In this document: one piece after another, positions 1 to 64,000 of the stretch
Numbering within the stretch: the first letter of the stretch is position 1
Layout of the letters: each line of letters starts with the position of its first letter
Assembly: GCF_003334385.1 (NCBI RefSeq)
Contig: NZ_QOWN01000004.1
Origin: Escherichia coli
GTDB taxonomy: Bacteria; Pseudomonadota; Gammaproteobacteria; Enterobacterales; Enterobacteriaceae
DNA length: 64,000 nt
Reading direction: 5' to 3' (one strand)
Notes under the pieces: generated by a model
Told to the model about the DNA's origin: nothing
Database searches by the model: none
The model's input: only the letters and a program-made list of their open reading frames with translations
Program-made: the position numbers and the translations under genes

Positions 1-20222: not shown

Positions 20223-20259
20223 AACTTACTTTTAGTAAGTACGTACAAAAAGGTAAGTA
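20223..20259. promoter_or_regulatory. Inverted and direct GTAAGT repeats in the qorB/ytfH divergent promoter (candidate YtfH/HxlR-type operator)
   Basis: aacttact-ttt-agtaagt palindrome followed by acgtac and a second ggtaagta copy, just upstream of the ytfH start. Confidence 0.45.
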
Positions 20260-20263
20260 TGAA

Positions 20264-20644
20264 ATGAGTCAGGTTAGCCTGTCACAACAACTGAAAGAGG
20301 GTAATCTCTTTGCGGAACAGTGCCCGTCGCGCGAGGTGTTGAAACACGTCACCAGCCGTTGGGGGGTGTTGATTCTGGTGGCGCTACGCGAAGGTACTCA
20401 TCGCTTTAGCGACCTGCGGCGCAAAATCGGTGGGGTGAGTGAAAAGATGCTTGCGCAGTCGTTACAGGCGTTAGAACAGGATGGTTTTCTTAACCGTATC
20501 GCGTATCCGGTGGTGCCGCCGCATGTGGAATATAGCCTCACGCCGCTGGGCGAGCAGGTGAGCGAAAAGGTTGCTGCACTGGCGGACTGGATTGAGTTGA
20601 ATTTGCCCGAGGTGTTGGCGGTGCGGGATGAACGTGCGGCATAA
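20264..20644 (+). CDS. ytfH: HxlR-family transcriptional regulator YtfH
   Basis: 126 aa from MSQVSLSQQLKEGNLFAEQCPSREVLKHVTSRWGVLILVAL...; the track start at 20153 is an upstream extension. Confidence 0.9.
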   Translation: MSQVSLSQQLKEGNLFAEQCPSREVLKHVTSRWGVLILVALREGTHRFSDLRRKIGGVSEKMLAQSLQALEQDGFLNRIAYPVVPPHVEYSLTPLGEQVSEKVAALADWIELNLPEVLAVRDERAA

Positions 20645-20752
20645 CTGCCGGCTGCGCTTATCCGGCCTACGGTTCATGACTTGTAGGGCGGATAAGATGC
20701 GCCAGCATCGCATCCGACAAAAGTGCCGGATGCGGTTGATGATTTATAGGCC
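20645..20752. repeat. REP/BIME-like palindromic unit cluster
   Basis: gccggctgcgcttatccggcctac ... gtagggcggataagatgcgcc ... tgccggatgcgg: REP-type imperfect palindromes. Confidence 0.7.
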
Positions 20753-20766
20753 GAAAAAGAAGTGTA

Positions 20767-22710
20767 TTACTTACTCAAATCCACCTGATAAATCGCAAAC
20801 CCGATATCATCGGTCGCGACTTTATTCATCGGATATTGCCCTTTCTCTTTAATAAACGCCGCGGCTTTATCTGATGGAGAGGTTTCGAAACGGATATCCA
20901 GTTTCTTATCGCCAGCTATCGGTGCTAAACGCCAGTTGTTATCTGCCGCCGGGTGAATTTCCCCCGCACGTTTCGACTCATCAGCAATCCACGCTGCCAG
21001 CACCGAGCGGTTCTCATCCGGTGAAGCAAAAGCGATATGGCTGTCGCCCGTACCGGCAAATTTGCCGCCGTAAGCGCGATAGTTATTGGTGGCAACCAGG
21101 AACATGGCGTTCGGATCAATCGGCTTGCCATTAAAGGTCAGGTTCTTAATCCTTTCCGCATTGGCATTAACCATCTGGCACTCGCCGTCATAACGGGCAG
21201 GCTGGGTAACATCAATCTGATAATTCACACCATCAATCACATCAAAGTTATAGGTGCGGAAACCATCCCAGTTGATGAGTGACTGTGGTTTCGTGTTGTC
21301 AGGATCAATCTGGTTAAACTGTCCGGCGGAGCACTCCAGCCACTCTTTCACCTCTTTACCGCTGGCTTTCACCACAATCAGCGTATTGGGGTAGAGATAA
21401 AGATCGGCGGCATTACGGAAGGTCAACTGGCCTTTTTCCACCTCCACATAGCTTGCCGGATCATTTTTGCGACCACCAACTTTAAACGGTGCAGCAGCTG
21501 AAAGCACCGGCAGTTTTGCCAGATCCGGATCGCCCTGAATGTAATGCTCGACATACGCTTTTTGCGCGTTGTTCACCACCTGCACGGTCGGATCGTCCTG
21601 CACCAGCGCCAGATAGCTATACATATTGTCGGCGGATTTACCGATTGGCTTGCTGACGAACTGGCGTGTGGCATCGTGATCGGCTTTGAGTGTTTCTACC
21701 AGCTTGCTGTCTTCCGCCGCGAGGGATTTTTTATTGGCGATGTCGTAAATCGGCCGTGCTTCCGCTTTCGCCTGCGTCACCTGCCATTTACCGCTGTTAT
21801 TACTGAGTTGTAAGTCGACCACCCCAAGATGATCGCCCCACATGCCCGGCATTACCGCCGGAACACCATTCAGCGTGCCTTTCGCGATATCAGCCCCTTC
21901 GATATCAGCAAAATCTTTACCTGGGAAAACGGCGTGAGCATGGCCAAACATAATGGCGTTAACGCCAGGAATTTCACTGAGGTAATAAACTGAGTTTTCC
22001 GCCATCACTTTATACGGATCGGCAGATAGCCCGGAATGCGCCAGAACGACAACGACATCGGCACCTTTCTCGCGCATTTCAGGCACGTATTTGCGCACGG
22101 TTTCGGTAATATCATTCACCGTCACTTTTCCGGATAAATTAGCTTTATCCCAGCCCATGATTTGCGGCGGCACGACGCCAATATAGCCAATCTTCAGCGT
22201 CTGTTTTTTTCCGTCTTTATCGACCACTTCGGTATCTTTAATTAAATACGGTGTAAACATTGGCTGTTTGGTTCTGGCGTCAATGACGTTGGCATTTACA
22301 TAAGGGAATTTCGCTCCCGCCAACGCATTTTTCAGGTAATCCAGACCGTAGTTAAATTCATGATTGCCGAGTGTACCGACCGTATAATCCAGCGTATTCA
22401 GCGCCTTATAAACCGGATGAACATCACCTGCTTTTAATCCTTTCGCCGATATGTAATCGGCCAGCGGACTCCCCTGAATCAAATCGCCGTTATCGACCAG
22501 TACGCTGTTTTTCACTTCATTGCGGGCATCGTTAATCAGGCTTGCCGTACGTACCAGTCCGAATTTTTCCGTGGCGGTGTCTTTGTAATAATCGAAATCC
22601 ATCATGTTGCTATGCAGATCAGTGGTTTCCATGATACGTAGATCGACCGTCGCTGCATTCACACTGGCGGCAATCAGCGTGGCCAGGAGCGTTGCGCTAA
22701 ACTTAATCAT
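20767..22710 (-). CDS. cpdB: Periplasmic 2',3'-cyclic-nucleotide 2'-phosphodiesterase / 3'-nucleotidase CpdB
   Basis: 647 aa from [33 protein letters not shown]...; metallophosphatase plus 5'-nucleotidase C-terminal domain; start chosen at the second ATG, which has good SD spacing. Confidence 0.94.
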
Positions 22711-22899
22711 CAGGGACATCCTTTTATCATCGGGAATACGAAAGAAAAGGGAGAATAAACGCCTTACTTATAGAACAGTGAAGAATGCCACAATTTTACG
22801 CTTTGAAAATGATGACACTATCACAGTTGGCGCATTCATTAACGATAGGGTATAAGTAAAACAATAAGTTAACACCGCTCACAGAGACGAGGTGGAGAA

Positions 22900-23640
22900 A
22901 TGTTAGATCAAGTATGCCAGCTTGCACGGAATGCAGGCGATGCCATTATGCAGGTCTACGACGGGACGAAACCGATGGACGTCGTCAGCAAAGCGGACAA
23001 TTCTCCGGTAACGGCAGCGGATATTGCCGCTCACACCGTTATCATGGACGGTTTACGTACGCTGACACCGGATATTCCGGTCCTTTCTGAAGAAGATCCT
23101 CCCGGTTGGGAAGTCCGTCAGCACTGGCAGCGTTACTGGCTGGTAGACCCGCTGGATGGTACTAAAGAGTTTATTAAACGTAATGGCGAATTCACCGTTA
23201 ACATTGCGCTCATTGACCATGGCAAACCGATTTTAGGTGTGGTGTATGCGCCGGTAATGAACATAATGTACAGCGCGGCAGAAGGCAAGGCCTGGAAAGA
23301 AGAGTGCGGTGTGCGCAAGCAGATTCAGGTCCGCGATGCGCGCCCGCCGCTGGTGGTTATCAGCCGTTCCCATGCAGATGCGGAGCTGAAAGAGTATCTG
23401 CAACAGCTTGGCGAACATCAGACCACGTCCATCGGCTCTTCGCTGAAATTCTGCCTGGTGGCGGAAGGGCAGGCGCAGCTGTACCCGCGCTTCGGACCAA
23501 CGAATATTTGGGATACCGCCGCTGGTCATGCTGTGGCTGCAGCTGCCGGAGCGCACGTTCATGACTGGCAGGGTAAACCGCTGGATTACACTCCGCGCGA
23601 GTCGTTCCTGAATCCGGGATTCAGAGTGTCTATTTATTAA
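22900..23640 (+). CDS. cysQ: 3'(2'),5'-bisphosphate nucleotidase CysQ
   Basis: 246 aa, [22 protein letters not shown]...[12 protein letters not shown]... Confidence 0.96.
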
Positions 23641-24187
23641 TTAATTTATGCAGCAGGTCCATCACTTGCTGCACCTCTTCCTGTGTGAGCGCCCCGTCTT
23701 TGGCCCATTGCACGCGACCATCCTTATCCAGCACCACTACAGCGGAACTTTCTTCATCCAGCTGCCAGGCACCGCGCGCGACGCCATTGCTATCGACAAT
23801 AAACTGCGACCAGGGATAAAGCTTTTTATTACTCTCCAGACTGCTGCGCACAAACATCCCTGAACCCGGAATCGCGTCGTCGGTGTTAACAATGGTGGTG
23901 GTCTGGTAGCGATCGTGCGGTAACTTCGCTGATTTAATCGCTTCAATCAGCGTCGCGTTTTTCTCTTTTGCAGAGGTGCGACCAGCAATATGTTGCAGTA
24001 CTCGCACTTTTCCCACTAACTGTGCGCTGTTCCAGGTTTTGTAGCTAAACTGATCTTTATCAAGCACCAACTCGCCTCGATCGGTAATGCCAATCGGCGG
24101 CACTCGCTGACCGGTTTCGAACTGATGTGCGGAAGCCATCATCGGCAACAGCAGGCAGGTGAGTGCCAGAATCTTGCGTAGGGTCAT
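23630..24187 (-). CDS. ytfJ: Periplasmic protein YtfJ
   Basis: 185 aa with signal peptide [20 protein letters not shown]; 3' end overlaps the cysQ 3' end by 11 bp. Confidence 0.9.
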
Positions 24188-24511
24188 GGTGTTTCCTTCT
24201 TATGATATGCAGGTGATCCGACCACTTGGGTCTGAGTTTTAATCATATGTGCTATTTATCGAATTTCCCGCAAGTGTGATGCCAGTTTGCGGTCAAGCGC
24301 ACAAATCATATGAAAAATGAATGCTTATACTGAAGACCGCGCTTCGGTAAAAAGATAATTCTGAATAATTGTAACCTTTAGGTAAAAAAAGTTATACGCG
24401 GTGGAAACATTGCCCGGATAGTCTATAGTCACTAAGCATTAAAATTTGCGCCTCATAATAGTTGGGCCGATTGTGGCACCGCACAGGCGTAATACTCAGC
24501 AGGAGATAACA

Positions 24512-24718
24512 ATGAAAATTTTCCAACGGTACAACCCACTTCAGGTGGCGAAGTACGTAAAGATCCTGTTCCGTGGACGGTTATACATCAAGGACGTTGG
24601 CGCTTTTGAATTTGATAAGGGTAAGATTCTTATCCCAAAAGTGAAGGATAAGCTGCATTTGTCAGTGATGTCCGAAGTTAACCGTCAGGTTATGCGTCTG
24701 CAAACAGAGATGGCTTAA
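24512..24718 (+). CDS. ytfK: Small protein YtfK (DUF1107)
   Basis: 68 aa from [34 protein letters not shown]...; AGGAGA RBS; the track start is an upstream extension. Confidence 0.9.
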
Positions 24719-24741
24719 CCAAAGTGCTATGCAGTAATAAG

Positions 24742-24770
24742 ACGGCTCCTGATTCAGGAGCCGTTGATGT
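24742..24770. terminator. Bidirectional terminator between ytfK and ytfL
   Basis: acggctcctga-t-tcaggagccgt stem-loop. Confidence 0.65.
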
Positions 24771-24779
24771 TTCTGGGGG

Positions 24780-26123
24780 TTACGCGACGCTTTCTTCTTT
24801 ATCTTTAGCGTCAGGCAGTTTTGGCGAAAGGGCGGTGGCCTTGCTGTCGATCCGGGTCACCAGCAGCTGGTCGATGCGGTAGTTATCGATATCCACCACT
24901 TCAAATTTGTAGCCGGCGAATTTCACCGAATCGGTGCGTTTCGGGATCTTACGCAGCATAAACATCATAAAGCCGCCGATGGTTTCGTAGTTGCCCGACT
25001 GCGGGAACTCGTCAATATCCAGCACGCGCATGACGTCGTCAATTGGGGTGCCGCCGTCAATCAGCCATGAGTTCTCATCACGGGCGACAATCTGCTCTTC
25101 CAGCCCCTGACCGACTAGATCGCCCATCAGCGTGGTCATCACGTCATTGAGGGTGATGATCCCCACCACCAGCGCGTACTCGTTCATGATCACCGCGAAG
25201 TCTTCACCTGCGGTTTTAAAACTTTCCAACGCCTCTGAAAGGGTTAACGTATCCGGCACAATCAGCGTGTTGCGAATTTGTACGCCGCTGTTCAGTGCCA
25301 GGCTTTGGTTAGCCAGCACGCGGTTCAGCAGGTCTTTAGAATCGACATAGCCGATGATGTGGTCAATATCTTCATTACAGACGAGGAACTTAGAGTGCGG
25401 ATGTTCCGCCACCTTATTCTTCAGGCTTTGCTCATCTTCGTGGAGATCAAACCAAATCACGTTTTCACGCGGTGTCATTGACGACGGAACGGTACGGGAT
25501 TCCAGCTCAAAGACGTTTTCAATCAGCTCGTGTTCCTGTTTACGTAACACGCCCGCCAGCGCACCGGCTTCCACTACCGCGTAGATGTCATCAGAAGTGA
25601 TGTCATCTTTACGTACCATTGGCAGTTTGAAAATACGGAAGATTATGTTCGCCAGTCCGTTGAAGAACCACACCAGCGGGGTGCAAACGTACAGGCAGAA
25701 GCGCATCGGGTTGATGATACGCAAAGCGACAGCTTCTGGCGCAATCATACCGATGCGTTTCGGGGTTAAATCCGCAAACAGGATAAACATGCCAGTCACT
25801 AACGAGAAAGAGAGAATAAAGCTCAGTTGCTCAGAGAGCTCTGCCGACATATAGCGGGAGAACAGGCTGTGAAAAGCTGGAGAAAATGCCGCATCACCGA
25901 CGATACCGCCGAGAATCGCCACTGCGTTCAGACCGATTTGGACCACGGTAAAGAACATGCCGGGATTTTCCTGCATATTCAGAACGCGTTGGGCATTTAT
26001 ATTGCCTTCATCAGCCAGCAGTTTAAGTTTGATTTTGCGTGAGGCGGCAAGTGAGATCTCGGACATCGAGAAGAACGCACTTACAGCGATCAAGCAGAGT
26101 ATGACTAAAATACTGTTTAACAT
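24780..26123 (-). CDS. ytfL: UPF0053 inner-membrane protein YtfL (CNNM/DUF21 transmembrane domain, CBS pair, CorC_HlyC domain)
   Basis: 447 aa, MLNSILVILCLIAVSAFFSMSEISLAASRKIKLKLLADEGN... Confidence 0.93.
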   Translation of the reverse strand: MLNSILVILCLIAVSAFFSMSEISLAASRKIKLKLLADEGNINAQRVLNMQENPGMFFTVVQIGLNAVAILGGIVGDAAFSPAFHSLFSRYMSAELSEQLSFILSFSLVTGMFILFADLTPKRIGMIAPEAVALRIINPMRFCLYVCTPLVWFFNGLANIIFRIFKLPMVRKDDITSDDIYAVVEAGALAGVLRKQEHELIENVFELESRTVPSSMTPRENVIWFDLHEDEQSLKNKVAEHPHSKFLVCNEDIDHIIGYVDSKDLLNRVLANQSLALNSGVQIRNTLIVPDTLTLSEALESFKTAGEDFAVIMNEYALVVGIITLNDVMTTLMGDLVGQGLEEQIVARDENSWLIDGGTPIDDVMRVLDIDEFPQSGNYETIGGFMMFMLRKIPKRTDSVKFAGYKFEVVDIDNYRIDQLLVTRIDSKATALSPKLPDAKDKEESVA

Positions 26124-26297
26124 ATCTTATCCGACCTTTCAGGCCAGATCCTCGGAAGGGGAAGTTGATTAATTTGTGTGAAATACACATTGAAAGCCGA
26201 TTCGAAGAAAGTGAACCGGCATTTTCAGTGGCTAGTATAGCGTAAGGTACTGTAAAGTCGCCAGAGGGTTAAAATTCAGACTGCTGATAAATGCAAT

Positions 26298-26402
26298 ACT
26301 GCCTGATGCGCTATGCCAATCAGGCCTACGCAGTCCTTGCAATATATTGAATTTGGACGATTTTGTAGGCCTGGTAAGGCGTTTACGCCGCATCTGGCAT
26401 AA
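26298..26402. repeat. REP/BIME cluster between ytfL and msrA
   Basis: tgcctgatgcgctatgccaatcaggcctacg ... gtaggcctggtaaggcgtttacgccgcatctggca: inverted REP units. Confidence 0.75.
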
Positions 26403-26445
26403 ATAAAGCGCACTTTATCAACAATCTACATTTGTACCCGTAACG

Positions 26446-27084
26446 CTATGCTTCCGGTGGCAGACAGACGCCAATTCCGCCAATTCCACAGTAACCATAC
26501 GGGTTTTTATGCAGATATTGCTGGTGGTCATCTTCGGCATAATAAAACGGTGTGGCGTTAGCGATTTCCGTGGTGATGTGACGATCATCATCGGCGGCAA
26601 GCATCGTCGCCTGAAAACGTTCCAGACTGGCGCGAGCTGCGGCATCCTGTTCTGGGGTCAGCGGATAAATCGCTGAACGATACTGCGTGCCGTGGTCATT
26701 GCCCTGACGCATTCCCTGGGCGGGATCGTGATTCTCCCAAAATACCTGTAGCAACTGCTCATAGCTGATGACGGAAGGATCGTAAACAATGCGTACCGCT
26801 TCGGCATGACCCGTATCACCGGAGCACACTTCCCGATAAGTCGGATTTGGCGTATAGCCTCCGGTATAGCCTGCGGCGGTGCTGTAAACGCCGGGTAACT
26901 GCCAGAACAGACGCTCCACACCCCAGAAACAACCCATCGCAAAAATGGCAATCTCCATTCCGTCAGGTACATTGGTCATTGAGTGACCGTTGACCGCATG
27001 CAGCGTGGCTACGGGCATCGGGGTGTTACGTCCAGGCAGGGCATCGGCGGGGGAAACCAGATGCTTTTTATCAAATAAACTCAT
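26446..27084 (-). CDS. msrA: Peptide methionine sulfoxide reductase MsrA
   Basis: 212 aa from [36 protein letters not shown]...GCFWG...; the track start is an upstream extension. Confidence 0.95.
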
Positions 27085-27247
27085 GGTGTCGCTCTCCCGA
27101 AAATCGGTCATTGGGGTTAAGGTTGTAACAAGAGGCGTATTTGCACACAATAACCACCGTGAATAGGTCTAAAGTAAAACATAAGAAATATTTGGGGTTT
27201 AGTCTGCTTTTTAATCCATATTACTGGATTTTTGTTAAGCCGTTTAA

Positions 27248-32799
<5,552 letters not shown>

Positions 32800-32801
32800 C
32801 A

Positions 32802-33143
32802 ATGCGAATATTTGTCTACGGCAGTTTACGCCACAAACAAGGCAACAGTCACTGGATGACCAATGCCCAGTTACTGGGCGATTTCAGTATCGATAACTAC
32901 CAGTTGTATAGCCTGGGCCACTATCCAGGCGCAGTTCCGGGGAACGGAACAGTACACGGTGAAGTTTATCGTATTGACAACGCCACGCTGGCCGAACTTG
33001 ATGCCTTGCGCACCAGGGGCGGTGAATACGCGCGCCAGTTGATTCAGACGCCGTACGGGAGTGCATGGATGTACGTTTATCAACGACCCGTCGATGGATT
33101 AAAGCTAATTGAAAGCGGCGACTGGTTAGACAGGGATAAGTAA
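32802..33143 (+). CDS. ytfP: Gamma-glutamylcyclotransferase-family protein YtfP
   Basis: 113 aa, MRIFVYGSLRHKQGNSHWM... Confidence 0.9.
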   Translation: MRIFVYGSLRHKQGNSHWMTNAQLLGDFSIDNYQLYSLGHYPGAVPGNGTVHGEVYRIDNATLAELDALRTRGGEYARQLIQTPYGSAWMYVYQRPVDGLKLIESGDWLDRDK

Positions 33144-33151
33144 TAATAAAA

Positions 33152-33182
33152 GCACGCCACCTTCGGGTGGCGTTGTTTTATG
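33152..33182 (+). terminator. Rho-independent terminator after ytfP (tamAB-ytfP operon)
   Basis: acgccacc-ttcg-ggtggcgt followed by tgtttta. Confidence 0.8.
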
Positions 33183-33467
33183 CGATGTATCTCGCGATTT
33201 TTTTTTGTAACTTTTCCATCTTTTGCTTTTCTCTCCGAGCCGCTTTCCATATCTGCAATCGCATAAAAAACTCTGCTGGCGTTCACAAATGTGCAGGGGT
33301 AAAACGGGGGCACGCTTTGAACGGTGAGTATGAGTGAGGTCGGCTAACTTCCAGCAAGTGGCTATGAACAGCAAAATGGTGGTCGGGTTTGCTTGTTCTT
33401 ACCGTTCAAGCCTTGCAACCGCTGAGAATAATGATGGTGGAATAGAGAGTTTATTTATCGCGGGCAT

Positions 33468-33510
33468 AAAAAAACCCTTACTAACCGAAGCCCGGCGTTC
33501 AGGGTTATTG
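33468..33510 (-). terminator. Rho-independent terminator of ppa
   Basis: On the minus strand: aaccctgaacgccgggcttcggttagtaagggttttttt, a stem plus T-run directly after the ppa stop. Confidence 0.7.
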
Positions 33511-33522
33511 CGCTAGAAGAAC

Positions 33523-34053
33523 TTATTTATTCTTTGCGCGCTCGAAGGAAGCAACGATTTCAGCTTTAGCGGCTTCTGCGTTTTCCCAACCTTCAACTTT
33601 CACCCACTTGCCTTTTTCGAGGTCTTTGTAGTGCTCGAAGAAGTGAGCGATCTGCGCTTTCAGCAGCTCTGGCAGATCGTTAACGTCTTTAATGTGATCG
33701 TATTCTTTGCTCAGCTTTGTGTGCGGAACAGCAATCAGTTTCGCATCTTCACCGGCTTCGTCGGTCATTTTCAGAACGCCAACCGGACGGCAACGGATCA
33801 CAGAACCCGGCTGCAGCGGGTACGGAGTCGGGACCAGTACGTCAACCGGGTCACCGTCCAGAGACAGGGTGTGGTTGATGTAACCGTAGTTGCACGGATA
33901 GAACATCGCGGTGGACATGAAGCGGTCAACGAACAGTGCGCCGCTCTCTTTGTCGATTTCGTATTTGATCGGATCTGCGTTAGCCGGGATCTCAATAACA
34001 ACGTAGATGTCTTCCGGCAGATCTTTACCCGCAGGGACGTTGAGTAAGCTCAT
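33523..34053 (-). CDS. ppa: Inorganic pyrophosphatase
   Basis: 176 aa, [38 protein letters not shown]... Confidence 0.97.
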
Positions 34054-34362
34054 GTCTGTTTCCTTTAAAAATATGTGGCAAACAAGTGCCGAGTATTATA
34101 GCCAACTCGCGCCGAATGTCTTCGCTTGTTTTCGTCTTCATTTTCCTTTTTCGCCAATTTTAAGACGGTATACAGAGCAGGAAAATCCATAACCGTAGCC
34201 GCATTTTTCATAGTGAGATGAAAGCGATTACAAACTTGTGATTAACGTTTTATTTACTTCTTTGAAGTGTGATGTAACGCAATCCGTTACATAACGAATT
34301 GTCTATAGTTTTTTCGCGAACATCTTTTCACCAATAATAATTACCCCGACGAGGACAACCCT

Positions 34363-35319
34363 ATGTGGAAACGCTTACTTGTAGTCTCTGCAGTCTCGGC
34401 AGCCATGTCGTCTATGGCGTTGGCCGCTCCATTAACCGTAGGATTTTCGCAGGTCGGATCGGAATCTGGCTGGCGCGCCGCAGAAACCAATGTGGCGAAA
34501 AGTGAGGCCGAAAAACGCGGAATTACGCTGAAAATTGCCGATGGTCAGCAAAAGCAGGAAAACCAGATTAAAGCGGTACGTTCCTTCGTCGCGCAAGGGG
34601 TGGATGCGATCTTTATCGCTCCGGTGGTTGCGACTGGTTGGGAACCGGTATTAAAAGAGGCGAAAGATGCCGAAATCCCGGTCTTCTTGCTCGATCGTTC
34701 TATTGATGTGAAAGACAAATCTCTCTATATGACCACCGTCACTGCCGACAACATTCTCGAAGGCAAGTTGATTGGTGACTGGCTGGTAAAAGAAGTGAAT
34801 GGCAAACCATGCAACGTGGTGGAGCTGCAGGGCACTGTTGGGGCCAGCGTCGCCATTGACCGTAAGAAAGGCTTTGCCGAAGCCATTAAGAATGCGCCAA
34901 ATATCAAAATTATCCGCTCGCAGTCAGGTGACTTCACCCGCAGTAAAGGCAAAGAAGTCATGGAGAGCTTTATCAAAGCGGAAAACAACGGCAAAAACAT
35001 CTGCATGGTTTACGCCCATAACGACGACATGGTGATTGGTGCAATTCAGGCAATTAAAGAAGCGGGCCTGAAACCAGGCAAAGATATTCTGACAGGTTCT
35101 ATCGACGGCGTACCGGATATCTACAAAGCGATGATTGATGGCGAAGCGAACGCCAGTGTTGAACTGACGCCGAATATGGCAGGTCCCGCCTTCGACGCGC
35201 TGGAGAAATACAAAAAAGACGGCACCATGCCTGAAAAGCTGACGCTGACCAAATCCACCCTTTATCTGCCTGATACCGCAAAAGAAGAGTTAGAGAAGAA
35301 GAAAAATATGGGGTATTGA
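34363..35319 (+). CDS. ytfQ: Galactofuranose ABC transporter periplasmic binding protein YtfQ
   Basis: 318 aa with signal peptide; LacI/periplasmic sugar-binding fold; first gene of ytfQRT-yjfF. Confidence 0.93.
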   Translation: MWKRLLVVSAVSAAMSSMALAAPLTVGFSQVGSESGWRAAETNVAKSEAEKRGITLKIADGQQKQENQIKAVRSFVAQGVDAIFIAPVVATGWEPVLKEAKDAEIPVFLLDRSIDVKDKSLYMTTVTADNILEGKLIGDWLVKEVNGKPCNVVELQGTVGASVAIDRKKGFAEAIKNAPNIKIIRSQSGDFTRSKGKEVMESFIKAENNGKNICMVYAHNDDMVIGAIQAIKEAGLKPGKDILTGSIDGVPDIYKAMIDGEANASVELTPNMAGPAFDALEKYKKDGTMPEKLTLTKSTLYLPDTAKEELEKKKNMGY

Positions 35320-35324
35320 GGGTT

Positions 35325-35435
35325 GCTATGCCTGATGCCGATTCGTAGGCCGGATAAGGCGCTCGCGCCGCATCCGGCGGTGGTGCGCTGAAGCCTGATG
35401 CGACGCTTACCGCGTCTTATCATGCCTACTGGGAG
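35325..35435. repeat. REP/BIME cluster between ytfQ and ytfR
   Basis: gcctgatgccgattcgtaggccggataaggcgctcgcgccgcatccggcgg ... gcctgatgcgacgcttaccgcgtcttatcatgcctac. Confidence 0.75.
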
Positions 35436-35458
35436 CACGCTTTACACCGGGGGAAACC

Positions 35459-36961
35459 ATGACGACTAACCAACACCAGGAGATCCTCCGCACCGAAGGA
35501 TTAAGTAAATTTTTCCCCGGCGTCAAAGCGTTAGACAACGTTGATTTCAGCCTGCGCCGCGGCGAAATCATGGCGCTGCTCGGTGAAAACGGGGCAGGAA
35601 AATCAACGCTAATCAAAGCATTAACTGGTGTATACCACGCCGATCGCGGCACCATCTGGCTGGAAGGCCAGGCTATCTCACCGAAAAATACCGCCCATGC
35701 ACAACAACTCGGTATCGGCACCGTCTATCAGGAAGTAAACCTGCTACCCAATATGTCGGTCGCTGATAATCTATTTATAGGCCGCGAACCCAAACGCTTC
35801 GGCCTTCTACGCCGCAAAGAGATGGAAAAGCGCGCCACCGAACTGATGGCATCTTACGGTTTCTCCCTCGACGTGCGCGAACCGCTCAACCGCTTTTCAG
35901 TCGCGATGCAGCAAATCGTCGCTATTTGCCGGGCTATCGATCTCTCTGCCAAAGTGCTGATCCTCGATGAACCCACCGCCAGTCTCGACACCCAGGAAGT
36001 GGAGTTACTGTTTGACCTGATGCGTCAGTTGCGCGATCGCGGCGTCAGCCTGATTTTTGTCACTCACTTTCTCGATCAGGTCTATCAGGTCAGCGATCGG
36101 ATCACCGTCTTACGCAACGGCAGTTTCGTAGGCTGTCGGGAAACGTGCGAGCTACCGCAGATCGAACTGGTAAAAATGATGCTGGGGCGCGAGCTGGATA
36201 CCCACGCGCTACAGCGTGCCGGGCGAACATTGTTGAGCGACAAACCCGTTGCCGCGTTCAAAAATTACGGCAAAAAAGGAACGATCGCACCGTTTGATCT
36301 CGAAGTACGCCCCGGCGAGATCGTCGGTCTGGCTGGATTGCTGGGATCAGGACGTACCGAAACCGCCGAAGTGATCTTCGGTATCAAACCTGCTGACAGC
36401 GGCACGGCGTTGATCAAAGGCAAACCGCAAAACCTGCGATCGCCACATCAGGCTTCGGTACTGGGCATTGGCTTCTGCCCGGAAGACAGGAAAACCGATG
36501 GCATCATCGCTGCCGCCTCGGTGCGGGAAAATATCATCCTCGCTCTCCAGGCCCAGCGCGGCTGGCTACGTCCCATTTCCCGCAAAGAACAGCAAGAGAT
36601 TGCCGAACGCTTTATCCGCCAGCTTGGCATTCGCACACCTTCAACTGAACAACCGATTGAATTTCTCTCTGGCGGCAATCAGCAAAAAGTGTTGCTTTCA
36701 CGTTGGCTACTGACCCGACCGCAATTTCTGATCCTTGATGAGCCAACTCGCGGCATTGATGTTGGTGCCCACGCCGAGATCATCCGCCTGATTGAAACGC
36801 TATGCGCCGATGGTCTGGCGCTGCTGGTGATCTCCTCCGAACTGGAAGAACTGGTGGGCTATGCCGACCGGGTGATCATCATGCGCGATCGCAAACAGGT
36901 GGCGGAGATCCCGCTGGCAGAGCTTTCCGTTCCGGCGATCATGAACGCCATTGCGGCGTAA
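35459..36961 (+). CDS. ytfR: Galactofuranose ABC transporter ATP-binding protein YtfR (tandem ABC domains)
   Basis: 500 aa; Walker A GENGAGKST and a second ABC domain GLLGSGRTE. Confidence 0.94.
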   Translation: MTTNQHQEILRTEGLSKFFPGVKALDNVDFSLRRGEIMALLGENGAGKSTLIKALTGVYHADRGTIWLEGQAISPKNTAHAQQLGIGTVYQEVNLLPNMSVADNLFIGREPKRFGLLRRKEMEKRATELMASYGFSLDVREPLNRFSVAMQQIVAICRAIDLSAKVLILDEPTASLDTQEVELLFDLMRQLRDRGVSLIFVTHFLDQVYQVSDRITVLRNGSFVGCRETCELPQIELVKMMLGRELDTHALQRAGRTLLSDKPVAAFKNYGKKGTIAPFDLEVRPGEIVGLAGLLGSGRTETAEVIFGIKPADSGTALIKGKPQNLRSPHQASVLGIGFCPEDRKTDGIIAAASVRENIILALQAQRGWLRPISRKEQQEIAERFIRQLGIRTPSTEQPIEFLSGGNQQKVLLSRWLLTRPQFLILDEPTRGIDVGAHAEIIRLIETLCADGLALLVISSELEELVGYADRVIIMRDRKQVAEIPLAELSVPAIMNAIAA

Positions 36962-36971
36962 GGAGAACAGT

Positions 36972-37997
36972 GTGATGCCTCAATCTCTCCCGGACACTAC
37001 GCCGCCGAAAAGGCGCTTTCGCTGGCCAACGGGAATGCCGCAGCTGGCGGCACTGTTGCTGGTGCTGCTGGTCGATAGCCTGGTGGCCCCGCATTTCTGG
37101 CAGGTGGTGCTCCAGGATGGGCGTTTATTCGGTAGCCCCATAGACATTCTTAACCGTGCGGCCCCCGTTGCGCTGTTGGCTATCGGAATGACGCTGGTGA
37201 TCGCAACAGGTGGGATTGATCTCTCCGTGGGGGCGGTGATGGCTATCGCCGGAGCCACAACGGCTGCGATGACGGTCGCGGGATTCAGCCTGCCGATTGT
37301 TTTGTTAAGCGCCCTGGGCACTGGCATCCTGGCGGGATTGTGGAACGGCATACTGGTAGCGATCCTCAAAATTCAGCCGTTTGTTGCCACCCTGATCCTG
37401 ATGGTCGCCGGGCGCGGCGTGGCGCAACTGATCACCTCCGGACAGATCGTCACGTTTAACTCGCCGGATCTCTCATGGTTTGGCAGTGGATCGCTGTTGT
37501 TCCTGCCAACGCCGGTCATTATCGCGGTGCTGACGCTTATCCTGTTCTGGCTGTTGACCCGCAAAACGGCGCTGGGGATGTTTATCGAAGCCGTTGGTAT
37601 CAACATTCGGGCGGCAAAAAATGCCGGGGTAAACACGCGGATCATCGTCATGCTTACCTACGTGTTGAGCGGGCTGTGTGCGGCGATTGCGGGCATTATC
37701 GTGGCGGCGGATATTCGCGGTGCCGATGCCAATAACGCCGGGTTATGGCTGGAGCTGGACGCCATTCTCGCGGTGGTTATTGGCGGCGGATCGCTGATGG
37801 GCGGACGTTTTAACCTACTGCTTTCGGTGGTGGGGGCGCTGATTATTCAGGGGATGAACACCGGAATTTTGCTTTCGGGCTTTCCGCCAGAGATGAACCA
37901 GGTTGTAAAAGCGGTGGTGGTTCTTTGCGTGCTGATTGTCCAGTCGCAACGCTTTATCAGTCTGATTAAAGGAGTACGTAGCCGTGATAAAACGTAA
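36972..37997 (+). CDS. ytfT: Galactofuranose ABC transporter permease YtfT
   Basis: Hydrophobic permease; GTG start 7 nt after AAGGAGA (the track start at 36951 is TTG). Confidence 0.88.
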   Translation: MMPQSLPDTTPPKRRFRWPTGMPQLAALLLVLLVDSLVAPHFWQVVLQDGRLFGSPIDILNRAAPVALLAIGMTLVIATGGIDLSVGAVMAIAGATTAAMTVAGFSLPIVLLSALGTGILAGLWNGILVAILKIQPFVATLILMVAGRGVAQLITSGQIVTFNSPDLSWFGSGSLLFLPTPVIIAVLTLILFWLLTRKTALGMFIEAVGINIRAAKNAGVNTRIIVMLTYVLSGLCAAIAGIIVAADIRGADANNAGLWLELDAILAVVIGGGSLMGGRFNLLLSVVGALIIQGMNTGILLSGFPPEMNQVVKAVVVLCVLIVQSQRFISLIKGVRSRDKT

Positions 37998-38979
37998 TTT
38001 GCCACTGATGATCACCATCGGCGTCTTTGTGTTGGGTTATCTTTACTGCCTGACCCAGTTTCCCGGTTTTGCTTCCACAAGAGTGATCTGCAATATCCTG
38101 ACCGATAACGCCTTTCTTGGGATCATTGCCGTTGGCATGACCTTTGTGATCCTCTCCGGTGGGATCGATCTCTCCGTCGGTTCGGTGATCGCCTTTACTG
38201 GCGTGTTTCTGGCAAAAGTGATTGGCGATTTCGGCCTCTCGCCGCTACTGGCGTTTCCGCTAGTGCTGGTGATGGGCTGTGCCTTCGGCGCATTTATGGG
38301 GCTTTTGATCGACGCCCTGAAGATCCCGGCATTTATCATTACCCTGGCGGGGATGTTCTTTTTGCGCGGTGTCAGCTATCTCGTTTCGGAAGAGTCGATT
38401 CCGATAAACCATCCCATTTATGACACGCTCTCAAGCCTTGCGTGGAAAATCCCTGGCGGCGGTCGCTTAAGTGCGATGGGACTGCTGATGTTGGCGGTGG
38501 TGGTTATCGGTATTTTCCTCGCGCATCGTACCCGTTTTGGTAATCAGGTATACGCCATTGGCGGCAACGCAACGTCGGCGAACCTGATGGGGATTTCCAC
38601 TCGCAGCACCACTATTCGCATTTATATGCTCTCCACCGGACTGGCAACGCTGGCGGGGATTGTCTTCTCGATTTATACCCAGGCCGGATATGCGCTGGCG
38701 GGCGTAGGTGTGGAACTGGATGCTATCGCCTCAGTGGTAATTGGCGGTACGCTTCTGAGCGGTGGCGTTGGAACGGTATTAGGGACGCTTTTTGGCGTGG
38801 CGATTCAGGGGCTAATACAGACTTATATCAACTTTGATGGCACGCTGAGCTCATGGTGGACGAAAATCGCCATCGGTATTTTGTTATTTATTTTTATAGC
38901 ATTACAGCGTGGATTAACGGTGCTGTGGGAGAATCGTCAGAGTTCGCCTGTGACAAGAGTCAACATTGCGCAGCGATAA
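37984..38979 (+). CDS. yjfF: Galactofuranose ABC transporter permease YjfF
   Basis: 331 aa, MIKRNLPLMITIGVFVLGYLYC...; GTG start overlapping the ytfT 3' end; AAAGGAG RBS. Confidence 0.9.
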   Translation: MIKRNLPLMITIGVFVLGYLYCLTQFPGFASTRVICNILTDNAFLGIIAVGMTFVILSGGIDLSVGSVIAFTGVFLAKVIGDFGLSPLLAFPLVLVMGCAFGAFMGLLIDALKIPAFIITLAGMFFLRGVSYLVSEESIPINHPIYDTLSSLAWKIPGGGRLSAMGLLMLAVVVIGIFLAHRTRFGNQVYAIGGNATSANLMGISTRSTTIRIYMLSTGLATLAGIVFSIYTQAGYALAGVGVELDAIASVVIGGTLLSGGVGTVLGTLFGVAIQGLIQTYINFDGTLSSWWTKIAIGILLFIFIALQRGLTVLWENRQSSPVTRVNIAQR

Positions 38980-38980
38980 A

Positions 38981-39006
38981 AACGCCTCTCCGTGTGGAGA
39001 GGCGCA
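38981..39006. terminator. Bidirectional terminator between yjfF and fbp
   Basis: cgcctctcc-gtgt-ggagaggcg, a perfect 9-bp stem. Confidence 0.75.
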
Positions 39007-39011
39007 GGAGA

Positions 39012-40010
39012 TTACGCGTCCGGGAACTCACGGATAAAGCGTTCGACATCTTCAACCATATGGTCGTTGCCGACAAAGAACGAACGGCGCTGGTGCAGAG
39101 TTTCCGGGATGATATCCAGAATACGCTCTTTGCCATCGCTCGCTTTACCGCCCGCTTGTTCCGCCAGGAATGCCATCGGGTTGCACTCATACAGCAAACG
39201 CAGTTTGCCGTCCGGGTGGCTGGCGGTGCTTGGGTAGAGATAAATACCGCCTTTCAGCAGGTTACGGTGGAAATCCGCGACCAGTGAACCGATATAACGT
39301 GAGGTATAAGGGCGGTTGGTGGACTTATCTTCTTCCTGGCAGAATTTAATGTACTTCTTCACCCCGTTCGGAAACTTAATGTAGTTTCCTTCGTTGATGG
39401 AGTAGGTTTTGCCTTTCTCCGGGAAGCGCATCCGTTCCTGGCACAGACAGAAAACGCCCAGCGAAGGATCGTAAGTAAAGGCGTGAACACCGCATCCGGT
39501 GGTGTAAACCAGCATGGTAGAGGAGCCGTATACCACGTAACCTGCCGCAACCTGTTTGTTACCAGGCTGGAGGAAATCTTCTTCCGTTACCGGCGTGCCA
39601 ACAGGCGTAACGCGGCGGTAGATGGAGAAAATGGTACCGACAGAGACGTTAACATCGATGTTGGACGAGCCATCCAGTGGGTCCATCAGCACCACGTATT
39701 TTGCGTGTTCACAGCCTTCAAAGACGACAATCTCATCTTCTTCTTCAGAGGCAATGCCCGCAACGATATCGCGTGCTTTCAGTGCGGCTTTCAGTTTTTC
39801 ATTAGCGAACAAGTCGAGTTTCTGCTGAACCTCGCCCTGCACGTTCTCAGCACCGCTGGCACCCAGGATATCAACCAGTCCTGCTTTGTTGATATCGCGA
39901 TGGATAATCTTGGCGCCCAGTTTTATTGCCGACAGCAAAGCAGTGAGCTCACCGGTAGCATGAGAAAACTCGTGCTGCTTTTCGACAATAAATTCACCTA
40001 ACGTTTTCAT
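39012..40010 (-). CDS. fbp: Fructose-1,6-bisphosphatase class 1
   Basis: 332 aa from [34 protein letters not shown]...; the track ORF extends 61 codons upstream. Confidence 0.96.
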
Positions 40011-40185
40011 AAAACTTTCCCTGCAATGTTTATGGAGTAAAGCGACCGCAACAATCTTAACAAATAATCTCAATGTTGCGCTCAGGTGAATCGCGCCAGC
40101 AAATTGCGGATTATCCTGAAATGCGTTTCTCACTTGCCCGACATATGCGTAAAATGAGCGGCAGATTAAAAAAGGATAGTGACGT

Positions 40186-41559
40186 ATGCGCATTCATATT
40201 TTAGGAATTTGTGGCACGTTTATGGGCGGTCTGGCGATGCTGGCGCGCCAGTTAGGCCATGAAGTAACGGGTTCGGACGCCAATGTGTATCCGCCGATGA
40301 GCACCTTACTTGAGAAGCAAGGCATTGAACTGATTCAGGGTTACGATGCCAGCCAGCTCGATCCGCAGCCGGATCTGGTGATTATTGGCAACGCCATGAC
40401 CCGTGGAAATCCGTGTGTGGAAGCGGTACTGGAAAAAAACATCCCTTATATGTCAGGTCCACAGTGGCTGCACGATTTTGTGCTGCGCGACCGCTGGGTG
40501 CTGGCCGTTGCCGGTACACATGGCAAAACCACCACCGCGGGAATGGCAACCTGGATTCTGGAACAGTGCGGTTACAAACCGGGATTTGTGATCGGCGGTG
40601 TGCCGGGGAACTTTGAGGTTTCGGCGCGTCTGGGCGAAAGCGACTTCTTTGTTATCGAAGCGGATGAGTATGACTGCGCCTTCTTCGACAAACGCTCTAA
40701 ATTTGTCCATTACTGCCCACGTACGCTGATCCTCAACAACCTTGAGTTCGATCACGCCGATATCTTTGACGACCTGAAAGCGATCCAGAAACAGTTCCAC
40801 CATCTGGTGCGTATCGTTCCGGGGCAGGGCCGTATTATCTGGCCAGAAAACGACATCAACCTGAAACAGACCATGGCGATGGGCTGCTGGAGCGAGCAGG
40901 AGCTGGTGGGTGAGCAGGGGCACTGGCAGGCGAAAAAGCTGACCACCGATGCTTCCGAATGGGAAGTTTTGCTGGATGGCGAAAAAGTGGGCGAAGTGAA
41001 ATGGTCGCTGGTAGGCGAACATAATATGCACAATGGCCTGATGGCGATTGCGGCGGCTCGCCATGTTGGTGTAGCGCCGGCAGATGCCGCTAACGCGCTG
41101 GGTTCGTTTATTAACGCTCGTCGCCGTCTGGAGTTGCGTGGTGAAGCGAATGGCGTCACGGTATATGACGATTTTGCCCATCACCCAACGGCGATTCTGG
41201 CAACGCTTGCGGCGCTGCGTGGCAAAGTTGGCGGTACGGCGCGCATTATTGCCGTGCTGGAACCGCGCTCGAATACCATGAAAATGGGGATCTGCAAAGA
41301 CGATCTGGCACCTTCATTAGGTCGTGCCGATGAAGTCTTCCTGCTGCAACCGGCGCATATTCCGTGGCAGGTGGCAGAAGTGGCAGAAGCCTGCGTTCAG
41401 CCTGCACACTGGAGTGGCGATGTGGATACGCTGGCAGATATGGTGGTGAAAACCGCTCAGCCTGGCGACCATATTCTGGTGATGAGCAACGGCGGTTTTG
41501 GTGGGATCCATCAGAAACTGCTGGATGGTCTGGCGAAGAAGGCGGAAGCCGCGCAGTAA
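40186..41559 (+). CDS. mpl: UDP-N-acetylmuramate:L-alanyl-gamma-D-glutamyl-meso-diaminopimelate ligase Mpl
   Basis: 457 aa, [31 protein letters not shown]...GTHGKTTT... Confidence 0.96.
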
Positions 41560-41561
41560 TT

Positions 41562-41695
41562 CGGCCTTAGCCTGATATAGTGTGCGTAGGCCGGATAAGG
41601 CGTTCACGCCGCATCCGGCATTTGAGCATAGTGCCTGATGCGACGCTTGATGCGTCTTATCAGGCCTACAGGTGCACCGCATCCGGCAAACCATA
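41562..41695. repeat. REP/BIME cluster between mpl and yjgA
   Basis: gtaggccggataaggcgttcacgccgcatccggca ... gcctgatgcgacgcttgatgcgtcttatcaggcctac ... ccgcatccggca. Confidence 0.8.
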
Positions 41696-41714
41696 CTCAC
41701 ATCAACAACGAAAA

Positions 41715-42266
41715 TTACCCTTCATTCTCCGCCAGTTCGCGCAGATACTGGAAAATCTGGCGTGCGGATTTCGGCGGCTTATTCCCTTCTTTCTCTTTCT
41801 TCGCGTTGCGGATCAGAGTACGCAGTTGCTGACGATCGGCATCGGGCCACAGATTTAATACCTCAGCGATGGCGTCATCACCTTGATCGATCAGACGATC
41901 GCGCAGGTTTTCCAGTTTATGGAACAGCACCACCTGCTGGTTGTGACGGTTTTTCAGCTTATCCAGCGCCTGACGAATAGGCTCTACGTCGCGCTGGCGC
42001 AGCATCTTACCGATGAGCTGCAACTGGCGGCGGCGACCTTCCATCTTAATACGCTGGGCGAGCTCAATAGCCGCGCGCAGATCCGCATCTAACGGGATCT
42101 TATCCAGCGCGTTTTTCCCCAGATCAACAATTTCCGCGCCAAGGCGTTTTAGCTCCTCGGCATCACGTTTAATTTCACTTTTACTGACCCAGATAATTTC
42201 ATCGTCTTCGTCTTCGATGTCATCACCGGGAACGTCGTCGAGCCAGTCTTCGGGCTGCTTAGTCAT
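41715..42266 (-). CDS. yjgA: Ribosome-associated protein YjgA (DarP, DUF615)
   Basis: 183 aa, [43 protein letters not shown]... Confidence 0.93.
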
Positions 42267-42360
42267 CTCAGGCTCCTTAAAAAAAAGAGGCTAATGTTAC
42301 CAGTTAAGATGCGCACTGAAAAACGGTTCTCTGTTAGACTTCAGAGAAACTCTCTACATT

Positions 42361-43713
42361 ATGGCACTTGCAATGAAAGTAATCTCTCAAGTTGAAGCGC
42401 AGCGCAAGATTCTGGAAGAAGCAGTTTCCACTGCGCTGGAGTTGGCCTCAGGCAAATCGGACGGTGCGGAAGTTGCCGTCAGCAAGACCACCGGCATTAG
42501 CGTAAGCACGCGTTATGGTGAAGTGGAGAATGTTGAATTCAATAGCGATGGCGCGCTGGGGATCACTGTTTATCACCAGAACCGCAAAGGTAGCGCATCA
42601 TCCACCGATTTAAGCCCGCAGGCCATTGCCCGTACTGTACAGGCGGCGCTGGATATTGCCCGTTATACCTCGCCAGATCCCTGTGCCGGCGTGGCAGACA
42701 AAGAGCTGCTGGCCTTTGACGCACCAGATCTCGACTTGTTCCACCCTGCGGAAGTTTCCCCGGATGAAGCCATTGAACTGGCGGCCCGCGCAGAACAGGC
42801 GGCATTGCAGGCGGACAAACGCATCACCAATACCGAAGGTGGCAGCTTTAACAGCCACTACGGTGTCAAAGTTTTTGGCAACAGCCACGGCATGTTGCAG
42901 GGTTACTGCTCAACGCGTCATTCGCTCTCCAGCTGTGTAATTGCCGAAGAAAATGGCGATATGGAGCGTGATTACGCCTACACCATTGGTCGTGCGATGA
43001 GCGATCTGCAAACGCCAGAGTGGGTTGGGGCCGACTGTGCTCGCCGTACTTTATCGCGCCTGTCACCGCGTAAACTCTCCACCATGAAAGCGCCGGTCAT
43101 TTTTGCCAATGAAGTGGCAACCGGGCTTTTTGGCCATCTGGTGGGGGCGATAGCGGGTGGATCGGTTTACCGTAAATCCACCTTCCTGCTGGATTCGCTG
43201 GGTAAACAAATTCTGCCGGACTGGCTGACCATTGAAGAGCATCCGCATCTGCTGAAAGGGCTGGCATCGACGCCATTTGACAGCGAAGGTGTGCGCACCG
43301 AGCGTCGCGATATTATTAAAGATGGCATCCTGACTCAGTGGCTGCTGACCAGCTACTCGGCGCGGAAACTGGGGCTGAAAAGCACCGGACATGCGGGCGG
43401 TATTCACAACTGGCGGATTGCCGGACAAGGGCTAAGCTTCGAACAAATGCTCAAAGAGATGGGTACCGGGCTGGTGGTGACGGAGCTGATGGGCCAGGGC
43501 GTGAGTGCCATTACCGGTGATTATTCCCGTGGTGCAGCGGGCTTCTGGGTAGAGAATGGCGAAATTCAGTATCCGGTTAGCGAAATCACCATCGCAGGTA
43601 ATTTAAAAGATATGTGGCGCAATATTGTCACCGTCGGTAACGATATTGAAACACGCAGTAATATACAGTGTGGTTCTGTGCTGTTGCCGGAGATGAAAAT
43701 CGCCGGGCAGTAA
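42361..43713 (+). CDS. pmbA: Metalloprotease PmbA (TldE)
   Basis: 450 aa, [42 protein letters not shown]... Confidence 0.96.
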
Positions 43714-43892
43714 AAAACTGGCGCGACCTGCCGCGCTATAAACTAAAAAATTACACAAAATCATTCGCACTGCATCGAGACGGAAAGTGAATGAGGGCCG
43801 GGGAGCGTACTCGCAGTACGTGACCCGGGCGAATGAGCGTAGCCGTCGATGAGGCAGTGTGAAGGATGAAGTGTAAATAAAAAAGGAAGTGA

Positions 43893-44282
<390 letters not shown>

Positions 44283-44326
44283 TTCCTCATTTCCCTGTTG
44301 CCTGCACTCAGGTAACAGGGAACTTA

Positions 44327-44791
44327 TCATCGCAAATGATGCACCACCTGATTGCTGCTGCCGCGCCAGATCAGGGAAGGGTCTTTTAAATCCTGCACAA
44401 ATTTGCCGTCGACCAGTACGTTAATCAAATCAACAACCTGCATTTGCGCAGCGTTGAGATCGTCGAGTTTATAGCCTGTCCACACCCAGATGTCTTTATC
44501 CGGACACTCGGCGCGGATGCGTTTTACCAGTTTCAGAATATCCGGCACGTTTTGCGGATGCAGCGGATCGCCGCCGGAGAGGGAAATCCCCTGGCGTTTG
44601 ATACGAGTGTCATTCAGATCGTTAATGATCTGGTCTTCCATTGCTTTGGTAAATGGCTGACCAGAATTTACCCGCCATGTGCTTTTGTTATAGCAACCGG
44701 GGCATTCATGAACACACCCGGAGACAAACAGGGTGCAGCGAGTGCCGGGGCCGTTGACGATGTCGACAGGATAGTACTGATGATAATTCAT
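44327..44791 (-). CDS. nrdG: Anaerobic ribonucleoside-triphosphate reductase activating protein NrdG (radical SAM)
   Basis: 154 aa, MNYHQYYPVDIVNGPGTRCTLFVSGCVHECPGCYNKSTW... Confidence 0.96.
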   Translation of the reverse strand: MNYHQYYPVDIVNGPGTRCTLFVSGCVHECPGCYNKSTWRVNSGQPFTKAMEDQIINDLNDTRIKRQGISLSGGDPLHPQNVPDILKLVKRIRAECPDKDIWVWTGYKLDDLNAAQMQVVDLINVLVDGKFVQDLKDPSLIWRGSSNQVVHHLR

Positions 44792-44817
44792 TATTTCGCC
44801 TGGTTTATCAGTCCGCG

Positions 44818-44932
<115 letters not shown>

Positions 44933-44948
44933 TAACGTAGAGTGAAGA

Positions 44949-47087
44949 TTAACCTATCTGCCCATTTCCCAAATGTTTAACGCGGCGCTTAACTTCTTCC
45001 TGCTTACCGGCGTTAAATGGACGTGCATCCGGGCTACCTAAATATCCGCACACGCGGCGAGTTACCGACACACGGGAGGCGTCATGGTTACCACATTTCG
45101 GGCAAGTGAAGCCTTTGCTGGTGCACTCGAACTCACCGGTAAAGCCACACTCGTAGCACTCATCAATCGGTGTATTGGTGCCGTAATACGGTACATGCTG
45201 ATAGCTGTAATCCCAGACATCTTCCAGCGCCTTCAGGTTGTGCTGAATGTTTGGATACTCGCCGTAGCAAATGAAACCACCGTTCGCCAGCGGCGGGTAA
45301 GGCGCTTCAAAGTCGATCTTGTCGTACGGGTTCACCTTCTTCTCCACATCGAGGTGGAAACTGTTGGTGTAGTAACCTTTATCGGTCACGCCCGGCACCA
45401 CGCCAAACTCAGCAGTATCGAGACGGCAGAAGCGGTCGCACAGGTTTTCACTCGGCGTGCTGTAGAGACTGAAACCATAACCCGTTTCTTCTTTCCACTG
45501 ATCCACTGCCTGACGCAGACGTTCAACAATGGCGATACCTTTCGCGCGAAGCTGCTCGTTGTCGTAAACATGCTCGCCGCCGAACAGCGCGTTAATGGTT
45601 TCGTGGATGCCGATGTAACCCAGCGAAATAGACGCACGACCGTTTTTGAAGATTTCAGAAACATCATCGTCAGCATTGAGACGCACGCCACAAGCACCTT
45701 CCATATAGAGGATCGGGGCCACGCGCGCTTTCACGCCTTCGAGACGAGCGATACGGGTCATCAGCGCCTTACGTGCCAGCACCAGACGTTCATCCAGCAG
45801 CTTCCAGAAGGTGGCTTCATCGCCTTTTGCTTCCAGAGCAATACGCGGCAGGTTCAGGCTGATCACGCCGAGGTTGTTACGACCATCGTGGATCTGCTCG
45901 CCGTTTTCATTTTCCCACACGCCGAGGAAGCTGCGGCAGCCCATCGGGGTTTTAAACGAACCGGTGACTTTCACTACCTGATCGTAGTTCAGGATATCCG
46001 GATACATGCGCTTGCTTGCGCACTCCAGCGCCAGCTGTTTGATGTCGTAGTTCGGATCGCCTTTTTTATGGTTCAGACCATCGCGAATCGCAAACACCAG
46101 TTTCGGGAACACCGCAGTTTTACGGTTTTTACCGAGACCTGCGATACGGTTACGCAGGATAGATTCCTGAATCAGGCGCGATTCCCAGCTGGTGCCCAGA
46201 CCAAAACCAAAAGTTACAAACGGCGTTTGACCGTTGGCGGTATGCAGGGTGTTTACTTCGTACTCCAGCGACTGGAAGGCATCGTAGCACTCTTTAATGG
46301 TACGAGAGTTAGCGTAGCCTTCTGCGTCCGGGATGCTCCACTCTTCTGCGGTCTTGCGATGTTTGTTGTAGCTGGCGGTGACAAACGGTGCCAGCACTTC
46401 ATCGATACGGTTAATGGTGGTGCCGCCATAAATATGGCTGGCAACCTGAGCAATAATCTGCGCAGTTACCGCGGTTGCCGTTGAGATCGACTTCGGCGGT
46501 TCAATCTCGGCGTTCCCCATTTTAAAGCCCTGGGTCAGCATGCCTTTCAGGTCGATCAACATGCAGTTGAACATCGGGAAAAACGGTGAGTAATCGAGAT
46601 CGTGATAGTGAATATCGCCACGCTCATGTGCCTGCACCACGTCACGCGGCAGCAGGTGCTGACGTGCATAGTGTTTAGCCACGATCCCGGCCAGCAGGTC
46701 GCGCTGGGTTGGAATCACCTTGCTGTCTTTGTTGGCGTTTTCGTTGAGTAACGAGGCGTTGGTCTGCTCGACCAGACCACGGATCTCCTGGTTCAGGCGA
46801 CCGCGTTTTTCACGTTCAATGTCGCGATCGTGACGGTACTCGATGTAAGCACGAGCCAGTTGTTTGTATGGACCCGACATCAGCTGGTTTTCAACTGCGG
46901 TCTGGATCTCATTGATATCCACCTGGTTGCGGCCCTGCATCTGCTCGCTGACAACCGCGGCAACAGTGGCGCAATAATCGGCATCATCGACTTCCGCTGC
47001 TTTAGCTGCACGCAGAATCGCTTCTTTGATGCGCTCTGATTTAAACGGCACTTTGCAGCCGTCTCGTTTCATCACATGCGGTGTCAT
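44949..47087 (-). CDS. nrdD: Anaerobic ribonucleoside-triphosphate reductase NrdD (glycyl radical enzyme)
   Basis: 712 aa; ATP-cone N-terminus MTPHVMKRDGCKVPFKSERIKEAI...; C-terminal Zn ribbon and glycyl radical motif ...RVCGYLG... Confidence 0.97.
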   Translation of the reverse strand: MTPHVMKRDGCKVPFKSERIKEAILRAAKAAEVDDADYCATVAAVVSEQMQGRNQVDINEIQTAVENQLMSGPYKQLARAYIEYRHDRDIEREKRGRLNQEIRGLVEQTNASLLNENANKDSKVIPTQRDLLAGIVAKHYARQHLLPRDVVQAHERGDIHYHDLDYSPFFPMFNCMLIDLKGMLTQGFKMGNAEIEPPKSISTATAVTAQIIAQVASHIYGGTTINRIDEVLAPFVTASYNKHRKTAEEWSIPDAEGYANSRTIKECYDAFQSLEYEVNTLHTANGQTPFVTFGFGLGTSWESRLIQESILRNRIAGLGKNRKTAVFPKLVFAIRDGLNHKKGDPNYDIKQLALECASKRMYPDILNYDQVVKVTGSFKTPMGCRSFLGVWENENGEQIHDGRNNLGVISLNLPRIALEAKGDEATFWKLLDERLVLARKALMTRIARLEGVKARVAPILYMEGACGVRLNADDDVSEIFKNGRASISLGYIGIHETINALFGGEHVYDNEQLRAKGIAIVERLRQAVDQWKEETGYGFSLYSTPSENLCDRFCRLDTAEFGVVPGVTDKGYYTNSFHLDVEKKVNPYDKIDFEAPYPPLANGGFICYGEYPNIQHNLKALEDVWDYSYQHVPYYGTNTPIDECYECGFTGEFECTSKGFTCPKCGNHDASRVSVTRRVCGYLGSPDARPFNAGKQEEVKRRVKHLGNGQIG

Positions 47088-47322
47088 GATCGCTCCATAT
47101 TTTTAAGAACAGGTTATCCACAGAAATTGGGAAAGGCGTTTTCCGGTTTTTTCGTTTCGTTTTCCGGTGCTTTCCGCAATCGCCATCCGCTTATCCACAA
47201 CGCCGCACCTTTTTCGTGGGGAGCTGTAGTAGCAATTATAGTCGATTAATACAACATATTGGGTTGGGACGCATTTTAAAGTCTATATATAGTGCTTTGC
47301 ATCAAGGATGTTTGAACTTTTT

Positions 47323-47336
47323 TTGATGTAGCTCAA
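47323..47336. promoter_or_regulatory. Candidate FNR box in the nrdDG promoter region
   Basis: ttgat-gtag-ctcaa matches the FNR consensus TTGAT-N4-ATCAA at 9 of 10 positions, ~240 bp upstream of the nrdD start. Confidence 0.4.
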
Positions 47337-47439
47337 AGTAAAAAGCAGAGCGTACGGATGACGGGCGCTACAGCGTTATGTAAATTTTTTAATGAATTTG
47401 CTGGTTGAAAAATCAACAAAAACAACATGCTGACAGACA

Positions 47440-47475
47440 AAACCCCGGAATGACCGGCATTACCGGGGCTTAGGG
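47440..47475 (-). terminator. Rho-independent terminator of treBC
   Basis: On the minus strand: ccccggtaatgccggtcattccgggg followed by ttttg. Confidence 0.75.
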
Positions 47476-47480
47476 AAGAT

Positions 47481-49136
47481 TTACTTCTGTAACCACCAGA
47501 CAGCCTCAAAAGGCCGTAAATTCATGGCACAGGGTTGTGGTGAGGCTTCTTCGTAGTTATGCATCACAAGCTGCCAGTTGCCGCGCATTTGCCCTGGCTG
47601 CCAGGGTTGGATCTCACGGCTAAGGTTGGCAATGACCAGCAAGGTTTGCCCCTTCCATTCACGGCGATAGCACCACAATACAGGGCTGTTTGGCAGCAGA
47701 TCCTGGTAATTGCCCCATGTCAGGATGGCTTCCTGCTTACGCAGTGCGATTAACTTTTGGTAGGTGTAAAACACCGAGGAATCATCGGCCAGCGCGGCTT
47801 CTACGTTGATTTGTTGATAGTTATCGCCCAGGCCAATCCACGGTTCGCCAGCCGTAAACCCGGCATTATCGCCGTTGCTCCATTGCATGGGCGTGCGGCT
47901 GTTGTCACGGGATTTACTGGCGAGGATTGCCAATAACTCGTCGGCATCACGCCCATCGTTGCGCAGCTCGGCAAACATATTGAGGCTCTCCACGTCGCGA
48001 TAGTCAGTAATGCGCGTGAAATGCGGGTTGGTCATGCCAATCTCTTCGCCCTGGTAGATATACGGCGTTCCCTGCATGCCATGCAGCACCATCGCTAGCA
48101 TTTTTGCCGCAGGCACGCGGTATTCACCTTCATCACCAAAGCGAGAAACAATGCGCGGCTGATCGTGGTTACACCAGAACAAGGCATTCCATGCTACGTT
48201 GTGCATTCCTTGTTGCCAGTGGCGGAACAATGTTTTCAACGCCACAAAGTCAGGTTTAGCCAGCGTCCATTTTTCACCACCGGGATAATCGACCTTCAGG
48301 TGATGAAAATTAAAGGTCATCGATAATTCACTGCCTGCCAGTGCCGCGTATCGCTGGCAATGCTCAAGGCTGGTGGAGGACATTTCACCTACGGTCATTA
48401 ACCCGCGTGGCGTAAACACATCGCGGTTCATCTCGTGCAAAAACTCGTGTGCTCGTGGCCCGTCGGTGTAGAAGCGACGCCCGTCGCCATCCAGGTCTTC
48501 AGGGAAACGCGGGTCTTTGGAGATCAGATTCACCACATCCAGGCGCAACCCATCGACCCCACGATCGGCCCAGAATTCACAGACTTTTTTCAGCTCTGCG
48601 CGTACCGCTGGATTCTCCCAGTTGAGATCCGCCTGTTCTGGTGCAAAGAGATGCAAATAGTACTGTTCGCTTTCCGCATGCCAGCGCCACGCACTACCGC
48701 CAAATTTTGAACGCCAGTTATTCGGTGGCGTTTCTGGTTCGCCATCGCGCCAGATATAAAACTGGCGGTAAGGGCTTTCTTTGTTCAGCGCCTCGCGAAA
48801 CCAGGCATGTTGGGTAGAGGTATGGTTAAACACCATATCGAGAATGATACGAATCCCGCGCGATTTTGCCTGCGTCACCAGTTCGTCAAAATCGTCCAGC
48901 GTGCCGTAGGTGGGATCAATCGCCGTATAGTTCGCTACGTCGTAACCGTTATCGACCTGGGGAGAGACATAAAAGGGGGTTAGCCAGATGGCATCAACGC
49001 CCAGTTTATGCAGATAGTCCAGGCGTTGGATAACGCCACGTAAATCGCCGGTACCGCTACCCGTGGTGTCCTGAAAACTCTTTGGATAAATCTGGTAGAT
49101 AACGCCGTTTTGCCACCAGTGGGGAAGATTAGTCAT
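47481..49136 (-). CDS. treC: Trehalose-6-phosphate hydrolase TreC (GH13)
   Basis: 551 aa from MTNLPHWWQNGVIYQIYPKSFQDTTGSGTGDLRGV...; the track ORF extends 49 codons upstream into treB. Confidence 0.96.
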   Translation of the reverse strand: MTNLPHWWQNGVIYQIYPKSFQDTTGSGTGDLRGVIQRLDYLHKLGVDAIWLTPFYVSPQVDNGYDVANYTAIDPTYGTLDDFDELVTQAKSRGIRIILDMVFNHTSTQHAWFREALNKESPYRQFYIWRDGEPETPPNNWRSKFGGSAWRWHAESEQYYLHLFAPEQADLNWENPAVRAELKKVCEFWADRGVDGLRLDVVNLISKDPRFPEDLDGDGRRFYTDGPRAHEFLHEMNRDVFTPRGLMTVGEMSSTSLEHCQRYAALAGSELSMTFNFHHLKVDYPGGEKWTLAKPDFVALKTLFRHWQQGMHNVAWNALFWCNHDQPRIVSRFGDEGEYRVPAAKMLAMVLHGMQGTPYIYQGEEIGMTNPHFTRITDYRDVESLNMFAELRNDGRDADELLAILASKSRDNSRTPMQWSNGDNAGFTAGEPWIGLGDNYQQINVEAALADDSSVFYTYQKLIALRKQEAILTWGNYQDLLPNSPVLWCYRREWKGQTLLVIANLSREIQPWQPGQMRGNWQLVMHNYEEASPQPCAMNLRPFEAVWWLQK

Positions 49137-49185
49137 TACGTTATTCCTGCGAATGCGAGGGGGCGCAATTGCGCCCCGAAGAAAA

Positions 49186-50607
49186 TTAAACAATGTCCAG
49201 CGTGCCCAGGCGGTATTTCCGCTGATAGATAAACGAGGTGAGTACAATCGGGATGATGATGGCGATAGCCATTGCCAGCGCAAACACCTGCCAGTAGCTC
49301 GGTTGAATCGAGAGAATTCCCGGCAGGCCGCCTACGCCGATGCCATTCGCCATAACGCCGTTCAGGCCGCATAGCAATCCTGCCAGACCAGAACCAATCA
49401 TCGCGCACAGCATCGGGAAGCGATATTTCAGGTTGATGCCGTACATTGCAGGCTCAGTGACCCCAAGCCAGGCGGAGATAGCGGCAGGCACGGAGATCTC
49501 GCGTTCATTGTGCTTGCGGCTGGAAATGATAATGCCTATCACGGCGGAGCCCTGAGCGATATTCGACAGCGCAATCAGCGGCCACACTGGCGTACCACCC
49601 ATGCTTTGAATCATCTGCAAATCAATAGCAAGCGTGGTCTGGTGTACACCGGTGATCACCAGCGGGGCGTACAGGAAGCCAAACAATGCTGCGCCAATAG
49701 GTGCAAAGCTGCCGGTCATCAGGTGACGTACCGCAAAGGCAACGCCATCGCCAATCATGCGTCCAAACGGACCAATCAGCGCATGGGCGAGGAACACCGC
49801 GAGGATCAGCGAACAGACGGGCACCACCACCAGATAGAGGTAATCCGGCACGATGCGTTTAAGGCGAGTTTCAATAACGCCCAGCGCCAGCCCGGCTAAC
49901 AGTGCCGGGATCACCTGCGCCTGATAGCCTACTTTGGTGATGCTGAACATGCCAAAGTCCCACACTTCCGGCAGCTGCTGCCCGAGCAGATAAGCGTTCA
50001 TCAGCTGTGGAGAAACCAGCGTTACGCCAAGTACGATACCAAGGATCGGCGTGCCGCCCATTTTTTTCACCGCTGACCAGCAAATCCCGACCGGCAGGTA
50101 GAAGAAGATCGCTTCACCGATCAACCACAGAAAATCGTAGATCGTTTGCAGGGAAGGGTACATTTGCGCCAGCGTTTGACCGTTGCTCATGGGCAAATCG
50201 CCGATCACATTGCGAAAACCGAGGATCAAACCGCCGCTAATCAACGCGGGCAGCAACGGGAAGAAGATCTCCGCGAAATGAGAGATCAACTGCTCATGCC
50301 ATTTCATATTCTGCCGGGCGGCTTTTTTTACCTGCTCTTTATCAACCTGCGCCTGTCCGGTTGACGCAATCAGTGCTTGATAGTAATCACCCACATTGGT
50401 GCCAATCACCACCTGAAATTGCCCGGCATTGGTGAAACAGCCTTTCACCATGGGGAGTTGCTCAATTTCTTTCGGTCTGGCATTGGCCGGTTGGTTGAGG
50501 ACAAAGCGCAGGCGAGTAATACAGTGGCTCACCGTCGCAATATTGCCGCGCCCGCCGACCAGTTCAATCAACCGATCGATATCCGTTTGGTTTATTTTGC
50601 TCATCAT
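49186..50607 (-). CDS. treB: PTS trehalose-specific EIIBC component TreB
   Basis: 473 aa, MMSKINQTDIDRLIELVGGRGNIATVSHCITRLRF... Confidence 0.96.
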   Translation of the reverse strand: MMSKINQTDIDRLIELVGGRGNIATVSHCITRLRFVLNQPANARPKEIEQLPMVKGCFTNAGQFQVVIGTNVGDYYQALIASTGQAQVDKEQVKKAARQNMKWHEQLISHFAEIFFPLLPALISGGLILGFRNVIGDLPMSNGQTLAQMYPSLQTIYDFLWLIGEAIFFYLPVGICWSAVKKMGGTPILGIVLGVTLVSPQLMNAYLLGQQLPEVWDFGMFSITKVGYQAQVIPALLAGLALGVIETRLKRIVPDYLYLVVVPVCSLILAVFLAHALIGPFGRMIGDGVAFAVRHLMTGSFAPIGAALFGFLYAPLVITGVHQTTLAIDLQMIQSMGGTPVWPLIALSNIAQGSAVIGIIISSRKHNEREISVPAAISAWLGVTEPAMYGINLKYRFPMLCAMIGSGLAGLLCGLNGVMANGIGVGGLPGILSIQPSYWQVFALAMAIAIIIPIVLTSFIYQRKYRLGTLDIV

Positions 50608-50672
50608 AAAGCCCCATGGCAGATGACATTTTTGGTTGGCTGCAGAATATATTGCGCGGAAAAATTTAAAAA

Positions 50673-50686
50673 CGGGAACGTTCCCG
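50673..50686. promoter_or_regulatory. TreR-type operator palindrome in the treB promoter
   Basis: cgggaacgttcccg, a perfect 14-bp palindrome flanked by A/T runs, between treR and treB. Confidence 0.65.
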
Positions 50687-50725
50687 AAACGCAGCGAAGA
50701 TCACAATTTATCGTTCAGGAAACGA

Positions 50726-51673
50726 TCAGGACAGGGTGGCGGGGATGATGATTTGTTGCGGTTCGCTGCGCCCGGTTACCTGTGCGATCAATTGGCAGGC
50801 CGCCTGGCGTCCAGCTTCGGCGTAACCAGGATCTACGGTGACGATCTCCGGATGAAGGAATTTCATTAACGGCGTATTACCGACGCTCGCCAGTTGCAAG
50901 GTGTCGATGCGTTGCTCTTGCAGGTATTTACTTGCGCCAAGTGCCAGCGTGTCGGTTGCGCACAGTAAGGCGGTAGTTTCAGGCGTAATCACTTTTGCTA
51001 CGTTCTCATAGCCTTGCTTCATAGCAAGCCCTGGCAGAGCGGCAACGGGATGCAGTTTATGCGCTTTGCAGAACGCCAGGTAGGCTTCGTGACGTCGCTT
51101 ACCGGTCGTCACGTCACTGTGCGGCACGCCGAGATAACTGATATTACGATGCCCCTGGTCATAGAGCCGTTGCATCAGGATCTTGATTGCCCCTTCGTCG
51201 TCATAACAGACCGAAGCAAAGCCTTTTGCGTCACGCGCCAGCAGAACCAGCGATGACTGCCAGTGGGCTAACATTTCTTCTGTTATGCCGGTAAAACCGA
51301 ACAGCACTACGCCGTCGATATTACGCCGTTTTAGGATCCCCAAATGTTCGGCAACTAATTGCGGGGAAAACTGACTTTCCATCATGATTGGGTCGTAACC
51401 TTGTTCATAGAACGCTGGCAGCATGGTTTGAACGGCGAGATTTTCTGACAACGAATCCAGGCGGGTAACAATGATGGCGACCACTTTATCGCTTTGCCCA
51501 CGCATAGCGCGCGCAGAGCGGGAAGGGGAAAATCCATGCTGATTCATCACTGCTTCCACGCGCTCGCGCGTGCGCTGGCTCACGCCGCTTTCGTTATTCA
51601 GCACCCGGGAAACCGTAGATTTCCCCACGCCGCTTAAGCGCGCGATGTCTTTGATGGTCAGCCGATTTTGCAT
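50726..51673 (-). CDS. treR: Trehalose operon repressor TreR (LacI family)
   Basis: 315 aa, MQNRLTIKDIARLSGVGKSTVSRVLNNESGVSQRTRERV... Confidence 0.96.
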   Translation of the reverse strand: MQNRLTIKDIARLSGVGKSTVSRVLNNESGVSQRTRERVEAVMNQHGFSPSRSARAMRGQSDKVVAIIVTRLDSLSENLAVQTMLPAFYEQGYDPIMMESQFSPQLVAEHLGILKRRNIDGVVLFGFTGITEEMLAHWQSSLVLLARDAKGFASVCYDDEGAIKILMQRLYDQGHRNISYLGVPHSDVTTGKRRHEAYLAFCKAHKLHPVAALPGLAMKQGYENVAKVITPETTALLCATDTLALGASKYLQEQRIDTLQLASVGNTPLMKFLHPEIVTVDPGYAEAGRQAACQLIAQVTGRSEPQQIIIPATLS

Positions 51674-51747
51674 CCTGTTGTCCCGTAACGTGTTGTTTAA
51701 TTATTTGAGGCTAACTTTACCCGTGCATTCAGCAATGGGTAAAGTCT

Positions 51748-51764
51748 GGTTTATCGTTGGTTTA
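51748..51764 (+). promoter_or_regulatory. PhoP box (direct repeat) in the mgtA promoter
   Basis: ggttta-tcgtt-ggttta matches the PhoP consensus (T/G)GTTTA-N5-(T/G)GTTTA. Confidence 0.7.
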
Positions 51765-51779
51765 GTTGCCAGCAGGTAT

Positions 51780-52051
51780 TATATCGCCATAAATGCTACG
51801 AATATTATTGGATTCTCCTTATTATTTGCGGCGCTTTTTTCACTTACCGGAGGTTATATGGAACCTGATCCCACGCCTCTCCCTCGACGGAGATTAAAAC
51901 TTTTTCGGTAAGCCCGTCTTTTCACGGCGTTACCGGATGCGTAAGGCCGTGACGTTTTAACGTCCCTGCTCAGCTTTATTACCTTCAGGTAAGGCTTCGC
52001 CACGCCTGAAGACATTTCTGTACTGTTTCAGACAGTGCGGAGGGACTCCTT
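51780..52051 (+). promoter_or_regulatory. mgtA 5' leader (Mg2+/proline-responsive attenuation region containing mgtL)
   Basis: ~270-nt untranslated leader between the PhoP box and the mgtA start, containing the mgtL ORF; boundaries approximate. Confidence 0.5.
51858..51911 (+). CDS. mgtL: mgtA leader peptide MgtL (proline-rich, 17 aa)
   Basis: ATG at 51858 after GGAGG; encodes [17 protein letters not shown] within the long mgtA 5' leader. Confidence 0.8.
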
Positions 52052-54748
52052 ATGTTTAAAGAAATTTTTACCCGGCTCATTCGCCATTTACCTTCCCGTC
52101 TGGTTCATCGTGATCCATTGCCTGGCGCGCAGCAGACAGTGAATACGGTGGTCCCGCCGTCCTTAAGTGCGCATTGCCTGAAAATGGCGGTGATGCCCGA
52201 AGAAGAATTGTGGAAAACGTTCGACACCCATCCGGAAGGGTTAAATCAGGCGGAAGTGGAATCTGCCCGCGAACAACATGGTGAAAATAAATTACCCGCA
52301 CAACAACCGTCGCCGTGGTGGGTACATTTATGGGTCTGCTATCGCAACCCCTTTAATATTTTACTCACCATTCTCGGCGCTATTTCTTACGCCACGGAAG
52401 ATTTATTTGCCGCGGGCGTTATCGCGCTAATGGTCGCCATTTCTACGTTGCTGAACTTTATTCAGGAAGCACGTTCCACTAAAGCGGCAGATGCCCTGAA
52501 AGCGATGGTCAGCAATACTGCGACGGTGCTGCGCGTAATTAACGACAAAGGCGAAAATGGCTGGCTGGAGATCCCGATCGACCAGCTGGTGCCCGGCGAT
52601 ATTATAAAACTGGCGGCGGGAGATATGATCCCGGCAGATTTACGTATCTTGCAGGCGCGGGATCTGTTCGTCGCTCAGGCGTCGTTAACCGGTGAGTCTC
52701 TGCCCGTAGAAAAAGCCGCAACCACTCGCCAGCCGGAGCACAGCAATCCGCTGGAGTGCGACACCCTGTGTTTTATGGGCACCACCGTGGTGAGCGGCAC
52801 GGCACAAGCAATGGTGATTGCTACAGGTGCCAATACCTGGTTTGGTCAACTGGCGGGGCGTGTTAGTGAGCAGGAAAGCGAGCCGAATGCCTTTCAGCAA
52901 GGGATCAGCCGCGTCAGTATGCTGCTGATTCGCTTTATGCTGGTGATGGCACCGGTGGTGCTGTTAATCAATGGCTACACCAAAGGCGACTGGTGGGAAG
53001 CGGCGCTGTTTGCGCTTTCGGTCGCGGTAGGCCTAACGCCGGAAATGTTGCCGATGATTGTTACCTCGACGCTGGCGCGCGGCGCAGTAAAGCTGTCGAA
53101 ACAGAAAGTGATCGTCAAACATCTGGATGCTATTCAGAACTTTGGCGCAATGGATATTCTGTGCACTGATAAAACCGGCACCCTGACACAGGACAAAATT
53201 GTGCTGGAGAATCATACCGATATCTCCGGTAAAACCAGCGAACGCGTGCTGCATAGCGCGTGGTTGAACAGTCATTATCAGACCGGACTTAAAAACCTGC
53301 TCGATACAGCGGTGCTCGAAGGTACGGATGAAGAGTCAGCGCGCTCGCTGGCCAGCCGTTGGCAAAAAATTGATGAGATTCCGTTTGATTTCGAGCGTCG
53401 TCGGATGTCGGTGGTAGTGGCAGAAAATACCGAACACCATCAGCTGGTTTGCAAAGGTGCATTGCAGGAAATCCTCAATGTGTGTTCGCAGGTGCGTCAC
53501 AATGGCGAGATTGTGCCGCTCGATGACATCATGCTGCGTAAGATTAAGCGGGTTACTGATACGCTGAATCGTCAGGGGCTGCGCGTGGTTGCGGTGGCGA
53601 CGAAATACCTGCCAGCGCGTGAAGGAGATTACCAGCGGGCGGATGAATCCGACCTGATCCTCGAAGGATATATTGCTTTCCTTGATCCGCCAAAAGAGAC
53701 AACTGCTCCGGCACTGAAGGCATTAAAAGCGAGTGGAATTACCGTAAAAATCCTTACTGGCGACAGTGAGTTAGTTGCAGCGAAAGTGTGCCATGAAGTG
53801 GGGCTGGACGCGGGAGAGGTGGTCATTGGTAGTGATATTGAAACGCTATCTGACGACGAACTGGCTAATCTCGCACAGCGCACCACGCTGTTTGCTCGTC
53901 TGACGCCGATGCATAAAGAACGCATTGTGACCTTACTGAAGCGCGAAGGGCATGTGGTTGGCTTTATGGGCGATGGTATTAATGATGCGCCCGCCTTACG
54001 CGCTGCGGATATCGGCATTTCTGTGGACGGCGCGGTAGATATCGCCCGTGAAGCGGCTGATATCATCCTGCTGGAAAAAAGCCTGATGGTGCTGGAAGAG
54101 GGGGTTATTGAGGGACGTCGCACTTTCGCCAACATGCTGAAATACATCAAAATGACGGCGAGCTCTAACTTCGGTAATGTGTTCAGCGTGCTGGTGGCGA
54201 GTGCTTTCTTGCCCTTCCTGCCGATGTTGCCGTTACACTTGCTTATTCAGAACCTGCTGTACGATGTGTCACAGGTGGCGATCCCGTTTGATAACGTCGA
54301 CGACGAGCAAATTCAAAAGCCGCAGCGTTGGAATCCGGCGGATCTGGGGCGCTTTATGATCTTCTTCGGACCGATCAGCTCGATCTTCGATATTCTGACG
54401 TTTTGCCTGATGTGGTGGGTATTCCATGCCAACACGCCGGAAACGCAAACGCTGTTCCAGTCGGGATGGTTTGTGGTGGGCTTACTGTCGCAAACGCTGA
54501 TTGTGCATATGATCCGTACCCGCCGTGTGCCGTTTATTCAGAGCTGTGCATCGTGGCCGTTAATGATCATGACCGTGATCGTGATGATTGTCGGGATCGC
54601 ATTGCCGTTTTCACCGCTGGCCAGTTATCTGCAGCTGCAGGCGCTGCCGTTAAGCTATTTCCCGTGGCTGGTTGCGATTCTGGCAGGGTATATGACGTTA
54701 ACCCAGTTGGTGAAAGGGTTCTATAGCCGTCGTTACGGCTGGCAGTAA
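52052..54748 (+). CDS. mgtA: Mg2+-importing P-type ATPase MgtA
   Basis: 898 aa; P-type motifs DKTGTLT and GDGINDAPAL; N-terminus MFKEIFTRLIRHLPSRLVHRDPLPG... Confidence 0.97.
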   Translation: MFKEIFTRLIRHLPSRLVHRDPLPGAQQTVNTVVPPSLSAHCLKMAVMPEEELWKTFDTHPEGLNQAEVESAREQHGENKLPAQQPSPWWVHLWVCYRNPFNILLTILGAISYATEDLFAAGVIALMVAISTLLNFIQEARSTKAADALKAMVSNTATVLRVINDKGENGWLEIPIDQLVPGDIIKLAAGDMIPADLRILQARDLFVAQASLTGESLPVEKAATTRQPEHSNPLECDTLCFMGTTVVSGTAQAMVIATGANTWFGQLAGRVSEQESEPNAFQQGISRVSMLLIRFMLVMAPVVLLINGYTKGDWWEAALFALSVAVGLTPEMLPMIVTSTLARGAVKLSKQKVIVKHLDAIQNFGAMDILCTDKTGTLTQDKIVLENHTDISGKTSERVLHSAWLNSHYQTGLKNLLDTAVLEGTDEESARSLASRWQKIDEIPFDFERRRMSVVVAENTEHHQLVCKGALQEILNVCSQVRHNGEIVPLDDIMLRKIKRVTDTLNRQGLRVVAVATKYLPAREGDYQRADESDLILEGYIAFLDPPKETTAPALKALKASGITVKILTGDSELVAAKVCHEVGLDAGEVVIGSDIETLSDDELANLAQRTTLFARLTPMHKERIVTLLKREGHVVGFMGDGINDAPALRAADIGISVDGAVDIAREAADIILLEKSLMVLEEGVIEGRRTFANMLKYIKMTASSNFGNVFSVLVASAFLPFLPMLPLHLLIQNLLYDVSQVAIPFDNVDDEQIQKPQRWNPADLGRFMIFFGPISSIFDILTFCLMWWVFHANTPETQTLFQSGWFVVGLLSQTLIVHMIRTRRVPFIQSCASWPLMIMTVIVMIVGIALPFSPLASYLQLQALPLSYFPWLVAILAGYMTLTQLVKGFYSRRYGWQ

Positions 54749-54774
54749 AGAATAAACTGGGCACGATAGCCCCG

Positions 54775-54950
54775 ATTCAGATTGCAGACAAAGTGAGCGT
54801 TGTTCATGCCGGATGCGGCGTAAATGCCTTATCCGGCCTACAAATTCAATCAATTGCAGGAATCACGTAGGCCTGATAAGCGTAGCGCATCAGGCAATTT
54901 TGCGTTTGTCATCAGATTTAATCCGGGCATGATAGCCCGGATTTCCATCA
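54775..54950. repeat. REP/BIME cluster plus hairpin between mgtA and ridA
   Basis: catgccggatgcggcgtaaatgccttatccggcctac ... gtaggcctgataagcgtagcgcatcaggca ... atccgggcatgatagcccggat. Confidence 0.75.
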
Positions 54951-54953
54951 AGA

Positions 54954-55340
54954 TTAGCGACGAACAGCGATCGCTTCGATCTCAATTTTTACGTCTTTCG
55001 GCAGACGGGCAACTTCAACGCAAGAACGTGCCGGGAAGGTGGCATTGTGTTCGGTGAAGAAGGCTTCGTAGGTAGCATTAACGGTTGCGAAGTCGTTCAG
55101 ATCTTTCACAAACACGGTGGTTTTAACGATGTCGCCCACTTTCAGGCCTGCGGCTTCGACGATCGCTTTTACGTTATCCAGCGACTGACGTGCCTGTGCA
55201 GCGACGTCTGCCGGTACTTCGCCCGTTTTCGGATTTACCGGGATCTGGCCGGAGGTGATGATCATATTGCCCAGATCAACGCCCTGTACGTAAGGACCGA
55301 TAGCTGCCGGTGCATTTTCCGTCGCGATAGTTTTGCTCAT
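54954..55340 (-). CDS. ridA: Enamine/imine deaminase RidA (YjgF)
   Basis: 128 aa from MSKTIATENAPAAIGPYVQGVDLGNMIITSGQIPV...; the track start is upstream. Confidence 0.95.
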   Translation of the reverse strand: MSKTIATENAPAAIGPYVQGVDLGNMIITSGQIPVNPKTGEVPADVAAQARQSLDNVKAIVEAAGLKVGDIVKTTVFVKDLNDFATVNATYEAFFTEHNATFPARSCVEVARLPKDVKIEIEAIAVRR

Positions 55341-55412
55341 GATTTCTCCTTTATTACAGCGGTAAAAAGTCTGGCTCATTATAGGGAGCCAGACTTTTAT
55401 TACCAACCGCAA

Positions 55413-55874
55413 TTAATTGGCCAGCACCACATTATGGGAAAACTCTTTTTCACAGTATTTGCATTTGAGCGCGATGTCATTGGCGCGTTTTCGCACGGCA
55501 AAGCTGGAAGAAACCGGTTCGGCATGGCTGATACAGTTGCTGTTCGGGCAGACCAGCACATTGTCGATGCGCTCCGGCAGACTGGGGCGCGATTTACCCA
55601 CCACTTCATAGTTGTCGATACGGTTAACCGTGGCTTGCGGCGCATACAATGCCAGTTGATCTACCTGATCTTCACTCAAAAAGGTATTTTCGATTTTGAT
55701 CAGATCTTTGCGGCCCATCTCGCCAGAAGGCAGGTTCAGACCAATGGTGATGCGCTGATCCGTTTCGGTCAGCTTGAACAGACTCAACAGCTTAAAACCG
55801 ATCTGGGCGGGGATATGGTCAATTACCGTGCCGCGTTTAATAGCTTCAACCTGCAATTTATTATCGTGTGTCAT
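55413..55874 (-). CDS. pyrI: Aspartate carbamoyltransferase regulatory subunit PyrI
   Basis: 153 aa, [30 protein letters not shown]...; C-terminal Zn site [12 protein letters not shown]...CKYCEKEF. Confidence 0.97.
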
Positions 55875-55886
55875 CTCTATTTCCCC

Positions 55887-56822
55887 TTACAGTACCAGAT
55901 CGCGATTCAGAACCAGTGCCAGTAACGCCTGGCGAGCGAAAATCCCGTTGCCTGCCTGCTGGAAGTACCAGGCGTGTGGCGTTTTATCAACATCCGTCGC
56001 AATCTCATCAACACGCGGCAGCGGATGCAGCACTTTCATATTGGCTTTGGCGTTGTGGAGATCGCTGGCGCGAAGAACAAACTGCGCTTTCACGTTGGCG
56101 TACTCGGACGGGTCCAGACGCTCTTTTTGCACGCGGGTCATGTACAGGATGTCTACTTCCGCCATCACTTCTTCAATAGAGCTGTGCAGACTCCAGGCGA
56201 TCCCTTTTTCATCGAGCATATCAAGGATGTATTGCGGCATTGCCAGCGCGTCCGGCGCGATGAAGTAAAAACGGTTGCCGTCGAACTTCGCTAACGCCTG
56301 AGTCAGGGAGTGAACGGTGCGGCCATATTTCAGGTCACCAACCATTGCGACGTGGAGATTGTCCAGACGCCCCTGGGTTTCCTGAATGGTGAATAAGTCC
56401 AGCAAGGTTTGCGTCGGATGTTGGTTGGAGCCATCACCGGCATTCAGTACCGGTACATTGCCAGAAAATTCGGTGGCCAGGCGCGCCGCACCTTCCTGCG
56501 GATGACGCATCACTATCGCATCAACGTAAGTGCTGATAACCGAAATGGTATCGGCCAGCGTTTCGCCCTTTTTACCCAGTGATGTATTGGCGCTGTCGGA
56601 GAAGCCCACCACGCTGGCACCCAGGCGGTGCATGGAAGTTTCGAAAGAGAGGCGGGTACGGGTAGAGGCTTCGAAGAAACAGCTGGCAATGACTTTGTGC
56701 TTCAACAGCTCTGGTTGCGGGTTTGCTTTCAGTTTCGCCGCTGTCGCCAGCACCAGATTAAGGTCATCGCGACTAAGGTCGTTTATGGAAATGATATGTT
56801 TCTGATATAGCGGATTAGCCAT
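55887..56822 (-). CDS. pyrB: Aspartate carbamoyltransferase catalytic subunit PyrB
   Basis: 311 aa, [35 protein letters not shown]...STRTR... Confidence 0.97.
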
Positions 56823-56825
56823 CTT

Positions 56826-56960
56826 TTATCTCCTGACGCCTGGGCAAAAAAAAGCCCCTCGATTGAGGGGCTGGGAATGGGTGATCAACGGGAAGAAAAA
56901 CGGCAGGCCAGCGTCTTTTTTCAGACGCGGTAAGACAAAATGTCGAACACACTGAACCAT
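56826..56960 (-). CDS. pyrL: pyrBI leader peptide PyrL (44 aa)
   Basis: MVQCVRHFVLPRLKKDAGLPFFFPLITHSQPLNRGAFFCPGVRR; the track ORF starts 22 codons upstream. Confidence 0.85.
   Translation of the reverse strand: MVQCVRHFVLPRLKKDAGLPFFFPLITHSQPLNRGAFFCPGVRR
56846..56875 (-). terminator. pyrBI attenuator (UTP-sensitive intrinsic terminator within the pyrL coding region)
   Basis: On the minus strand: cccagcccctcaatcgaggggcttttttttgccc, a hairpin plus 8-T run ~25 nt upstream of the pyrB start. Confidence 0.85.
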
Positions 56961-57240
56961 ACATCCTCCCGGCAAATTGTCCGGCATTATACTCATCGTC
57001 AGAAGCGGCGCAAGCATTTGATGCAATATTTTGTCAGCGCAAACGGTTTATTTGAATTAAAAGTCAAGGTATATGCATTTTTATTTGATGTGATTCTGCA
57101 GGGGAACTGTCCTTCGGTATCAATAATTGCAGACATTCCCTGCTTTTTCCTTTTTCACTTTCACGCAATCAGATATGCATTTTATTCCATTCATCCGACT
57201 TATAGGGCGGAGTGTGAAAGCGAACGGCTAACACTCTTGC

Positions 57241-64000: not shown

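Follow-up and report, generated by a model that had tools for sequence, protein, structure and literature searches.

Divergently arranged HxlR- and MarR-type repressors of oxidoreductase genes are well known, and the arrangement described here for YtfH of Escherichia coli is not conceptually new. Among the related systems, QorR of Corynebacterium glutamicum senses oxidants and has been described as a repressor (PMC3351151, PMC8176726). In the quinone-sensing repressors YodB of Bacillus subtilis and QsrR of Staphylococcus aureus, the N-terminal sensing cysteine is alkylated by quinones and the dimers fit two successive major grooves of the DNA (PMC8063818). The B. subtilis protein HypR (YybR) protects an inverted repeat of 7-2-7 layout, GTATCAAAATTGATAC; a second copy, serving autoregulation, lies downstream of its own promoter (PMC3351151). 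HxlR, the B. subtilis founder of the family, is a formaldehyde-activated activator that needs Lys13 to form a Cys-CH2-Lys bridge, and Cys11 of HxlR is named as the conserved residue with which members of the family sense electrophiles and oxidants (PMC7835342). YtfH itself appears in lists of E. coli transcription factors whose function is unknown (PMC9308461, PMC4797297), and a literature search with the operator sequence returned no relevant match. We propose, with a probability of about 0.8, that the 35 bp at 20224-20258 of the DNA analysed here are the operator region through which YtfH represses qorB and its own gene.

The window, that is the whole stretch of 64 kb that was analysed, is E. 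coli chromosome; its positions 20100-20400 are 100% identical to many complete genomes, in which the two genes are annotated as qorB and ytfH. They are divergent and are separated in E. coli by a spacer of 88 bp. The genes and translation signals are as follows.

19315-20175, minus strand: qorB (ytfG), NAD(P)H:quinone oxidoreductase of the NmrA-like family (open reading frame and RefSeq annotation); the presumed regulated target
20183-20186, minus strand: qorB Shine-Dalgarno sequence, GGAG on the minus strand, read from the sequence (1.2-1.7 bits)
20249-20253, plus strand: ytfH Shine-Dalgarno sequence AAAGG, read from the sequence; overlaps the spacer and an arm of O2 (below)
20259-20267, plus strand: mini-ORF of two codons, ATG-AAA-TGA; its stop codon overlaps the ATG annotated for ytfH at 20264 (sequence and cross-genus comparison)
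20264-20644, plus strand: ytfH, HxlR/DUF24 winged-helix regulator of 126 amino acids with a single cysteine at residue 20 (RefSeq start, ATG 20264)

The start of ytfH differs in its setting between E. coli and its relatives. In the cross-genus comparison AAAGG stands 5 nt ahead of the ATG at 20259, and an in-frame ATG at this position is likely to be the ytfH start codon in most other genera. The ribosome-binding site of the annotated E. coli ATG is 10 nt away, and the E. coli gene may be translated by re-initiation or by coupling via the mini-ORF, which strain 4621 keeps as ATG-AGA-TGA. Many database entries for YtfH are N-terminally extended to 138-212 amino acids, for example from a GTG at 20153 (20153-20644; clusters P0001-P0010); these entries read through the operator into the start of qorB and look like gene-calling artefacts.

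The assignment of YtfH to the HxlR-type winged-helix regulators, part of the original prediction, was borne out by a match of residues 29-115 to Pfam HxlR (PF01638, E = 7.2e-32) and by matches in the PDB to 1yyv (Salmonella YtfH), HxlR, HypR/YybR (4a5m, 4e-14), YodB (5hs7, 9e-10) and YtcD. Cys20 of YtfH, in the motif C-P-S-R, aligns with Cys11 of HxlR; it is invariant in 81/81 orthologs, is the sole cysteine in 80 of these 81, and 102 of 115 distant representatives have it as well. The recognition helix, too, is nearly invariant. Some annotations call the Citrobacter orthologs 'redox-sensing transcriptional regulator QorR'.

The spacer holds a perfect 7-3-7 inverted repeat, ACTTACT at 20224-20230, TTT, and AGTAAGT at 20234-20240. 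GTAAGTA recurs at 20253-20259, 12 bp past the palindrome and 18 bp start-to-start from the copy at 20235, and the third GTAAGT itself (20253-20258) ends 5 bp short of the ytfH ATG. The palindrome and the third GTAAGT just upstream of ytfH, which had been singled out beforehand, are thus present in the sequence as described; only the proposed start at 20223 has to be moved, as it lies one base outside the palindrome, which begins at 20224. The palindrome by itself is unremarkable against chance: the window has eight perfect 7-3-7 palindromes of any sequence, compared with 4.0 +/- 1.9 in shuffles. The exact 17-mer occurs once in the 64 kb. GTAAGT/ACTTAC is rarer in the window than expected, with 16 copies on both strands against about 31; despite this scarcity three copies fall within 35 bp, so that the cluster stands out more. 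A near-copy of the palindrome with two mismatches, ACTCACTGCCAGTATGT, is found at 18225-18241, at the 3' end of the ytfF ORF. We considered it as a second YtfH site, but an invariant arm position is broken in it (GTATGT) and it is probably a chance match.

Comparison across genomes, described below, led to a somewhat different anatomy from that of the original prediction, which had a 7-3-7 palindrome followed by an extra half-site. The sites stood, but the conserved core is 6-5-6 and not 7-3-7, and the third half-site, far from being an orphan, forms the right arm of another dyad, an imperfect one. The predicted elements, from the comparative analysis, are as follows.

20224-20240, no strand: O1, predicted operator, ACTTAC(T)-TTT-(A)GTAAGT, with the conserved core RCTWAC-N5-GTAAGT (6-5-6)
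20241-20258, no strand: O2, predicted operator, imperfect dyad ACGTAC-AAAAAG-GTAAGT (6-6-6) abutting O1; general form ACGYAC-N6-GTWAGT
20224-20229, inverted: H1, ACTTAC, left arm of O1
20235-20240, direct: H2, GTAAGT, right arm of O1
20241-20246, inverted: H3, ACGTAC, left arm of O2, 5/6 matches
20253-20258, direct: H4, GTAAGT, right arm of O2

The half-site centres of O1 are 11 bp apart. The spacer of O2 exceeds that of O1 by 1 bp. With 17.5 bp between the centres of the two dyads, dimers on O1 and O2 would not share one face of the helix. That O1 and O2 are occupied by two YtfH dimers is a guess.

A species-level genome scan gave 80 Enterobacterales loci, from which 79 distinct spacers were compared. 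Of the 80 species, 78 retain qorB and ytfH as a divergent pair, with a spacer of 84-105 bp. Across 20225-20263 the mean is 1.85 bits per position and 25 of the 39 positions are invariant, so that this block matches codon positions 1 and 2 of ytfH and qorB in conservation; the qorB-proximal half of the spacer (20176-20209) reaches 0.97 bits with 1/34 invariant, and third codon positions 0.91 bits in ytfH and 0.82 bits in qorB with 1-3% invariant. Part of the conservation at 20249-20263 must stem from the ribosome-binding site and start codon of ytfH. Variable positions inside the block are 20227 (A in 56 spacers, T in 22), 20243-20244, 20255 and 20261, and among E. coli strains the sole change seen inside it is T/C at 20244. 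The palindrome is perfect in 22 of the 79 spacers, from E. coli, Citrobacter, Salmonella and Proteus, and the left arm in most genera is ACTAACT or GCTAACT, that is, with one or two mismatches. The TTT between the arms of O1 is replaced by AAA in Proteus and by TAA in Morganella, with the arms unchanged. In O2, AC..AC and GTAAGT are invariant, and 20243-20244 and the A-run vary.

Loci that have lost qorB were informative on the two dyads. In one of them (L053) O1 and O2 are both kept. In another, Lelliottia nimipressuralis CCUG 25894 (L042, positions 1440-1500), O1 has become a new perfect palindrome, ACTAACT-TTT-AGTTAGT, each arm of which departs from its E. coli counterpart at the central base; O2, together with the GTAAGT ahead of the start codon, has degenerated to ATGTGT-GAAAAG-ATCAGT. 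A sister strain that retains qorB (L066) has the canonical block. This single case, L042, suggests that O1 may serve autoregulation and O2 mainly the control of qorB. A separate observation concerns E. coli FORC_031 (L091), in which an IS1 insertion has taken the place of the spacer from about 20198 onward, with loss of ytfH and of part of cpdB, the metallophosphoesterase gene further downstream. Only some 22 bp of the native sequence upstream of qorB are left, and the strain is a natural deletion of ytfH and the operator.

More distant relatives were sampled with eight representative homologs at 52-69% protein identity, traced to their contigs. The layout is kept in seven of the eight, and the genes adjoining the distant ytfH homologs encode a Pfam NmrA domain. 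The homologs at 54-69% identity retain RCTWAC, GTAAGT, ACNNAC and GTWAGT with altered spacers and A-runs, as in GCTTACT-TTT-GGTAAGT-ACGCAC-TTTTTG-GTAAGT (L081), ACTAACT-TAA-AGTAAGT-ACGCAC-ATAAAG-GTAAGT (L082) and GCTAACC-ATG-CGTAAGT-ACGTAC-CTTGAG-GTAACT (L088). In L081 the A5 run has turned into T5 and the start codon is further off, and the GTAAGT is still present. H2 and H4 are kept best in the most distant of the fetched homologs (54-56% identity), H3 next and H1 least. The 52%-identity homolog (L086) lies in AT-rich surroundings unlike the others, where neither an NmrA gene nor the motif is present.

Metagenomes were scanned with the pattern GTAAGTAC-NN-AC-N6-GTAAGT, which holds the right-hand part of the element and leaves the left arm unspecified. 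Among 120 matches, a YtfH-like gene begins 28-118 nt downstream at 92 and a divergent QorB-like gene is present at 85; one or both genes are found at 98 and neither at 22. Six matches lack only ytfH, and at five of these the contig ends within about 30 nt on the ytfH side, at the sixth (L164) after 81 nt. At 20224-20229, where the pattern specified no left arm, the 84 non-redundant loci associated with the genes show RCTWAC with 0.7-1.6 bits, whereas the 21 non-redundant matches with neither gene are flat at the left-arm positions (<=0.25 bits). The five bases between the arms of O1 are T-rich but free in the metagenome loci, for example TATTA, GAATA and GGACA. This argues strongly that the symmetric element travels with the ytfH/qorB pair, and the module extends far beyond Enterobacterales. 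The site is not a product of chance, because it is conserved and because the motif is linked to ytfH and qorB genes in unrelated metagenomes. On three metagenome contigs (L095, L104 and L195) the HxlR-family gene has only 38% identity to YtfH, and in two cases its divergent neighbour is NmrA-like with 30% identity; GTAAGTAC-GCAC-TTTTTT-GTAAGT is still present about 90 nt upstream, with no recognisable left arm, which suggests that the direct GTAAGT pair is the oldest part of the element.

The promoters were placed relative to these sites as follows.

20210-20218, minus strand: predicted sigma-70 extended -10 of qorB, TGTTAGCGT on the minus strand (TGnTAnnnT), from invariant positions in the 79 spacers
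20198-20226, plus strand: candidate ytfH promoter in E. coli, TTGTGT at 20198-20203, 17-bp spacer, TAAACT at 20221-20226, read from the sequence
20203-20231, plus strand: candidate ytfH promoter in most other genera, TTGTGG at 20203-20208, 17 bp, TAACTT at 20226-20231, from sequence

For qorB, positions A20210, T20214, A20215, C20217 and A20218 are invariant in the 79 spacers and their neighbours are variable. TAnnnT recurs at the same distance from O1 in the metagenome loci (n = 84, non-redundant), with 1.3-1.8 bits and flat controls; it is present in about 74 of these 84, with hexamers such as TATTCT, TATGAT and TACAGT, and the TG in only about half. We infer a qorB transcription start near 20203. 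O1 starts 8 bp upstream of the -10 hexamer and would extend from about -21 to -37 relative to the predicted start, taking in a poor -35 (TTACTA), and O2 from -38 to -55. A consensus scan offered one weak candidate on the qorB strand, GTGACA-18-CATACT, which was rejected as its -35 falls in the non-conserved ytfH start. A published list proposes yet another qorB promoter (PMC3946193), and the literature search found no data on a mapped qorB transcription start. For ytfH, TA at 20221-20222 accompanies T20227 in 22 of 22 spacers as against 1 of 56 when 20227 is A. At the distant loci TAnnnT in either ytfH register is found in only 50 of 84, and we hold the ytfH -10 with moderate confidence, less firmly than that of qorB. 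In either register the candidate ytfH -10 overlaps H1, and O1 would therefore lie over its -10/+1, with a ytfH start expected near 20233-20238. A single operator region would thus span both promoters, which diverge and overlap, a layout classic for repressors.

One explanation for the conserved block is that it is kept solely for core expression, through the -35 or UP region of qorB and the -10, ribosome-binding site and start of ytfH, that it has no regulator of its own and that its symmetry is incidental. AAAGG at 20249-20253 with the ATG at 20259 does make a good ribosome-binding site and start in most genera, TAAACT/TAACTT overlaps the left arm, and the A-run could be an UP element for the promoter with the weak -35. 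However, drift is the rule in promoter spacers and in the bases that separate a ribosome-binding site from its ATG, yet here they are invariant, and the arms remain symmetric as the spacers between them change. Core expression would also leave the GTAAGT of L081, which stays when the A-run is inverted and the start codon has moved, without a role; L042 has altered both arms in such a way that a palindrome was recreated, and the motif accompanies HxlR genes down to 38-54% protein identity. We consider it very unlikely that core signals are the whole explanation.

The same stretch could instead act as RNA, with 20224-20233 pairing with 20249-20258 in the ytfH leader to hide the ribosome-binding site and control translation. 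These two segments are 90% complementary over 10 nt and the helix is used in the minimum free energy structure. The fold is nevertheless weak, at -9.1 kcal/mol with z = -1.53 and an equally good fold in 17 of 200 shuffles; its central pair 20227/20255 is a standard one in only 18 of 79 sequences, and the changes in the T-run in Proteus and in the A-run in L081 are uncompensated. Moreover, transcription of ytfH is predicted to begin within or beyond the left arm, and there was no Rfam match, the only hit having E = 0.75. A regulatory hairpin is accordingly the least credible of the alternatives considered and would be highly surprising.

Evidence from a perturbation comes from a December 2025 preprint, in which CRISPRi of ytfH raised qorB by log2 4.6, about 24-fold (bioRxiv 10.64898/2025.12.20.695731, supplementary note 6). 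qorB changed in the ytfH perturbation only, and no more than about 4% of cells showed the increase (bioRxiv 10.64898/2025.12.20.695731). The derepression is supportive and not conclusive, because dCas9 sitting close to two divergent promoters that overlap could increase qorB by easing the competition between them and not through loss of YtfH. That YtfH controls the divergent qorB and regulates itself, as had been suggested from the promoter sequence, is nonetheless supported by the synteny of the pair, by conservation, by the link between motif and genes and by this derepression.

Another possibility is that the operator is real and is bound by a different protein, either another redox or electrophile regulator or a global factor, and E. 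coli does possess other electrophile and quinone regulators, which counts in favour of this. The preprint also lists ytfH among the regulators without binding data (bioRxiv 10.64898/2025.12.20.695731). Against it, the YtfH-like gene is immediately downstream of the motif in those 92 of 120 metagenome matches, from very different taxa, and the motif is kept in L053, which has lost qorB and still has ytfH. The recognition helix of YtfH is as invariant as the arms in the DNA, and the preprint knockdown of ytfH raises qorB specifically. It would be quite exceptional, on these grounds, for another protein to be the cognate regulator of the site.

A further alternative accepts YtfH as the binding protein and makes it an activator or dual switch, which represses in the reduced form and, once Cys20 is modified, aids polymerase at the qorB promoter. 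The family does include the activators HxlR and HypR, and HypR activates hypO and probably represses itself (PMC7835342, PMC3351151); in addition, the qorB promoter would combine an extended -10 with a poor -35 (TTACTA), and the centre of O2 would lie near -46.5. However, knockdown of ytfH increases qorB expression and does not decrease it, O1 over the -35/spacer region is in a repressor position, and QorR, the closest functional analogue named in the literature, is a repressor (PMC3351151). Activation by YtfH is thus unlikely. A composite form assigns the two functions to the two dyads, reduced YtfH on O1 blocking both promoters and Cys20-modified YtfH remaining on O2, or moving to it, and aiding polymerase at the qorB promoter; this strikes us as equally improbable, but if true it would make YtfH an electrophile switch from repressor to activator and not a simple release-type repressor.

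For repression, the following scheme may be drawn up. One winged-helix YtfH dimer would bind each pseudo-palindrome, contacting successive major grooves 11-12 bp apart. On O1 it would cover the -35/spacer region of qorB together with the -10/+1 of the opposing ytfH promoter, and on O2 it would extend the occupancy over -38 to -55 of qorB and the first part of the ytfH leader. With YtfH in place, RNA polymerase would be kept off both promoters, so that qorB would be repressed and ytfH autoregulated. Modification of Cys20 by a quinone, or by another thiol-reactive electrophile or oxidant, would then release YtfH and induce QorB; release through Cys20 is expected by analogy with QorR, YodB and QsrR. 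The first step, occupancy by YtfH that excludes polymerase, draws on the comparative evidence and one perturbation data set, and we infer the binding, its two-dimer stoichiometry, the inducer and the precise points at which transcription starts.

In E. coli some transcription factors are still left with neither a known binding site nor a known signal, and YtfH belongs to them. A precise predicted operator can now be given for it, with two dyads, four half-sites and a placement relative to a conserved promoter, together with a single candidate sensor, Cys20. The recent knockdown observation, in which qorB goes up as ytfH goes down, thereby gains a testable direct mechanism, and the consensus RCTWAC-N5-GTAAGT can be used to find further YtfH targets.

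Set beside the described members of the family, YtfH has its closest functional analogue in QorR of C. glutamicum, a small HxlR/DUF24 regulator that acts, as predicted for YtfH, on a quinone oxidoreductase gene (qorA), although their hosts, Actinobacteria and Enterobacterales, are far apart. The enzymes are presumably of different families, as we take QorA to be of the zeta-crystallin/MDR type and QorB to be an NmrA-like SDR. YodB and QsrR, quinone-sensing repressors, belong to the same Pfam family as YtfH. The site of QsrR is GTATA-N5-TATAC. These two proteins control several unlinked detoxification genes, in contrast to the one divergent gene of YtfH, and YodB has a second cysteine (Cys101) for disulfide formation whereas YtfH has Cys20 only. 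HxlR shares its domain, and its Cys11 is the counterpart of Cys20, but the C-P-S-R motif of YtfH, unlike HxlR, has no lysine at +2, and the formaldehyde bridge of HxlR is therefore not expected. HypR, again an HxlR/DUF24 protein like YtfH, uses a Cys14-Cys49' disulfide, while YtfH has one cysteine, and HypR activates its target from -53 to -95, whereas the predicted YtfH sites overlap the core promoter and the knockdown data indicate repression.

Follow-up and report, generated by a model that had tools for sequence, protein, structure and literature searches.

How two convergent genes come to run into one another with no DNA between them, and where their transcripts then end, are questions raised by cysQ and ytfJ in a stretch of Escherichia coli DNA of 64,000 nucleotides, the whole of which is referred to here as the window. 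A reading of the letters made without database searches (the sequence-only reading) had placed the stop codons of both genes within an 11-bp tail-to-tail overlap, and had placed an additional gene, ytfI, between cysQ and ytfJ in K-12; ytfI was proposed to be either an insertion of the K-12 lineage or a gene deleted from the window. The same reading held that the overlap leaves no room for independent terminators and that the two transcripts must overlap antisense. The explanation that we arrived at, and that we hold as a whole with considerable confidence, is that the overlap is ancestral, that ytfI was inserted in a subset of strains and that hairpins embedded in the coding ends of the two genes would define the 3' ends of their transcripts.

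The cysQ/ytfJ junction in the window and in K-12

In the window cysQ and ytfJ form a convergent overlapping pair, in which both genes are intact and full length. The features of the junction are listed in Table 1. The encoded CysQ is equal in length to K-12 CysQ and 98.8% identical to it, while YtfJ matched NCBIfam TIGR01626 from end to end with a score of 306.8 bits (cut-off 151). The six-frame ORF list of the window contained no ORF between cysQ and ytfJ. An identical sequence, NZ_CP025842 from strain 720632, is annotated in RefSeq with the same coordinates and the same 11-bp CDS overlap. The overlap and stop positions of the sequence-only reading were exact by the ORF list, the raw sequence and this RefSeq annotation. 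The overlap is real, is neither an annotation nor a sequencing artefact, and is conserved in relatives. Hairpins A and B, which lie to either side of the stop codons, are separated in the window by an AT-only spacer that is specific to E. coli; the same position in other genera reads ...TTTAYTGAGCAGCTT...

Table 1. Features of the cysQ/ytfJ junction, with positions in the window
Feature	Position	Strand	Sequence	Description	Source
cysQ (3'(2'),5'-bisphosphate nucleotidase)	22900..23640	+		246 aa; TAA stop 23638-23640	ORF listing
Hairpin A	23608..23624		CTGAATCC-G-GGATTCAG	~cysQ codons 239-244/245	Inverted repeat I5
Overlap of the cysQ and ytfJ reading frames, tail to tail	23630..23640		CTATTTATTAA	11 bp	
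ytfJ (YtfJ family periplasmic protein)	23630..24187	-		185 aa; TAG stop 23632-23630 (CTA on the + strand, 23630-23632)	ORF listing; stop from raw sequence and six-frame ORF list
AT-only spacer between hairpins A and B	23632..23649		ATTTATTAATTAATTTAT	E. coli-specific; stops in several frames, both strands; inverted repeats I3, I4 and I16	
Site of inserts in other strains and species	23641..23648				Junction comparison
Hairpin B	23649..23673	+	TGCAGCAGGT-CCATC-ACTTGCTGCA	ytfJ codons V172-H180	Inverted repeat I1

Comparison with K-12 DH10B bore out the presence of ytfI. The gene order there is cysQ, ytfI (312 aa, + strand) and ytfJ, the stop codons of cysQ and ytfJ lie 1,212 bp apart, and direct juxtaposition of the two genes, as found in the window, is absent from K-12. 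In its flanks the K-12 cysQ-ytfI-ytfJ locus (b4214-b4216) is like the window, with cpdB, cysQ, ytfJ, ytfK, paeA/ytfL and msrA in the same order and orientation; it differs in that the window is without the 1,212-bp segment and that cysQ and ytfJ overlap there by 11 bp. On the left side, homology between the window and K-12 continues through the cysQ stop codon, directly after which the 1.2-kb ytfI segment of K-12 starts. On the right side homology restarts at TGCAGCAGG within ytfJ, and between these two points the window has 8 bp (TTAATTTA) as against ~1.23 kb in K-12.

The last ~5 codons of ytfJ have been rebuilt in K-12, where the protein ends in ...DLLQKLLK*, compared with ...DLLHKLINK* in the window, and ytfJ of the window is one codon longer than that of K-12. 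The ytfJ tail in K-12 (…GAGCAACTT…) is closer to the junction of E. whittamii and Citrobacter than to the E. coli-specific AATTAATT form. The likeness suggests either that the two haplotypes, one with ytfI and one empty, diverged before the E. coli-specific change arose at the junction, or that recombination brought in the ytfI allele.

Distribution of ytfI and the ancestral arrangement

A 901-bp query spanning the junction was compared with 5,426 complete E. coli genomes and matched 5,421 of them. A single contiguous match, as in the window, was obtained in 3,797 of the 5,421 genomes, and in the rest the match was split at the junction; the window therefore holds the majority allele (70%). 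The ytfI segment was present in 1,623 of the 5,426 genomes (~30%), which included K-12, O157:H7, O55:H7 and clinical and animal isolates, and the homologues of YtfI include Shigella flexneri proteins. ytfI is not restricted to the K-12 lineage, and K-12 represents the minority state at cysQ/ytfJ. The junction sequence, TCTATTTATTAATTAATTTATGCAG, was identical in four diverse E. coli without ytfI, which were 96.8-98.4% identical to the window over the query. A third, rare allele was found in SCPM-O-B-7615, in which a 385-aa pentapeptide-repeat gene lies on the - strand at the same site, and this allele is present also in E. albertii (L009).

A scan for YtfJ with one genome per species yielded 80 loci from the Enterobacteriaceae, in each of which the stop codons of cysQ and ytfJ were located. 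The stop codons overlapped in 74 of the 80 species, by 11 bp in 40, by 7 bp in 28 and by 4 bp in six. Among the taxa with an overlap were Escherichia whittamii and other Escherichia, Citrobacter, Salmonella enterica subsp. arizonae, Klebsiella and Raoultella, together with Kosakonia, Enterobacter, Lelliottia, Trabulsiella and some Kluyvera. The two genes were separated in the other six loci: by 1,230 bp with a ytfI-like gene in a divergent E. coli (L007), by 1,504 bp with a pentapeptide-repeat gene in E. albertii, by 2,120 bp in Citrobacter youngae ATCC 29220, by 904 and 905 bp in two Kluyvera and by 71 bp in Kluyvera intermedia. As the overlap occurs in 74 of 80 species, it is the ancestral state and ytfI is an insertion. 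In the window the two convergent housekeeping genes retain this compact, ancestral layout, and nothing has been lost here.

The opposite course of events, in which E. coli possessed ytfI from the start and a later deletion removed it from the window's lineage, making the juxtaposition a derived loss, is highly improbable. ytfI has evidently resided in Escherichia for a long time, its alleles being diverse (69-98% protein identity) and extending to the divergent E. coli-like locus L007, and decay or loss of the gene does occur, as witnessed by many truncated copies (251, 261 and ~180 aa) and matches to IS1. Against this, the overlap is shared from Citrobacter to Enterobacter, the ytfI segment is compositionally foreign, and the deletions seen elsewhere scar the junction and harm ytfJ. 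A true deletion of the insert was found in ETEC1738 (L088), where it was mediated by IS1, left 164 bp of the insert and truncated ytfJ to a pseudogene; in K. intermedia (L070) the 71 bp are a remnant, with ends like those of the insert in its congeners. When the junction of the window was checked for such marks, namely insert residue, an IS element or damage to either flanking gene, none was present. The empty junctions sampled in E. coli were all identical, and no ytfI remnants were seen at empty junctions. Deletion is also implausible because it would have had to recreate the exact ancestral 11-bp overlap together with the tail of the 185-aa YtfJ. Loss of ytfI from the window's lineage is effectively refuted. 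Of the two origins offered by the sequence-only reading, insertion is upheld by the 74 of 80 overlapping loci and the foreign GC content and deletion falls, while the restriction of the insertion to the K-12 lineage does not survive the 1,623 genomes that carry it, O157:H7 and O55:H7 among them.

The K-12-specific ytfI segment has a GC content of 29-39% (35% overall), compared with 50-60% in the flanking genes. A word-indexed search of 5.8 billion proteins returned 17 clusters of YtfI relatives, all from Escherichia or Shigella and many of them truncated, and a HMMER pass for distant relatives over 1.84 billion representatives recovered only fragments of YtfI itself. YtfI had no match in Pfam or NCBIfam, and an AlphaFold2 model built from a shallow alignment had a mean pLDDT of 50. 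A PADLOC match of YtfI to Cas6b was weak (E = 8e-4) and was discounted, and the pentapeptide-repeat protein had no match in PADLOC, so that neither protein gave a convincing match to a defence system. The locus is an example of Higashi et al. (2016; PMC4720273, S10 Fig), in which ytfI is a K-12 insertion not present in SE11 and SE15 and is the nucleation point for H-NS binding that covers cpdB, cysQ, ytfJ and ytfK; the presence or absence of ytfI was therefore already known. An AT-rich orphan silenced by H-NS, ytfI is confined to Escherichia and Shigella.

We considered whether the ytfI segment arose from a transposon-like element and set the idea aside, there being no convincing terminal inverted repeats; an apparent duplication of the overlap segment was too degenerate to count as a target-site duplication. 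With alleles that are 69-98% identical the polymorphism is old, and a single gain spread by recombination and several separate gains both fit. The cargo at this junction varies by taxon and comprises ytfI, the pentapeptide-repeat gene, a radical-SAM pair and a DD-peptidase-like gene. In this respect the junction is like the variable-cargo insertion hotspots between core genes, at which one fixed junction receives differing AT-rich or foreign cargo in each lineage, but the inserts at cysQ/ytfJ are single-gene sized and are without an integrase, a tRNA or recognisable repeats.

Hairpins within the two coding ends

Hairpin B is a palindrome of 9-10 bp that begins 8 nt past the cysQ stop and lies within the end of ytfJ. 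Its folding energy was -15.5 kcal/mol in E. coli (z = -2.5) and about -22 in Citrobacter, and eight inner pairs were paired in 100% of 65 distinct sequences. Its arms are written largely in GTG, CAG and CTG, which are preferred codons anyway. V172 GTG, Q173 CAG and L179 CTG were identical in 71 of 71 species and L178 was CTG in 96%. When the conserved columns of both genes were ranked, the hairpin B codons headed both the Val list (23 columns) and the Gln list (10 columns) and took first and third place among 31 Leu columns; at other invariant Leu and Val residues four to six codons are used. Of 272 columns 14 were invariant in codon, and these included four of the six arm codons (hypergeometric P = 6e-5); it is mainly from these frozen synonymous sites that support for selection on hairpin B is drawn.

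Covariation within the arms was thin. The Q174/L178 pair was CAG/CTG in 65 species, the compensatory CAA/TTG in three and CAA/CTG in three, while CAG/TTG was never found; the CAA/CTG intermediate is a G.U wobble in the cysQ-sense RNA only. Overall, one pair of the ten has changed from G-C to A-U, in three sequences and by way of G.U intermediates, while six pairs do not vary. Scored for direction, the wobbles amounted to about five events against one to two, the terminal pair varying freely, and their assignment of hairpin B to the cysQ sense is no more than suggestive.

The loci in which cysQ and ytfJ have been separated serve as a comparison. The frozen codons have mutated in Citrobacter youngae (GTA) and in two Kluyvera (GTC in L062, AAG and CTA in L063), and both separated Kluyvera have perfect 10-bp non-coding hairpins of the GCAGCAG type right beside the cysQ stop. 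A strong hairpin was located 5-15 nt past the cysQ stop in all insert-bearing loci (8/8), and the hairpin within the ytfI insert shows a compensatory change from G-C to U-A between K-12 and L007. In the insert-bearing alleles of E. coli and E. albertii hairpin B is essentially intact, and relaxation after separation has thus taken place in some lineages only.

Neither hairpin has the form of a complete intrinsic terminator for the gene that runs into it. The tail of hairpin B (CCUCUUCCUG / CCTCTTCCTG) has no U run (at least 5 of 8) after the stem, a terminator consensus scan over the junction did not call hairpin B, and Rfam gave no match at the junction even at E <= 1. The sole terminator-like match of the scan was hairpin A on the + strand. 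Hairpin A lies within the end of cysQ; on the - strand it comes 5 nt after the ytfJ stop and is followed by GAACGACUCG with no canonical U-tract. As an intrinsic terminator of cysQ itself it was rejected, since release 7-9 nt past the stem would precede the cysQ stop. The E. coli palindrome, which contains the rare codons GGA and AGA, differs from that of most other genera, in which the site reads CCCGG-CTT-CCGGG. P241 was CCC in 59 of 71 species, compared with CCG at 71% across conserved Pro columns, and R244 was CGG, AGA or AGG in 50 of 71. CGC at R244 breaks one pair of hairpin A in ~30% of species, and hairpin A is less strictly kept than hairpin B.

Ends of the cysQ and ytfJ transcripts

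Each mRNA contains its own stop codon and so runs at least 11 nt into the opposing gene; the antisense overlap of transcripts anticipated in the sequence-only reading is to this extent unavoidable. The accompanying statement that there is no room for terminators holds for an intergenic terminator, of which there is none, but passes over the conserved hairpins in the last ~10 codons of each gene. Given that there is no intergenic DNA, we infer that the 3'-end signals lie in coding sequence, and the conserved hairpins at the end of each gene probably do the work of the absent terminators. Hairpin B (ytfJ codons 172-180) would supply the 3' hairpin of cysQ, in the capacity of a pause, a terminator or a stabiliser, and hairpin A would probably supply that of ytfJ. 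Together the two hairpins would form a bidirectional terminator lacking a U-tract, in which they would make the polymerase pause and set the 3' ends, whether or not assisted by head-on collision of polymerases or by Rho and subsequent exonuclease trimming. If each transcript ended just past its far hairpin, the mature transcripts would overlap antisense over ~70-85 nt (about 23605-23685), and not indefinitely.

These observations lead us to propose, tentatively, that cysQ and ytfJ each carry, written into their final ~10 codons, the hairpin at which the partner's transcript ends, and that the two hairpins make up a reciprocal bidirectional terminator kept across the Enterobacteriaceae. A reciprocal terminator embedded in coding sequence would account for the fixed synonymous sites as well as for the rare codons, and it would explain why every lineage with an insert duplicates or replaces the hairpin on the cysQ side while the copy internal to ytfJ is free to decay. 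As an alternative, a Rho-terminated transcript may be trimmed back to a protective hairpin.

A literature search found no relevant work on termination or on antisense RNA at cysQ/ytfJ. The bidirectional terminators of convergent E. coli genes are Rho-independent and unlike intrinsic terminators, and they require a stem-loop, which sets the point of pausing and collision of the two approaching polymerases (Wang, Watters, Ju & Liu, bioRxiv 10.1101/2022.10.23.513370). The cysQ/ytfJ junction resembles this class (Ju et al. 2019, SEnd-seq) in that it joins a convergent pair, has stem-loops at its boundaries and is without the hairpin-plus-U-tract signature. It differs in having no intergenic DNA and two hairpins rather than one shared stem-loop, each of them within the opposing gene's coding sequence. 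With canonical intrinsic terminators hairpin B has in common a GC-rich stem of 9-10 bp, a loop of 5-7 nt and a position 6-14 nt past the stop, the difference being a tail that reads CCUCUUCCUG and is not a U-run.

The palindromes might be by-products of the VQQV..LLH protein sequence and of codon preference (GTG, CAG, CTG), without any function in RNA, and the transcripts would then read into the opposite gene until Rho or a collision stopped them at no fixed position. We consider this rather unlikely. It is in keeping with hairpin B having no U-tract and going uncalled by the scan, with six of its ten pairs being invariant and only one showing a double change, and with the arm codons being common ones; Rho silences untranslated antisense transcription, which likewise fits. 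However, in the Val, Gln and Leu columns of both genes invariance is greatest at the arm codons, at the probability given above, hairpin A is built from the rare codons CCC, CGG, AGA and GGA, and in separated loci the frozen codons mutate, while the non-coding hairpin copies of Kluyvera are perfectly paired beside cysQ, all of which argues against a mere consequence of protein sequence and codon usage.

Selection on hairpin B could also have been for another role, such as the stability of ytfJ mRNA, the slowing of ribosomes near the ytfJ stop, or an insertion-prone DNA palindrome that is a protein-binding or recombination site, and this appears improbable. In most genera the ytfJ-sense strand gives an equally good fold of the palindrome, and the terminal-pair variant, CAT at H180, is a wobble in the ytfJ sense only, but the internal wobble variants favour the cysQ sense, and in every species the distance of hairpin B from the cysQ stop, 6-14 nt, is like that of a terminator. 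Where cysQ and ytfJ have been separated it is the hairpin on the cysQ side that is kept, rather than the copy in ytfJ. At least four or five independent insertions at the cysQ/ytfJ junction would suit an insertion-prone palindrome; the ytfI segment, however, has neither terminal inverted repeats nor clean target-site duplications.

In overlapping, cysQ and ytfJ show nothing out of the ordinary, the state being ancestral, and whether a strain has ytfI was already to be found in the literature and in RefSeq annotation; K-12, it should be remembered, has the minority state at this junction. The mildly new point is that hairpins in the coding ends are probably replacing terminators. The locus provides a natural example in which the constraint of a convergent neighbour's 3' end is readable in synonymous sites, with evolutionary controls built in, in the form of lineages in which an insert separates cysQ from ytfJ. 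If the proposal is true, removal of ytfJ would mean the loss of the cysQ 3' hairpin, and caution would be called for in synonymous recoding or gene deletion at such junctions. The concept of the bidirectional terminator would, in that case, extend to gene pairs without intergenic DNA.

The AT-only junction and IS1 deletion of ytfI

The junction of the convergent genes cysQ and ytfJ was found in an AT-only form, ATTTATTAATTAATTTAT, which is common to E. coli strains without ytfI, the AT-rich insert that separates the two genes in K-12. This form contains a perfect 10-nt palindrome, ATTAATTAAT, and within it several reading frames of both strands run into a stop codon. The GAGCAACTT form, which is found in other genera and in the K-12 ytfJ tail, differs from the AT-only E. 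coli junction by four to five clustered substitutions.

In E. coli ETEC1738 an IS1 element has deleted the greater part of ytfI together with the 3' portion of ytfJ; a 164-bp piece of the insert remains, and ytfJ is a pseudogene. This locus is an example of how a genuine ytfI deletion appears.

Other inserts at the junction

A 1.5-kb insert (33% GC) occupies the cysQ/ytfJ junction in E. albertii NBRC 107761 and in the rare E. coli SCPM-O-B-7615; its product, a pentapeptide-repeat protein, has weak similarity to type III secretion effectors of the PipB/PipB2 type and to Qnr-like repeats. In Citrobacter youngae ATCC 29220 the stops of cysQ and ytfJ are separated by an insert of 2.1 kb at this junction, with genes for a radical SAM/SPASM protein of 350 aa and a membrane protein of 298 aa that has a TIGR04222 domain. 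The membrane protein has a C-terminal tail rich in Cys, Gly and Ser, SSCGGSSCGGSSCSGSSCGGSGCGGCGGD, which suggests that the two proteins are a peptide-maturation pair. About 31 bp from the 3' end of ytfJ, including hairpin B (the palindrome in ytfJ codons 172-180), are duplicated beside cysQ in this locus.

Kluyvera genomosp. 1 and K. cryocrescens have a 0.9-kb insert (55% GC) at the junction, the product of which (~295 aa) is similar to DD-carboxypeptidases and DD-endopeptidases of the serine type. In K. intermedia the spacer is just 71 bp long; its ends are similar to those of the 0.9-kb insert, and it looks like the scar of an internal deletion.

RNA family matches in the window

Features located at the junction and Rfam matches in the window
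Feature	Position	Strand	Remarks
AT-only junction	window 23632-23649		
RpsF leader	window 2828-2912	+	Rfam gathering-score match
ES239 sRNA (RF02756)	window 22711-22833	+	full-length Rfam match, 154.5 bits; cpdB-cysQ intergenic region
STnc450 sRNA	window 26185-26242	-	Rfam match; paeA(ytfL)-msrA intergenic region
ES036 (CssrF) sRNA	window 26322-26364	-	Rfam match; paeA(ytfL)-msrA intergenic region
naRNA4 (REP-derived) element, first of two	window 35348-35426	+	Rfam gathering-score match
naRNA4 (REP-derived) element, second of two	window 41589-41666	+	Rfam gathering-score match
Magnesium-II riboswitch (magnesium-responsive RNA element)	window 51843-51958	+	Rfam gathering-score match
Pentapeptide-repeat protein gene, 385 aa	L003 (E. 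coli SCPM-O-B-7615) 2602-3759	-	product of 1.5-kb junction insert
IS1-associated deletion region	L088 (E. coli ETEC1738) 3001-4294		

The ES239 match lies directly 5' of the cysQ start at 22900, and could be no more than the 5' leader of cysQ.

Follow-up and report, generated by a model that had tools for sequence, protein, structure and literature searches.

In the Escherichia coli K-12 derivative MFDpir (locus L001, the source of all K-12 coordinates given below), the chromosomal toxin-antitoxin (TA) genes chpS and chpB (chpBI-chpBK; MazEF/PemIK) are found in the order ytfP-chpS-chpB-ppa, and the interval between ytfP and ppa measures 886 bp. Pastorello et al. (2013; PMC3735183) described three states of this locus in 47 genomes, with chpBS in 53%, esiB in 15% and neither in 32%, and short direct repeats with partial inverted symmetry around esiB. 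More broadly, a 2020 review (PMC7167474) cites Fiedoruk et al. (2015) and Mine et al. (2009) on how chromosomal TA systems of E. coli keep to conserved locations and how they decay.

We analyzed the same interval in a stretch of E. coli DNA of 64,000 nucleotides (referred to as the window), in which ORF calling gave the gene order tamB-ytfP-379-bp gap-ppa-ytfQ. A sequence-only reading of the window had given the K-12 order as ytfP-chpS-chpB-ppa, had put the interval here at ~380 bp and had taken it for an empty-site allele occupied by the terminators of ytfP and ppa. K-12 derivatives bear out this order and the length was measured as 379 bp, but the interval is very probably the old deletion relic of a resident chpS-chpB cassette, derived from a single event, and not a virgin site. 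The features on which this reading is based are the following.

29020-32799, + strand: tamB (ORF)
32802-33143, + strand: ytfP, gamma-glutamylcyclotransferase family, the left flank (113-aa ORF; RefSeq annotation under 100%-identical matches)
33144-33522: the ytfP-ppa gap, 379 bp
33153-33183, + strand: intrinsic terminator of ytfP, with hairpin 33154-33173 and a T-tract (terminator scan; fold of -24.5 kcal/mol, z -4.6)
33184-33306, + strand: remnant of the chpS-upstream leader of the cassette (86% identity to K-12)
33307-33315: filler GGGGCACGC, 9 bp, at the 5' deletion junction (alignments)
33316-33440, + strand: chpB pseudogene fragment of 125 nt, codons ~7-48 (73% identity to K-12 chpB 2317-2443, tblastn, tree, folds)
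33435-33458, + strand: 3' deletion junction with TGGTGG microhomology, followed by the last chpB codons, the stop codon and the downstream tail
33466-33508, - strand: intrinsic terminator of ppa, the right-hand core of the site, with a conserved match at ~33459-33510 (fold: stem AACCCU...AGGGUU plus U7)
33523-34053, - strand: ppa, inorganic diphosphatase, the right flank (176-aa ORF; RefSeq annotation under 100%-identical matches)
34363-35319, + strand: ytfQ (ORF)

The ORF list and tblastn revealed no intact ChpS or ChpB ORF in 33144-33522, and tblastn found no ChpS-like signal in the whole 64-kb window (best E 0.044, outside the gap and spurious). The promoter scan detected the ppa promoter alone and no promoter-like site in 33144-33522, while an Rfam scan of 32000-35000 at E≤1 gave no match; RefSeq annotates nothing at the relic locus. 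Thus none of the parts of a functional type II TA system of the ChpS/ChpB (MazEF-PemIK) type, being an intact toxin ORF (PemK/MazF fold, ~116 aa), an upstream antitoxin ORF (ChpS, AbrB/MazE-like, 83 aa) and an autoregulated promoter/operator, is present. The absence of the module, as claimed by the sequence-only reading, therefore stands as far as intact genes are concerned, both of which K-12 has. The statement that no PemK/MazF- or MazE-like protein is encoded likewise applies to intact ORFs and to ChpS, but not to the degenerate ChpB-like coding sequence at 33316-33440.

Alignment of the gap with the K-12 interval, which had been proposed as a check on the empty site, returned three collinear cassette-derived pieces by blastn. 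Positions 33101-33306 match the end of ytfP and the region upstream of chpS (1800-2004, 86% identity), 33316-33440 match the inside of chpB (2317-2443, codons ~7-48; 72-73% identity, E 2e-14 in pairwise blastn), and 33435-33560 match the last chpB codons, the downstream tail and the end of ppa (2639-2766, 94.5% identity). The local alignment score of the chpB fragment was 78, compared with 18.3±2.3 (maximum 29) for 500 shuffled sequences and 18.4±2.5 (maximum 30) for 1,000 random segments of the window. On translation, tblastn matched amino acids 15-42 of ChpB (28 aa) to 33339-33422 with 50% identity (E 0.002); no other part of the 64-kb window gave a ChpB-like signal. ChpB-like coding sequence in the gap, which the sequence-only reading had itself named as evidence against its claim, is thus present in degenerate form, with frameshifts and in-frame stops relative to chpB. 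Together with the collinear homology at the orthologous site and the nesting with Escherichia chpB described below, this disrupted frame completes the picture of a relic. Indels vary among relic alleles (the CFT073 type has a 1-bp indel), and no ORF is conserved across them.

The two junctions differ in nature. On the 5' side, the leader remnant ends ~50 bp before the position of the K-12 chpS start, and the 9-bp filler stands in for 312 bp of K-12 (2005-2316) that hold the chpS promoter/operator, the entire chpS gene and the first 6 chpB codons; segment 2005-2053, which carries the palindrome GTTATACTTTGTATAAC and an SD sequence, is part of what is missing. Since the filler is of obscure origin, the exact 5' breakpoint is uncertain by several bases. 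On the 3' side, the missing 201 bp are in frame and lie between 6-bp TGGTGG direct repeats (K-12 2438-2443 and 2639-2644), which is the signature of replication slippage. A Chi site, GCTGGTGG, occurs in K-12 chpB at 2436-2443, where it overlaps the first of these repeats; the relic has ATGATGGTGG at this position and so lacks the Chi site.

To place the site in a wider context, we used a comparison set of 80 species-representative loci anchored on ytfP. The ytfP terminator is core sequence common to all Enterobacteriaceae loci examined, with 96-100% identity in ~70 loci of other genera, and the ppa terminator has matches of 83-92% adjoining ppa in loci of Citrobacter, Raoultella and Salmonella whose intervals are short or unrelated. 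Directly after the ytfP terminator the window has a second small hairpin with a T9 tract (33181-33205), which is terminator-like in the scan; K-12 differs here. In most genera, including Citrobacter, Salmonella diarizonae, Enterobacter, Klebsiella, Raoultella, Kluyvera, Trabulsiella and others, the ytfP-ppa interval is just 93-190 bp, and these short intervals, which may be ancestral or fully erased, match the window only at the ytfP terminator and, in some cases, at the ppa terminator as well. The ~275 bp between the terminators (33184-33458) were found only in loci with a chpSB cassette or its remnant. Specifically, the cassettes of Lelliottia and Enterobacter asburiae and a Citrobacter sedlakii relic have a leader that is 71-75% identical to that of the window, and the short-interval genera have none. 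A never-occupied site should contain only sequence common to its unoccupied relatives, and 33144-33522 contains more than that: the terminators account for about one-fifth of the gap, and the remainder is residue of the chpSB cassette.

The distribution of the two alleles was determined in 5,426 complete E. coli genomes with a 146-bp relic probe and a chpSB probe. The relic probe had matches in 5,423 genomes. At an identity of at least 80% it identified the relic allele in 2,325 of them (43%), 1,528 at 99% or more, and among the matches listed these were without an annotated feature. The intact type (3,098 genomes, 57%) matched the relic probe at ~72% identity, with chpB annotated among the matches listed. 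The chpSB probe hit 3,100 genomes and was matched over its full length in 3,098. Relic and intact sets were mutually exclusive, with three genomes in neither and a median of one place per genome. As the two sets together make up the whole collection, relic genomes do not carry chpSB elsewhere (at most 2-3 plasmid or odd cases). On this statistical ground, taken from genomes sharing the allele, chpSB has not been relocated in the strain of the window, of which 64 kb were covered. The allele of the window is present at 100% identity in C41(DE3), a BL21 derivative; K-12, O157:H7, E. coli C and ST131 bear chpSB.

Several genomes carry additional sequences at this site. esiB is present here in 188 of the 5,426 genomes (3.5%). 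In CFT073 it (1.47 kb) lies at the ytfP terminator, a 26-bp repeat (window 33156-33181) is duplicated on both of its sides (L002 4336-4371 and 5994-6027), and a complete chpB relic, ~93% identical to that of the window, follows downstream. In strain 100248 esiB is frameshifted and the relic is retained. FDAARGOS_1250 (NZ_CP069571.1, 477168-479196) has an IS1A within the ytfP-ppa stretch, which is otherwise 100% identical to the window there. In E. coli N50 (L085, 5577-41985 and 1073-5210) a ~36-kb P2-family prophage sits between ytfP and the relic, with its integrase adjoining the relic leader and Hok/Gef at the far end, so that the ytfP-ppa interval is also a phage attachment region; a beta-glucoside PTS/GH1/LicT operon takes the place of the equivalent of window 33379-33469 in this strain. 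Finally, HH45 (L004 2361-2626) has a 512-bp interval in which 101 bp identical to K-12 chpB and poly-G/C low-complexity filler are set in window-type flanks, and in which PGAP calls a PemK/MazF pseudogene. This composition most likely marks a chimeric or erroneous assembly, and we rejected HH45 as an evolutionary intermediate and left it out.

To trace the ancestry of the relic, we compared the window with L008, E. albertii NBRC 107761 (interval of 378 bp) and CFT073. L008 represents a second Escherichia lineage and not E. coli sensu stricto, since its tamB is just 92% identical to that of the window. Both junctions are base-for-base identical in all four. A neighbor-joining tree of the 125-nt chpB segment of these four relics and of intact chpB genes placed the relics in one monophyletic group on a long stem (200 of 200 bootstraps). 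This group joined Escherichia chpB, again in 200 of 200 bootstraps, and chpB from Enterobacter, Lelliottia, Kluyvera, Pseudocitrobacter and RIT691 stayed outside; none of these outside genes gave a significant match with the relic. The distance between relic and intact genes was p=0.27±0.04 (JC 0.33) over the 125 nt. Nearly all of it falls on the relic branch, because the intact Escherichia sequences are near-identical in this segment. Over the whole cassette, intact chpSB differs by 5-9% among Escherichia lineages (91-95% identity), in step with the flanking genes.

As a yardstick for the age of the loss, we used the four-fold sites of tamB, ytfP and ytfQ, taken to evolve at the neutral rate. 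Their divergence between the window and E. albertii is 0.34 (JC 0.45, or ~0.22 per lineage), and ~0.26 between the window and other Escherichia species. By this comparison the loss would be roughly as old as, or older than, the split between E. coli and E. albertii, with a wide error from a segment of 125 nt. The differences between the relic and chpB are clustered and some of them may be multi-nucleotide events, in which case the apparent age is inflated. Template switching at a quasi-palindrome as a source of these clusters was considered and is not favoured, as the inner stem is G-U rich and not perfected to Watson-Crick pairs.

These data bear on two other explanations of the interval. According to one, the site is truly empty: chpSB was at no time part of the interval, and its presence in K-12-type strains goes back to an insertion. 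The patchy distribution of the cassette would agree with this, as would the 93-190-bp intervals with only the two terminators in most other Enterobacteriaceae genera, which indicate that chpSB probably was once an insertion at the family level. However, the interval of the window contains ~275 bp of cassette homology, including 125 nt of chpB in the correct order and orientation, and an insertion cannot leave its own frameshifted fragment in an unoccupied allele. For the allele of the window the empty site is thereby refuted, and overall we regard it as very improbable. The question of whether chpB is an ancestral core module or a later insertion, which the sequence-only reading had raised, consequently has two answers: this particular allele reflects secondary loss of a resident chpSB, and at the family level most other genera do have a genuinely short interval. 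According to the other explanation, the window shows a recent strain-specific deletion or an assembly artefact. HH45 does demonstrate that a chimeric-looking version with poly-G/C filler can appear at this locus. Nevertheless, we attach next to no probability to this explanation: the relic allele is present in 2,325 complete genomes including C41(DE3), with 99% identity or more in 1,528 independent ones, it recurs in E. albertii and in another Escherichia lineage, and a recent event could not account for its 27% divergence from chpB.

The relic alleles are more similar to each other than the flanking genes would predict. Divergence between relics is 0.04 for the window and L008 and 0.12-0.17 for E. 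coli relics and E. albertii, and these between-species values (0.04-0.17) are 2-6 times below those of the tamB/ytfQ four-fold sites (0.26-0.34). Such slow divergence requires that the ytfP-ppa block has been introgressed or that the relic is under some constraint. Four-fold divergence between the window and E. albertii (L010) is 0.13 for both ytfP and ppa, as opposed to 0.35 for the 3' part of tamB and 0.40 for ytfQ. This suggests that the ytfP-ppa block is younger than its surroundings, due to inter-species recombination around the polymorphic site, with a possible contribution of codon bias in the case of ppa.

Recombination also seems to have occurred inside the interval, since the leader is a mosaic that does not follow the split into relic and intact alleles. 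The leader of the window is 96.7% identical to that of the chpSB-bearing L006, and the leader of L008 is 95% identical to that of the chpSB-bearing L009; across Escherichia alleles the identity of the leader (33184-33306) is 80-97%, versus 95-99.7% for ytfP and ppa. As its haplotypes cut across relic/intact status, the leader was unusable as a tracer of allele history. Both alleles are also found within what we take to be phylogroup A (K-12 versus the BL21-derived C41(DE3)) and phylogroup B2 (ST131 versus CFT073). The simplest reading of these patterns is that the alleles have been exchanged by homologous recombination, probably also between species, with breakpoints that would lie inside the interval.

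A further property of the relic is its potential to form RNA structure. On the + strand, the window fragment 33312-33416 is predicted to fold as a long hairpin (-41.1 kcal/mol, z -4.2); the hairpin itself, 33316-33412, lies within the chpB fragment. The equivalent part of K-12 chpB (2313-2419, codons ~6-41) folds with -45.9 kcal/mol (z -4.2). In five lineages with intact Escherichia chpB, the mRNA has a predicted hairpin from codon 7 of -46 to -50 kcal/mol. Enterobacter chpB is without the hairpin (z +1.3), and the fold of Pseudocitrobacter chpB is weak and of a different kind (z -1.5). Among the other relics, z was -3.8 for L008, -3.2 for CFT073 and -1.6 for E. albertii. To our knowledge, a hairpin in the chpB mRNA has not been described. 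In the intact mRNA, the predicted structure could modulate toxin translation or mRNA processing.

This raises the alternative that the chpB fragment has been kept for its hairpin, newly used as an RNA or DNA structure, and that the relic/intact polymorphism is not neutral. The hairpin might, for example, insulate the convergent transcripts of ytfP and ppa from each other, or act as a stabiliser or processing element. Its strength in intact Escherichia chpB and in most relics despite 27% divergence would be in line with such a use, as would its greater stability on the + strand, its G-U richness, the position of the 5' junction exactly at the hairpin base and the slower between-species divergence of the relic compared with four-fold sites. 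In addition, when decay of the K-12 hairpin was simulated, the stability of the relic was reached in only 1.75% of the runs with random positions, but this fraction was 17% with the observed positions, which means that the replacement bases at the changed positions are no better than random (P=0.17). Moreover, the fold of the E. albertii relic is at the null mean of the simulation (P=0.5, z -1.6), and RNAalifold found only an inherited, shared 13-bp basal stem, with one double-sided change. The interval has no promoter and no Rfam match, the hairpin is located between two terminators and no U-tract follows it. The slow divergence, finally, extends to the four-fold sites of ytfP (0.13), and this favours introgression of the block as a whole over constraint on the relic. 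On balance, a new use of the hairpin, including the uses named as examples, appears improbable, and we regard the hairpin as having been inherited from Escherichia chpB and as having partly survived. A further reading takes intact and relic alleles as a long-lived, trans-species balanced polymorphism in which TA 'addiction' would hinder the recombinational replacement of chpSB by the relic and a cost of chpSB would prevent its fixation, and/or has the surviving chpB piece kept for a function of its hairpin, which in the intact mRNA possibly sets the toxin:antitoxin translation ratio. We consider this reading unlikely.

The deletion relic that we favor probably arose as follows. One deletion would have removed the 312 bp from the chpS promoter/operator through chpS to the sixth chpB codon. 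Another would have removed the 201 bp of chpB (~codons 48-114) in frame between the TGGTGG repeats. Left over between the convergent terminators are the leader, a promoterless stretch of chpB codons 7-48 that later acquired frameshifts and stops, and the chpB tail. If the in-frame slippage deletion, or another mutation that inactivated the toxin, came first, subsequent loss of the antitoxin would have been harmless; this order is purely inferred. The loss would have happened once, at about the time when the Escherichia species diverged, and the relic and intact alleles would have co-existed since, with homologous recombination reshuffling them both inside and across Escherichia lineages. The relic itself most likely has no function.

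Outside Escherichia, intact chpSB occupies the same position in Lelliottia, E. asburiae, Kluyvera genomosp. 1, two Pseudocitrobacter species and RIT691, with ChpB at 64-78% amino acid identity. Two further relics were found. The 341-bp interval of C. sedlakii (L031 4340-4686) retains the leader together with a fragment from the 3' part of chpB (69% over 138 nt versus K-12, E 1e-10). In Enterobacter cloacae DSM 26481 (L033 ~6050-6165), a fragment of the chpS promoter and 5' end adjoins ppa (71-76% over ~105-120 nt) and sits behind 1.7 kb of unrelated ORFs. Both relics have different breakpoints and are independent of the Escherichia relic. From these comparisons chpSB is a long-standing and repeatedly eroded resident of the ytfP-ppa site in several genera.

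The same gap also receives other genes. Unrelated cargo lies between ytfP (ending at 4339) and ppa in loci L011, L017, L045 and L035. Citrobacter gillenii and relatives have a TonB-dependent receptor and YncE at the ytfP-ppa site, and Salmonella arizonae has an Hcp(TssD)-fusion protein with a close homolog, by sequence, in C. youngae. In Enterobacter soli a methyl-accepting chemotaxis protein is found, with a close homolog by sequence in Pluralibacter, and in Lelliottia sp. WAP21 a type A chloramphenicol acetyltransferase plus a 655-aa ORF. The gap between the convergent terminators is a general hot spot for small insertions.

Compared with K-12 chpS-chpB, the relic occupies the same site on the same strand, and the leader, the tail and 125 nt of chpB are homologous. 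It differs in being a dead remnant without chpS, the promoter/operator, the chpB start codon and the C-terminal two-thirds of the toxin, and what is known of how ChpBK and ChpBI work is unaffected by it. Its bearing is on the scoring of strains. Those like BL21/C41(DE3) usually count as empty or chpSB-negative at this locus, and the relic indicates that absence of chpSB in Escherichia would be an old secondary loss and not a failed acquisition. The fixed junctions make it simple to tell the two haplotypes apart by PCR or from sequence, and the near-even 57:43 split offers a natural system in which to test whether a chromosomal TA module resists allelic replacement.

The site and its classes are the same as those of Pastorello et al. 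(2013; PMC3735183), with 57% chpSB and 43% relic here and esiB in 3.5% of all 5,426 genomes; the direct repeats that flank esiB in their account correspond to the ytfP terminator. The presence/absence polymorphism is thus already published. In the available part of that account, the 'neither' class and the esiB strains simply lack chpBS and a chpB fragment is not mentioned. In the literature on chpB at this locus we found no description of a remnant, which may be mentioned in primary papers on chromosomal TA systems, and the relic nature of the 'neither' class appears to be undescribed.

The relic is an ordinary case of chromosomal TA decay. By analogy, and as far as the review (PMC7167474) conveys the earlier work, the decay of chpSB fits the view that chromosomal TA systems drift and decay. 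It is most similar to the decay of chromosomal ccdO157 (Mine et al. 2009, as cited in PMC7167474), in which a TA system at a fixed intergenic site is either intact or eroded by deletions and nonsense mutations. Unlike ccdO157, it concerns another TA family and another locus, and one old haplotype with fixed junctions that extends across Escherichia species and makes up ~43% of E. coli genomes, not many independent inactivations of recent date. With the Citrobacter and Enterobacter relics added, chpSB would be a second clear example, after ccdO157, of a long-resident and repeatedly eroded chromosomal TA system.

Follow-up and report, generated by a model that had tools for sequence, protein, structure and literature searches.

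The sequence singled out by the initial annotation, positions 41562-41695 of a 64,000-nucleotide stretch of Escherichia coli DNA (hereafter the window), holds a BIME-2-type cluster of REP units in the gap between the convergent genes mpl and yjgA, one of exactly six REP/BIME loci in the window. We consider it very probable that these elements are classical, vertically inherited REP/BIMEs, that they would act as structures at gene 3' ends and, at mpl/yjgA, also as a gyrase site, and that a variable segment ('island') elsewhere in the window is empty of them for lack of space.

The window was a segment of the E. coli chromosome that matched the minus strand of the strain 190 record (NZ_CP020520.1) at 100% identity (subtracting the record position from 4355645 gives the window position), and it spanned ulaD to argI, corresponding to approximately 4.42-4.48 Mb in K-12. 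The flagged sequence was located inside the 155-bp mpl-yjgA gap, which corresponds to K-12 positions 4457159-4457313, with the mpl stop codon at 41557-41559. A search against Rfam also revealed matches above the gathering score for the rpsF leader (2828-2912), for ES239 in the divergent gap between cpdB and cysQ (22711-22833), for STnc450 upstream of paeA (26185-26242) and for the mgtA magnesium riboswitch (51843-51958). ES239 was considered as an ERIC/IRU-like dispersed repeat and rejected, as it occurred in a single copy within the window and was by eye unlike the ERIC core. Two pieces of DNA present in K-12 were missing from the window, namely ytfI (approximately 1.2 kb, between cysQ and ytfJ; the site is at 23641-23644) and the chpSB toxin-antitoxin pair (approximately 0.6 kb, between ytfP and ppa; 33307-33434), and neither of these K-12 segments contained a REP. 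A gene for a 'DNA-binding protein' at 59864-61459, with a very low GC content of 0.33, is a pseudogene in the annotation, interrupted by an internal stop, and treR (50726-51676) was annotated in strain 190 as a pseudogene without its N-terminus.

The initial annotation had reported at least six REP/BIME clusters, at about 20.65, 26.3, 35.3, 41.6, 44.9 and 54.8 kb; scanning of the whole window revealed canonical units at each of these six loci and at no other (Table 1), with an inventory of 12 full units and five fragments. The REP hairpins were missed by a default short-range inverted-repeat search because they are bulged, and motif, HMM and covariance-model scans were therefore used instead. 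A scan with the motif GCCGGATGCGGCGT at up to three mismatches yielded 30 matches, compared with 9.4 ± 3.2 in shuffled sequences (0 of 100 shuffles reached 30), and the matches with zero or one mismatch were confined to the six loci. A profile HMM built from the 12 units and run over the window with nhmmer --max, i.e. unfiltered, yielded nothing beyond these units at E<0.01; the sole near-threshold match was a chance half-site within fbp (39478-39499, E=0.015). At E≤1, the covariance model of Rfam for naRNA4 (RF02564) matched the six REP loci and nothing else in the window, and this check was not circular, because the model was built from REP325-type sequences elsewhere and did not include the window. 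De novo repeat search likewise ranked the Y and Z2 REPs first among the repeat families of the window, with units of different loci sharing 82-97% identity across 35-39 nt.

Matches to the 14-mer with three mismatches do arise at chance level in coding sequence, as would be anticipated if GC-rich palindromes arising by chance, or plain intrinsic terminators, and no repeat family lay behind the matches. However, the observed motif count was never reached in the shuffles, units of separate loci were similar to each other at the identities given above, the T-tract signature of terminators was absent, and dozens of copies were present per E. coli genome. Refuted by the shuffles, the HMM scan, the de novo repeats and the genome-wide copy number, this explanation retains next to no probability, and we treat the matches as members of the REP family.

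Table 1 REP/BIME loci and the variable segment in the window (positions counted from its first letter; indented names are parts of the locus above them).
Feature	Setting	Position	Remarks
Variable segment ('island')	rplI-ytfB, minus strand	4403-13841	limits from comparison with K-12
Atypical BIME	ytfH/cpdB, convergent	20646-20738	nhmmer E=1.1e-3 and 3.1e-7
 Shortened Y-like unit		20646-20671	
 Z2-length unit		20683-20719	37 nt
 Y half-fragment		20724-20738	
BIME-1-type	msrA-paeA, tandem	26300-26399	nhmmer E=1.7e-5 and 1.7e-9
 Z1		26300-26329	
 L linker		26330-26364	35 nt
 Y-like unit		26365-26399	
BIME-2-type	ytfQ-ytfR, tandem	35328-35429	nhmmer E=2e-9 and 2.8e-8
 Fragment		35328-35340	
 Y		35345-35379	
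 Z2		35393-35429	
BIME-2-type (flagged)	mpl/yjgA, convergent	41569-41688	read directly from the sequence; full units, nhmmer E=1.5e-10 and 7.4e-10
 Z-like fragment		41569-41580	
 Y REP		41586-41620	GTAG at 5' end
 Z2 REP		41633-41669	inverted orientation, ends CTAC; 12-nt linker after Y
 Y fragment		41673-41688	
BIME-2-type	nrdD-nrdG, tandem, minus-strand nrdDG operon	44820-44926	nhmmer E=4.8e-9 and 6.9e-11
 Y fragment		44820-44836	
 Z2		44841-44877	degenerate CTGG foot
 Y		44892-44926	
BIME-1-like	mgtA/ridA, convergent	54807-54896	nhmmer E=3.2e-10 and 2.7e-7
 Y		54807-54841	
 Linker			25 nt
 Z1		54867-54896	

At the flagged locus, the hairpins of the two full units had folding energies of -20.9 and -22.0 kcal/mol, and the whole mpl-yjgA gap was predicted to fold at -63.8 kcal/mol (z=-5.2). 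The locus matched naRNA4 with 86.2 bits at 41589-41666, against a gathering score of 59.5. The gap contained no separate terminator-like or promoter-like site, and no promoter-like site adjoined it either. Comparison with K-12 revealed 152 of 155 positions of the gap to be identical.

With the unit-by-unit y, z1 and z2 calls made against the published consensus sequences, the elements are classical E. coli REP units arranged in BIMEs, namely three BIME-2 (Y+Z2), two BIME-1 (Y+Z1 with a putative IHF-like linker) and one atypical element. The class scheme was that of the y/z1/z2 and BIME-1/BIME-2 definitions as summarised by Ton-Hoang et al. (PMC3333891), following Stern 1984, Gilson 1984 and Bachellier 1999. 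All 12 full units were imperfect palindromes of 26-37 nt, 11 with an exact GTAG/CTAC foot and one with CTGG, and their hairpins, each with an internal mismatch and in alternating orientation, ranged from -7.6 to -22 kcal/mol. The loci at 35.3, 41.6 and 44.9 kb consisted of alternating Y and Z2 units separated by linkers of 4-15 nt, as is typical of BIME-2. The ytfQ-ytfR BIME sits in the ytfQRT-yjfF ABC-transporter operon directly past the binding-protein gene ytfQ, a classic position; it matched naRNA4 with 67.3 bits at 35348-35426, again above the gathering score, and it was identical to K-12 at 137 of 139 positions. The remaining four loci scored 27.8-41.1 bits with the same model, under the gathering score.

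The elements at msrA-paeA and mgtA/ridA combined Y and Z1 units with a long linker that carried a candidate IHF site, as is typical of BIME-1. The putative sites, ATTCAATATATTG in the msrA-paeA linker (26340-26352) and ATTCAATCAATTG in the mgtA/ridA linker (54844-54856), each differed from the consensus WATCAANNNNTTR by one mismatch, and an Rfam match to ES036/CssrF at 26322-26364 corresponded to the linker of the 26.3-kb element. The two composites (26274-26427 and 54779-54922) were inverted copies of approximately 150 nt with 78-79% identity that extended into the linker and the flanks; this similarity beyond the REP units suggests that the whole BIME-1 composite was once copied as a single unit. 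At the atypical ytfH/cpdB locus, the first unit was 5 nt shorter than the K-12 copy, and its stem began 2 nt beyond the ytfH stop codon (20642-20644).

Analysis of the positions agreed with the placement in core intergenic regions that had been claimed for the clusters: all six were located in gaps at gene 3' ends, three of them between convergent and three between tandem genes, whereas divergent promoter gaps held no such cluster. K-12 contained all six at orthologous sites with the same unit composition and 93-99% identity. This agreement in site and units shows that all six copies are old and vertically inherited. In E. coli, knowledge of REP/BIMEs goes back about 40 years (PMC12306157), and with all six loci shared with K-12 the elements represent known biology of little significance in themselves. 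A 1.5-kb query containing the BIME matched all of 5426 E. coli genomes, at a median of at least 36 places, with no more than 40 pieces counted per record.

The density of the clusters, described as high in the initial annotation, turned out to be close to the genome average, with six loci against 4.9 expected per 64 kb (Poisson P=0.37). This expectation derives from the 355 REP elements in K-12 that EcoCyc contains, as cited in PMC12306157, and a count of 584 REP units has been given for the same strain (PMC3333891). From the latter count, 8.05 full units were expected and 12 were observed (P=0.12), a comparison to be read with the units being clustered.

The annotation had further reported no REP in an island at 4.4-14.2 kb, limits that are close to those set by the comparison with K-12 (4403-13841), and this absence was borne out: none was found there by the motif, HMM, covariance-model or de novo scan. 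The motif GCCGGATGCGGCGT had two matches within the segment (9937 and 12507), both in coding sequence, with three mismatches each and at chance level; the best nhmmer matches had E≥17, and the de novo search returned no repeat family there, just weak matches within genes, in two or three copies and attributable to chance. A GTAG...CTAC-flanked sequence at the boundary of the segment (4403-4451) was considered as a degenerate REP and rejected, as it did not score with the HMM or the covariance model; it is more likely a small terminator hairpin of the TRAP gene.

This absence had been taken to be consistent with an island distinct in composition and history from a REP-colonised core, i.e. with foreign or recent DNA that the REP-spreading machinery of the host has yet to colonise. 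We regard such an origin as an unlikely explanation of the absence. The part of the claim that held is the distribution itself, with REP/BIMEs in core intergenic regions and none in the island; the contrast between the two carries, within this window, no statistical or biological force. The probability of finding zero REP loci in the island was 0.38 by length, 0.65 by intergenic bases and approximately 0.7 per eligible gap, of which the gap-length statistics are partly circular, the REP-holding core gaps being long through their REPs. The island was an eight-gene operon with gaps of 52, 42, 20, -4, 9, 9 and 9 bp and a 212-bp divergent promoter region, so compact that its intergenic DNA came to 464 bp, compared with 6266 bp in the core. 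Among its gaps of at least 60 bp, a single one was non-divergent, the 111-bp boundary gap, which already holds the rplI terminator. In addition, the REP-free run extended over 1-20645 and thus took in 11.2 kb of core on both flanks of the island, and further REP-free core runs measured 8.9, 9.9 and 9.1 kb. Owing to the scarce intergenic room, the non-significant probabilities and the equally empty core flanks, the absence of REPs from the island is uninformative. The empty island would be explained by lack of space, a compact operon with hardly any 3' intergenic DNA, and a special history would not be needed.

The content of the segment likewise supported the claim of a distinct composition only in part. 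The operon comprised three TRAP transporter genes and five enzyme genes (FAD oxidoreductase, CoA transferase, enoyl-CoA hydratase, sugar-phosphate isomerase and ketoreductase), and the segment also contained the 5' part of a divergent TetR gene (13597-14244, plus strand) that overlaps ytfB. The TRAP genes (GC 0.44) and the TetR gene (0.40) were below the core range, as foreign DNA might be, whereas the 6-kb enzyme block, with a GC content of 0.526 against a core mean of 0.52, was core-like. The segment was also missing from many genomes: among 5426 complete E. coli genomes, it was present in part or whole in 3268 and at a coverage of at least 80% in 1446, and 2539 genomes were in the state of K-12, which has yjfZ at rplI-ytfB instead. 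That its history is distinct is nevertheless doubtful. No tRNA gene was found in the window, no integrase or IS was annotated in it, and de novo repeat search detected no flanking direct repeats at the island boundaries. In the B2 strain ATCC 25922, rplI-ytfB was likewise occupied by the five enzyme genes and TetR (94% identity), with an MFS transporter and a hipBA-like pair in place of the TRAP genes, and this version was likewise without REP. In K-12, the ytfA pseudogene corresponded to the 3' 402 bp of the island TetR gene (99% identity), and next to it a 102-bp remnant of the ketoreductase gene was retained (81%).

Because hallmarks of mobile elements (tRNA, integrase, IS) are absent, a copy occupies the same site in a B2 strain, the segment is widely present and K-12 keeps the ytfA remnant, the island gives the picture of a long-established resident, subject to deletion or remodelling to varying degrees. 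The rplI-ytfB site is a long-standing variable site with multiple states, transporter swapping and deletion, and not the site of a recently arrived mobile island.

On a larger scale, the avoidance of mobile DNA by REPs is real and already published, and it was reproduced here with plasmids and phages; together with the dozens of copies per E. coli chromosome, it speaks for a foreign origin of a REP-free segment. Among the matches of the 1.5-kb BIME query that were listed for the 5426 E. coli genomes, 131 of 180,461 places were on plasmids. An 84-nt BIME core matched 138 of 72,556 plasmid records, with K-12 laboratory constructs or megabase-sized entries accounting for many of these, and 40 of 50,697 phage records, which were mostly short unannotated fragments, Salmonella whole-genome contigs deposited as phages and one transducing phage with the bio locus. 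One phage record, MG065686.1 (Campylobacter phage A18a), contained four matches to the E. coli Y REP, the best of them at 100% identity (e.g. 110192-110226), suggesting that the record contains E. coli DNA. In Pseudomonas, 'REP deserts' coincide with mobile elements, with a lower length limit of 25 kb (PMC3390384); however, the segment analysed here measured 9.4 kb, well short of this limit. A genuine shortage of REPs in variable DNA may exist but is not demonstrable from a single segment of 9.4 kb. We caution that the absence of REPs from a compact-operon segment of approximately 10 kb is unusable as evidence of foreign origin, because fewer than one REP would be expected there and the core on either side is likewise devoid of them.

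As to the origin of the six loci, REPs would, on the existing literature, be non-autonomous remnants that owe their spread to TnpA-REP (RAYT), a single-strand HUH transposase whose single gene in E. coli, yafM, lies outside the window; the enzyme would recognise the GTAG tetranucleotide together with the bulged hairpin, and the copies would later have become fixed at gene 3' ends. RAYT is known to need GTAG and a stem mismatch, and the tnpA-REP gene is missing in some B2 strains (PMC3333891). At the RNA level, the stable hairpins of the flagged locus would alone provide structure where the convergent mpl and yjgA transcripts end, and by analogy they most likely block 3'-5' exonucleases or serve as transcript-end structures. 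Newbury and co-workers reportedly found, in 1987, that upstream mRNA is protected from 3'-5' exonucleases. At the DNA level, the Y unit of the flagged BIME would be a preferred site of DNA gyrase, as published for BIME-2, which gyrase prefers, binds and cleaves, the y units especially (PMC6379681). The roles in RNA stability, termination, gyrase binding and IHF binding are those which we infer from other REP loci. REPs within 15 nt of a stop codon were associated with translational down-regulation by Liang et al. 2015, as summarised in PMC12306157, and ytfH, with its stop codon 2 nt from a REP, could be subject to such regulation.

The two BIME-2 loci that exceeded the gathering score of RF02564, 41589-41666 and 35348-35426, might instead be nucleoid RNA genes whose transcripts, chaperoned by HU, would connect REP cruciforms and compact the chromosome as the main role of these loci. 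Such a role has a precedent, since naRNA4 of REP325 acts in HU-dependent nucleoid condensation according to a summary in PMC6907758. However, RF02564 effectively models any Y-Z2 BIME, and a match thus indicates the type of sequence and not its function; both strands scored, as is expected of a palindrome; the flagged gap has no promoter-like site in or beside it; and the experimental demonstration is limited to REP325 (PMC6907758). We therefore consider nucleoid RNA genes an improbable alternative, and retain 3'-end structures with a gyrase site as the probable role of the flagged BIME. Still further from this, REP-bearing core and REP-free variable DNA might differ in nucleoid folding, with HU-chaperoned RNAs from mpl/yjgA and ytfQ/ytfR bridging cruciforms and segments like rplI-ytfB being left out. 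This is very improbable; if it were true, the lack of REPs would belong to the structural make-up of variable DNA and be more than a by-product of gene packing.

Comparison with known systems placed the elements close to those described in E. coli. The Y-Z2 pairs at mpl/yjgA and ytfQ-ytfR fit the full 77-position model of naRNA4/REP325 above its gathering score; REP325 itself lies in the yjdM-crfC gap of K-12, whereas the loci here are different ones. With the REP deserts of Pseudomonas (PMC3390384) the island shares the idea of variable or mobile DNA without host REPs; in contrast to these deserts of at least 25 kb, it is 9.4 kb long and no emptier than its core flanks. The REPIN/RAYT systems (PMC3116915; PMC2817692) likewise consist of REP doublets in inverted arrangement that share a conserved recognition tetranucleotide, and the BIME-1 composites here are mutual copies of approximately 150 nt; unlike in those systems, no RAYT gene was present in the window and the copies exhibited no sign of recent movement. 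From the REP/PU elements of E. coli (Y, Z1, Z2) nothing substantial distinguished the units, apart from the degenerate, atypical element at 20.65 kb and several decayed flanking half-units: they have the same length, the same GTAG foot, the same bulged imperfect hairpin and the same alternating orientation. Their arrangement is likewise that of E. coli BIMEs, with the same short linkers in BIME-2, long IHF-type linkers in BIME-1, extragenic sites at gene 3' ends and hundreds of copies in the genome.

Follow-up and report, generated by a model that had tools for sequence, protein, structure and literature searches.

The stretch of Escherichia coli DNA analyzed here (64,000 nt; hereafter the window) carries mpl, yjgA, pmbA (tldE), cybC, nrdG, and nrdD in the E. 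coli order, and a spacer of 182 nt separates the end of pmbA at 43713 from the start of cybC at 43896, both genes being on the + strand. RefSeq records carry no annotation in this spacer, the features of which we list in Table 1. The cybC Shine-Dalgarno motif was kept in 28 enterobacterial spacers. The short GC-rich hairpin next to pmbA was common to alleles with and without the repeat element described below (filled and empty alleles) and to some Citrobacter; given that AAAAAA precedes it on the + strand, it resembles a terminator (hairpin plus U-run) on the - strand only. At the matching site, Atlantibacter and Kluyvera had a hairpin with a T-run on the + strand.

Table 1. Features of the pmbA-cybC spacer and its neighbours in the window, with Rfam matches elsewhere in the window and related loci in other genomes.
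Feature	Position	Strand	Remark
pmbA (tldE) coding sequence	42361..43713	+	Upstream neighbour
GC-rich hairpin GCGCGACCTGCCGCGC	43721..43736	.	Just 3' of the pmbA stop codon; not ERIC
Full ERIC/IRU element, 128 nt	43750..43877	+	Consensus alignment, profile match, fold
ERIC left arm including left terminal inverted repeat (TTACAC...)	43750..43786	+	Pairs with right arm; family helices 1 and 2
ERIC central part (hairpin of the earlier note)	43787..43839	+	Family helices 4 and 5
ERIC right arm (...GAAGGATGAAGTGTAAA)	43840..43877	+	Pairs with left arm
cybC Shine-Dalgarno AAGGAAG	43883..43889	+	6 nt 5' of ATG (43896); outside ERIC
cybC (cytochrome b562) coding sequence	43896..44282	+	Downstream neighbour, intact in window strain
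Rfam matches elsewhere in window	2828-2912, 22711-22833, 26185-26242, 26322-26364, 35348-35426, 41589-41666, 51843-51958		
Opposite-orientation copies, Citrobacter / S. enterica subsp. diarizonae	L021 1334-1457; L024 1340-1463; L026 1343-1465		
Spacers in decay series of the Citrobacter/diarizonae entry	L017, L018, L023, L022, L029, L032, L056		

The earlier note had described a 52-nt hairpin at 43786-43837. We found this sequence with an offset of 1-2 nt (the string spans 43787-43839) and, as the note had it, 59 nt upstream of the cybC ATG. Both the palindrome CGTACT-CGC-AGTACG (6 bp, 3-nt loop) and the outer CCGGG/CCCGG arms were present, forming central stems at 43798-43802/43824-43828 and 43805-43811/43815-43821 around a loop at 43812-43814, and the GAATGAG direct repeats were located at 43789-43795 and 43831-43837. 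While the central hairpin is real, the boundaries drawn around it took in only the central 52 of 128 nt. Given that inverted repeats enclose it (43751-43776 with 43851-43876, 26-nt arms that are 77% complementary, and 43761-43768 with 43829-43836, 8-nt arms that are fully complementary), the real unit is an imperfect palindrome of 128 nt, of which the hairpin forms the middle third. The right arm of this unit ends 5 nt before the cybC Shine-Dalgarno motif and 18 nt before the ATG.

On the + strand, the 52-mer had a predicted folding energy of -24.2 kcal/mol (z = -4.07), and none of 200 dinucleotide shuffles was as stable, while the - strand gave -15.9 kcal/mol (z = -2.56). The complete element with its immediate flanks (43745-43882) was predicted to fold into one continuous hairpin on the + strand (-63.8 kcal/mol, z = -9.7) and to reach -44.7 kcal/mol (z = -6.0) on the - strand. 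Its termini TTACAC and GTGTAA pair with each other, giving the terminally inverted palindrome of about 127 bp that characterizes ERIC.

ERIC (enterobacterial repetitive intergenic consensus) sequences are non-autonomous, MITE-like palindromic repeats of roughly 127 bp, known in enteric bacteria since 1990-91, and genome-wide catalogues of E. coli ERICs exist. The family was reportedly treated by Sharples and Lloyd in 1990, by Hulton et al. in 1991, and by Wilson and Sharp in 2006. The sequences of primers ERIC2 and ERIC1R are both contained in the printed consensus; to these two sites the window copy has 7 and 9 mismatches, respectively, and so would not prime ERIC-PCR.

Judged by its sequence, the pmbA-cybC palindrome is a full-length ERIC (IRU, RU-1) copy, and as such a kind of sequence that has already been described. 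As reference we used the 127-nt E. coli ERIC (RU-1) consensus of Wilson and Sharp (2006), as printed in Table 1a of PMC2759123 (Delihas, 2007). The window + strand corresponds to the reverse complement of this printed consensus, aligning with it end to end at 66% identity. An nhmmer profile built from the consensus, Salmonella SeRU-1, and three E. coli paralogues, with the window copy left out, matched 43752-43875 over profile positions 3-125 of 127 (71.9 bits, E = 8.4e-21), which was the sole match in the 64-kb window. The paralogues in the queA-acpH, puuR-puuC, and rhlB-gppA spacers were identical to the window copy, end to end, at 66-76% of positions in a multiple alignment and 69-77% by blastn; the nearest of them is the queA-acpH copy, at 76%. 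All three share with the window copy the ERIC subgroup with right arm GAAGGATGAAGTGTA. The purine-rich GAATGAG repeats are also a family feature, with GTGAGTGAA and GTGAGCGAA as the counterparts that flank the central stem in the consensus.

Searching a 138-nt region around the element with blastn against 5,426 complete E. coli genomes returned the orthologous site and other places (median of 3 in each genome), and the additional ones (69-77% identity) spanned nearly the whole query. The ERIC consensus as query found a median of 13 places per genome (range 2-22) in the same 5,426 genomes, and copies also occurred in loci of Citrobacter, Salmonella, Yersinia, and Morganella. The earlier note had offered a miniature repeat as one of three readings, and that reading was the right one: the element is a full-length ERIC/IRU with other copies in the same genomes. 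Structure conserved in other enterobacteria and copies elsewhere, whose joint absence the note would have counted against its proposal, were both found.

In sequence, length, structure, copy number, and location between the pmbA stop and the cybC start, the element is thus a member of the ERIC family, and only the flanking TA duplication is degenerate. Paralogues are bounded by TA at both termini (TA-TAC...GTA-TA), while the window copy reads AT-TACAC...GTGTA-AA. In the empty allele, TA does stand at the matching position, but the sequence to its left is not the same, which makes a clean duplication unreadable. We take the missing terminal TA as decay of an old copy, and membership in ERIC stands. 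A single ERIC copy, with the origin, transcription, and role proposed below, is almost certainly the best explanation of the locus as a whole.

In the queA-acpH and rhlB-gppA copies, the downstream ATG overlaps the right ERIC terminus (GTGTATATG and GAGTATG; L002 1126, L004 1134), so the ribosome-binding regions of acpH and gppA must sit inside the ERIC right arm, GAAGGATGAAG.

There is next to no chance that the element belongs to REP/BIME or to another non-ERIC repeat family. Like REP/BIME, it is a palindrome between E. coli genes, of a kind co-transcribed in mRNAs, and REP-type matches (Rfam naRNA4) do occur elsewhere in the window, but its length, sequence, and structure match ERIC over 127 positions and the Rfam scan of the element region showed nothing like a REP-type match. 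REP units measure 35-40 nt, are rich in GC, and occur in clusters, whereas the window element is a single 128-nt unit of different sequence, and the full-length ERIC alignment refutes REP/BIME identity. The earlier note was correct in stating that this is not a canonical REP unit. The two naRNA4 matches lie at 35348-35426 and 41589-41666; the other features of the window that exceeded the Rfam gathering score were the RpsF leader, the ES239 sRNA, STnc450, ES036, and the Mg riboswitch 5' of mgtA.

That the hairpin is an independent small-RNA gene, another of the note's suggestions, or a transcription terminator is very unlikely. The hairpin is certainly very stable, and a U-run, AUUUUUUAG (complement of 43742-43750), comes after it on the - strand. 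However, the terminal stem next to this U-run is AU-rich, there is no upstream gene on the - strand for which a terminator at this site would be needed, and the cybC-nrdG spacer has a hairpin of its own. On the + strand, the U-tract after the hairpin is missing: the sequence there reads AAAUAAAAAAGG, unlike an intrinsic terminator of pmbA. Our terminator scan returned only - strand candidates, of which the sole one inside the spacer was the GC hairpin next to pmbA. At E <= 10, comparing 43400-44400 with Rfam yielded nothing beyond chance matches to families of eukaryotes, viruses, and archaea (mir-51, sobemo_FSE, sR30), the scan of the whole window at gathering threshold gave nothing at the element, and no sigma-70-type promoter match was found in 43600-44400. 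Moreover, the element is repeated and dispersed, unlike a unique gene. The note's remaining suggestion, a protein-binding site, found no support, as the repeat-element table of a review gives no DNA motif for ERIC (PMC2229807).

We further compared 14 copies of 6 genera, including Escherichia, Citrobacter, Salmonella, Yersinia, and Morganella, together with the two consensus sequences. The family consensus hairpin had 33 pairs, with 96.5% of cells paired and both partners changed in 12 pairs; no column shuffle out of 500 reached the observed values, and sliding the 3' partner by 1-3 columns as a control reduced pairing to 33-41%. Double changes between consensus and window copy keep several positions paired; for instance, a U-A pair in the central stem of the consensus is G-C in the window copy, and an A-U pair in the long stem is C-G. 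The strand equivalent to the window + strand folded clearly better than its complement in 13 of 15 copies, because of G-U pairs on that strand.

The element was present in 3,886 of the 5,426 complete E. coli genomes (72%), while the other 1,540 (28%), which fell below 80% coverage of a 501-nt query, were classed as empty. All 11 sampled rows at 72% coverage were exactly 128 bp shorter, and a sampled row of lower coverage (strain S1) had an IS1 in the empty site. In some empty alleles the flanks are 100% identical to the window, and the surrounding 370 nt can be 100% identical. Aligned by eye from the spacer sequences, the empty allele reads GCCGCGC-CAAATCTTCATAA-TAAAAAAGG and the filled allele GCCGCGC-TATAAACTAAAAAAT-[ERIC]-AA-TAAAAAAGG. 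The two also differ in about 13-15 nt to the left of the ERIC site (TATAAACTAAAAAAT versus CAAATCTTCATAA; L006 455-508 versus window 43714-43895), and here the empty allele is similar to the spacer of Citrobacter sp. Awk 4, CATAAACTTCAATAATAAAAAGG, which has no ERIC. The empty-allele junction is thus like an ancestral, Citrobacter-like spacer and not like an excision scar. Simple excision was rejected as its source, given that the AATCTTCATAA segment of the empty allele is missing from the filled allele, the empty allele being in this like the Citrobacter Awk4 spacer, and deletion between TAAA microhomologies would leave a different junction. The empty allele may be an old polymorphism or an import.

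The IS1 of strain S1 (L008 736-1490) lies in an ERIC-free spacer with target duplication CAAATCTTC, indicating that the same short spacer also takes IS elements.

Among 57 loci recovered with CybC, one genome per species, pmbA-cybC synteny was kept in most. Most enterobacterial pmbA-cybC spacers measured 30-95 nt and had no ERIC, which makes the empty state ancestral. An ERIC at the same site and in the same orientation as in E. coli was found in E. albertii, E. whittamii, and two further Escherichia species, suggesting that the element would have entered in an ancestor of the genus Escherichia, 37 nt downstream of the pmbA stop and 18 nt upstream of the cybC start. Two Citrobacter species and S. 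enterica subsp. diarizonae carry an ERIC in the opposite orientation, which overlaps or abuts the pmbA stop (TAA-TACCCGTCATAC...), and in Yersinia pestis and Y. similis another copy lies about 110 nt 3' of pmbA. Given copies in both orientations and at other sites, this spacer has been struck by ERIC at least twice independently. Other Citrobacter retain only the two ERIC termini (~46 nt) or the stub TACTCGT (7 nt); compared as sequences, these remnants are a stepwise decay series of an independent insertion, produced by internal deletion. The window copy is probably no longer mobile, given its 66% identity to the consensus and its degenerated flanking TA.

Several loci of this set had additional features. 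In Citrobacter amalonaticus S646 (L015 1316-1500), the spacer of 185 nt contains a remnant of the ERIC termini and, after it, another kind of palindromic element, about 100 nt long (GAGCCCGGCCATCAGGC...GCCTGATGGCCTGGCTC). Additional ERIC matches, full or partial, were located 1.0-1.7 kb 3' of the cybC start in E. whittamii (L013 3077-3166), Citrobacter sp. R56 (L041 2511-2599), and Morganella (L046 2532-2657). A 396-bp contig labelled Caballeronia mineralivorans (L065) is E. coli-like from the end of pmbA through the ERIC to the start of cybC, with 98% identity in the CybC segment and 100% in the PmbA end, and is probably assembly contamination.

The window copy has diverged slowly within Escherichia. 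Between E. coli and E. albertii, 11 of 128 ERIC positions differed, compared to 72 of 221 fourfold-degenerate sites in pmbA and 18 of 56 in cybC; between E. coli and E. whittamii, these values were 4 of 128, 53 of 227, and 15 of 59, respectively. The ERIC copy has thus diverged about four times more slowly than the fourfold-degenerate sites of both flanking genes (binomial p about 1e-10), with the caveat that low divergence is common in enterobacterial intergenic DNA and that fourfold-degenerate sites may overstate the neutral rate. Of nine transition-type changes at paired positions among 13 Escherichia orthologues, eight led to G-U on the + strand, where the - strand would have A-C mismatches, and one was the reverse (one-sided p about 0.02). 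This asymmetry rests on nine events, and a strand-biased C-to-T mutation rate could yield the same; if a C-to-T bias on the non-template strand were the cause, transcription of the + strand would still be implied. Together, slow divergence and the G-U asymmetry point to constraint on the + strand RNA.

It is nevertheless a real prospect, if somewhat short of an even one, that the copy is a neutral relic that leaves the expression of pmbA and cybC unaffected and owes its conservation to general intergenic constraint or chance. The element is absent from 28% of E. coli genomes, which makes it dispensable; the predicted context of the Shine-Dalgarno motif is the same with and without it; four transversions among the 13 orthologues break pairs; and the central stem of the E. 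albertii copy is weaker (-49.8 kcal/mol for the copy), which looks like drift rather than strict maintenance. A relic of this kind accords poorly with divergence fourfold below that of the flanking genes' degenerate sites, with the 8:1 excess of changes preserving + strand pairing, and with the compensatory changes across the family. At the other end, the ERIC could have been domesticated as a cis-acting RNA leader of cybC, its + strand hairpin selected since before the split of E. coli and E. albertii and accompanied by an old polymorphism in which 28% of genomes are empty. We consider such domestication rather unlikely; if it were true, the two alleles would set different expression levels of cytochrome b562 or PmbA.

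Given the 18-nt gap between ERIC and ATG and the lack of a promoter-like site in the scanned interval, cybC mRNA would have to start inside the ERIC or carry all of it. A supplement of start sites in K-12 versus EDL933 lists pmbA (14-nt leader) and nrdD and has no cybC entry, which is absence of evidence only, and the supplement of a Cappable-seq study had no entry under the gene name or coordinate prefix. It is quite unlikely that the ERIC carries the cybC promoter or another cis DNA signal, with the conserved right arm as a promoter that replaced an ancestral one. The short distance to the ATG would suit this, as would a right arm identical at 38 of 38 positions in E. coli, E. whittamii, and E. 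albertii and the lack of any listed cybC start site further upstream. However, the sigma-70-type scan found no match, right-arm polymorphisms exist within E. coli, and ERIC-free alleles and species with spacers of 30-60 nt encode an intact cybC, indicating that a promoter inside the spacer is unneeded. Read-through from pmbA, past a hairpin lacking a U-tract, would be the simplest and most likely source of cybC mRNA.

In such a + strand transcript, the element is predicted to form an independent hairpin, long and stable (-64 kcal/mol). Folding the spacer in silico with and without ERIC gave the same pairing around the Shine-Dalgarno motif and the start codon, so that the ERIC is predicted to be a separate fold module that leaves the cybC ribosome-binding site as in ERIC-free alleles. 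The most likely role would be that of a stable hairpin co-transcribed in pmbA-cybC mRNA, a structural module of the intercistronic leader that is passive or of weak benefit and could act as a barrier or processing point for mRNA decay, as reported for ERIC-containing mRNAs of Yersinia.

ERICs are known to be co-transcribed with flanking genes and to alter mRNA stability depending on orientation; in Yersinia, they acted through an RNase E site to change how stable the upstream transcript is, and orientation was crucial (PMC2229807, PMC3184786, PMC10969869). Like those described by De Gregorio et al. (2005; via PMC2229807, PMC3184786, PMC10969869), the window copy lies between co-oriented genes near stop and start codons, and co-transcription and an RNA hairpin would be expected for it too. 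Unlike in Yersinia, the stop codon and the window ERIC have a distinct GC hairpin between them. The reported effect is orientation-dependent, and the window copy is opposite to the copies that abut the pmbA stop in Citrobacter and Salmonella, for which reason the RNase E mechanism may not apply here. The AU-rich terminal repeat (AUGAUUUUGU) would be present in RNA only if the - strand were transcribed, so a stable-hairpin effect would be expected in place of RNase E unmasking.

Compared to ERIC/IRU/RU-1 in general, the window copy is similar in length (128 versus 127 nt), is collinear with the consensus over positions 3-125, and has terminal inverted repeats, a long hairpin, and a central stem-loop between purine-rich direct repeats. 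It is also typical in being intergenic between co-oriented genes, in having several copies per genome, and in its presence/absence polymorphism among strains, and atypical in its divergence (66% identity to the consensus) and degenerate flanking TA (AT...AA). ERIC resembles Correia/NEMIS of Neisseria and other MITEs (RUP, YPAL/RU-2, RU-3) in that all are small, non-autonomous palindromic repeats with TA termini, transcribed into structured RNA that RNases can process; these families differ in that their sequences and hosts are unrelated, and Correia elements carry promoter and IHF motifs, of which none are reported for ERIC (PMC2229807 Table 1).

The correct label for the spacer element is ERIC/IRU repeat, and there is no case for chasing a new small RNA or binding site. 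Beyond annotation, the finding is of little importance: the allele split, the repeated insertions, in two orientations and across genera, into one spacer of 30-60 nt, the stepwise decay in Citrobacter, and the constraint signal are minor additions to knowledge of ERIC evolution. Our literature search turned up no relevant work that connects ERIC with cybC or pmbA. The filled and empty alleles are a natural pair for testing the effect of an ERIC on the expression of neighbouring E. coli genes.

For cybC itself, the literature describes a sigma-54 site inside the gene, regulation by RyhB in Salmonella, and higher expression in REL606 than in MG1655. The window strain has an intact gene of 128 aa, and the K-12-lineage strains BW25113, MG1655, and MC1061 are without about 26 nt, GTGAGCAATGCGTAAAAGCCTGTTAG (window 43890-43915; L001 1639-1650; L005 4476-4489), a loss that takes away the start codon of cybC together with the first codons of its signal peptide, the gene being annotated as a pseudogene in MG1655.

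Follow-up and report, generated by a model that had tools for sequence, protein, structure and literature searches.

The window analyzed here, a stretch of 64,000 nucleotides from Escherichia coli, carries upstream of the operon nrdDG a 14-mer (47323-47336) that an initial annotation, made from the sequence alone, flagged as a candidate FNR box. The question raised by this locus is whether the 14-mer is a genuine FNR operator and, if so, which role it has at the nrdDG promoter. We conclude that it is almost certainly FNR-2, the high-affinity distal operator (centre at -64.5) through which FNR acts on the sigma-70 nrdDG promoter of E. coli. The site is a switch for making deoxyribonucleotides without oxygen in E. 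coli. The features of the locus are listed in Table 1.

Table 1. Positions in the 64-kb window of the nrdDG genes and of the elements of their promoter region.
Feature	Position	Strand	Description
FNR site 2 (FNR-2)	47323..47336	-	TTGAGCTACATCAA in nrdD sense, centre -64.5; reported as high-affinity and essential
FNR site 1 (FNR-1)	47292..47305	-	TTGATGCAAAGCAC in nrdD sense, centre -33.5; weak auxiliary site
NrdR box 1	47280..47295	-	GCACTATATATAGACT
-10 hexamer TAAAAT, probable	47273..47278	-	Read from the sequence
Transcription start (+1, A)	47265	-	Back-calculated from the published -64.5 and -33.5 centres
NrdR box 2	47249..47264	-	ACCCAATATGTTGTAT, +2..+17
nrdD, anaerobic ribonucleoside-triphosphate reductase	44949..47087	-	ORF and RefSeq annotation; first gene of the regulated operon
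nrdG, activating enzyme	44327..44791	-	Second gene of the operon

The window is part of the E. coli chromosome. A 561-bp query around the 14-mer had a match in 5426 of 5426 E. coli genomes, with 100% identity to many of them, and the genes annotated in RefSeq beneath these matches are treC and nrdD. The ORF coordinates (nrdD ATG at 47087, end of the treC stop codon at 47481) leave a treC-nrdD spacer of 393 bp (47088-47480), which is the size that the initial annotation gave for the upstream region. When aligned with K-12 MG1655, this spacer differs at 3 of its 393 bases (47429, 47376 and 47316), all of them outside the FNR and NrdR sites. The last of these, between the two FNR sites, is a T here and a C in K-12 (nrdD sense), and is a common polymorphism of E. 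coli. The 61-bp segment spanning the two sites is identical in 2999 of the 5426 genomes and has 95-99% identity in another 2421. The sampled rows of the latter band have one mismatch each, and 47316 is the sole difference of K-12 in this segment.

The treC side of the spacer has a GC-rich hairpin, recognized by eye (CCCCGG...CCGGGG followed by TTTT, 47439-47468 on the minus strand), 13 nt past the stop codon of treC. This hairpin probably terminates treBC and shields the nrdDG promoter from transcription that comes from upstream. It was not called by the terminator scan, which may have missed it owing to a long or structured loop. An Rfam scan of 46900-47700 (E <= 1) returned only two meaningless sub-threshold matches (SNORD5 and a Pyrobaculum antisense RNA), and hence identified no known RNA element in the nrdD leader.

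On the plus strand the flagged 14-mer reads TTGATGTAGCTCAA, and on the minus strand, i.e., in the sense of nrdD, it reads TTGAGCTACATCAA. It does match the FNR consensus TTGAT-N4-ATCAA at 9 of the 10 specified positions, as had been claimed. Taken alone, this count is within chance: the window has five sites with at most one mismatch to the consensus for 2.67 expected, and 18 of 100 shuffled sequences reached five. We also scored the window with a weight matrix made from 62 ChIP-bound high-quality FNR sites (Table S6 of Myers 2013, PMC3688515), with the nrdD site excluded from the training. By this measure the 14-mer is the best match among the ~64,000 positions of the window (17.8-17.9 bits), and thus the top match of the region 47088-47480, where the initial annotation had proposed such a scan as a check. 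From the exact score distribution we obtained p = 4.4e-7 per position, which corresponds to 0.028 expected occurrences per 64 kb and 0.0002-0.0005 in the intergenic region. Within the full set of 63 high-quality sites with ChIP binding, it takes rank 11. FNR-type half-sites read TTGA...TCAA, whereas those of CRP read GTGA...TCAC. The 14-mer reads TTGA-GCTACA-TCAA, and its positions 2 and 13 hold the FNR-type T and A, respectively.

Five other good matches to the matrix were found in the window, at 2452-2465, 24050-24063, 36410-36423, 40742-40755 and 57879-57892, within yjfY, ytfJ, ytfR, mpl and yjgI, respectively. The first reaches 17 bits and the last has two perfect half-sites. All five predicted sites are without an FNR ChIP-seq peak, and most lie beneath Fis, H-NS or IHF signal (Myers 2013, PMC3688515). 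The match at 2452 is assigned to yjfY on the basis of Table S6 of Myers 2013; colinearity with K-12 would have led to the ulaR region, which is the wrong place. The FNR-like sites of yjfY and ytfJ (2452 and 24050) are 21,598 bp apart here, compared with 14,464 bp in the K-12 coordinates of Myers Table S6. This interval is thus about 7.1 kb longer than in K-12, and the strain carries additional DNA somewhere within it.

The operator itself is a known one. A J Biol Chem 2023 article (PMC10425943), which cites Roca et al. 2008 and Boston and Atlung 2003, describes a pair of FNR motifs in the E. coli nrdDG promoter, of which site 1 is centred at -33.5 and site 2 at -64.5. According to the same article, FNR binding in gel-shift assays is stronger at site 2, and this site is necessary and sufficient for the anaerobic activation of nrdDG. 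SEC-SAXS data place [4Fe-4S]-FNR dimers on both sites (PMC10425943), and the 54-mer of that study, TACTTTGAGCTACATCAAAAAAAGCTCAAACATCCTTGATGCAAAGCACTATAT, equals window positions 47342..47289 (minus strand) except for one spacer base. The nrdD entry in Table S6 of Myers 2013 (PMC3688515) is exactly TTGATGTAGCTCAA, with a PatSer score of 15.68 and a ln p of -14.45. The FNR ChIP-seq peak at nrdD was called by every method (Table S5 of the same study), and nrdD is also an FNR target in an independent ChIP-chip study.

Comparison with the mapped nrdD sites thus shows that the flagged 14-mer is identical to the published FNR-2, with no displacement to other coordinates. Its suggested consistency with anaerobic induction of nrdDG is borne out by the published activation through this operator (PMC10425943). 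FNR binding to the site 2 sequence and the need for site 2 have been demonstrated in this literature. Our analysis establishes the identity of the window with the published sequence, the statistical distinctness of the site and its conservation. The feature is therefore already known and brings no new biology: it was characterized in 2003-2008 and re-examined by ChIP-seq (2013) and SAXS (2023).

The aerobic/anaerobic ratios in Table S12 of Myers 2013 (PMC3688515) are 0.36 for nrdD and 0.27 for nrdG. Taking the direction of the ratio from frd and dcuB, the two genes are about 3- to 4-fold higher anaerobically. In the same study, nrdD has a ChIP peak and no FNR-dependent change of expression in glucose minimal medium (Category 3, Table 2). 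Myers 2013 reports that FNR activated nrdD in another dataset only with nitrate or nitrite (PMC3688515).

The initial annotation stated that a second expected FNR site was not clearly identifiable by eye. This was a fair remark: the second site exists, and was missed by eye because it is a degenerate match of only 10.7 bits. It reads GTGCTTTGCATCAA on the plus strand, and ranks second in the intergenic region and 12th in the window by the weight matrix. Its centre lies exactly 31 bp downstream of that of site 2. Besides these two, the scan of 47088-47480 found no FNR site above 2.7 bits.

The positions of both sites fit the published promoter. With centres at 47329.5 for site 2 and 47298.5 for site 1, the two published offsets lead to one and the same +1 base, which is a check of internal consistency, and to an nrdD leader of 178 nt. 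A scan for consensus promoters in 47000-47560 called none on the minus strand, and there is no acceptable -35 before TAAAAT, as expected for an activator-dependent promoter. Since no promoter was called by the scan, we infer the -10 and the +1 from the sequence and the published offsets. The T, the A and the final T of the -10 are nearly invariant in 48 Enterobacteriaceae sequences. The centre of site 1 is 20.5 bp from the start of TAAAAT. The canonical positions of FNR are -61.5, -71.5, -82.5 and so on at class I promoters and -41.5 at class II promoters. Neither -64.5 nor -33.5 is among these values. No nrdDG site lies at the class II position (-41.5 +/- 1, over the -35), so that the promoter is not assigned to class II, and the published centre of site 2 is 3 bp off -61.5, given the back-calculated start. 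For comparison, 19 of the 23 mapped FNR-activated promoters have their site at -41.5 +/- 4 (Myers 2013, PMC3688515).

The same region binds NrdR. The published NrdR-binding 57-mer (PMC12176259) equals window positions 47300..47244 and holds a pair of boxes with a 15-bp linker that carries the -10. Box 1 overlaps FNR site 1 by 4 bp, and an overlap of an FNR site with an NrdR box has been noted for Salmonella (PMC2892513). Just downstream of box 2 we observed a perfect -10 consensus, TATAAT (47235-47240, minus strand, +26..+31), within GACTATAAT. Other Enterobacteriaceae retain it in the form CTAnnAT (TACAAT or TATTAT). This element could be a second promoter occluded by NrdR, or simply conserved leader sequence.

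To study the conservation of this arrangement, we took one genome per species with NrdD, which resulted in 80 Enterobacterales loci. In all 80, the 500 bp before nrdD contain a match to the FNR matrix that reaches at least 10.7 bits. The window has 12 positions of this strength in its 64 kb, which amounts to a background of about 0.09 per 500 bp. A pair of sites with a spacing of exactly 31 bp is found in 47 loci in addition to the window. Of these 47, 45 are counted as Enterobacteriaceae from their names or their place in the hit list, and the other two are MAGs labelled only Proteobacteria (L028) and Enterobacteriaceae (L046). Conservation by column in the 48 sequences is highest at the half-sites TTG and ATCAA, at site 1, at both NrdR boxes and at the T-A---T of the -10. 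A TTTTTAC tract adjoining site 2 upstream (47338-47344, minus strand) is nearly invariant in the same sequences, equal in this to the FNR half-sites. It could be an extended flank of the operator, an UP-like contact for the alpha C-terminal domain, or a bend. Two loci, Escherichia sp. ESNIH1 (L029) and the Enterobacteriaceae MAG UBA7338 (L044), have their FNR sites only 137 and 106 bp from the nrdD start, compared with about 240 and 210 bp. About 100 bp of the leader are absent in both.

Yersinia, Serratia, Pectobacterium, Dickeya, Brenneria, Hafnia, Edwardsiella, Rahnella and Budvicia have a single FNR site, of the distal type. Its centre lies 28-29, 40-42 or 51 bp (once 76 bp) upstream of the centre of NrdR box 1; site 2 of E. 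coli is 42 bp upstream of it. These steps of ~11 bp, or one helical turn, suggest that the helical phase of the distal site matters. They would fit activation from one face of the DNA and would mark the distal site as the ancestral and universal one, which is consistent with its essential role in E. coli. The -10 hexamer is found at the same offset between the NrdR boxes in only some of the species outside Enterobacteriaceae, and we therefore claim no absolute FNR positions for those families.

Within Enterobacteriaceae the relative strength of the two sites varies. In 41 of the other 47 tandem loci, the better match is the proximal site, TTGATGCAAATCAC, with 15.4 bits, compared with 10.5-15.9 bits for the distal TTGTyCTnnATCAA. 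In Escherichia (the window, L002 and L003), the distal site has an A at position 4 (TTGAG) and reaches 17.8-18.4 bits, while the proximal site has a G instead of a T at the symmetry-related position 11 (AGCAC) and 10.7 bits or less. The distal site of Escherichia is thus stronger, and its proximal site weaker, than in most relatives. This is a small comparative point that is absent from the papers on nrdDG consulted.

How do these observations weigh on other explanations of the 14-mer? One might have regarded it as a chance match to the consensus with no regulatory role, given that sites with at most one mismatch are not enriched in the window (18 of 100 shuffles reach the five observed, for 2.67 expected) and that the five other good matrix matches are silent in ChIP. 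Yet, the 14-mer is the top match of the window, with a score expected 0.028 times per 64 kb, it lies beneath an FNR ChIP-seq peak (Myers 2013, PMC3688515), and gel-shift, mutational and SAXS data exist for the exact sequence (PMC10425943). It is also conserved in the 80 loci at phased distances from the NrdR boxes. Together, matrix rank, ChIP peak, binding data and conservation effectively refute a chance match, to which we attach virtually no probability. It is slightly less improbable, and still very unlikely, that the 14-mer is the operator of CRP or of another protein of the CRP/FNR family instead of FNR. The TGA-N6-TCA core is common to CRP and FNR sites, and the two kinds of sites overlap at some promoters (Myers 2013, PMC3688515). 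However, both half-sites are TTGA/TCAA and not the GTGA/TCAC that specifies CRP, and the FNR matrix gives 17.8 bits. Binding of FNR is documented by ChIP and in vitro (PMC3688515, PMC10425943). Moreover, the regulators given for nrdDG are H-NS, Fnr and NrdR (PMC12176259), and CRP was not found at nrdDG in the literature consulted.

A different objection accepts that the 14-mer binds FNR and questions its rank: it might be auxiliary in this strain, with the proximal site, or another unseen one, as the main activator site. A site near the -35 is closer to the polymerase, and the proximal TTGATGCAAATCAC is the better match in most other tandem loci (41 of 47, at 15.4 bits). In Escherichia, however, it is the proximal site that is degraded (AGCAC, 10.7 bits) and the distal one that is the best match of the window. 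According to the published mutational data for E. coli (PMC10425943), site 2 is both required and sufficient, and neither FNR site of the window differs from that of K-12. Besides, only a site of the distal type is present outside Enterobacteriaceae. We consider an auxiliary role highly improbable, and retain the 14-mer as the distal FNR operator on which activation depends.

With the 14-mer as FNR-2, activation may proceed as follows. Without oxygen, dimeric [4Fe-4S]-FNR would bind site 2, and a second dimer would occupy the weak proximal site 1. As 31 bp correspond to about three helical turns, both dimers would be on the same face of the DNA. The two dimers would then bring in RNA polymerase, or activate it, at this promoter, which has TAAAAT as its -10 and lacks a usable -35, and transcription would run from about 47265 through the 178-nt leader into nrdD and nrdG. 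The contribution of site 1 would be a boost only, and an NrdR step would involve box 1, which overlaps this site. Concerning the contact with the polymerase, we infer that it is class I-like, via the alpha C-terminal domain; the authors of the SAXS study call the FNR activation mechanism at nrdDG "a remaining mystery" (PMC10425943).

The leader has other features that caught our attention. It contains two perfect DnaA-box 9-mers, TTATCCACA, at 47114-47122 and 47191-47199 (plus strand, antisense to nrdD). They are the only two in the window, for 0.48 expected per 64 kb, and are 77 bp apart (about +144..+152 and +67..+75). A DnaA ChIP-seq study has already published a peak upstream of nrdD, with a double box tTTAAGAACAggTTATCCACAg that equals window positions 47101-47122 (PMC11317965). 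In Yersinia, Serratia, Pectobacterium, Dickeya, Hafnia, Edwardsiella and Budvicia, a sense-oriented TTATCCACAnnnnCATCCACA directly follows NrdR box 2. Between the two DnaA boxes of the window there is a direct repeat, CGTTTTCCGGTkbTTTC, at 47137-47153 and 47158-47174 (plus strand; 17 nt, 88% identity, 21-bp spacing). Read as mRNA, it gives the purine-rich ...ACCGGAAAACG... twice.

The difference in site strength between Escherichia and other Enterobacteriaceae may bear on the interplay with NrdR. One tentative scenario, which goes beyond the sequence comparison and which we regard as possible but rather doubtful, is that the ranking of the two FNR sites was reset in the Escherichia lineage through reciprocal changes at positions 4 and 11 (distal TTGTy to TTGAG, proximal ATCAC to AGCAC). 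Activation in E. coli would have become distal-dependent, with less direct competition between FNR and NrdR, while the proximal site that overlaps the NrdR box would be dominant in most other Enterobacteriaceae. Together with the ~11-bp steps, the scenario would make a face-dependent, non-canonical (-64.5), class I-like mode the ancestral one.

Finally, the locus can be compared with known systems. It shares with the canonical class I and class II promoters (narG, nirB, dmsA) the operator consensus, the regulator and a sigma-70 promoter that has a weak -35 and is activated anaerobically, but its site centres are 3 bp and 8 bp off and two dimers are used. The nrdDG promoter of K-12 (PMC10425943) is the same locus in another strain: both 14-mers and the 31 bp between their centres are identical, as are the -10, the leader and the NrdR boxes, and the differences are one SNP between the sites (47316) and two upstream (47429 and 47376), none in a known site. 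A more distant counterpart is the Anr/Dnr box of Pseudomonas aeruginosa nrdDG, which is likened here in broad terms, by its description in PMC5645315. It is likewise an FNR-family box over a class III ribonucleotide reductase operon and is linked to anaerobic growth, but the regulator is a different paralogue and the organism is another one. Beyond the species, there are the nrdDG loci of Salmonella (PMC2892513), Citrobacter, Klebsiella, Enterobacter and other Enterobacteriaceae. They too have tandem FNR sites 31 bp apart, a proximal site over NrdR box 1 and a TAaAAT -10, and differ from Escherichia in the reversed strength of the matches (proximal 15.4 and distal 10.5-15.9 bits, against 10.7 and 17.8-18.4 bits).

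Follow-up and report, generated by a model that had tools for sequence, protein, structure and literature searches.

A perfect 14-bp palindrome in the spacer between treR and treB very probably serves as an operator for TreR within the cAMP-CRP-dependent treBC promoter, TreR binding being predicted from sequence and context. It lies directly upstream of the -35 box at a fixed distance from a mapped transcription start site (TSS), its core is invariant in the Enterobacteriaceae treB upstream regions aligned, and in rearranged loci it accompanies treB, not treR. RegulonDB already records TreR sites and CRP control at treBC, and the feature is known rather than new; the TreR operator listed at treBp of E. 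coli K-12 (RegulonDB/EcoCyc) belongs to this same locus, with an identical spacer, and has the same repressor, target operon and inducer (trehalose-6-phosphate; PMC3505978).

The palindrome was analysed within a 64-kb stretch of E. coli chromosomal DNA (the window). The treR-treB spacer corresponds exactly to 50608-50725 (118 bp), between the end of the treR stop codon (50726) and the treB ATG (50607). All tre genes are on the minus strand, with treC downstream of treB and mgtA divergent from treR. In the direction of transcription, the region contains:

50726..51673, minus strand: treR, gene for the LacI-family trehalose repressor, 315 aa (TIGR02405 equivalog, 589 bits)
50717..50730, no strand: weak TreR-like candidate CCTGATCGTTTCCT (given on the treB-sense strand), 5/14 mismatches, central CG kept, centre -86.5, overlapping the treR stop codon
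50687..50708, minus strand: putative CRP site, 22-mer AATTGTGATCTTCGCTGCGTTT, -71 to -50, centre -60.5 (50697.5 relative to the TSS at 50637)
50673..50686, no strand: predicted TreR operator CGGGAACGTTCCCG, 14-bp perfect palindrome, -49 to -36, centre -42.5
50667..50672, minus strand: -35 hexamer TTTTTA, -35 to -30, 3/6 matches to TTGACA, 17-bp spacer to the -10 hexamer
50644..50649, minus strand: -10 hexamer TATTCT, -12 to -7, conserved as TAnnnT
50637..50637, minus strand: TSS (A) of treB(C), NC_000913.3 position 4466210, mapped by SMRT-Cappable-seq (PMC6131387)
50608..50636, minus strand: treB 5′ UTR, with Shine-Dalgarno sequence GGGG at 50615-50612 (GAGG in most other genera)
49186..50607, minus strand: treB, trehalose PTS EIIBC gene, the regulated gene (NF008236, 973 bits)

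The spacer is base-for-base identical to that of E. coli K-12 MG1655 (window coordinate + 4415573 = NC_000913.3 coordinate), where the palindrome is found at 4466246-4466259. A 351-bp query around the palindrome matches 5415 of 5426 complete E. coli genomes, and the 53-bp block comprising the CRP site, operator and -35 box is at least 99% identical in 5009 of these 5426.

The first-pass annotation had placed a perfect 14-bp palindrome between treR and treB at 50673-50686, and the sequence there is indeed CGGGAA-CG-TTCCCG, an inverted repeat of even length that has a CG step in the middle and its centre ~72.5 bp before the treB ATG. Palindromy of this length is by itself unremarkable in 64 kb: the window contains four perfect palindromes of at least 14 bp, compared with 4.8 ± 2.3 expected from first-order Markov random windows, an expectation that scales to ~0.009 for one 118-bp spacer. 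Position and conservation are what give this one meaning. Its inner 12-bp core (GGGAACGTTCCC, 50674-50685) occurs only once in the window, and near the promoter no other sequence was found within three mismatches of it.

Conservation was assessed from 80 Enterobacteriaceae treR loci (TreR 83-99% identical), collected in a single genome-collection scan that returned this family only. The resulting alignment of 77 distinct treB upstream regions covers more than 15 genera, all within Enterobacteriaceae. The 12-bp core is invariant in 77/77, against a mean column identity of 55% for the alignment. At the outer 3′ base of the 14-mer A is found in 68 sequences, G in eight and T in one; since the outer pair is not conserved, the functional unit appears to be the 12-bp core. 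The 14-bp element as first annotated is therefore a perfect palindrome in E. coli, but the conserved unit is two bases shorter. The only invariant or nearly invariant blocks in the alignment are TGTGATC, TTTCGGGAACGTTCCC, TTTT and TA...T, with no indels between them, while columns outside these blocks are ~40-60% identical. TTTCGGGAACGTTCCC is the 16-bp combination of TTTC and the core (TTTC-GGGAACGTTCCC, 50689-50674), itself invariant or nearly so across Enterobacteriaceae. Each of the 76 treR-treB loci in which treB is retained has the candidate operator, which is the sole invariant palindrome of the promoter.

Start-site mapping fixes the position of the palindrome in the promoter. In Supplementary Data 1 of PMC6131387, 8155 reverse-strand reads begin at 4466210 and cover b4240 and b4240|b4239 (treB and treB-treC); the supplements of the 2016 Cappable-seq study have no entry for the treR-treB region. 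TATTCT lies exactly 7 nt upstream of this TSS, and its TAnnnT positions are conserved (T in 96%, A in 100% and the final T in 100% of the 77 sequences; 50649, 50648 and 50644) in gap-free alignment with the operator. TATATT (50651-50646) was considered as an alternative -10 box and rejected, as the gap-free alignment and the mapped TSS favour TATTCT (50649-50644). In the -35 box, T is invariant at positions 1 and 2 and at least 92% conserved at positions 3 and 4 (TTTT, 50672-50669). A consensus promoter scan identified no strong sigma-70 promoter upstream of treB, as expected of an activator-dependent promoter. The CRP 22-mer, palindrome and -35 box are contiguous, with zero spare bases.

The earlier remark that no clear CRP site could be seen by eye did not hold up: the strong half-site TGTGATC is present on the treB-sense strand (50705-50699), invariant in 77/77, within the 22-mer centred at -60.5. 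Compared with TGTGA-N6-TCACA, the left half is perfect (TGTGA) and the right half degenerate (CTGCG, 1/5), which is why the site was missed. The TTT at the 3′ end of the 22-mer is also invariant or nearly so in the 77 sequences. By plain counts of consensus matches, AATTGTGATCTTCGCTGCGTTT agrees with the CRP consensus at 14/22 positions (6/10 in the core), a score reached or exceeded ~12 times in the 64-kb window. Known CRP targets include treB, which genomic SELEX also recovered (PMC3105977). The sequence alone would be insufficient to call this putative site, but it is supported by being invariant, by lying at a class I position and by the inclusion of treB among CRP targets.

The layout resembles that of class I CRP promoters of the lac P1 type: one putative CRP site lies ~60 bp before +1, the -35 box is poor, and the -10 box fits TAnnnT well. 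The core promoter is weak in the manner of this class, judging from the 3/6 match of its -35 box and the lack of any consensus-type promoter in the scan. It differs from typical members in spacing (CRP centre at -60.5 rather than near -61.5) and in the CRP site, of which just one half fits the consensus. The repressor site is also placed differently, between CRP and the -35 box, whereas lac O1 sits downstream of +1.

Interpretation of the palindrome as a LacI-family operator, proposed in the first-pass annotation, is supported by its even length, its central CG, the adjoining treR gene, the invariant core and the centre at -42.5 from the mapped TSS. In form, promoter position, proximity of a cognate regulator with HTH and hinge, and conservation at the sequence level, it has the features of LacI/GalR-family operators as described in PMC4052901. 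The N-terminus of TreR contains the LacI-type HTH (PF00356 in Pfam, residues 6-51), and its headpiece aligns with LacI residues 4-58 without gaps, hinge helix included; in this alignment, LacI Y17/Q18 correspond to K/S and L56 to M in TreR. TreR is represented in the PDB by its effector domain only (4XXH), with no TreR-DNA structure. A literature search found no coordinates for the treB promoter, TreR motifs or CRP/TGTGA tables, and TreR is not mentioned in Camas 2010 or Francke 2008.

RegulonDB has two TreR operator sites at treBC, according to PMC3505978, while just one is convincing by sequence here. The second may correspond to CCTGATCGTTTCCT, although this is only a weak candidate, not conserved outside Escherichia and Citrobacter. 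It overlaps another inverted repeat, ATCGTT-tcctg-AACGAT (50710-50726, minus strand), which lies right after the treR stop and is likewise conserved only in Escherichia and Citrobacter.

If TreR binds the palindrome, the two HTH headpieces of the dimer would each contact a GGGAAC half-site, and its hinge helices would lie at the central CG. At class I CRP promoters, the alpha C-terminal domain of RNA polymerase docks just downstream of CRP, beside sigma region 4 at the -35 box. TreR would fill -49 to -36, the DNA needed by the alpha C-terminal domain and sigma region 4, and by covering this docking DNA would keep CRP from recruiting polymerase. The repressor is released by trehalose-6-phosphate (Horlacher & Boos 1997, cited in PMC3505978). 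Full expression would then still need cAMP-CRP, because the -35 box is poor.

This arrangement is similar to anti-activation by CytR at deoP2, in that a LacI-family repressor would sit directly beside DNA-bound CRP and hinder CRP-dependent recruitment of polymerase. CytR at deoP2 has weak DNA binding of its own and depends on contacts with the CRP dimers on either side of it, two in number. In contrast, treBp has one CRP site and a perfect, high-information palindrome, from which independent, high-affinity binding and simple occlusion would be expected. We regard as rather doubtful a reading in which the operator is more than a simple roadblock. As the operator exactly fills the DNA from the CRP site to the -35 box, and the 16-bp TTTCGGGAACGTTCCC is frozen, TreR might repress by anti-activation, evicting the alpha C-terminal domain while CRP might stay bound. 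In this reading the palindrome could, once transcribed, also be a weak terminator or TreR-dependent roadblock that would insulate treBC from treR read-through, making the element bifunctional as DNA and RNA.

An alternative is that the palindrome acts, as its chief or a second function, as a Rho-independent terminator for treR, stopping read-through into treBC. The RNA, from the treR/treB sense strand, would then be CGGGA-ACGU-UCCCG followed by UUUUUAAAUUUUU. In a consensus scan of 50400-50950 no other site resembled a terminator; this one has a stem of 5 pairs (4 GC), a loop of 4 nt and a tail rich in T. It is located 40 nt past the treR stop codon, in a spacer without any other obvious treR terminator. 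The 5-pair stem and 4-nt loop are followed by TTTTTAAATT, formally a U tract, the palindrome being followed on the treB-sense strand by TTTTTAAATTTTT. However, the hairpin would be weak: the E. coli form folds at -6.3 to -7.0 kcal/mol and the four-pair variant found in most species at -5.4 kcal/mol, compared with -17.7 kcal/mol for the hairpin between treB and treC and -23.4 kcal/mol for the region downstream of treC with the operon-end hairpin. The pattern of conservation is also wrong for an RNA structure, with the outer C-G pair broken in 69/77 sequences and the ‘loop’ ACGT invariant. The treB-treC hairpin, used as a control, has the opposite pattern: its stem is kept across Enterobacteriaceae through compensatory changes (GGGGTGC/GCACCCC, GGGGCCAA/TTGGCCCC), while its loops vary (AATT, AGTT, CGTT, GAAA and others). 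The invariant T's after the palindrome are accounted for by the -35 box, 17 bp from the -10 box.

Rearranged loci separate treR from treB and provide further evidence against a treR terminator. In Enterobacter chuandaensis (L036) and E. quasihormaechei (L046), ~1.8 kb lies between the two genes, yet the block of CRP site, palindrome and -10 box is found directly upstream of treB, despite the insertion after treR. The inserted segment contains small ORFs on the opposite strand. Conversely, the palindrome is absent after treR in four loci where treB is missing downstream (L003, L004, L028 and L034). In Escherichia sp. E1V33 (L003), nrdD comes ~500 bp after treR, and in E. whittamii (L004) there is no treB within 2.5 kb; with treB missing, treR survives in these two as an orphan repressor gene. 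Term-seq tables (PMC7815308) contain no minus-strand 3′ end at 44662xx-44663xx, although this is weak evidence, as treR is poorly expressed, and treR transcripts were undetected in PMC6131387. Neither a stable hairpin with conserved pairing, nor an element that stays at the 3′ end of treR, nor, in these tables, a mapped 3′ end was found. A treR terminator is disfavoured and seems improbable as the main or an additional function of the palindrome, which is part of the treB promoter and conserved for its DNA sequence, not for a fold in the RNA.

Even less probable is that the operator serves another LacI-family regulator or palindrome-binding protein, with TreR acting elsewhere, e.g. at 50717-50730. 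Sequence analysis is unable to assign the site to one paralog, and CebR2 of Streptomyces, an unrelated LacI-family protein, has a predicted site with the identical core; of the two TreR sites that RegulonDB reportedly lists (PMC3505978), only one could be placed here. The association of the site with treR-treB in every treB-retaining locus, its status as the only invariant palindrome of the promoter and the uniqueness of its 12-bp core in the window argue against this, as does the poor match and lack of conservation of 50717-50730.

The Streptomyces sequence was the only match in a full-text literature search for the core. CebR2, a LacI-family protein of Streptomyces scabiei, has the predicted operator TGGGAACGTTCCCA, the CebR box being TGGGACGCGTCCCA (PMC9953190). 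The CebR2 box shares with the palindrome the identical 12-bp core GGGAACGTTCCC, a 14-bp even palindromic form, the central CG and a location upstream of a disaccharide uptake gene (PMC9953190), but belongs to another phylum, regulator, effector (cello-oligosaccharides) and transporter type (ABC). The flanking bases differ as well (T..A for CebR2; C..G or C..A for the TreR site). The likeness probably reflects shared headpiece chemistry rather than orthology, and with the same core predicted for CebR2, the palindrome is a genuine operator sequence of the LacI type.

A second exact GGGAACGTTCCC core was found in Trabulsiella odontotermitis (L040) at 1618-1629, in an AT-rich context upstream of treR, in the usual place of mgtA. 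It is ~68 bp upstream of a truncated treB-like start (MLKINQQDIDKLIELVGGRENIATVSHCITRLRFGLR*, 1697-1807) and away from any treR 3′ end, and seems to be what is left of another treB under TreR control, which may have been acquired.

A functionless chance palindrome, for which one could cite only the ordinary number of such palindromes in the window, is refuted by the conservation data and has practically no likelihood left, given a core that does not vary among 77 sequences of over 15 genera, amid neighbouring columns of 36-60% identity, and whose distances from the CRP half-site, -10 box and mapped TSS are constant.

Further RNA 3′ ends map within the operon. Term-seq gives an abundant 3′ end (score 47785) at window position 50603 on the minus strand (NC_000913.3 4466176), 5 nt inside the treB ORF and 35 nt from the treB TSS. 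A short treBp transcript of ~35 nt is implied, which could originate from pausing, premature termination or processing. The 49-nt treB-treC spacer contains an 18-bp perfect GC-rich palindrome (GGGGCGCAATTGCGCCCC, 49160-49177, minus strand; NC_000913.3 4464733-4464750), the -17.7 kcal/mol hairpin above, which lacks a U tract. Term-seq places a very strong 3′ end at 4464728, 5 nt past GGGGCGCAATTGCGCCCC (PMC7815308), and treB-only transcripts end at 4464727 by SMRT-Cappable-seq (PMC6131387). This hairpin is probably an intra-operon partial terminator or a 3′-end-protecting structure that sets the treB:treC ratio. At ~47437 (minus strand; NC_000913.3 4463009/4463010), the operon ends in a canonical intrinsic terminator (AAGCCCCGG...CCGGGGUUUU), its 3′ end mapped by both Term-seq and SMRT-Cappable-seq and labelled ‘novel TTS’ in the latter.

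For the window, the analysis provides a base-level map of treBC control (CRP site, TreR operator, -35, -10 and TSS) whose importance hardly extends beyond annotation. Across Enterobacteriaceae, this control region is among the most rigidly conserved non-coding blocks of the locus. Its compact CRP/repressor/-35 layout would allow a local repressor to override a global activator, a principle well established for sugar operons.

Follow-up and report, generated by a model that had tools for sequence, protein, structure and literature searches.

The known systems closest to the locus studied here are the mgtA control regions of Salmonella enterica and of Escherichia coli itself. In Salmonella, the mgtA promoter has been assigned to Architecture I, in which a single PhoP box in direct orientation, here TGGTTTATCGTTGGTTTAA, precedes the -10 hexamer by 12 nt, and PhoP binding to it has been documented by EMSA (PMC3335776). 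The Salmonella leader, known from work that includes Cromie 2006, Park 2010 and Hollands 2012, is 264 nt long and contains a 17-codon ORF, mgtL, with Pro at codons 3, 5, 7 and 9. The dependence of mgtL on EF-P and on its Pro codons was worked out in Salmonella, and Rho-dependent termination has been demonstrated in the Salmonella mgtA leader. For E. coli, a model has been published in which stems A and B alternate with stem C (PMC11552253). The EPDP motif of E. coli MgtL provokes a Mg2+-sensitive premature abortion of translation, through intrinsic ribosome destabilisation (PMC11282234). This abortion is modulated by bL31 and EttA, and replacing Glu2 and Asp4 of MgtL in E. coli abolishes expression of an mgtA reporter. 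Furthermore, Northern data, in the form in which they are cited in PMC11282234, indicate that regulation via mgtL takes place at the transcript level.

Two other systems share parts of this design. In the corA/corL leader, as in that of mgtA, a stem A forming a three-way junction encloses a short upstream ORF (uORF), the OFF (A, B) and ON (C) folds exclude each other and expression responds to Mg2+. However, corA is another gene, with a constitutive promoter devoid of a PhoP box, and corL contains a single conserved Pro. The trp and his attenuators resemble mgtL in that the rate of translation of a leader ORF selects between alternative hairpins with one common arm; trp also has the same polarity as mgtA, with stalling leading to read-through. 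Unlike these attenuators, the mgtA leader has no intrinsic terminator hairpin followed by a U tract, and its signal would be ribosome stability or Pro decoding instead of the availability of the amino acid that the pathway makes.

We analyzed a stretch of 64,000 nt of E. coli DNA, hereafter the window, in which a first-pass annotation had presented positions 51748-52051 as the control region of mgtA, with a PhoP box (GGTTTA-N5-GGTTTA) and a 17-codon mgtL preceded by a GGAGG ribosome binding site (RBS), and had considered this to be known biology. Both elements are present (Table 1), and the region is indeed the native E. coli mgtA control region, which is well studied and already annotated in RefSeq. 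A 501-nt query across it matches all of the 5426 complete E. coli genomes (5426/5426), many at 100% identity, and the features beneath the 100%-identical matches are annotated as treR, mgtL and mgtA in E. coli chromosomes. The downstream ORF matches the MgtA equivalog TIGR01524 with 1607 bits (cutoff 611), and the neighbouring TreR and TreB match the NCBIfam equivalogs TIGR02405 and NF008236, respectively, so that treR-treB lies upstream of the control region and mgtA downstream. Every defining feature of such a region that can be tested on sequence is found here: the RF01056 element, MgtL and an Architecture I PhoP promoter. The binding of PhoP to this region and the response of mgtA to Mg2+ would be those described in the literature. 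As a textbook case of layered control, in which a two-component promoter is combined with a uORF-coupled RNA switch, the locus holds little discovery value.

Table 1. Features of the mgtA control region and its neighbours (positions in the window; MFE, minimum free energy structure; SD, Shine-Dalgarno sequence)
Feature	Position	Strand	Basis and remarks
treR	50726..51673	-	ORF list
113-aa ORF, GTG start	51570..51911	+	mechanical ORF list
PhoP box GGTTTATCGTTGGTTTA, direct repeat GGTTTA-TCGTT-GGTTTA	51748..51764	+	sequence, unique exact match, conservation
Predicted -10, TATTAT	51777..51782	+	inferred; TAT.AT block conserved in orthologue alignment
mgtA 5' leader, ~262 nt	51790..52051	+	start (51789-51790) inferred from PMC11552253 numbering
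Stem A, 5' arm CUUACCGGAGG	51843..51853	+	Rfam alignment, MFE, RNAalifold; pairs with 51902-51912
mgtL SD, GGAGG	51849-51853	+	sequence; inside stem A 5' arm
mgtL, 17 codons + stop	51858..51911	+	sequence; annotated WP_001387276.1 in identical genomes
Switching arm UUUUCGGUAAG	51902..51912	+	stem A 3' arm and stem C 5' arm; holds CGG codon and UAA
Stem-loop C, alternative	51904..51937	+	MFE of truncated transcript; constrained fold
Stem-loop B, 11 pairs, loop CGGAUGC	51923..51951	+	Rfam, MFE, RNAalifold
GUCCCUG box	51962..51968	+	conserved, 3' of stem-loop B; in C-over-G stretch
Leader hairpin CUUCAGGU...GCCUGAAG	51983..52011	+	MFE; core 51987-52007 by RNAalifold (alignment A2, columns 161-181)
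Leader hairpin running into mgtA SD	52018..52040	+	MFE; conserved core 52020-52038 directly 5' of SD
mgtA SD, GGAGGG	52039..52044	+	sequence, conserved; 7 nt before ATG 52052
mgtA, Mg2+-importing P-type ATPase, 898 aa	52052..54748	+	TIGR01524, annotated mgtA; outside 51748-52051

The two half-sites of the PhoP box, GGTTTA at 51748-51753 and again at 51759-51764, are separated by TCGTT and fit the pattern (T/G)GTTTA-N5-(T/G)GTTTA in direct orientation. The window contains one exact copy of the box, and none of 100 shuffles that preserve dinucleotides contains any. If one mismatch is tolerated, the number expected by chance rises to 0.21; the motif by itself is therefore just moderately improbable, and context is needed. 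Position, 12 nt before the putative -10 and upstream of mgtA, together with conservation among orthologues, makes what we read as a PhoP box convincing. An alignment of orthologous upstream regions shows conservation of the proximal GGTTTA (in nearly all sequences), of the spacing and of the TAT.AT hexamer. At the distal half-site, 25 of the 50 orthologues examined have a perfect copy, and several Citrobacter have a degenerate one (GGTATA or TGTATA). All 17 letters of the E. coli box recur unchanged in the core of the Salmonella box, and the gap to the -10 (51765-51776) has the same length in both. A generic sigma-70 scan of 51600-52200 returned no -35 consensus and no -35/-10 pair, which fits the expectation for an activator-dependent promoter, where such a scan is uninformative. 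The promoter would thus belong to Architecture I (class II-type), with the box overlapping and replacing the -35 element. In Shigella flexneri, which is effectively E. coli, the mgtA promoter has been shown by EMSA and DNase footprint to bind phosphorylated PhoP (PMC5775216).

The start of the leader can be placed from published numbering. Since GUAAGGCCGUGA is counted as leader nucleotides 152-163 in PMC11552253 and is located at 51941-51952 in the window, position +1 should be at about 51790 and the leader about 262 nt long, close to the length in Salmonella. With the mgtA ATG at 52052, the last leader base is 52051. Within this leader, mgtL extends from an ATG at 51858 to a TAA at 51909-51911, and its UAA falls inside the switching arm, within CGGUAAG. 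The encoded peptide begins with MEPDPTPLP, with Pro at codons 3, 5, 7 and 9, as in Salmonella, and acidic residues at 2 and 4 (EPDP); the Salmonella peptide begins with MDPEP where E. coli has MEPDP. At the equivalent site of a genome that is 100% identical over the 501 nt, the annotated product is WP_001387276.1, 'mgtA regulatory leader peptide MgtL'.

The Rfam model RF01056 (Magnesium-II, Mg sensor) matches positions 51843-51958 with 121.9 bits (E = 4.9e-24). The match is full-length (model positions 1-115 of 115) and scores about three times the gathering score of 40. The full leader has a predicted MFE of -85.4 kcal/mol, lower than that of 200 out of 200 shuffles (z = -4.47). In this structure, stem A closes around mgtL and masks its Shine-Dalgarno sequence by pairing, and stem-loop B is interrupted by one G.G mismatch at 51929/51945. 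The switching arm has two possible partners, 51843-51853 in stem A and 51929-51937 in stem C: besides its stem A partner, UUUUCGGUAAG can pair with GUUACCGG (51929-51936), which is nearly a copy of the stem A 5' arm. Stem-loop C combines pairs between 51906-51911 and 51930-51935 with pairs between 51914-51917 and 51924-51927, and is mutually exclusive with stems A and B. A transcript truncated at 51935 has it as its MFE, and it also forms in the full-length leader when pairing of the 5' arm of A and of the mgtL codons is prevented. The structure prediction called for by the first-pass annotation therefore yields both of the alternatives, A and B in the MFE and C in nascent or constrained folds. 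When both states are enforced, A+B is favoured over C by a predicted 3.5 kcal/mol. Under ViennaRNA hard constraints, a 28-nt ribosome footprint at mgtL codon 3, 5, 7 or 9 left stem A in place and produced no stem C. Stem A is retained in these foldings because the program ignores sterics; since stem C requires that the 5' arm of A be blocked as well, a thermodynamic model alone fails to reproduce the switch.

A comparison with the characterised enterobacterial leaders, also advised at the outset, identifies the region as the same locus as in E. coli K-12 (promoter, mgtL and RF01056 leader), with the same architecture as in Salmonella: the A/B versus C organization is common to both, as is the placement of the stop codon of mgtL within the switching arm. 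Two details of the stems differ. The G that Escherichia has at 51929 faces a second G in B as well as in C, giving a G.G mismatch in each, and one position of stem B is a G-C pair in Escherichia in place of U-A in Salmonella.

To collect orthologues, we scanned one genome per species with a DNA pattern over mgtL codons 1-9, which yielded 57 loci. Fifty-two of these are Enterobacteriaceae loci with an ORF of 15-17 codons. The other five matches (in Sphingomonas, Nonomuraea, Boseongicola, Opitutaceae and Actinacidiphila) lie inside long ORFs, are ascribed to chance and were discarded. An MgtA-like N-terminus is found 185-290 nt downstream in 51 of 51 loci with enough sequence, out of the 52. Alignment A1 comprises 52 leaders, that is, the window and 51 orthologous loci. 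As the pattern spans mgtL codons 1-9, the conservation of that segment, including the Pro/acidic motif, is imposed by the search and divergent leaders are unsampled; the stems considered below fall outside the pattern, save for two small hairpins inside A.

In all 52 orthologues, a 15-17-codon ORF with a Shine-Dalgarno sequence and an ATG ends with CGG-UAA in the switching arm. The CCGGUAA of this arm is invariant in the 52 sequences, and MgtL residues 10-16 vary freely among orthologues. For the invariance of the last Arg codon, its place in CCGGUAAG, a switching arm that is itself invariant, appears a better explanation than selection acting on the peptide.

The A+B structure (30 pairs) is paired in 96.7% of cells across the 52 leaders, versus 35-49% with slid partners. 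Taken separately over the same sequences, stem A reaches 96.1% and stem B 97.7%, with changes on both sides in 7 of the 11 pairs of B. Double changes affect 8 pairs of A+B, 7 of them in stem B, and none of 500 shuffles reaches the observed values. Stem C is paired in 89.3% of cells; combined with the small hairpin after B, the value is 89.5%, versus 25-44% when slid. The absence of conserved alternative structures, which would have spoken against attenuation, is thus not observed. Furthermore, column 73 covaries both with column 4 in stem A and with column 94 in stem C, where it forms the G73-C94 pair. In Atlantibacter, the switching arm ends with A instead of G, and the partners of this base in stem A and stem C have both changed from C to U. 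From 46 full leaders, RNAalifold independently predicts stems A and B plus two downstream hairpins; in the second of these (core 52020-52038), 6 of 7 pairs show compensatory changes. These patterns argue that the alternative A/B and C structures are present and under selection across Enterobacteriaceae. Through its three-way covariation, the comparative set restates selection on the switch.

We consider that the native mgtA region is subject to a two-layer control, in which initiation depends on PhoP and an A/B versus C switch is coupled to mgtL, with a probability of about 95%. The present analysis shows that the sequence elements are there, that they are those of the characterised locus and that the alternative structures are conserved and covary. 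In the first layer, low periplasmic Mg2+ would be sensed by PhoQ, leading to phosphorylated PhoP, which would bind the direct repeat at 51748-51764. Bound 12 nt before TATTAT in place of a -35 element, PhoP would recruit RNA polymerase, with transcription starting from about 51790. In the second layer, translation of mgtL would pick between the two folds. In the OFF state, UUUUCGGUAAG would pair back with CUUACCGGAGG to form stem A around mgtL, leaving stem-loop B free to form; in the ON state, it would pair forward with GUUACCGG to form stem-loop C, and B would be destroyed.

When Mg2+ is ample, and Pro-tRNA and EF-P are available, ribosomes would traverse M-E-P-D-P-T-P-L-P and proceed to the UAA. 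Because this stop codon is inside the switching arm, complete translation of mgtL places the ribosome on the arm. The arm would be covered as the left half of B emerges, so that B may form and transcription stop before mgtA. This stop is a presumed step in E. coli, corresponding to the Rho-dependent event of Salmonella. When Mg2+ is low, ribosomes would stall or drop off at EPDP or at the alternating Pro codons, the switching arm would be left free, C would form and the polymerase would continue into mgtA. In this scheme, PhoP binding, the responses to Mg2+ and proline and the destabilisation of the ribosome are taken from the literature. The first-pass annotation had spoken of a Mg2+/proline-sensing attenuation. 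This wording describes the Salmonella model and needs one qualification: the proline and EF-P effects were established in Salmonella, and in E. coli Mg2+ sensing is now ascribed largely to ribosome drop-off at EPDP.

We may also hypothesize that Mg2+ is sensed by the leader RNA itself, acting as a genuine riboswitch in which Mg2+ binding directly stabilises A+B and mgtL translation plays a secondary role or serves only proline or osmotic responses. RF01056 is filed in Rfam as a riboswitch aptamer, Mg2+-dependent folding of the Salmonella RNA alone modulated Rho termination in vitro, and the debate between direct and translational sensing of Mg2+ is still ongoing (PMC11552253); the predicted advantage of A+B over C is also small enough that a bound ligand could reverse it. 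We nevertheless find this rather unlikely for E. coli, where mutating Glu2 and Asp4 of MgtL abolishes reporter expression and where loss of bL31 or EttA, which alters ribosome stability on mgtL, raises MgtA levels. In addition, a uORF, its Shine-Dalgarno sequence and a stop codon in the switching arm, conserved in 52/52 leaders, would be needless in a sensor made of RNA only. A different objection would be that the 113-aa ORF is a genuine gene, with mgtL forming merely its C-terminal end. This ORF is uninterrupted, has a GTG start and appears in the mechanical ORF list; it shares the frame and the stop of mgtL and begins 288 nt, or 96 codons, upstream of the mgtL ATG. However, it starts antisense within treR and crosses the treR-mgtA intergenic promoter region, its GTG lies upstream of the probable transcription start (~51790), and it is annotated in none of the genomes inspected. 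In the orthologues, the reading frame of mgtL stays open upstream of its ATG for anything from 5 to 119 codons, whereas the ATG, the GGAGG and the length of 15-17 codons are conserved. A coding role for the longer frame is hardly conceivable, and from the comparative evidence we regard it as an ORF-calling artefact, in line with the earlier remark that a spurious ORF hides mgtL. The practical value of the locus is that of a positive control, with a functional 17-codon gene recognised from raw sequence within a longer mechanical ORF.

In E. coli, a contribution of Rho to the silencing of mgtA in the OFF state is disputed: Rho-dependent termination, demonstrated in Salmonella, was reported as undetected in the E. 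coli mgtA leader (PMC11552253), and another source considers that it may lack conservation there. A terminator scan of 51600-52200 gave no intrinsic terminator. The excess of C over G is modest at 51950-52010 (C-G = +3 to +5), whereas it reaches +7 to +8 over the Pro codons of mgtL. The GUCCCUG box located in the former stretch is found in 40 of 46 orthologues. In the full-leader MFE, its GUCCCU (51962-51967) forms a 6-bp long-range helix with AGGGAC (52041-52046), so that the output in E. coli may differ from the Rho termination of Salmonella and be mainly translational, with this helix masking the mgtA RBS and transcription not being stopped. Such masking would account for the undetected Rho dependence, and both boxes are strongly conserved. 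Yet it seems a very improbable candidate: the helix shows no compensatory changes, it is broken by variants in several leaders (L009, L024, L035 and L041) and it is absent from the RNAalifold prediction, which led us to reject it as a conserved structure. Furthermore, the helix is also predicted where C replaces A+B and therefore would not distinguish ON from OFF, and the Northern data, as cited in PMC11282234, show transcript-level control through mgtL. Transcriptional control by the mgtL-coupled A/B versus C switch remains our preferred reading of the leader.

Finally, just three substitutions separate the window from the K-12 derivative J53 within 51748-52051, and all three are neutral-looking polymorphisms. 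One is in the spacer that follows the PhoP box and precedes the -10 (51769, C/T), one at leader nucleotide ~+3 (51792, A/G) and one in a Phe codon of mgtL, where it is synonymous (51905, T/C). The last of these changes one G-C pair to G.U in stem A and likewise one in stem C, with a predicted loss of 2.9 kcal/mol for each state, and therefore leaves the balance between A and C unmoved. MgtL (WP_001387276.1) and MgtA (WP_000471889.1) have identical protein accessions in E2865 and J53.

In the alignment of 52 Enterobacteriaceae leaders (A1), which includes the window, three Atlantibacter loci (L038, L049 and L050) display a three-way covariation, involving alignment columns 4, 73 and 94. Where the switching arm, the arm of stem A at the 3' end of mgtL, has changed from G to A, the base opposite in stem A has changed from C to U, and so has the base opposite in stem C, the alternative helix that excludes A and B. 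A second lineage-specific pattern involves window position 51929, which is G in Escherichia species and C or U in other genera. This G produces a G.G mismatch in stem B (51929/51945) as well as in stem C (51912/51929). In the same Escherichia lineage, a G-C pair replaces U-A at 51926/51948 of stem B, and stem C gains an extra pair through C51915.

The alignment also bears on how conservation of the leader peptide is to be read. Residues 10 to 16 of MgtL vary freely among species, and the final codon CGG followed by UAA is present in 52/52 leaders (A1 columns 55-73). What looks like C-terminal conservation of MgtL belongs to the RNA: it is the switching arm (CCGGUAAG) that is conserved.

Comparison of the control region with that of the K-12 derivative J53 revealed only three differences, at positions 51769, 51792 and 51905. 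At 51905 the window has T where K-12 has C; the codon change in mgtL is synonymous. The T turns the pair concerned into a G.U wobble in stem A and also in stem C, with a loss predicted by folding of 2.9 kcal/mol for each of the two states. As the predicted loss is equal, the balance of the switch would be unchanged.

A strongly conserved GUCCCUG box is complementary to the AGGGAC sequence in the Shine-Dalgarno region of mgtA, and the two pair with each other in the E. coli minimum-free-energy fold. Among orthologue leaders this pairing shows no covariation, and several variants disrupt it. A rut element is one possible reason for conservation of the box. At the other end of the leader, 5' of stem A, the first ~40 nt form a separate hairpin in every predicted fold; this region is just partially conserved among orthologues.

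Elements of the mgtA control region discussed in the text
Element	Position	Strand	Remark
5' leader hairpin	51795-51832	+	5' of stem A
Segment holding the last mgtL codon and stop	51903-51911	+	3' end of mgtL
GUCCCUG box	51962-51968	+	3' of stem-loop B; strongly conserved
AGGGAC	52041-52046	+	mgtA Shine-Dalgarno region

In Kosakonia and a MAG (L014, L033, L054), the 3' portion of the mgtA leader carries a ~100-nt insertion. A larger set of loci, to which L003, L031, L045, L056 and L058 also belong, harbors a ~45-nt insertion between an extra upstream GGTTTA and a GTATA-N5-GGTTTA box. Citrobacter amalonaticus S646 (L041) has an intact mgtL and intact leader structures, but no PhoP box is recognisable at the aligned position upstream of mgtL; a different promoter may have taken its place.

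Within E. coli, one complete genome, NZ_CP178558.1 (hit H40), matches the 321-nt promoter-leader query over only 52 nt and has no annotation there. Three matches to the promoter-leader region lie in records labelled plasmids. In strain E2865 (L001, 6827-7501), whose leader is identical to that of the window, an IS621-family transposase gene lies directly downstream of mgtA. The counterpart of this site in the window (54950-56822) contains minus-strand ORFs of 152, 153 and 311 aa, by their sizes candidates for ridA, pyrI and pyrB. Elsewhere in the window, six further Rfam matches exceed the gathering score (2828-2912, 22711-22833, 26185-26242 and 26322-26364, both on the minus strand, 35348-35426 and 41589-41666). 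Their families are the RpsF leader, ES239 sRNA, STnc450, ES036 (CssrF) and, in two copies, the REP-derived naRNA4 (CssrE).

Follow-up and report, generated by a model that had tools for sequence, protein, structure and literature searches.

The pyrL-pyrBI leader of Escherichia coli in a genomic contig: identity with the K-12 attenuator and conservation of its elements in Enterobacteriaceae

Introduction

The region 56826-57026 of the E. coli DNA analysed here (64,000 nt in all, called the window throughout) is, as we read its sequence, almost certainly the pyrL-pyrBI leader, a repressor-free control in which UTP would be sensed via RNA polymerase. All sequence elements of this control are present, correctly spaced, identical to those of E. 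coli K-12 and conserved across genera, and it is due to the sequence identity with K-12 that the published mechanism can be applied here. The original prediction had taken the region for the classic pyrBI attenuator and had described it as known biology. The identity with K-12, the RefSeq annotation, the families PF08052 and NF007587 and the literature all argue for that reading, and the leader is indeed the same as the K-12 leader, for which the mechanism is established.

Results

Identity with the K-12 leader

An alignment with the characterised pyrBI leader had been proposed together with the prediction as the way to check it. From the stop codon of yjgH into pyrB, 440 of 441 nucleotides match E. 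coli K-12 MG1655 (NC_000913.3), and promoter, leader, attenuator and start of pyrB are 100% identical to that genome. The sole mismatch directly follows the yjgH stop; it lies some 275 nt 5' of pyrL, outside the leader. Bases and neighbours are therefore those of the experimentally characterised K-12 pyrBI leader (pyrL, b4246; attenuator; P2), except for the one base beside the yjgH stop. In RefSeq the gene neighbourhood reads bdcA, yjgH, pyrL, pyrB, pyrI, ridA and mgtA, which is the order found in K-12 as well.

The leader is nearly universal in the species. As a 186-nt sequence it was found in 5425 of 5426 complete E. coli genomes, in 5415 of them with at least 99% identity. Positions 40000-64000 of the window are 100% identical to strain SCU-104, which is not a K-12 strain, and the window is therefore ordinary E. 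coli chromosome. As the leader agrees base for base with K-12, where the mechanism has been worked out, it is itself ordinary and already explained.

The leader open reading frame

The 44-codon pyrL reading frame that had been proposed on the minus strand is confirmed by translation, RefSeq, Pfam and NCBIfam. It occupies 56826-56960 (135 nt including the stop), starts with the ATG at 56960, encodes the peptide MVQCVRHFVLPRLKKDAGLPFFFPLITHSQPLNRGAFFCPGVRR and ends with the TAA at 56828-56826. A Shine-Dalgarno sequence GGAGG (56965-56969, minus strand) lies 4 nt upstream of the ATG; the alignment described below shows no variation in GGAGGA. The peptide matches PF08052 (PyrBI_leader) over positions 1-44 of 44 with E = 3.3e-34, and the equivalog model NF007587, also over 1-44 of 44, with 120.1 bits against a cut-off of 61, so that the match is of full length and above the curated cut-off. 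RefSeq labels the same 135 nt as pyrL, 'pyr operon leader peptide', immediately 5' of pyrB and pyrI.

The reading frame spans the terminator hairpin with its codons 30-36 and its stop lies 20 nt beyond the T run, leaving a gap of 3 nt between the last base of the stop (56826) and the ATG of pyrB (56822). By these positions, pyrL is a leader reading frame with a ribosome-binding site of its own that reaches through the terminator, and a ribosome translating it could occlude the hairpin. It was reported earlier that the attenuator terminator sits within the 135-bp leader gene (PMC4824070).

A further ATG (56964), out of frame with pyrL, abuts the GGAGG in Escherichia only (GGAGGATGTATG versus GGAGGAAGCATG in the other genera). 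It opens a 49-aa reading frame (56815-56964, minus strand), which runs through the attenuator and overlaps the start of pyrB. Three database entries named PyrL (P0038, P0048 and P0057) are frame hybrids, which begin in the frame of this ATG and change frame at a T run; they are probably due to homopolymer length errors or variants.

Promoter, start region and downstream genes

The -10 box TATAAT of the pyrBI promoter P2 (56986-56991, minus strand) is identical to K-12 and invariant in 11 of 11 leaders. Upstream of it, at a spacer of 16 nt, we infer a weak putative -35 element TTGCGC (57008-57013, minus strand), which agrees with TTGACA at 3 of 6 positions and lies in a stretch that is not conserved in other genera. 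With only three of six matching positions this element was missed by the consensus promoter scan, which found no sigma-70 site at the pyrBI leader. Since the -35-like element is weak, the assignment of the promoter relies on TATAAT, which is perfect, on the published start region and on the conservation.

The transcription start with the initially transcribed region AATTTG is found at 56973-56978 (minus strand), separated from the -10 box by the 7 nt GCCGGAC, and the block ACAATTTGCC is invariant in the 11 leaders. The start-region sequence of pyrBI is published as 5'-AATTTG, and UTP-dependent slippage at this site was described to yield released AAUUUn transcripts and to lower productive initiation about 7-fold (PMC7039003; PMC6524683). 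With at least three T just after the start, in an AATTTG downstream of TATAAT, the sequence has the form expected of a UTP-sensitive reiterative-transcription promoter. Like pyrBI, the promoters carAB P1, codBA and upp show UTP-sensitive reiterative transcription, and the leader shares with this group a run of three T directly after the start. Beyond what the original prediction had listed, the interval 56826-57026 holds the promoter and AATTTG, which would provide a second and separate UTP-sensitive control.

On the other side of the leader, the Shine-Dalgarno sequence AGGAG of pyrB (56830-56834, minus strand) falls within the final two sense codons of pyrL. It precedes the ATG of pyrB by 7 nt, and the CGTCAGGAG before this ATG is invariant in the 11 leaders. 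The regulated gene pyrB (55887-56822, minus strand; TIGR00670, 420 bits; RefSeq) encodes the catalytic chain of aspartate carbamoyltransferase, and the second gene of the operon, pyrI (55413-55874, minus strand; TIGR00240, 243 bits; RefSeq), its regulatory chain. The location of pyrL is thus directly 5' of pyrB-pyrI on the same strand.

The attenuator

The attenuator is an intrinsic terminator at 56846-56872 on the minus strand, composed of an 8-bp hairpin (56853-56872) and eight T (56846-56853). Read from 56872 to 56853 the hairpin is AGCCCCTC-AATC-GAGGGGCT, in which 6 of the 8 pairs are G-C. Folded alone it has -15.9 kcal/mol and z = -4.7, and none of 200 shuffled sequences reaches this stability. 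A strong GC hairpin, a run of eight T and a pyrL stop some 25 nt after the hairpin had all been predicted, and each of these statements turned out to be exact: the T run counts precisely eight residues from 56853 to 56846, the last T of the hairpin being the first of the run, and the distance from the G-C stem to the pyrL stop codon is 25 nt (TTTTTTTTGCCCAGGCGTCAGGAGA). Between the T run and the ATG of pyrB there are 23 nt, so that a G+C-rich hairpin with a U tract is placed shortly before pyrB. The z-score of the hairpin together with the identity to K-12 and the conservation across genera put the attenuator beyond chance. A terminator scan picks this hairpin independently as well; by itself the scan is not significant (2 sites versus 1.1 expected in 800 nt).

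The other site of that scan is weak and terminator-like. It is located between yjgH and pyrL (57129-57143, minus strand) and consists of GCAGGGAATGTCTGC followed by AATTATTG. Its stem has 5 bp, its T tract is poor, and it agrees with the 1.1 sites expected by chance.

The U-rich tract and the upstream hairpin

About 20 nt before the terminator hairpin, the Phe codons 21-23 of pyrL form a U-rich tract UUUUUCUU / TTTTTCTT (56893-56900, minus strand), and CTGCCGTTTTTCTTYCCGTT is nearly invariant in the 11 leaders. Judged by its sequence, this tract has the features of a U-rich pause region 5' of the terminator. UTP-sensitive pausing of the polymerase at the U-rich tract was reported by Donahue and Turnbough (1994), as cited in PMC9291695. 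The U-rich tract is a further element that the original prediction had not named within 56826-57026, and it would be the basis of the UTP sensitivity of attenuation.

A small hairpin CCGCGUCU-GAAAAA-AGACGCUGG (56908-56930, minus strand), 5' of the U-rich tract, is a candidate pause hairpin. Folded alone it has -11.6 kcal/mol and z = -3.7, and its pairs are retained in the 11 leaders with only one-sided changes of U-A to U-G. A pause in pyrL was mapped about 24 nt upstream of the site reported earlier, and in the same assay pausing was neither stimulated by NusA nor rescued by compensatory mutations of the stem (PMC9291695). The part of this hairpin in pausing is uncertain.

Comparison across Enterobacteriaceae

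A protein search with PyrL gave 66 cluster representatives, all of which (66/66) carry PF08052. They belong to Escherichia, Shigella, Salmonella, Citrobacter, Intestinirhabdus, Pluralibacter, Phytobacter and Kosakonia; a few short contigs bearing PyrL are labelled Pseudomonas and look like contamination. For the alignment of 11 leaders the window was combined with the DNA of ten representatives, so that the set covers Escherichia, Salmonella, Citrobacter, Intestinirhabdus, Pluralibacter, Phytobacter, Kosakonia and two metagenomic contigs. MAFFT misregisters two sequences with different loop lengths, and each sequence was therefore folded separately.

In addition to GTATAAT and the elements given above (ACAATTTGCC, GGAGGA, CTGCCGTTTTTCTTYCCGTT and CGTCAGGAG), the invariant or nearly invariant blocks of the 11 leaders comprise the ATG, GCGTCTGA...GNCGC, and GCCCCT...AGGGGC with T8-9. 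The 8-bp terminator stem folds in 11 of 11 leaders (-12.3 to -16.2 kcal/mol) and is followed by T8 or T9, and in all of them the T run is 23-24 nt away from the ATG of pyrB. Pluralibacter shows a single compensatory change, C-G to U-A, in the loop-closing pair of the terminator. The other changes in stems are one-sided (U-A/U-G or A-U/G-U) and the covariation term of RNAalifold is about 0. Covariation support is thin because the terminator stem and the upstream hairpin are too conserved.

Unlike these elements, the peptide is variable. PyrL measures between 33 and 48 aa, and its C-terminus is variable as well. In E. coli, C. koseri and Pluralibacter it is 44-45 aa long and its stop follows the T run at a distance of 20 nt; in S. 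bongori, C. amalonaticus and Kosakonia it has 33-34 aa and stops in the 3' arm of the hairpin (L003, L008 and L009, about 590-605); in Phytobacter and one metagenomic contig it reaches 48 aa and overlaps the start of pyrB (L007 and L011, about 640-647). The RNA elements are the same throughout despite these different stop positions. The leaders of Salmonella, C. amalonaticus and Kosakonia share the -10 box, AATTTG, ribosome-binding site, upstream hairpin, U-rich tract and 8-bp terminator with T8-9, and have the 23-nt distance to pyrB known from E. coli. Their stop TGA (AAT-TGA-GGG), however, precedes the end of the T run by 13-14 nt, while that of E. coli lies 20 nt after it.

The residues encoded over the hairpin shift the reading frame between genera (QPLNRGAFF, SPSIEGLFF, KPLFKGLFF), and every column of pyrL codons 26-31 is variable across the leaders. 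Sorted by codon position, the variable columns number 9/9/16 in pyrL codons 1-25 versus 1/0/15 in pyrB codons 1-25, which indicates that constraint is mostly on the nucleotides and not on the peptide. By this count, selection acts mainly on elements at the level of RNA and DNA and on the presence of the reading frame and how far it reaches, rather than on the peptide sequence.

Upstream of the promoter the picture changes. The sequence 5' of the -10 box is not conserved, and homology between genera starts about 12 nt before this box. The gene 5' of pyrL is yjgH in E. coli. In Salmonella, Citrobacter, Pluralibacter and Kosakonia its place is taken by a gene for an ArgR-like repressor, which is read from the strand of pyrL (L003, L004, L006 and L008-L010, 1-411), and in E. 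albertii and Phytobacter by a divergent DUF386 gene (L007, L011 and L012, 1-240).

A predicted helix between ribosome-binding site and pause tract

In the folds of the leader a long-range helix is predicted (56888-56971, minus strand), in which CCGGGAGGA (about 56963-56971) pairs with UCUUCCCGG (about 56888-56896). The ribosome-binding site and start region of pyrL are thereby paired with the U/C-rich pause tract. The helix is present in the minimum free energy structure, in the centroid and in the RNAalifold consensus of the 11 leaders, and the 95-nt 5' leader fold has z = -3.0, with 2 of 200 shuffled sequences as good. As both arms are invariant for independent reasons, the helix gives no covariation signal (term about 0). 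Such a helix might serve as a commitment step, which closes the ribosome-binding site of pyrL once the polymerase quits the pause tract free of a ribosome; this role is suggested by the folding model and we consider it unlikely. If true, late ribosomes could not restore read-through past the attenuator. A description of this helix was not found in the accessible literature.

Rfam searches and other RNA elements in the window

No family reached its gathering score in a permissive Rfam scan of 55800-57700, and the scan of the whole window at the gathering threshold returned no family for the pyrL leader. Rfam contains no family for this leader, and no covariance model supports the assignment. 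The sub-threshold matches (Chlorobi-1, Hrs1, Trp_leader, suhB and others) all lie on the terminator hairpin and were rejected as chance or terminator-driven.

Elsewhere in the window the Mg-responsive leader of mgtA was recognized, a Magnesium-II riboswitch (RF01056; 51843-51958, plus strand; 121.9 bits) directly 5' of mgtA (52052-54748). The other Rfam matches above the gathering score are an RpsF leader, the ES239 sRNA, STnc450, ES036 and two REP-derived naRNA4 elements (2828-2912, plus; 22711-22833, plus; 26185-26242, minus; 26322-26364, minus; 35348-35426, plus; 41589-41666, plus). No tRNA genes were found within the 64,000-nt window.

Discussion

Alternative readings of the leader

The site scores as an ordinary intrinsic terminator and is located 3' of yjgH on the same strand, so that hairpin and T8 could simply be the terminator of yjgH, overlain by chance by a small reading frame without regulatory function. 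But the hairpin lies about 370 nt past the yjgH stop, and the conserved TATAAT/AATTTG promoter and the ribosome-binding site intervene. The leader is moreover retained in the genera with an ArgR-like or DUF386 neighbour upstream, in which the sequence 5' of the -10 box is not conserved. This conservation regardless of the upstream neighbour shows that the hairpin is not merely the terminator of an upstream gene. The reading frame in addition is a member of a curated family, and suppression of the pyrL terminator by the ribosome has been published (PMC5021804); we consider a plain yjgH terminator very improbable. The mechanical list of reading frames also contains a 66-aa frame with a TTG start (56826-57026), which might be taken for a real gene that encodes a small protein, with no leader at all. 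The original prediction had called this frame an over-extension of pyrL, which is right, and the span it gave is that of the 66-aa frame; pyrL itself occupies 56826-56960. The TTG at 57026 is 48 nt upstream of the transcription start at 56978 and has no ribosome-binding site before it. The 22 codons that this start adds run across the -10 box and the start region and are not conserved in other genera, in which conservation starts at the -10 box. The Pfam and NCBIfam models have 44 positions and are matched end to end by the peptide started at the ATG, and the RefSeq annotation is of 135 nt. The chance that the 66-aa frame is a gene is close to nil.

Two further readings accept an attenuator but differ in the signal. 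The motif PFFFP in the leader peptide would allow an amino-acid-sensing attenuator of the trpL/pheL type, in which stalling at three Phe codons (FFF, 56892-56900) switches between antiterminator and terminator, and Trp_leader (RF00513) indeed gives a sub-threshold match over the terminator (19.7 bits versus a gathering score of 41, E = 0.68). That match is far under the threshold and comes from the terminator alone, and none of the amino-acid leader attenuators of Rfam, Trp_leader among them, matches the pyrL leader at the gathering threshold. Neither single-sequence folds nor alignment folds contain an antiterminator helix that competes for the 5' arm of the terminator. Stalling at the Phe codons would leave the ribosome more than 20 nt upstream of the hairpin, and termination would therefore be favoured and not relieved. 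The Phe codons are a by-product of the conserved U tract, and the product of the operon is a pyrimidine enzyme; sensing of Phe is thus highly unlikely. In Bacillus, attenuators of the PyrR type rely on an RNA-binding protein that selects terminator or antiterminator; they also control pyrimidine genes and also possess an intrinsic terminator in the 5' leader. E. coli is not known to have a PyrR regulator. No pyrimidine-leader family appeared in the permissive Rfam scan up to E = 10, no architecture of antiterminator and anti-antiterminator was seen in the folds, and the pyrL leader has a translated reading frame over its terminator, which PyrR leaders do not need. A PyrR-type control is accordingly given a vanishingly small probability.

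Proposed mechanism and relation to other leaders

On the preferred reading, UTP-sensitive attenuation of pyrBI by coupling of transcription and translation, transcription would start at 56978, the first A of AATTTG. When UTP is high, the polymerase would tend to slip on the three T and release AAUUUn transcripts, which would lower productive initiation. The productive transcripts would bear the ribosome-binding site and reading frame of pyrL. Still at high UTP, the polymerase would pass fast through the U-rich tract (56893-56900) and run ahead of the first ribosome; with no ribosome alongside, the hairpin 56853-56872 would form and transcription would stop in the U8, which gives a transcript of about 133 nt that ends 23 nt short of pyrB. 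When UTP is low, the polymerase would pause at the U-rich tract and the ribosome on pyrL could catch up. Sitting on the 5' arm of the hairpin during synthesis of the 3' arm, the ribosome would keep the terminator from forming and allow read-through into pyrB and pyrI. It would be the act of translation that counts, and not the peptide product. No feature of the sequence speaks against this reading.

Several reports on the identical K-12 sequence are in line with this scheme. Attenuation of pyrBI uses the coupling of pyrL translation to transcription, and tight coupling is needed to prevent the terminator; the pyrL hairpin cut a reporter about 18-fold (PMC5021804, citing Roland et al. 1988). 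At normal UTP the pyrL terminator is not repressed, and the coupling of translation with transcription is brought about by pause sites (PMC4824070). That read-through rises at low UTP and depends on translation of the leader is likewise attributed to Roland et al. (1988) where that work is cited in PMC5021804 and PMC4824070. The reiterative-transcription layer would be a second, independent control within the leader interval, which acts at initiation and not at the attenuator.

The attenuators of amino-acid operons (trpL, hisL, pheL, leuL and thrL) likewise combine a short translated leader reading frame, a synchronising pause and a terminator before the first structural gene. While systems of the trpL type sense charged tRNA via stalling at regulatory codons and alternative hairpins, the sensor of pyrL would be the speed of the polymerase at U residues. 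The ribosome would here block the terminator directly, and in contrast to trpL-type leaders no antiterminator helix is predicted.

The pyrL-pyrBI element is already known in full detail, and nothing new on the regulation of pyrimidine synthesis is added by its presence here. The pyrBI leader is a textbook case of repressor-free gene control: the speed of the polymerase, set by UTP, and its coupling to the ribosome decide on transcription.
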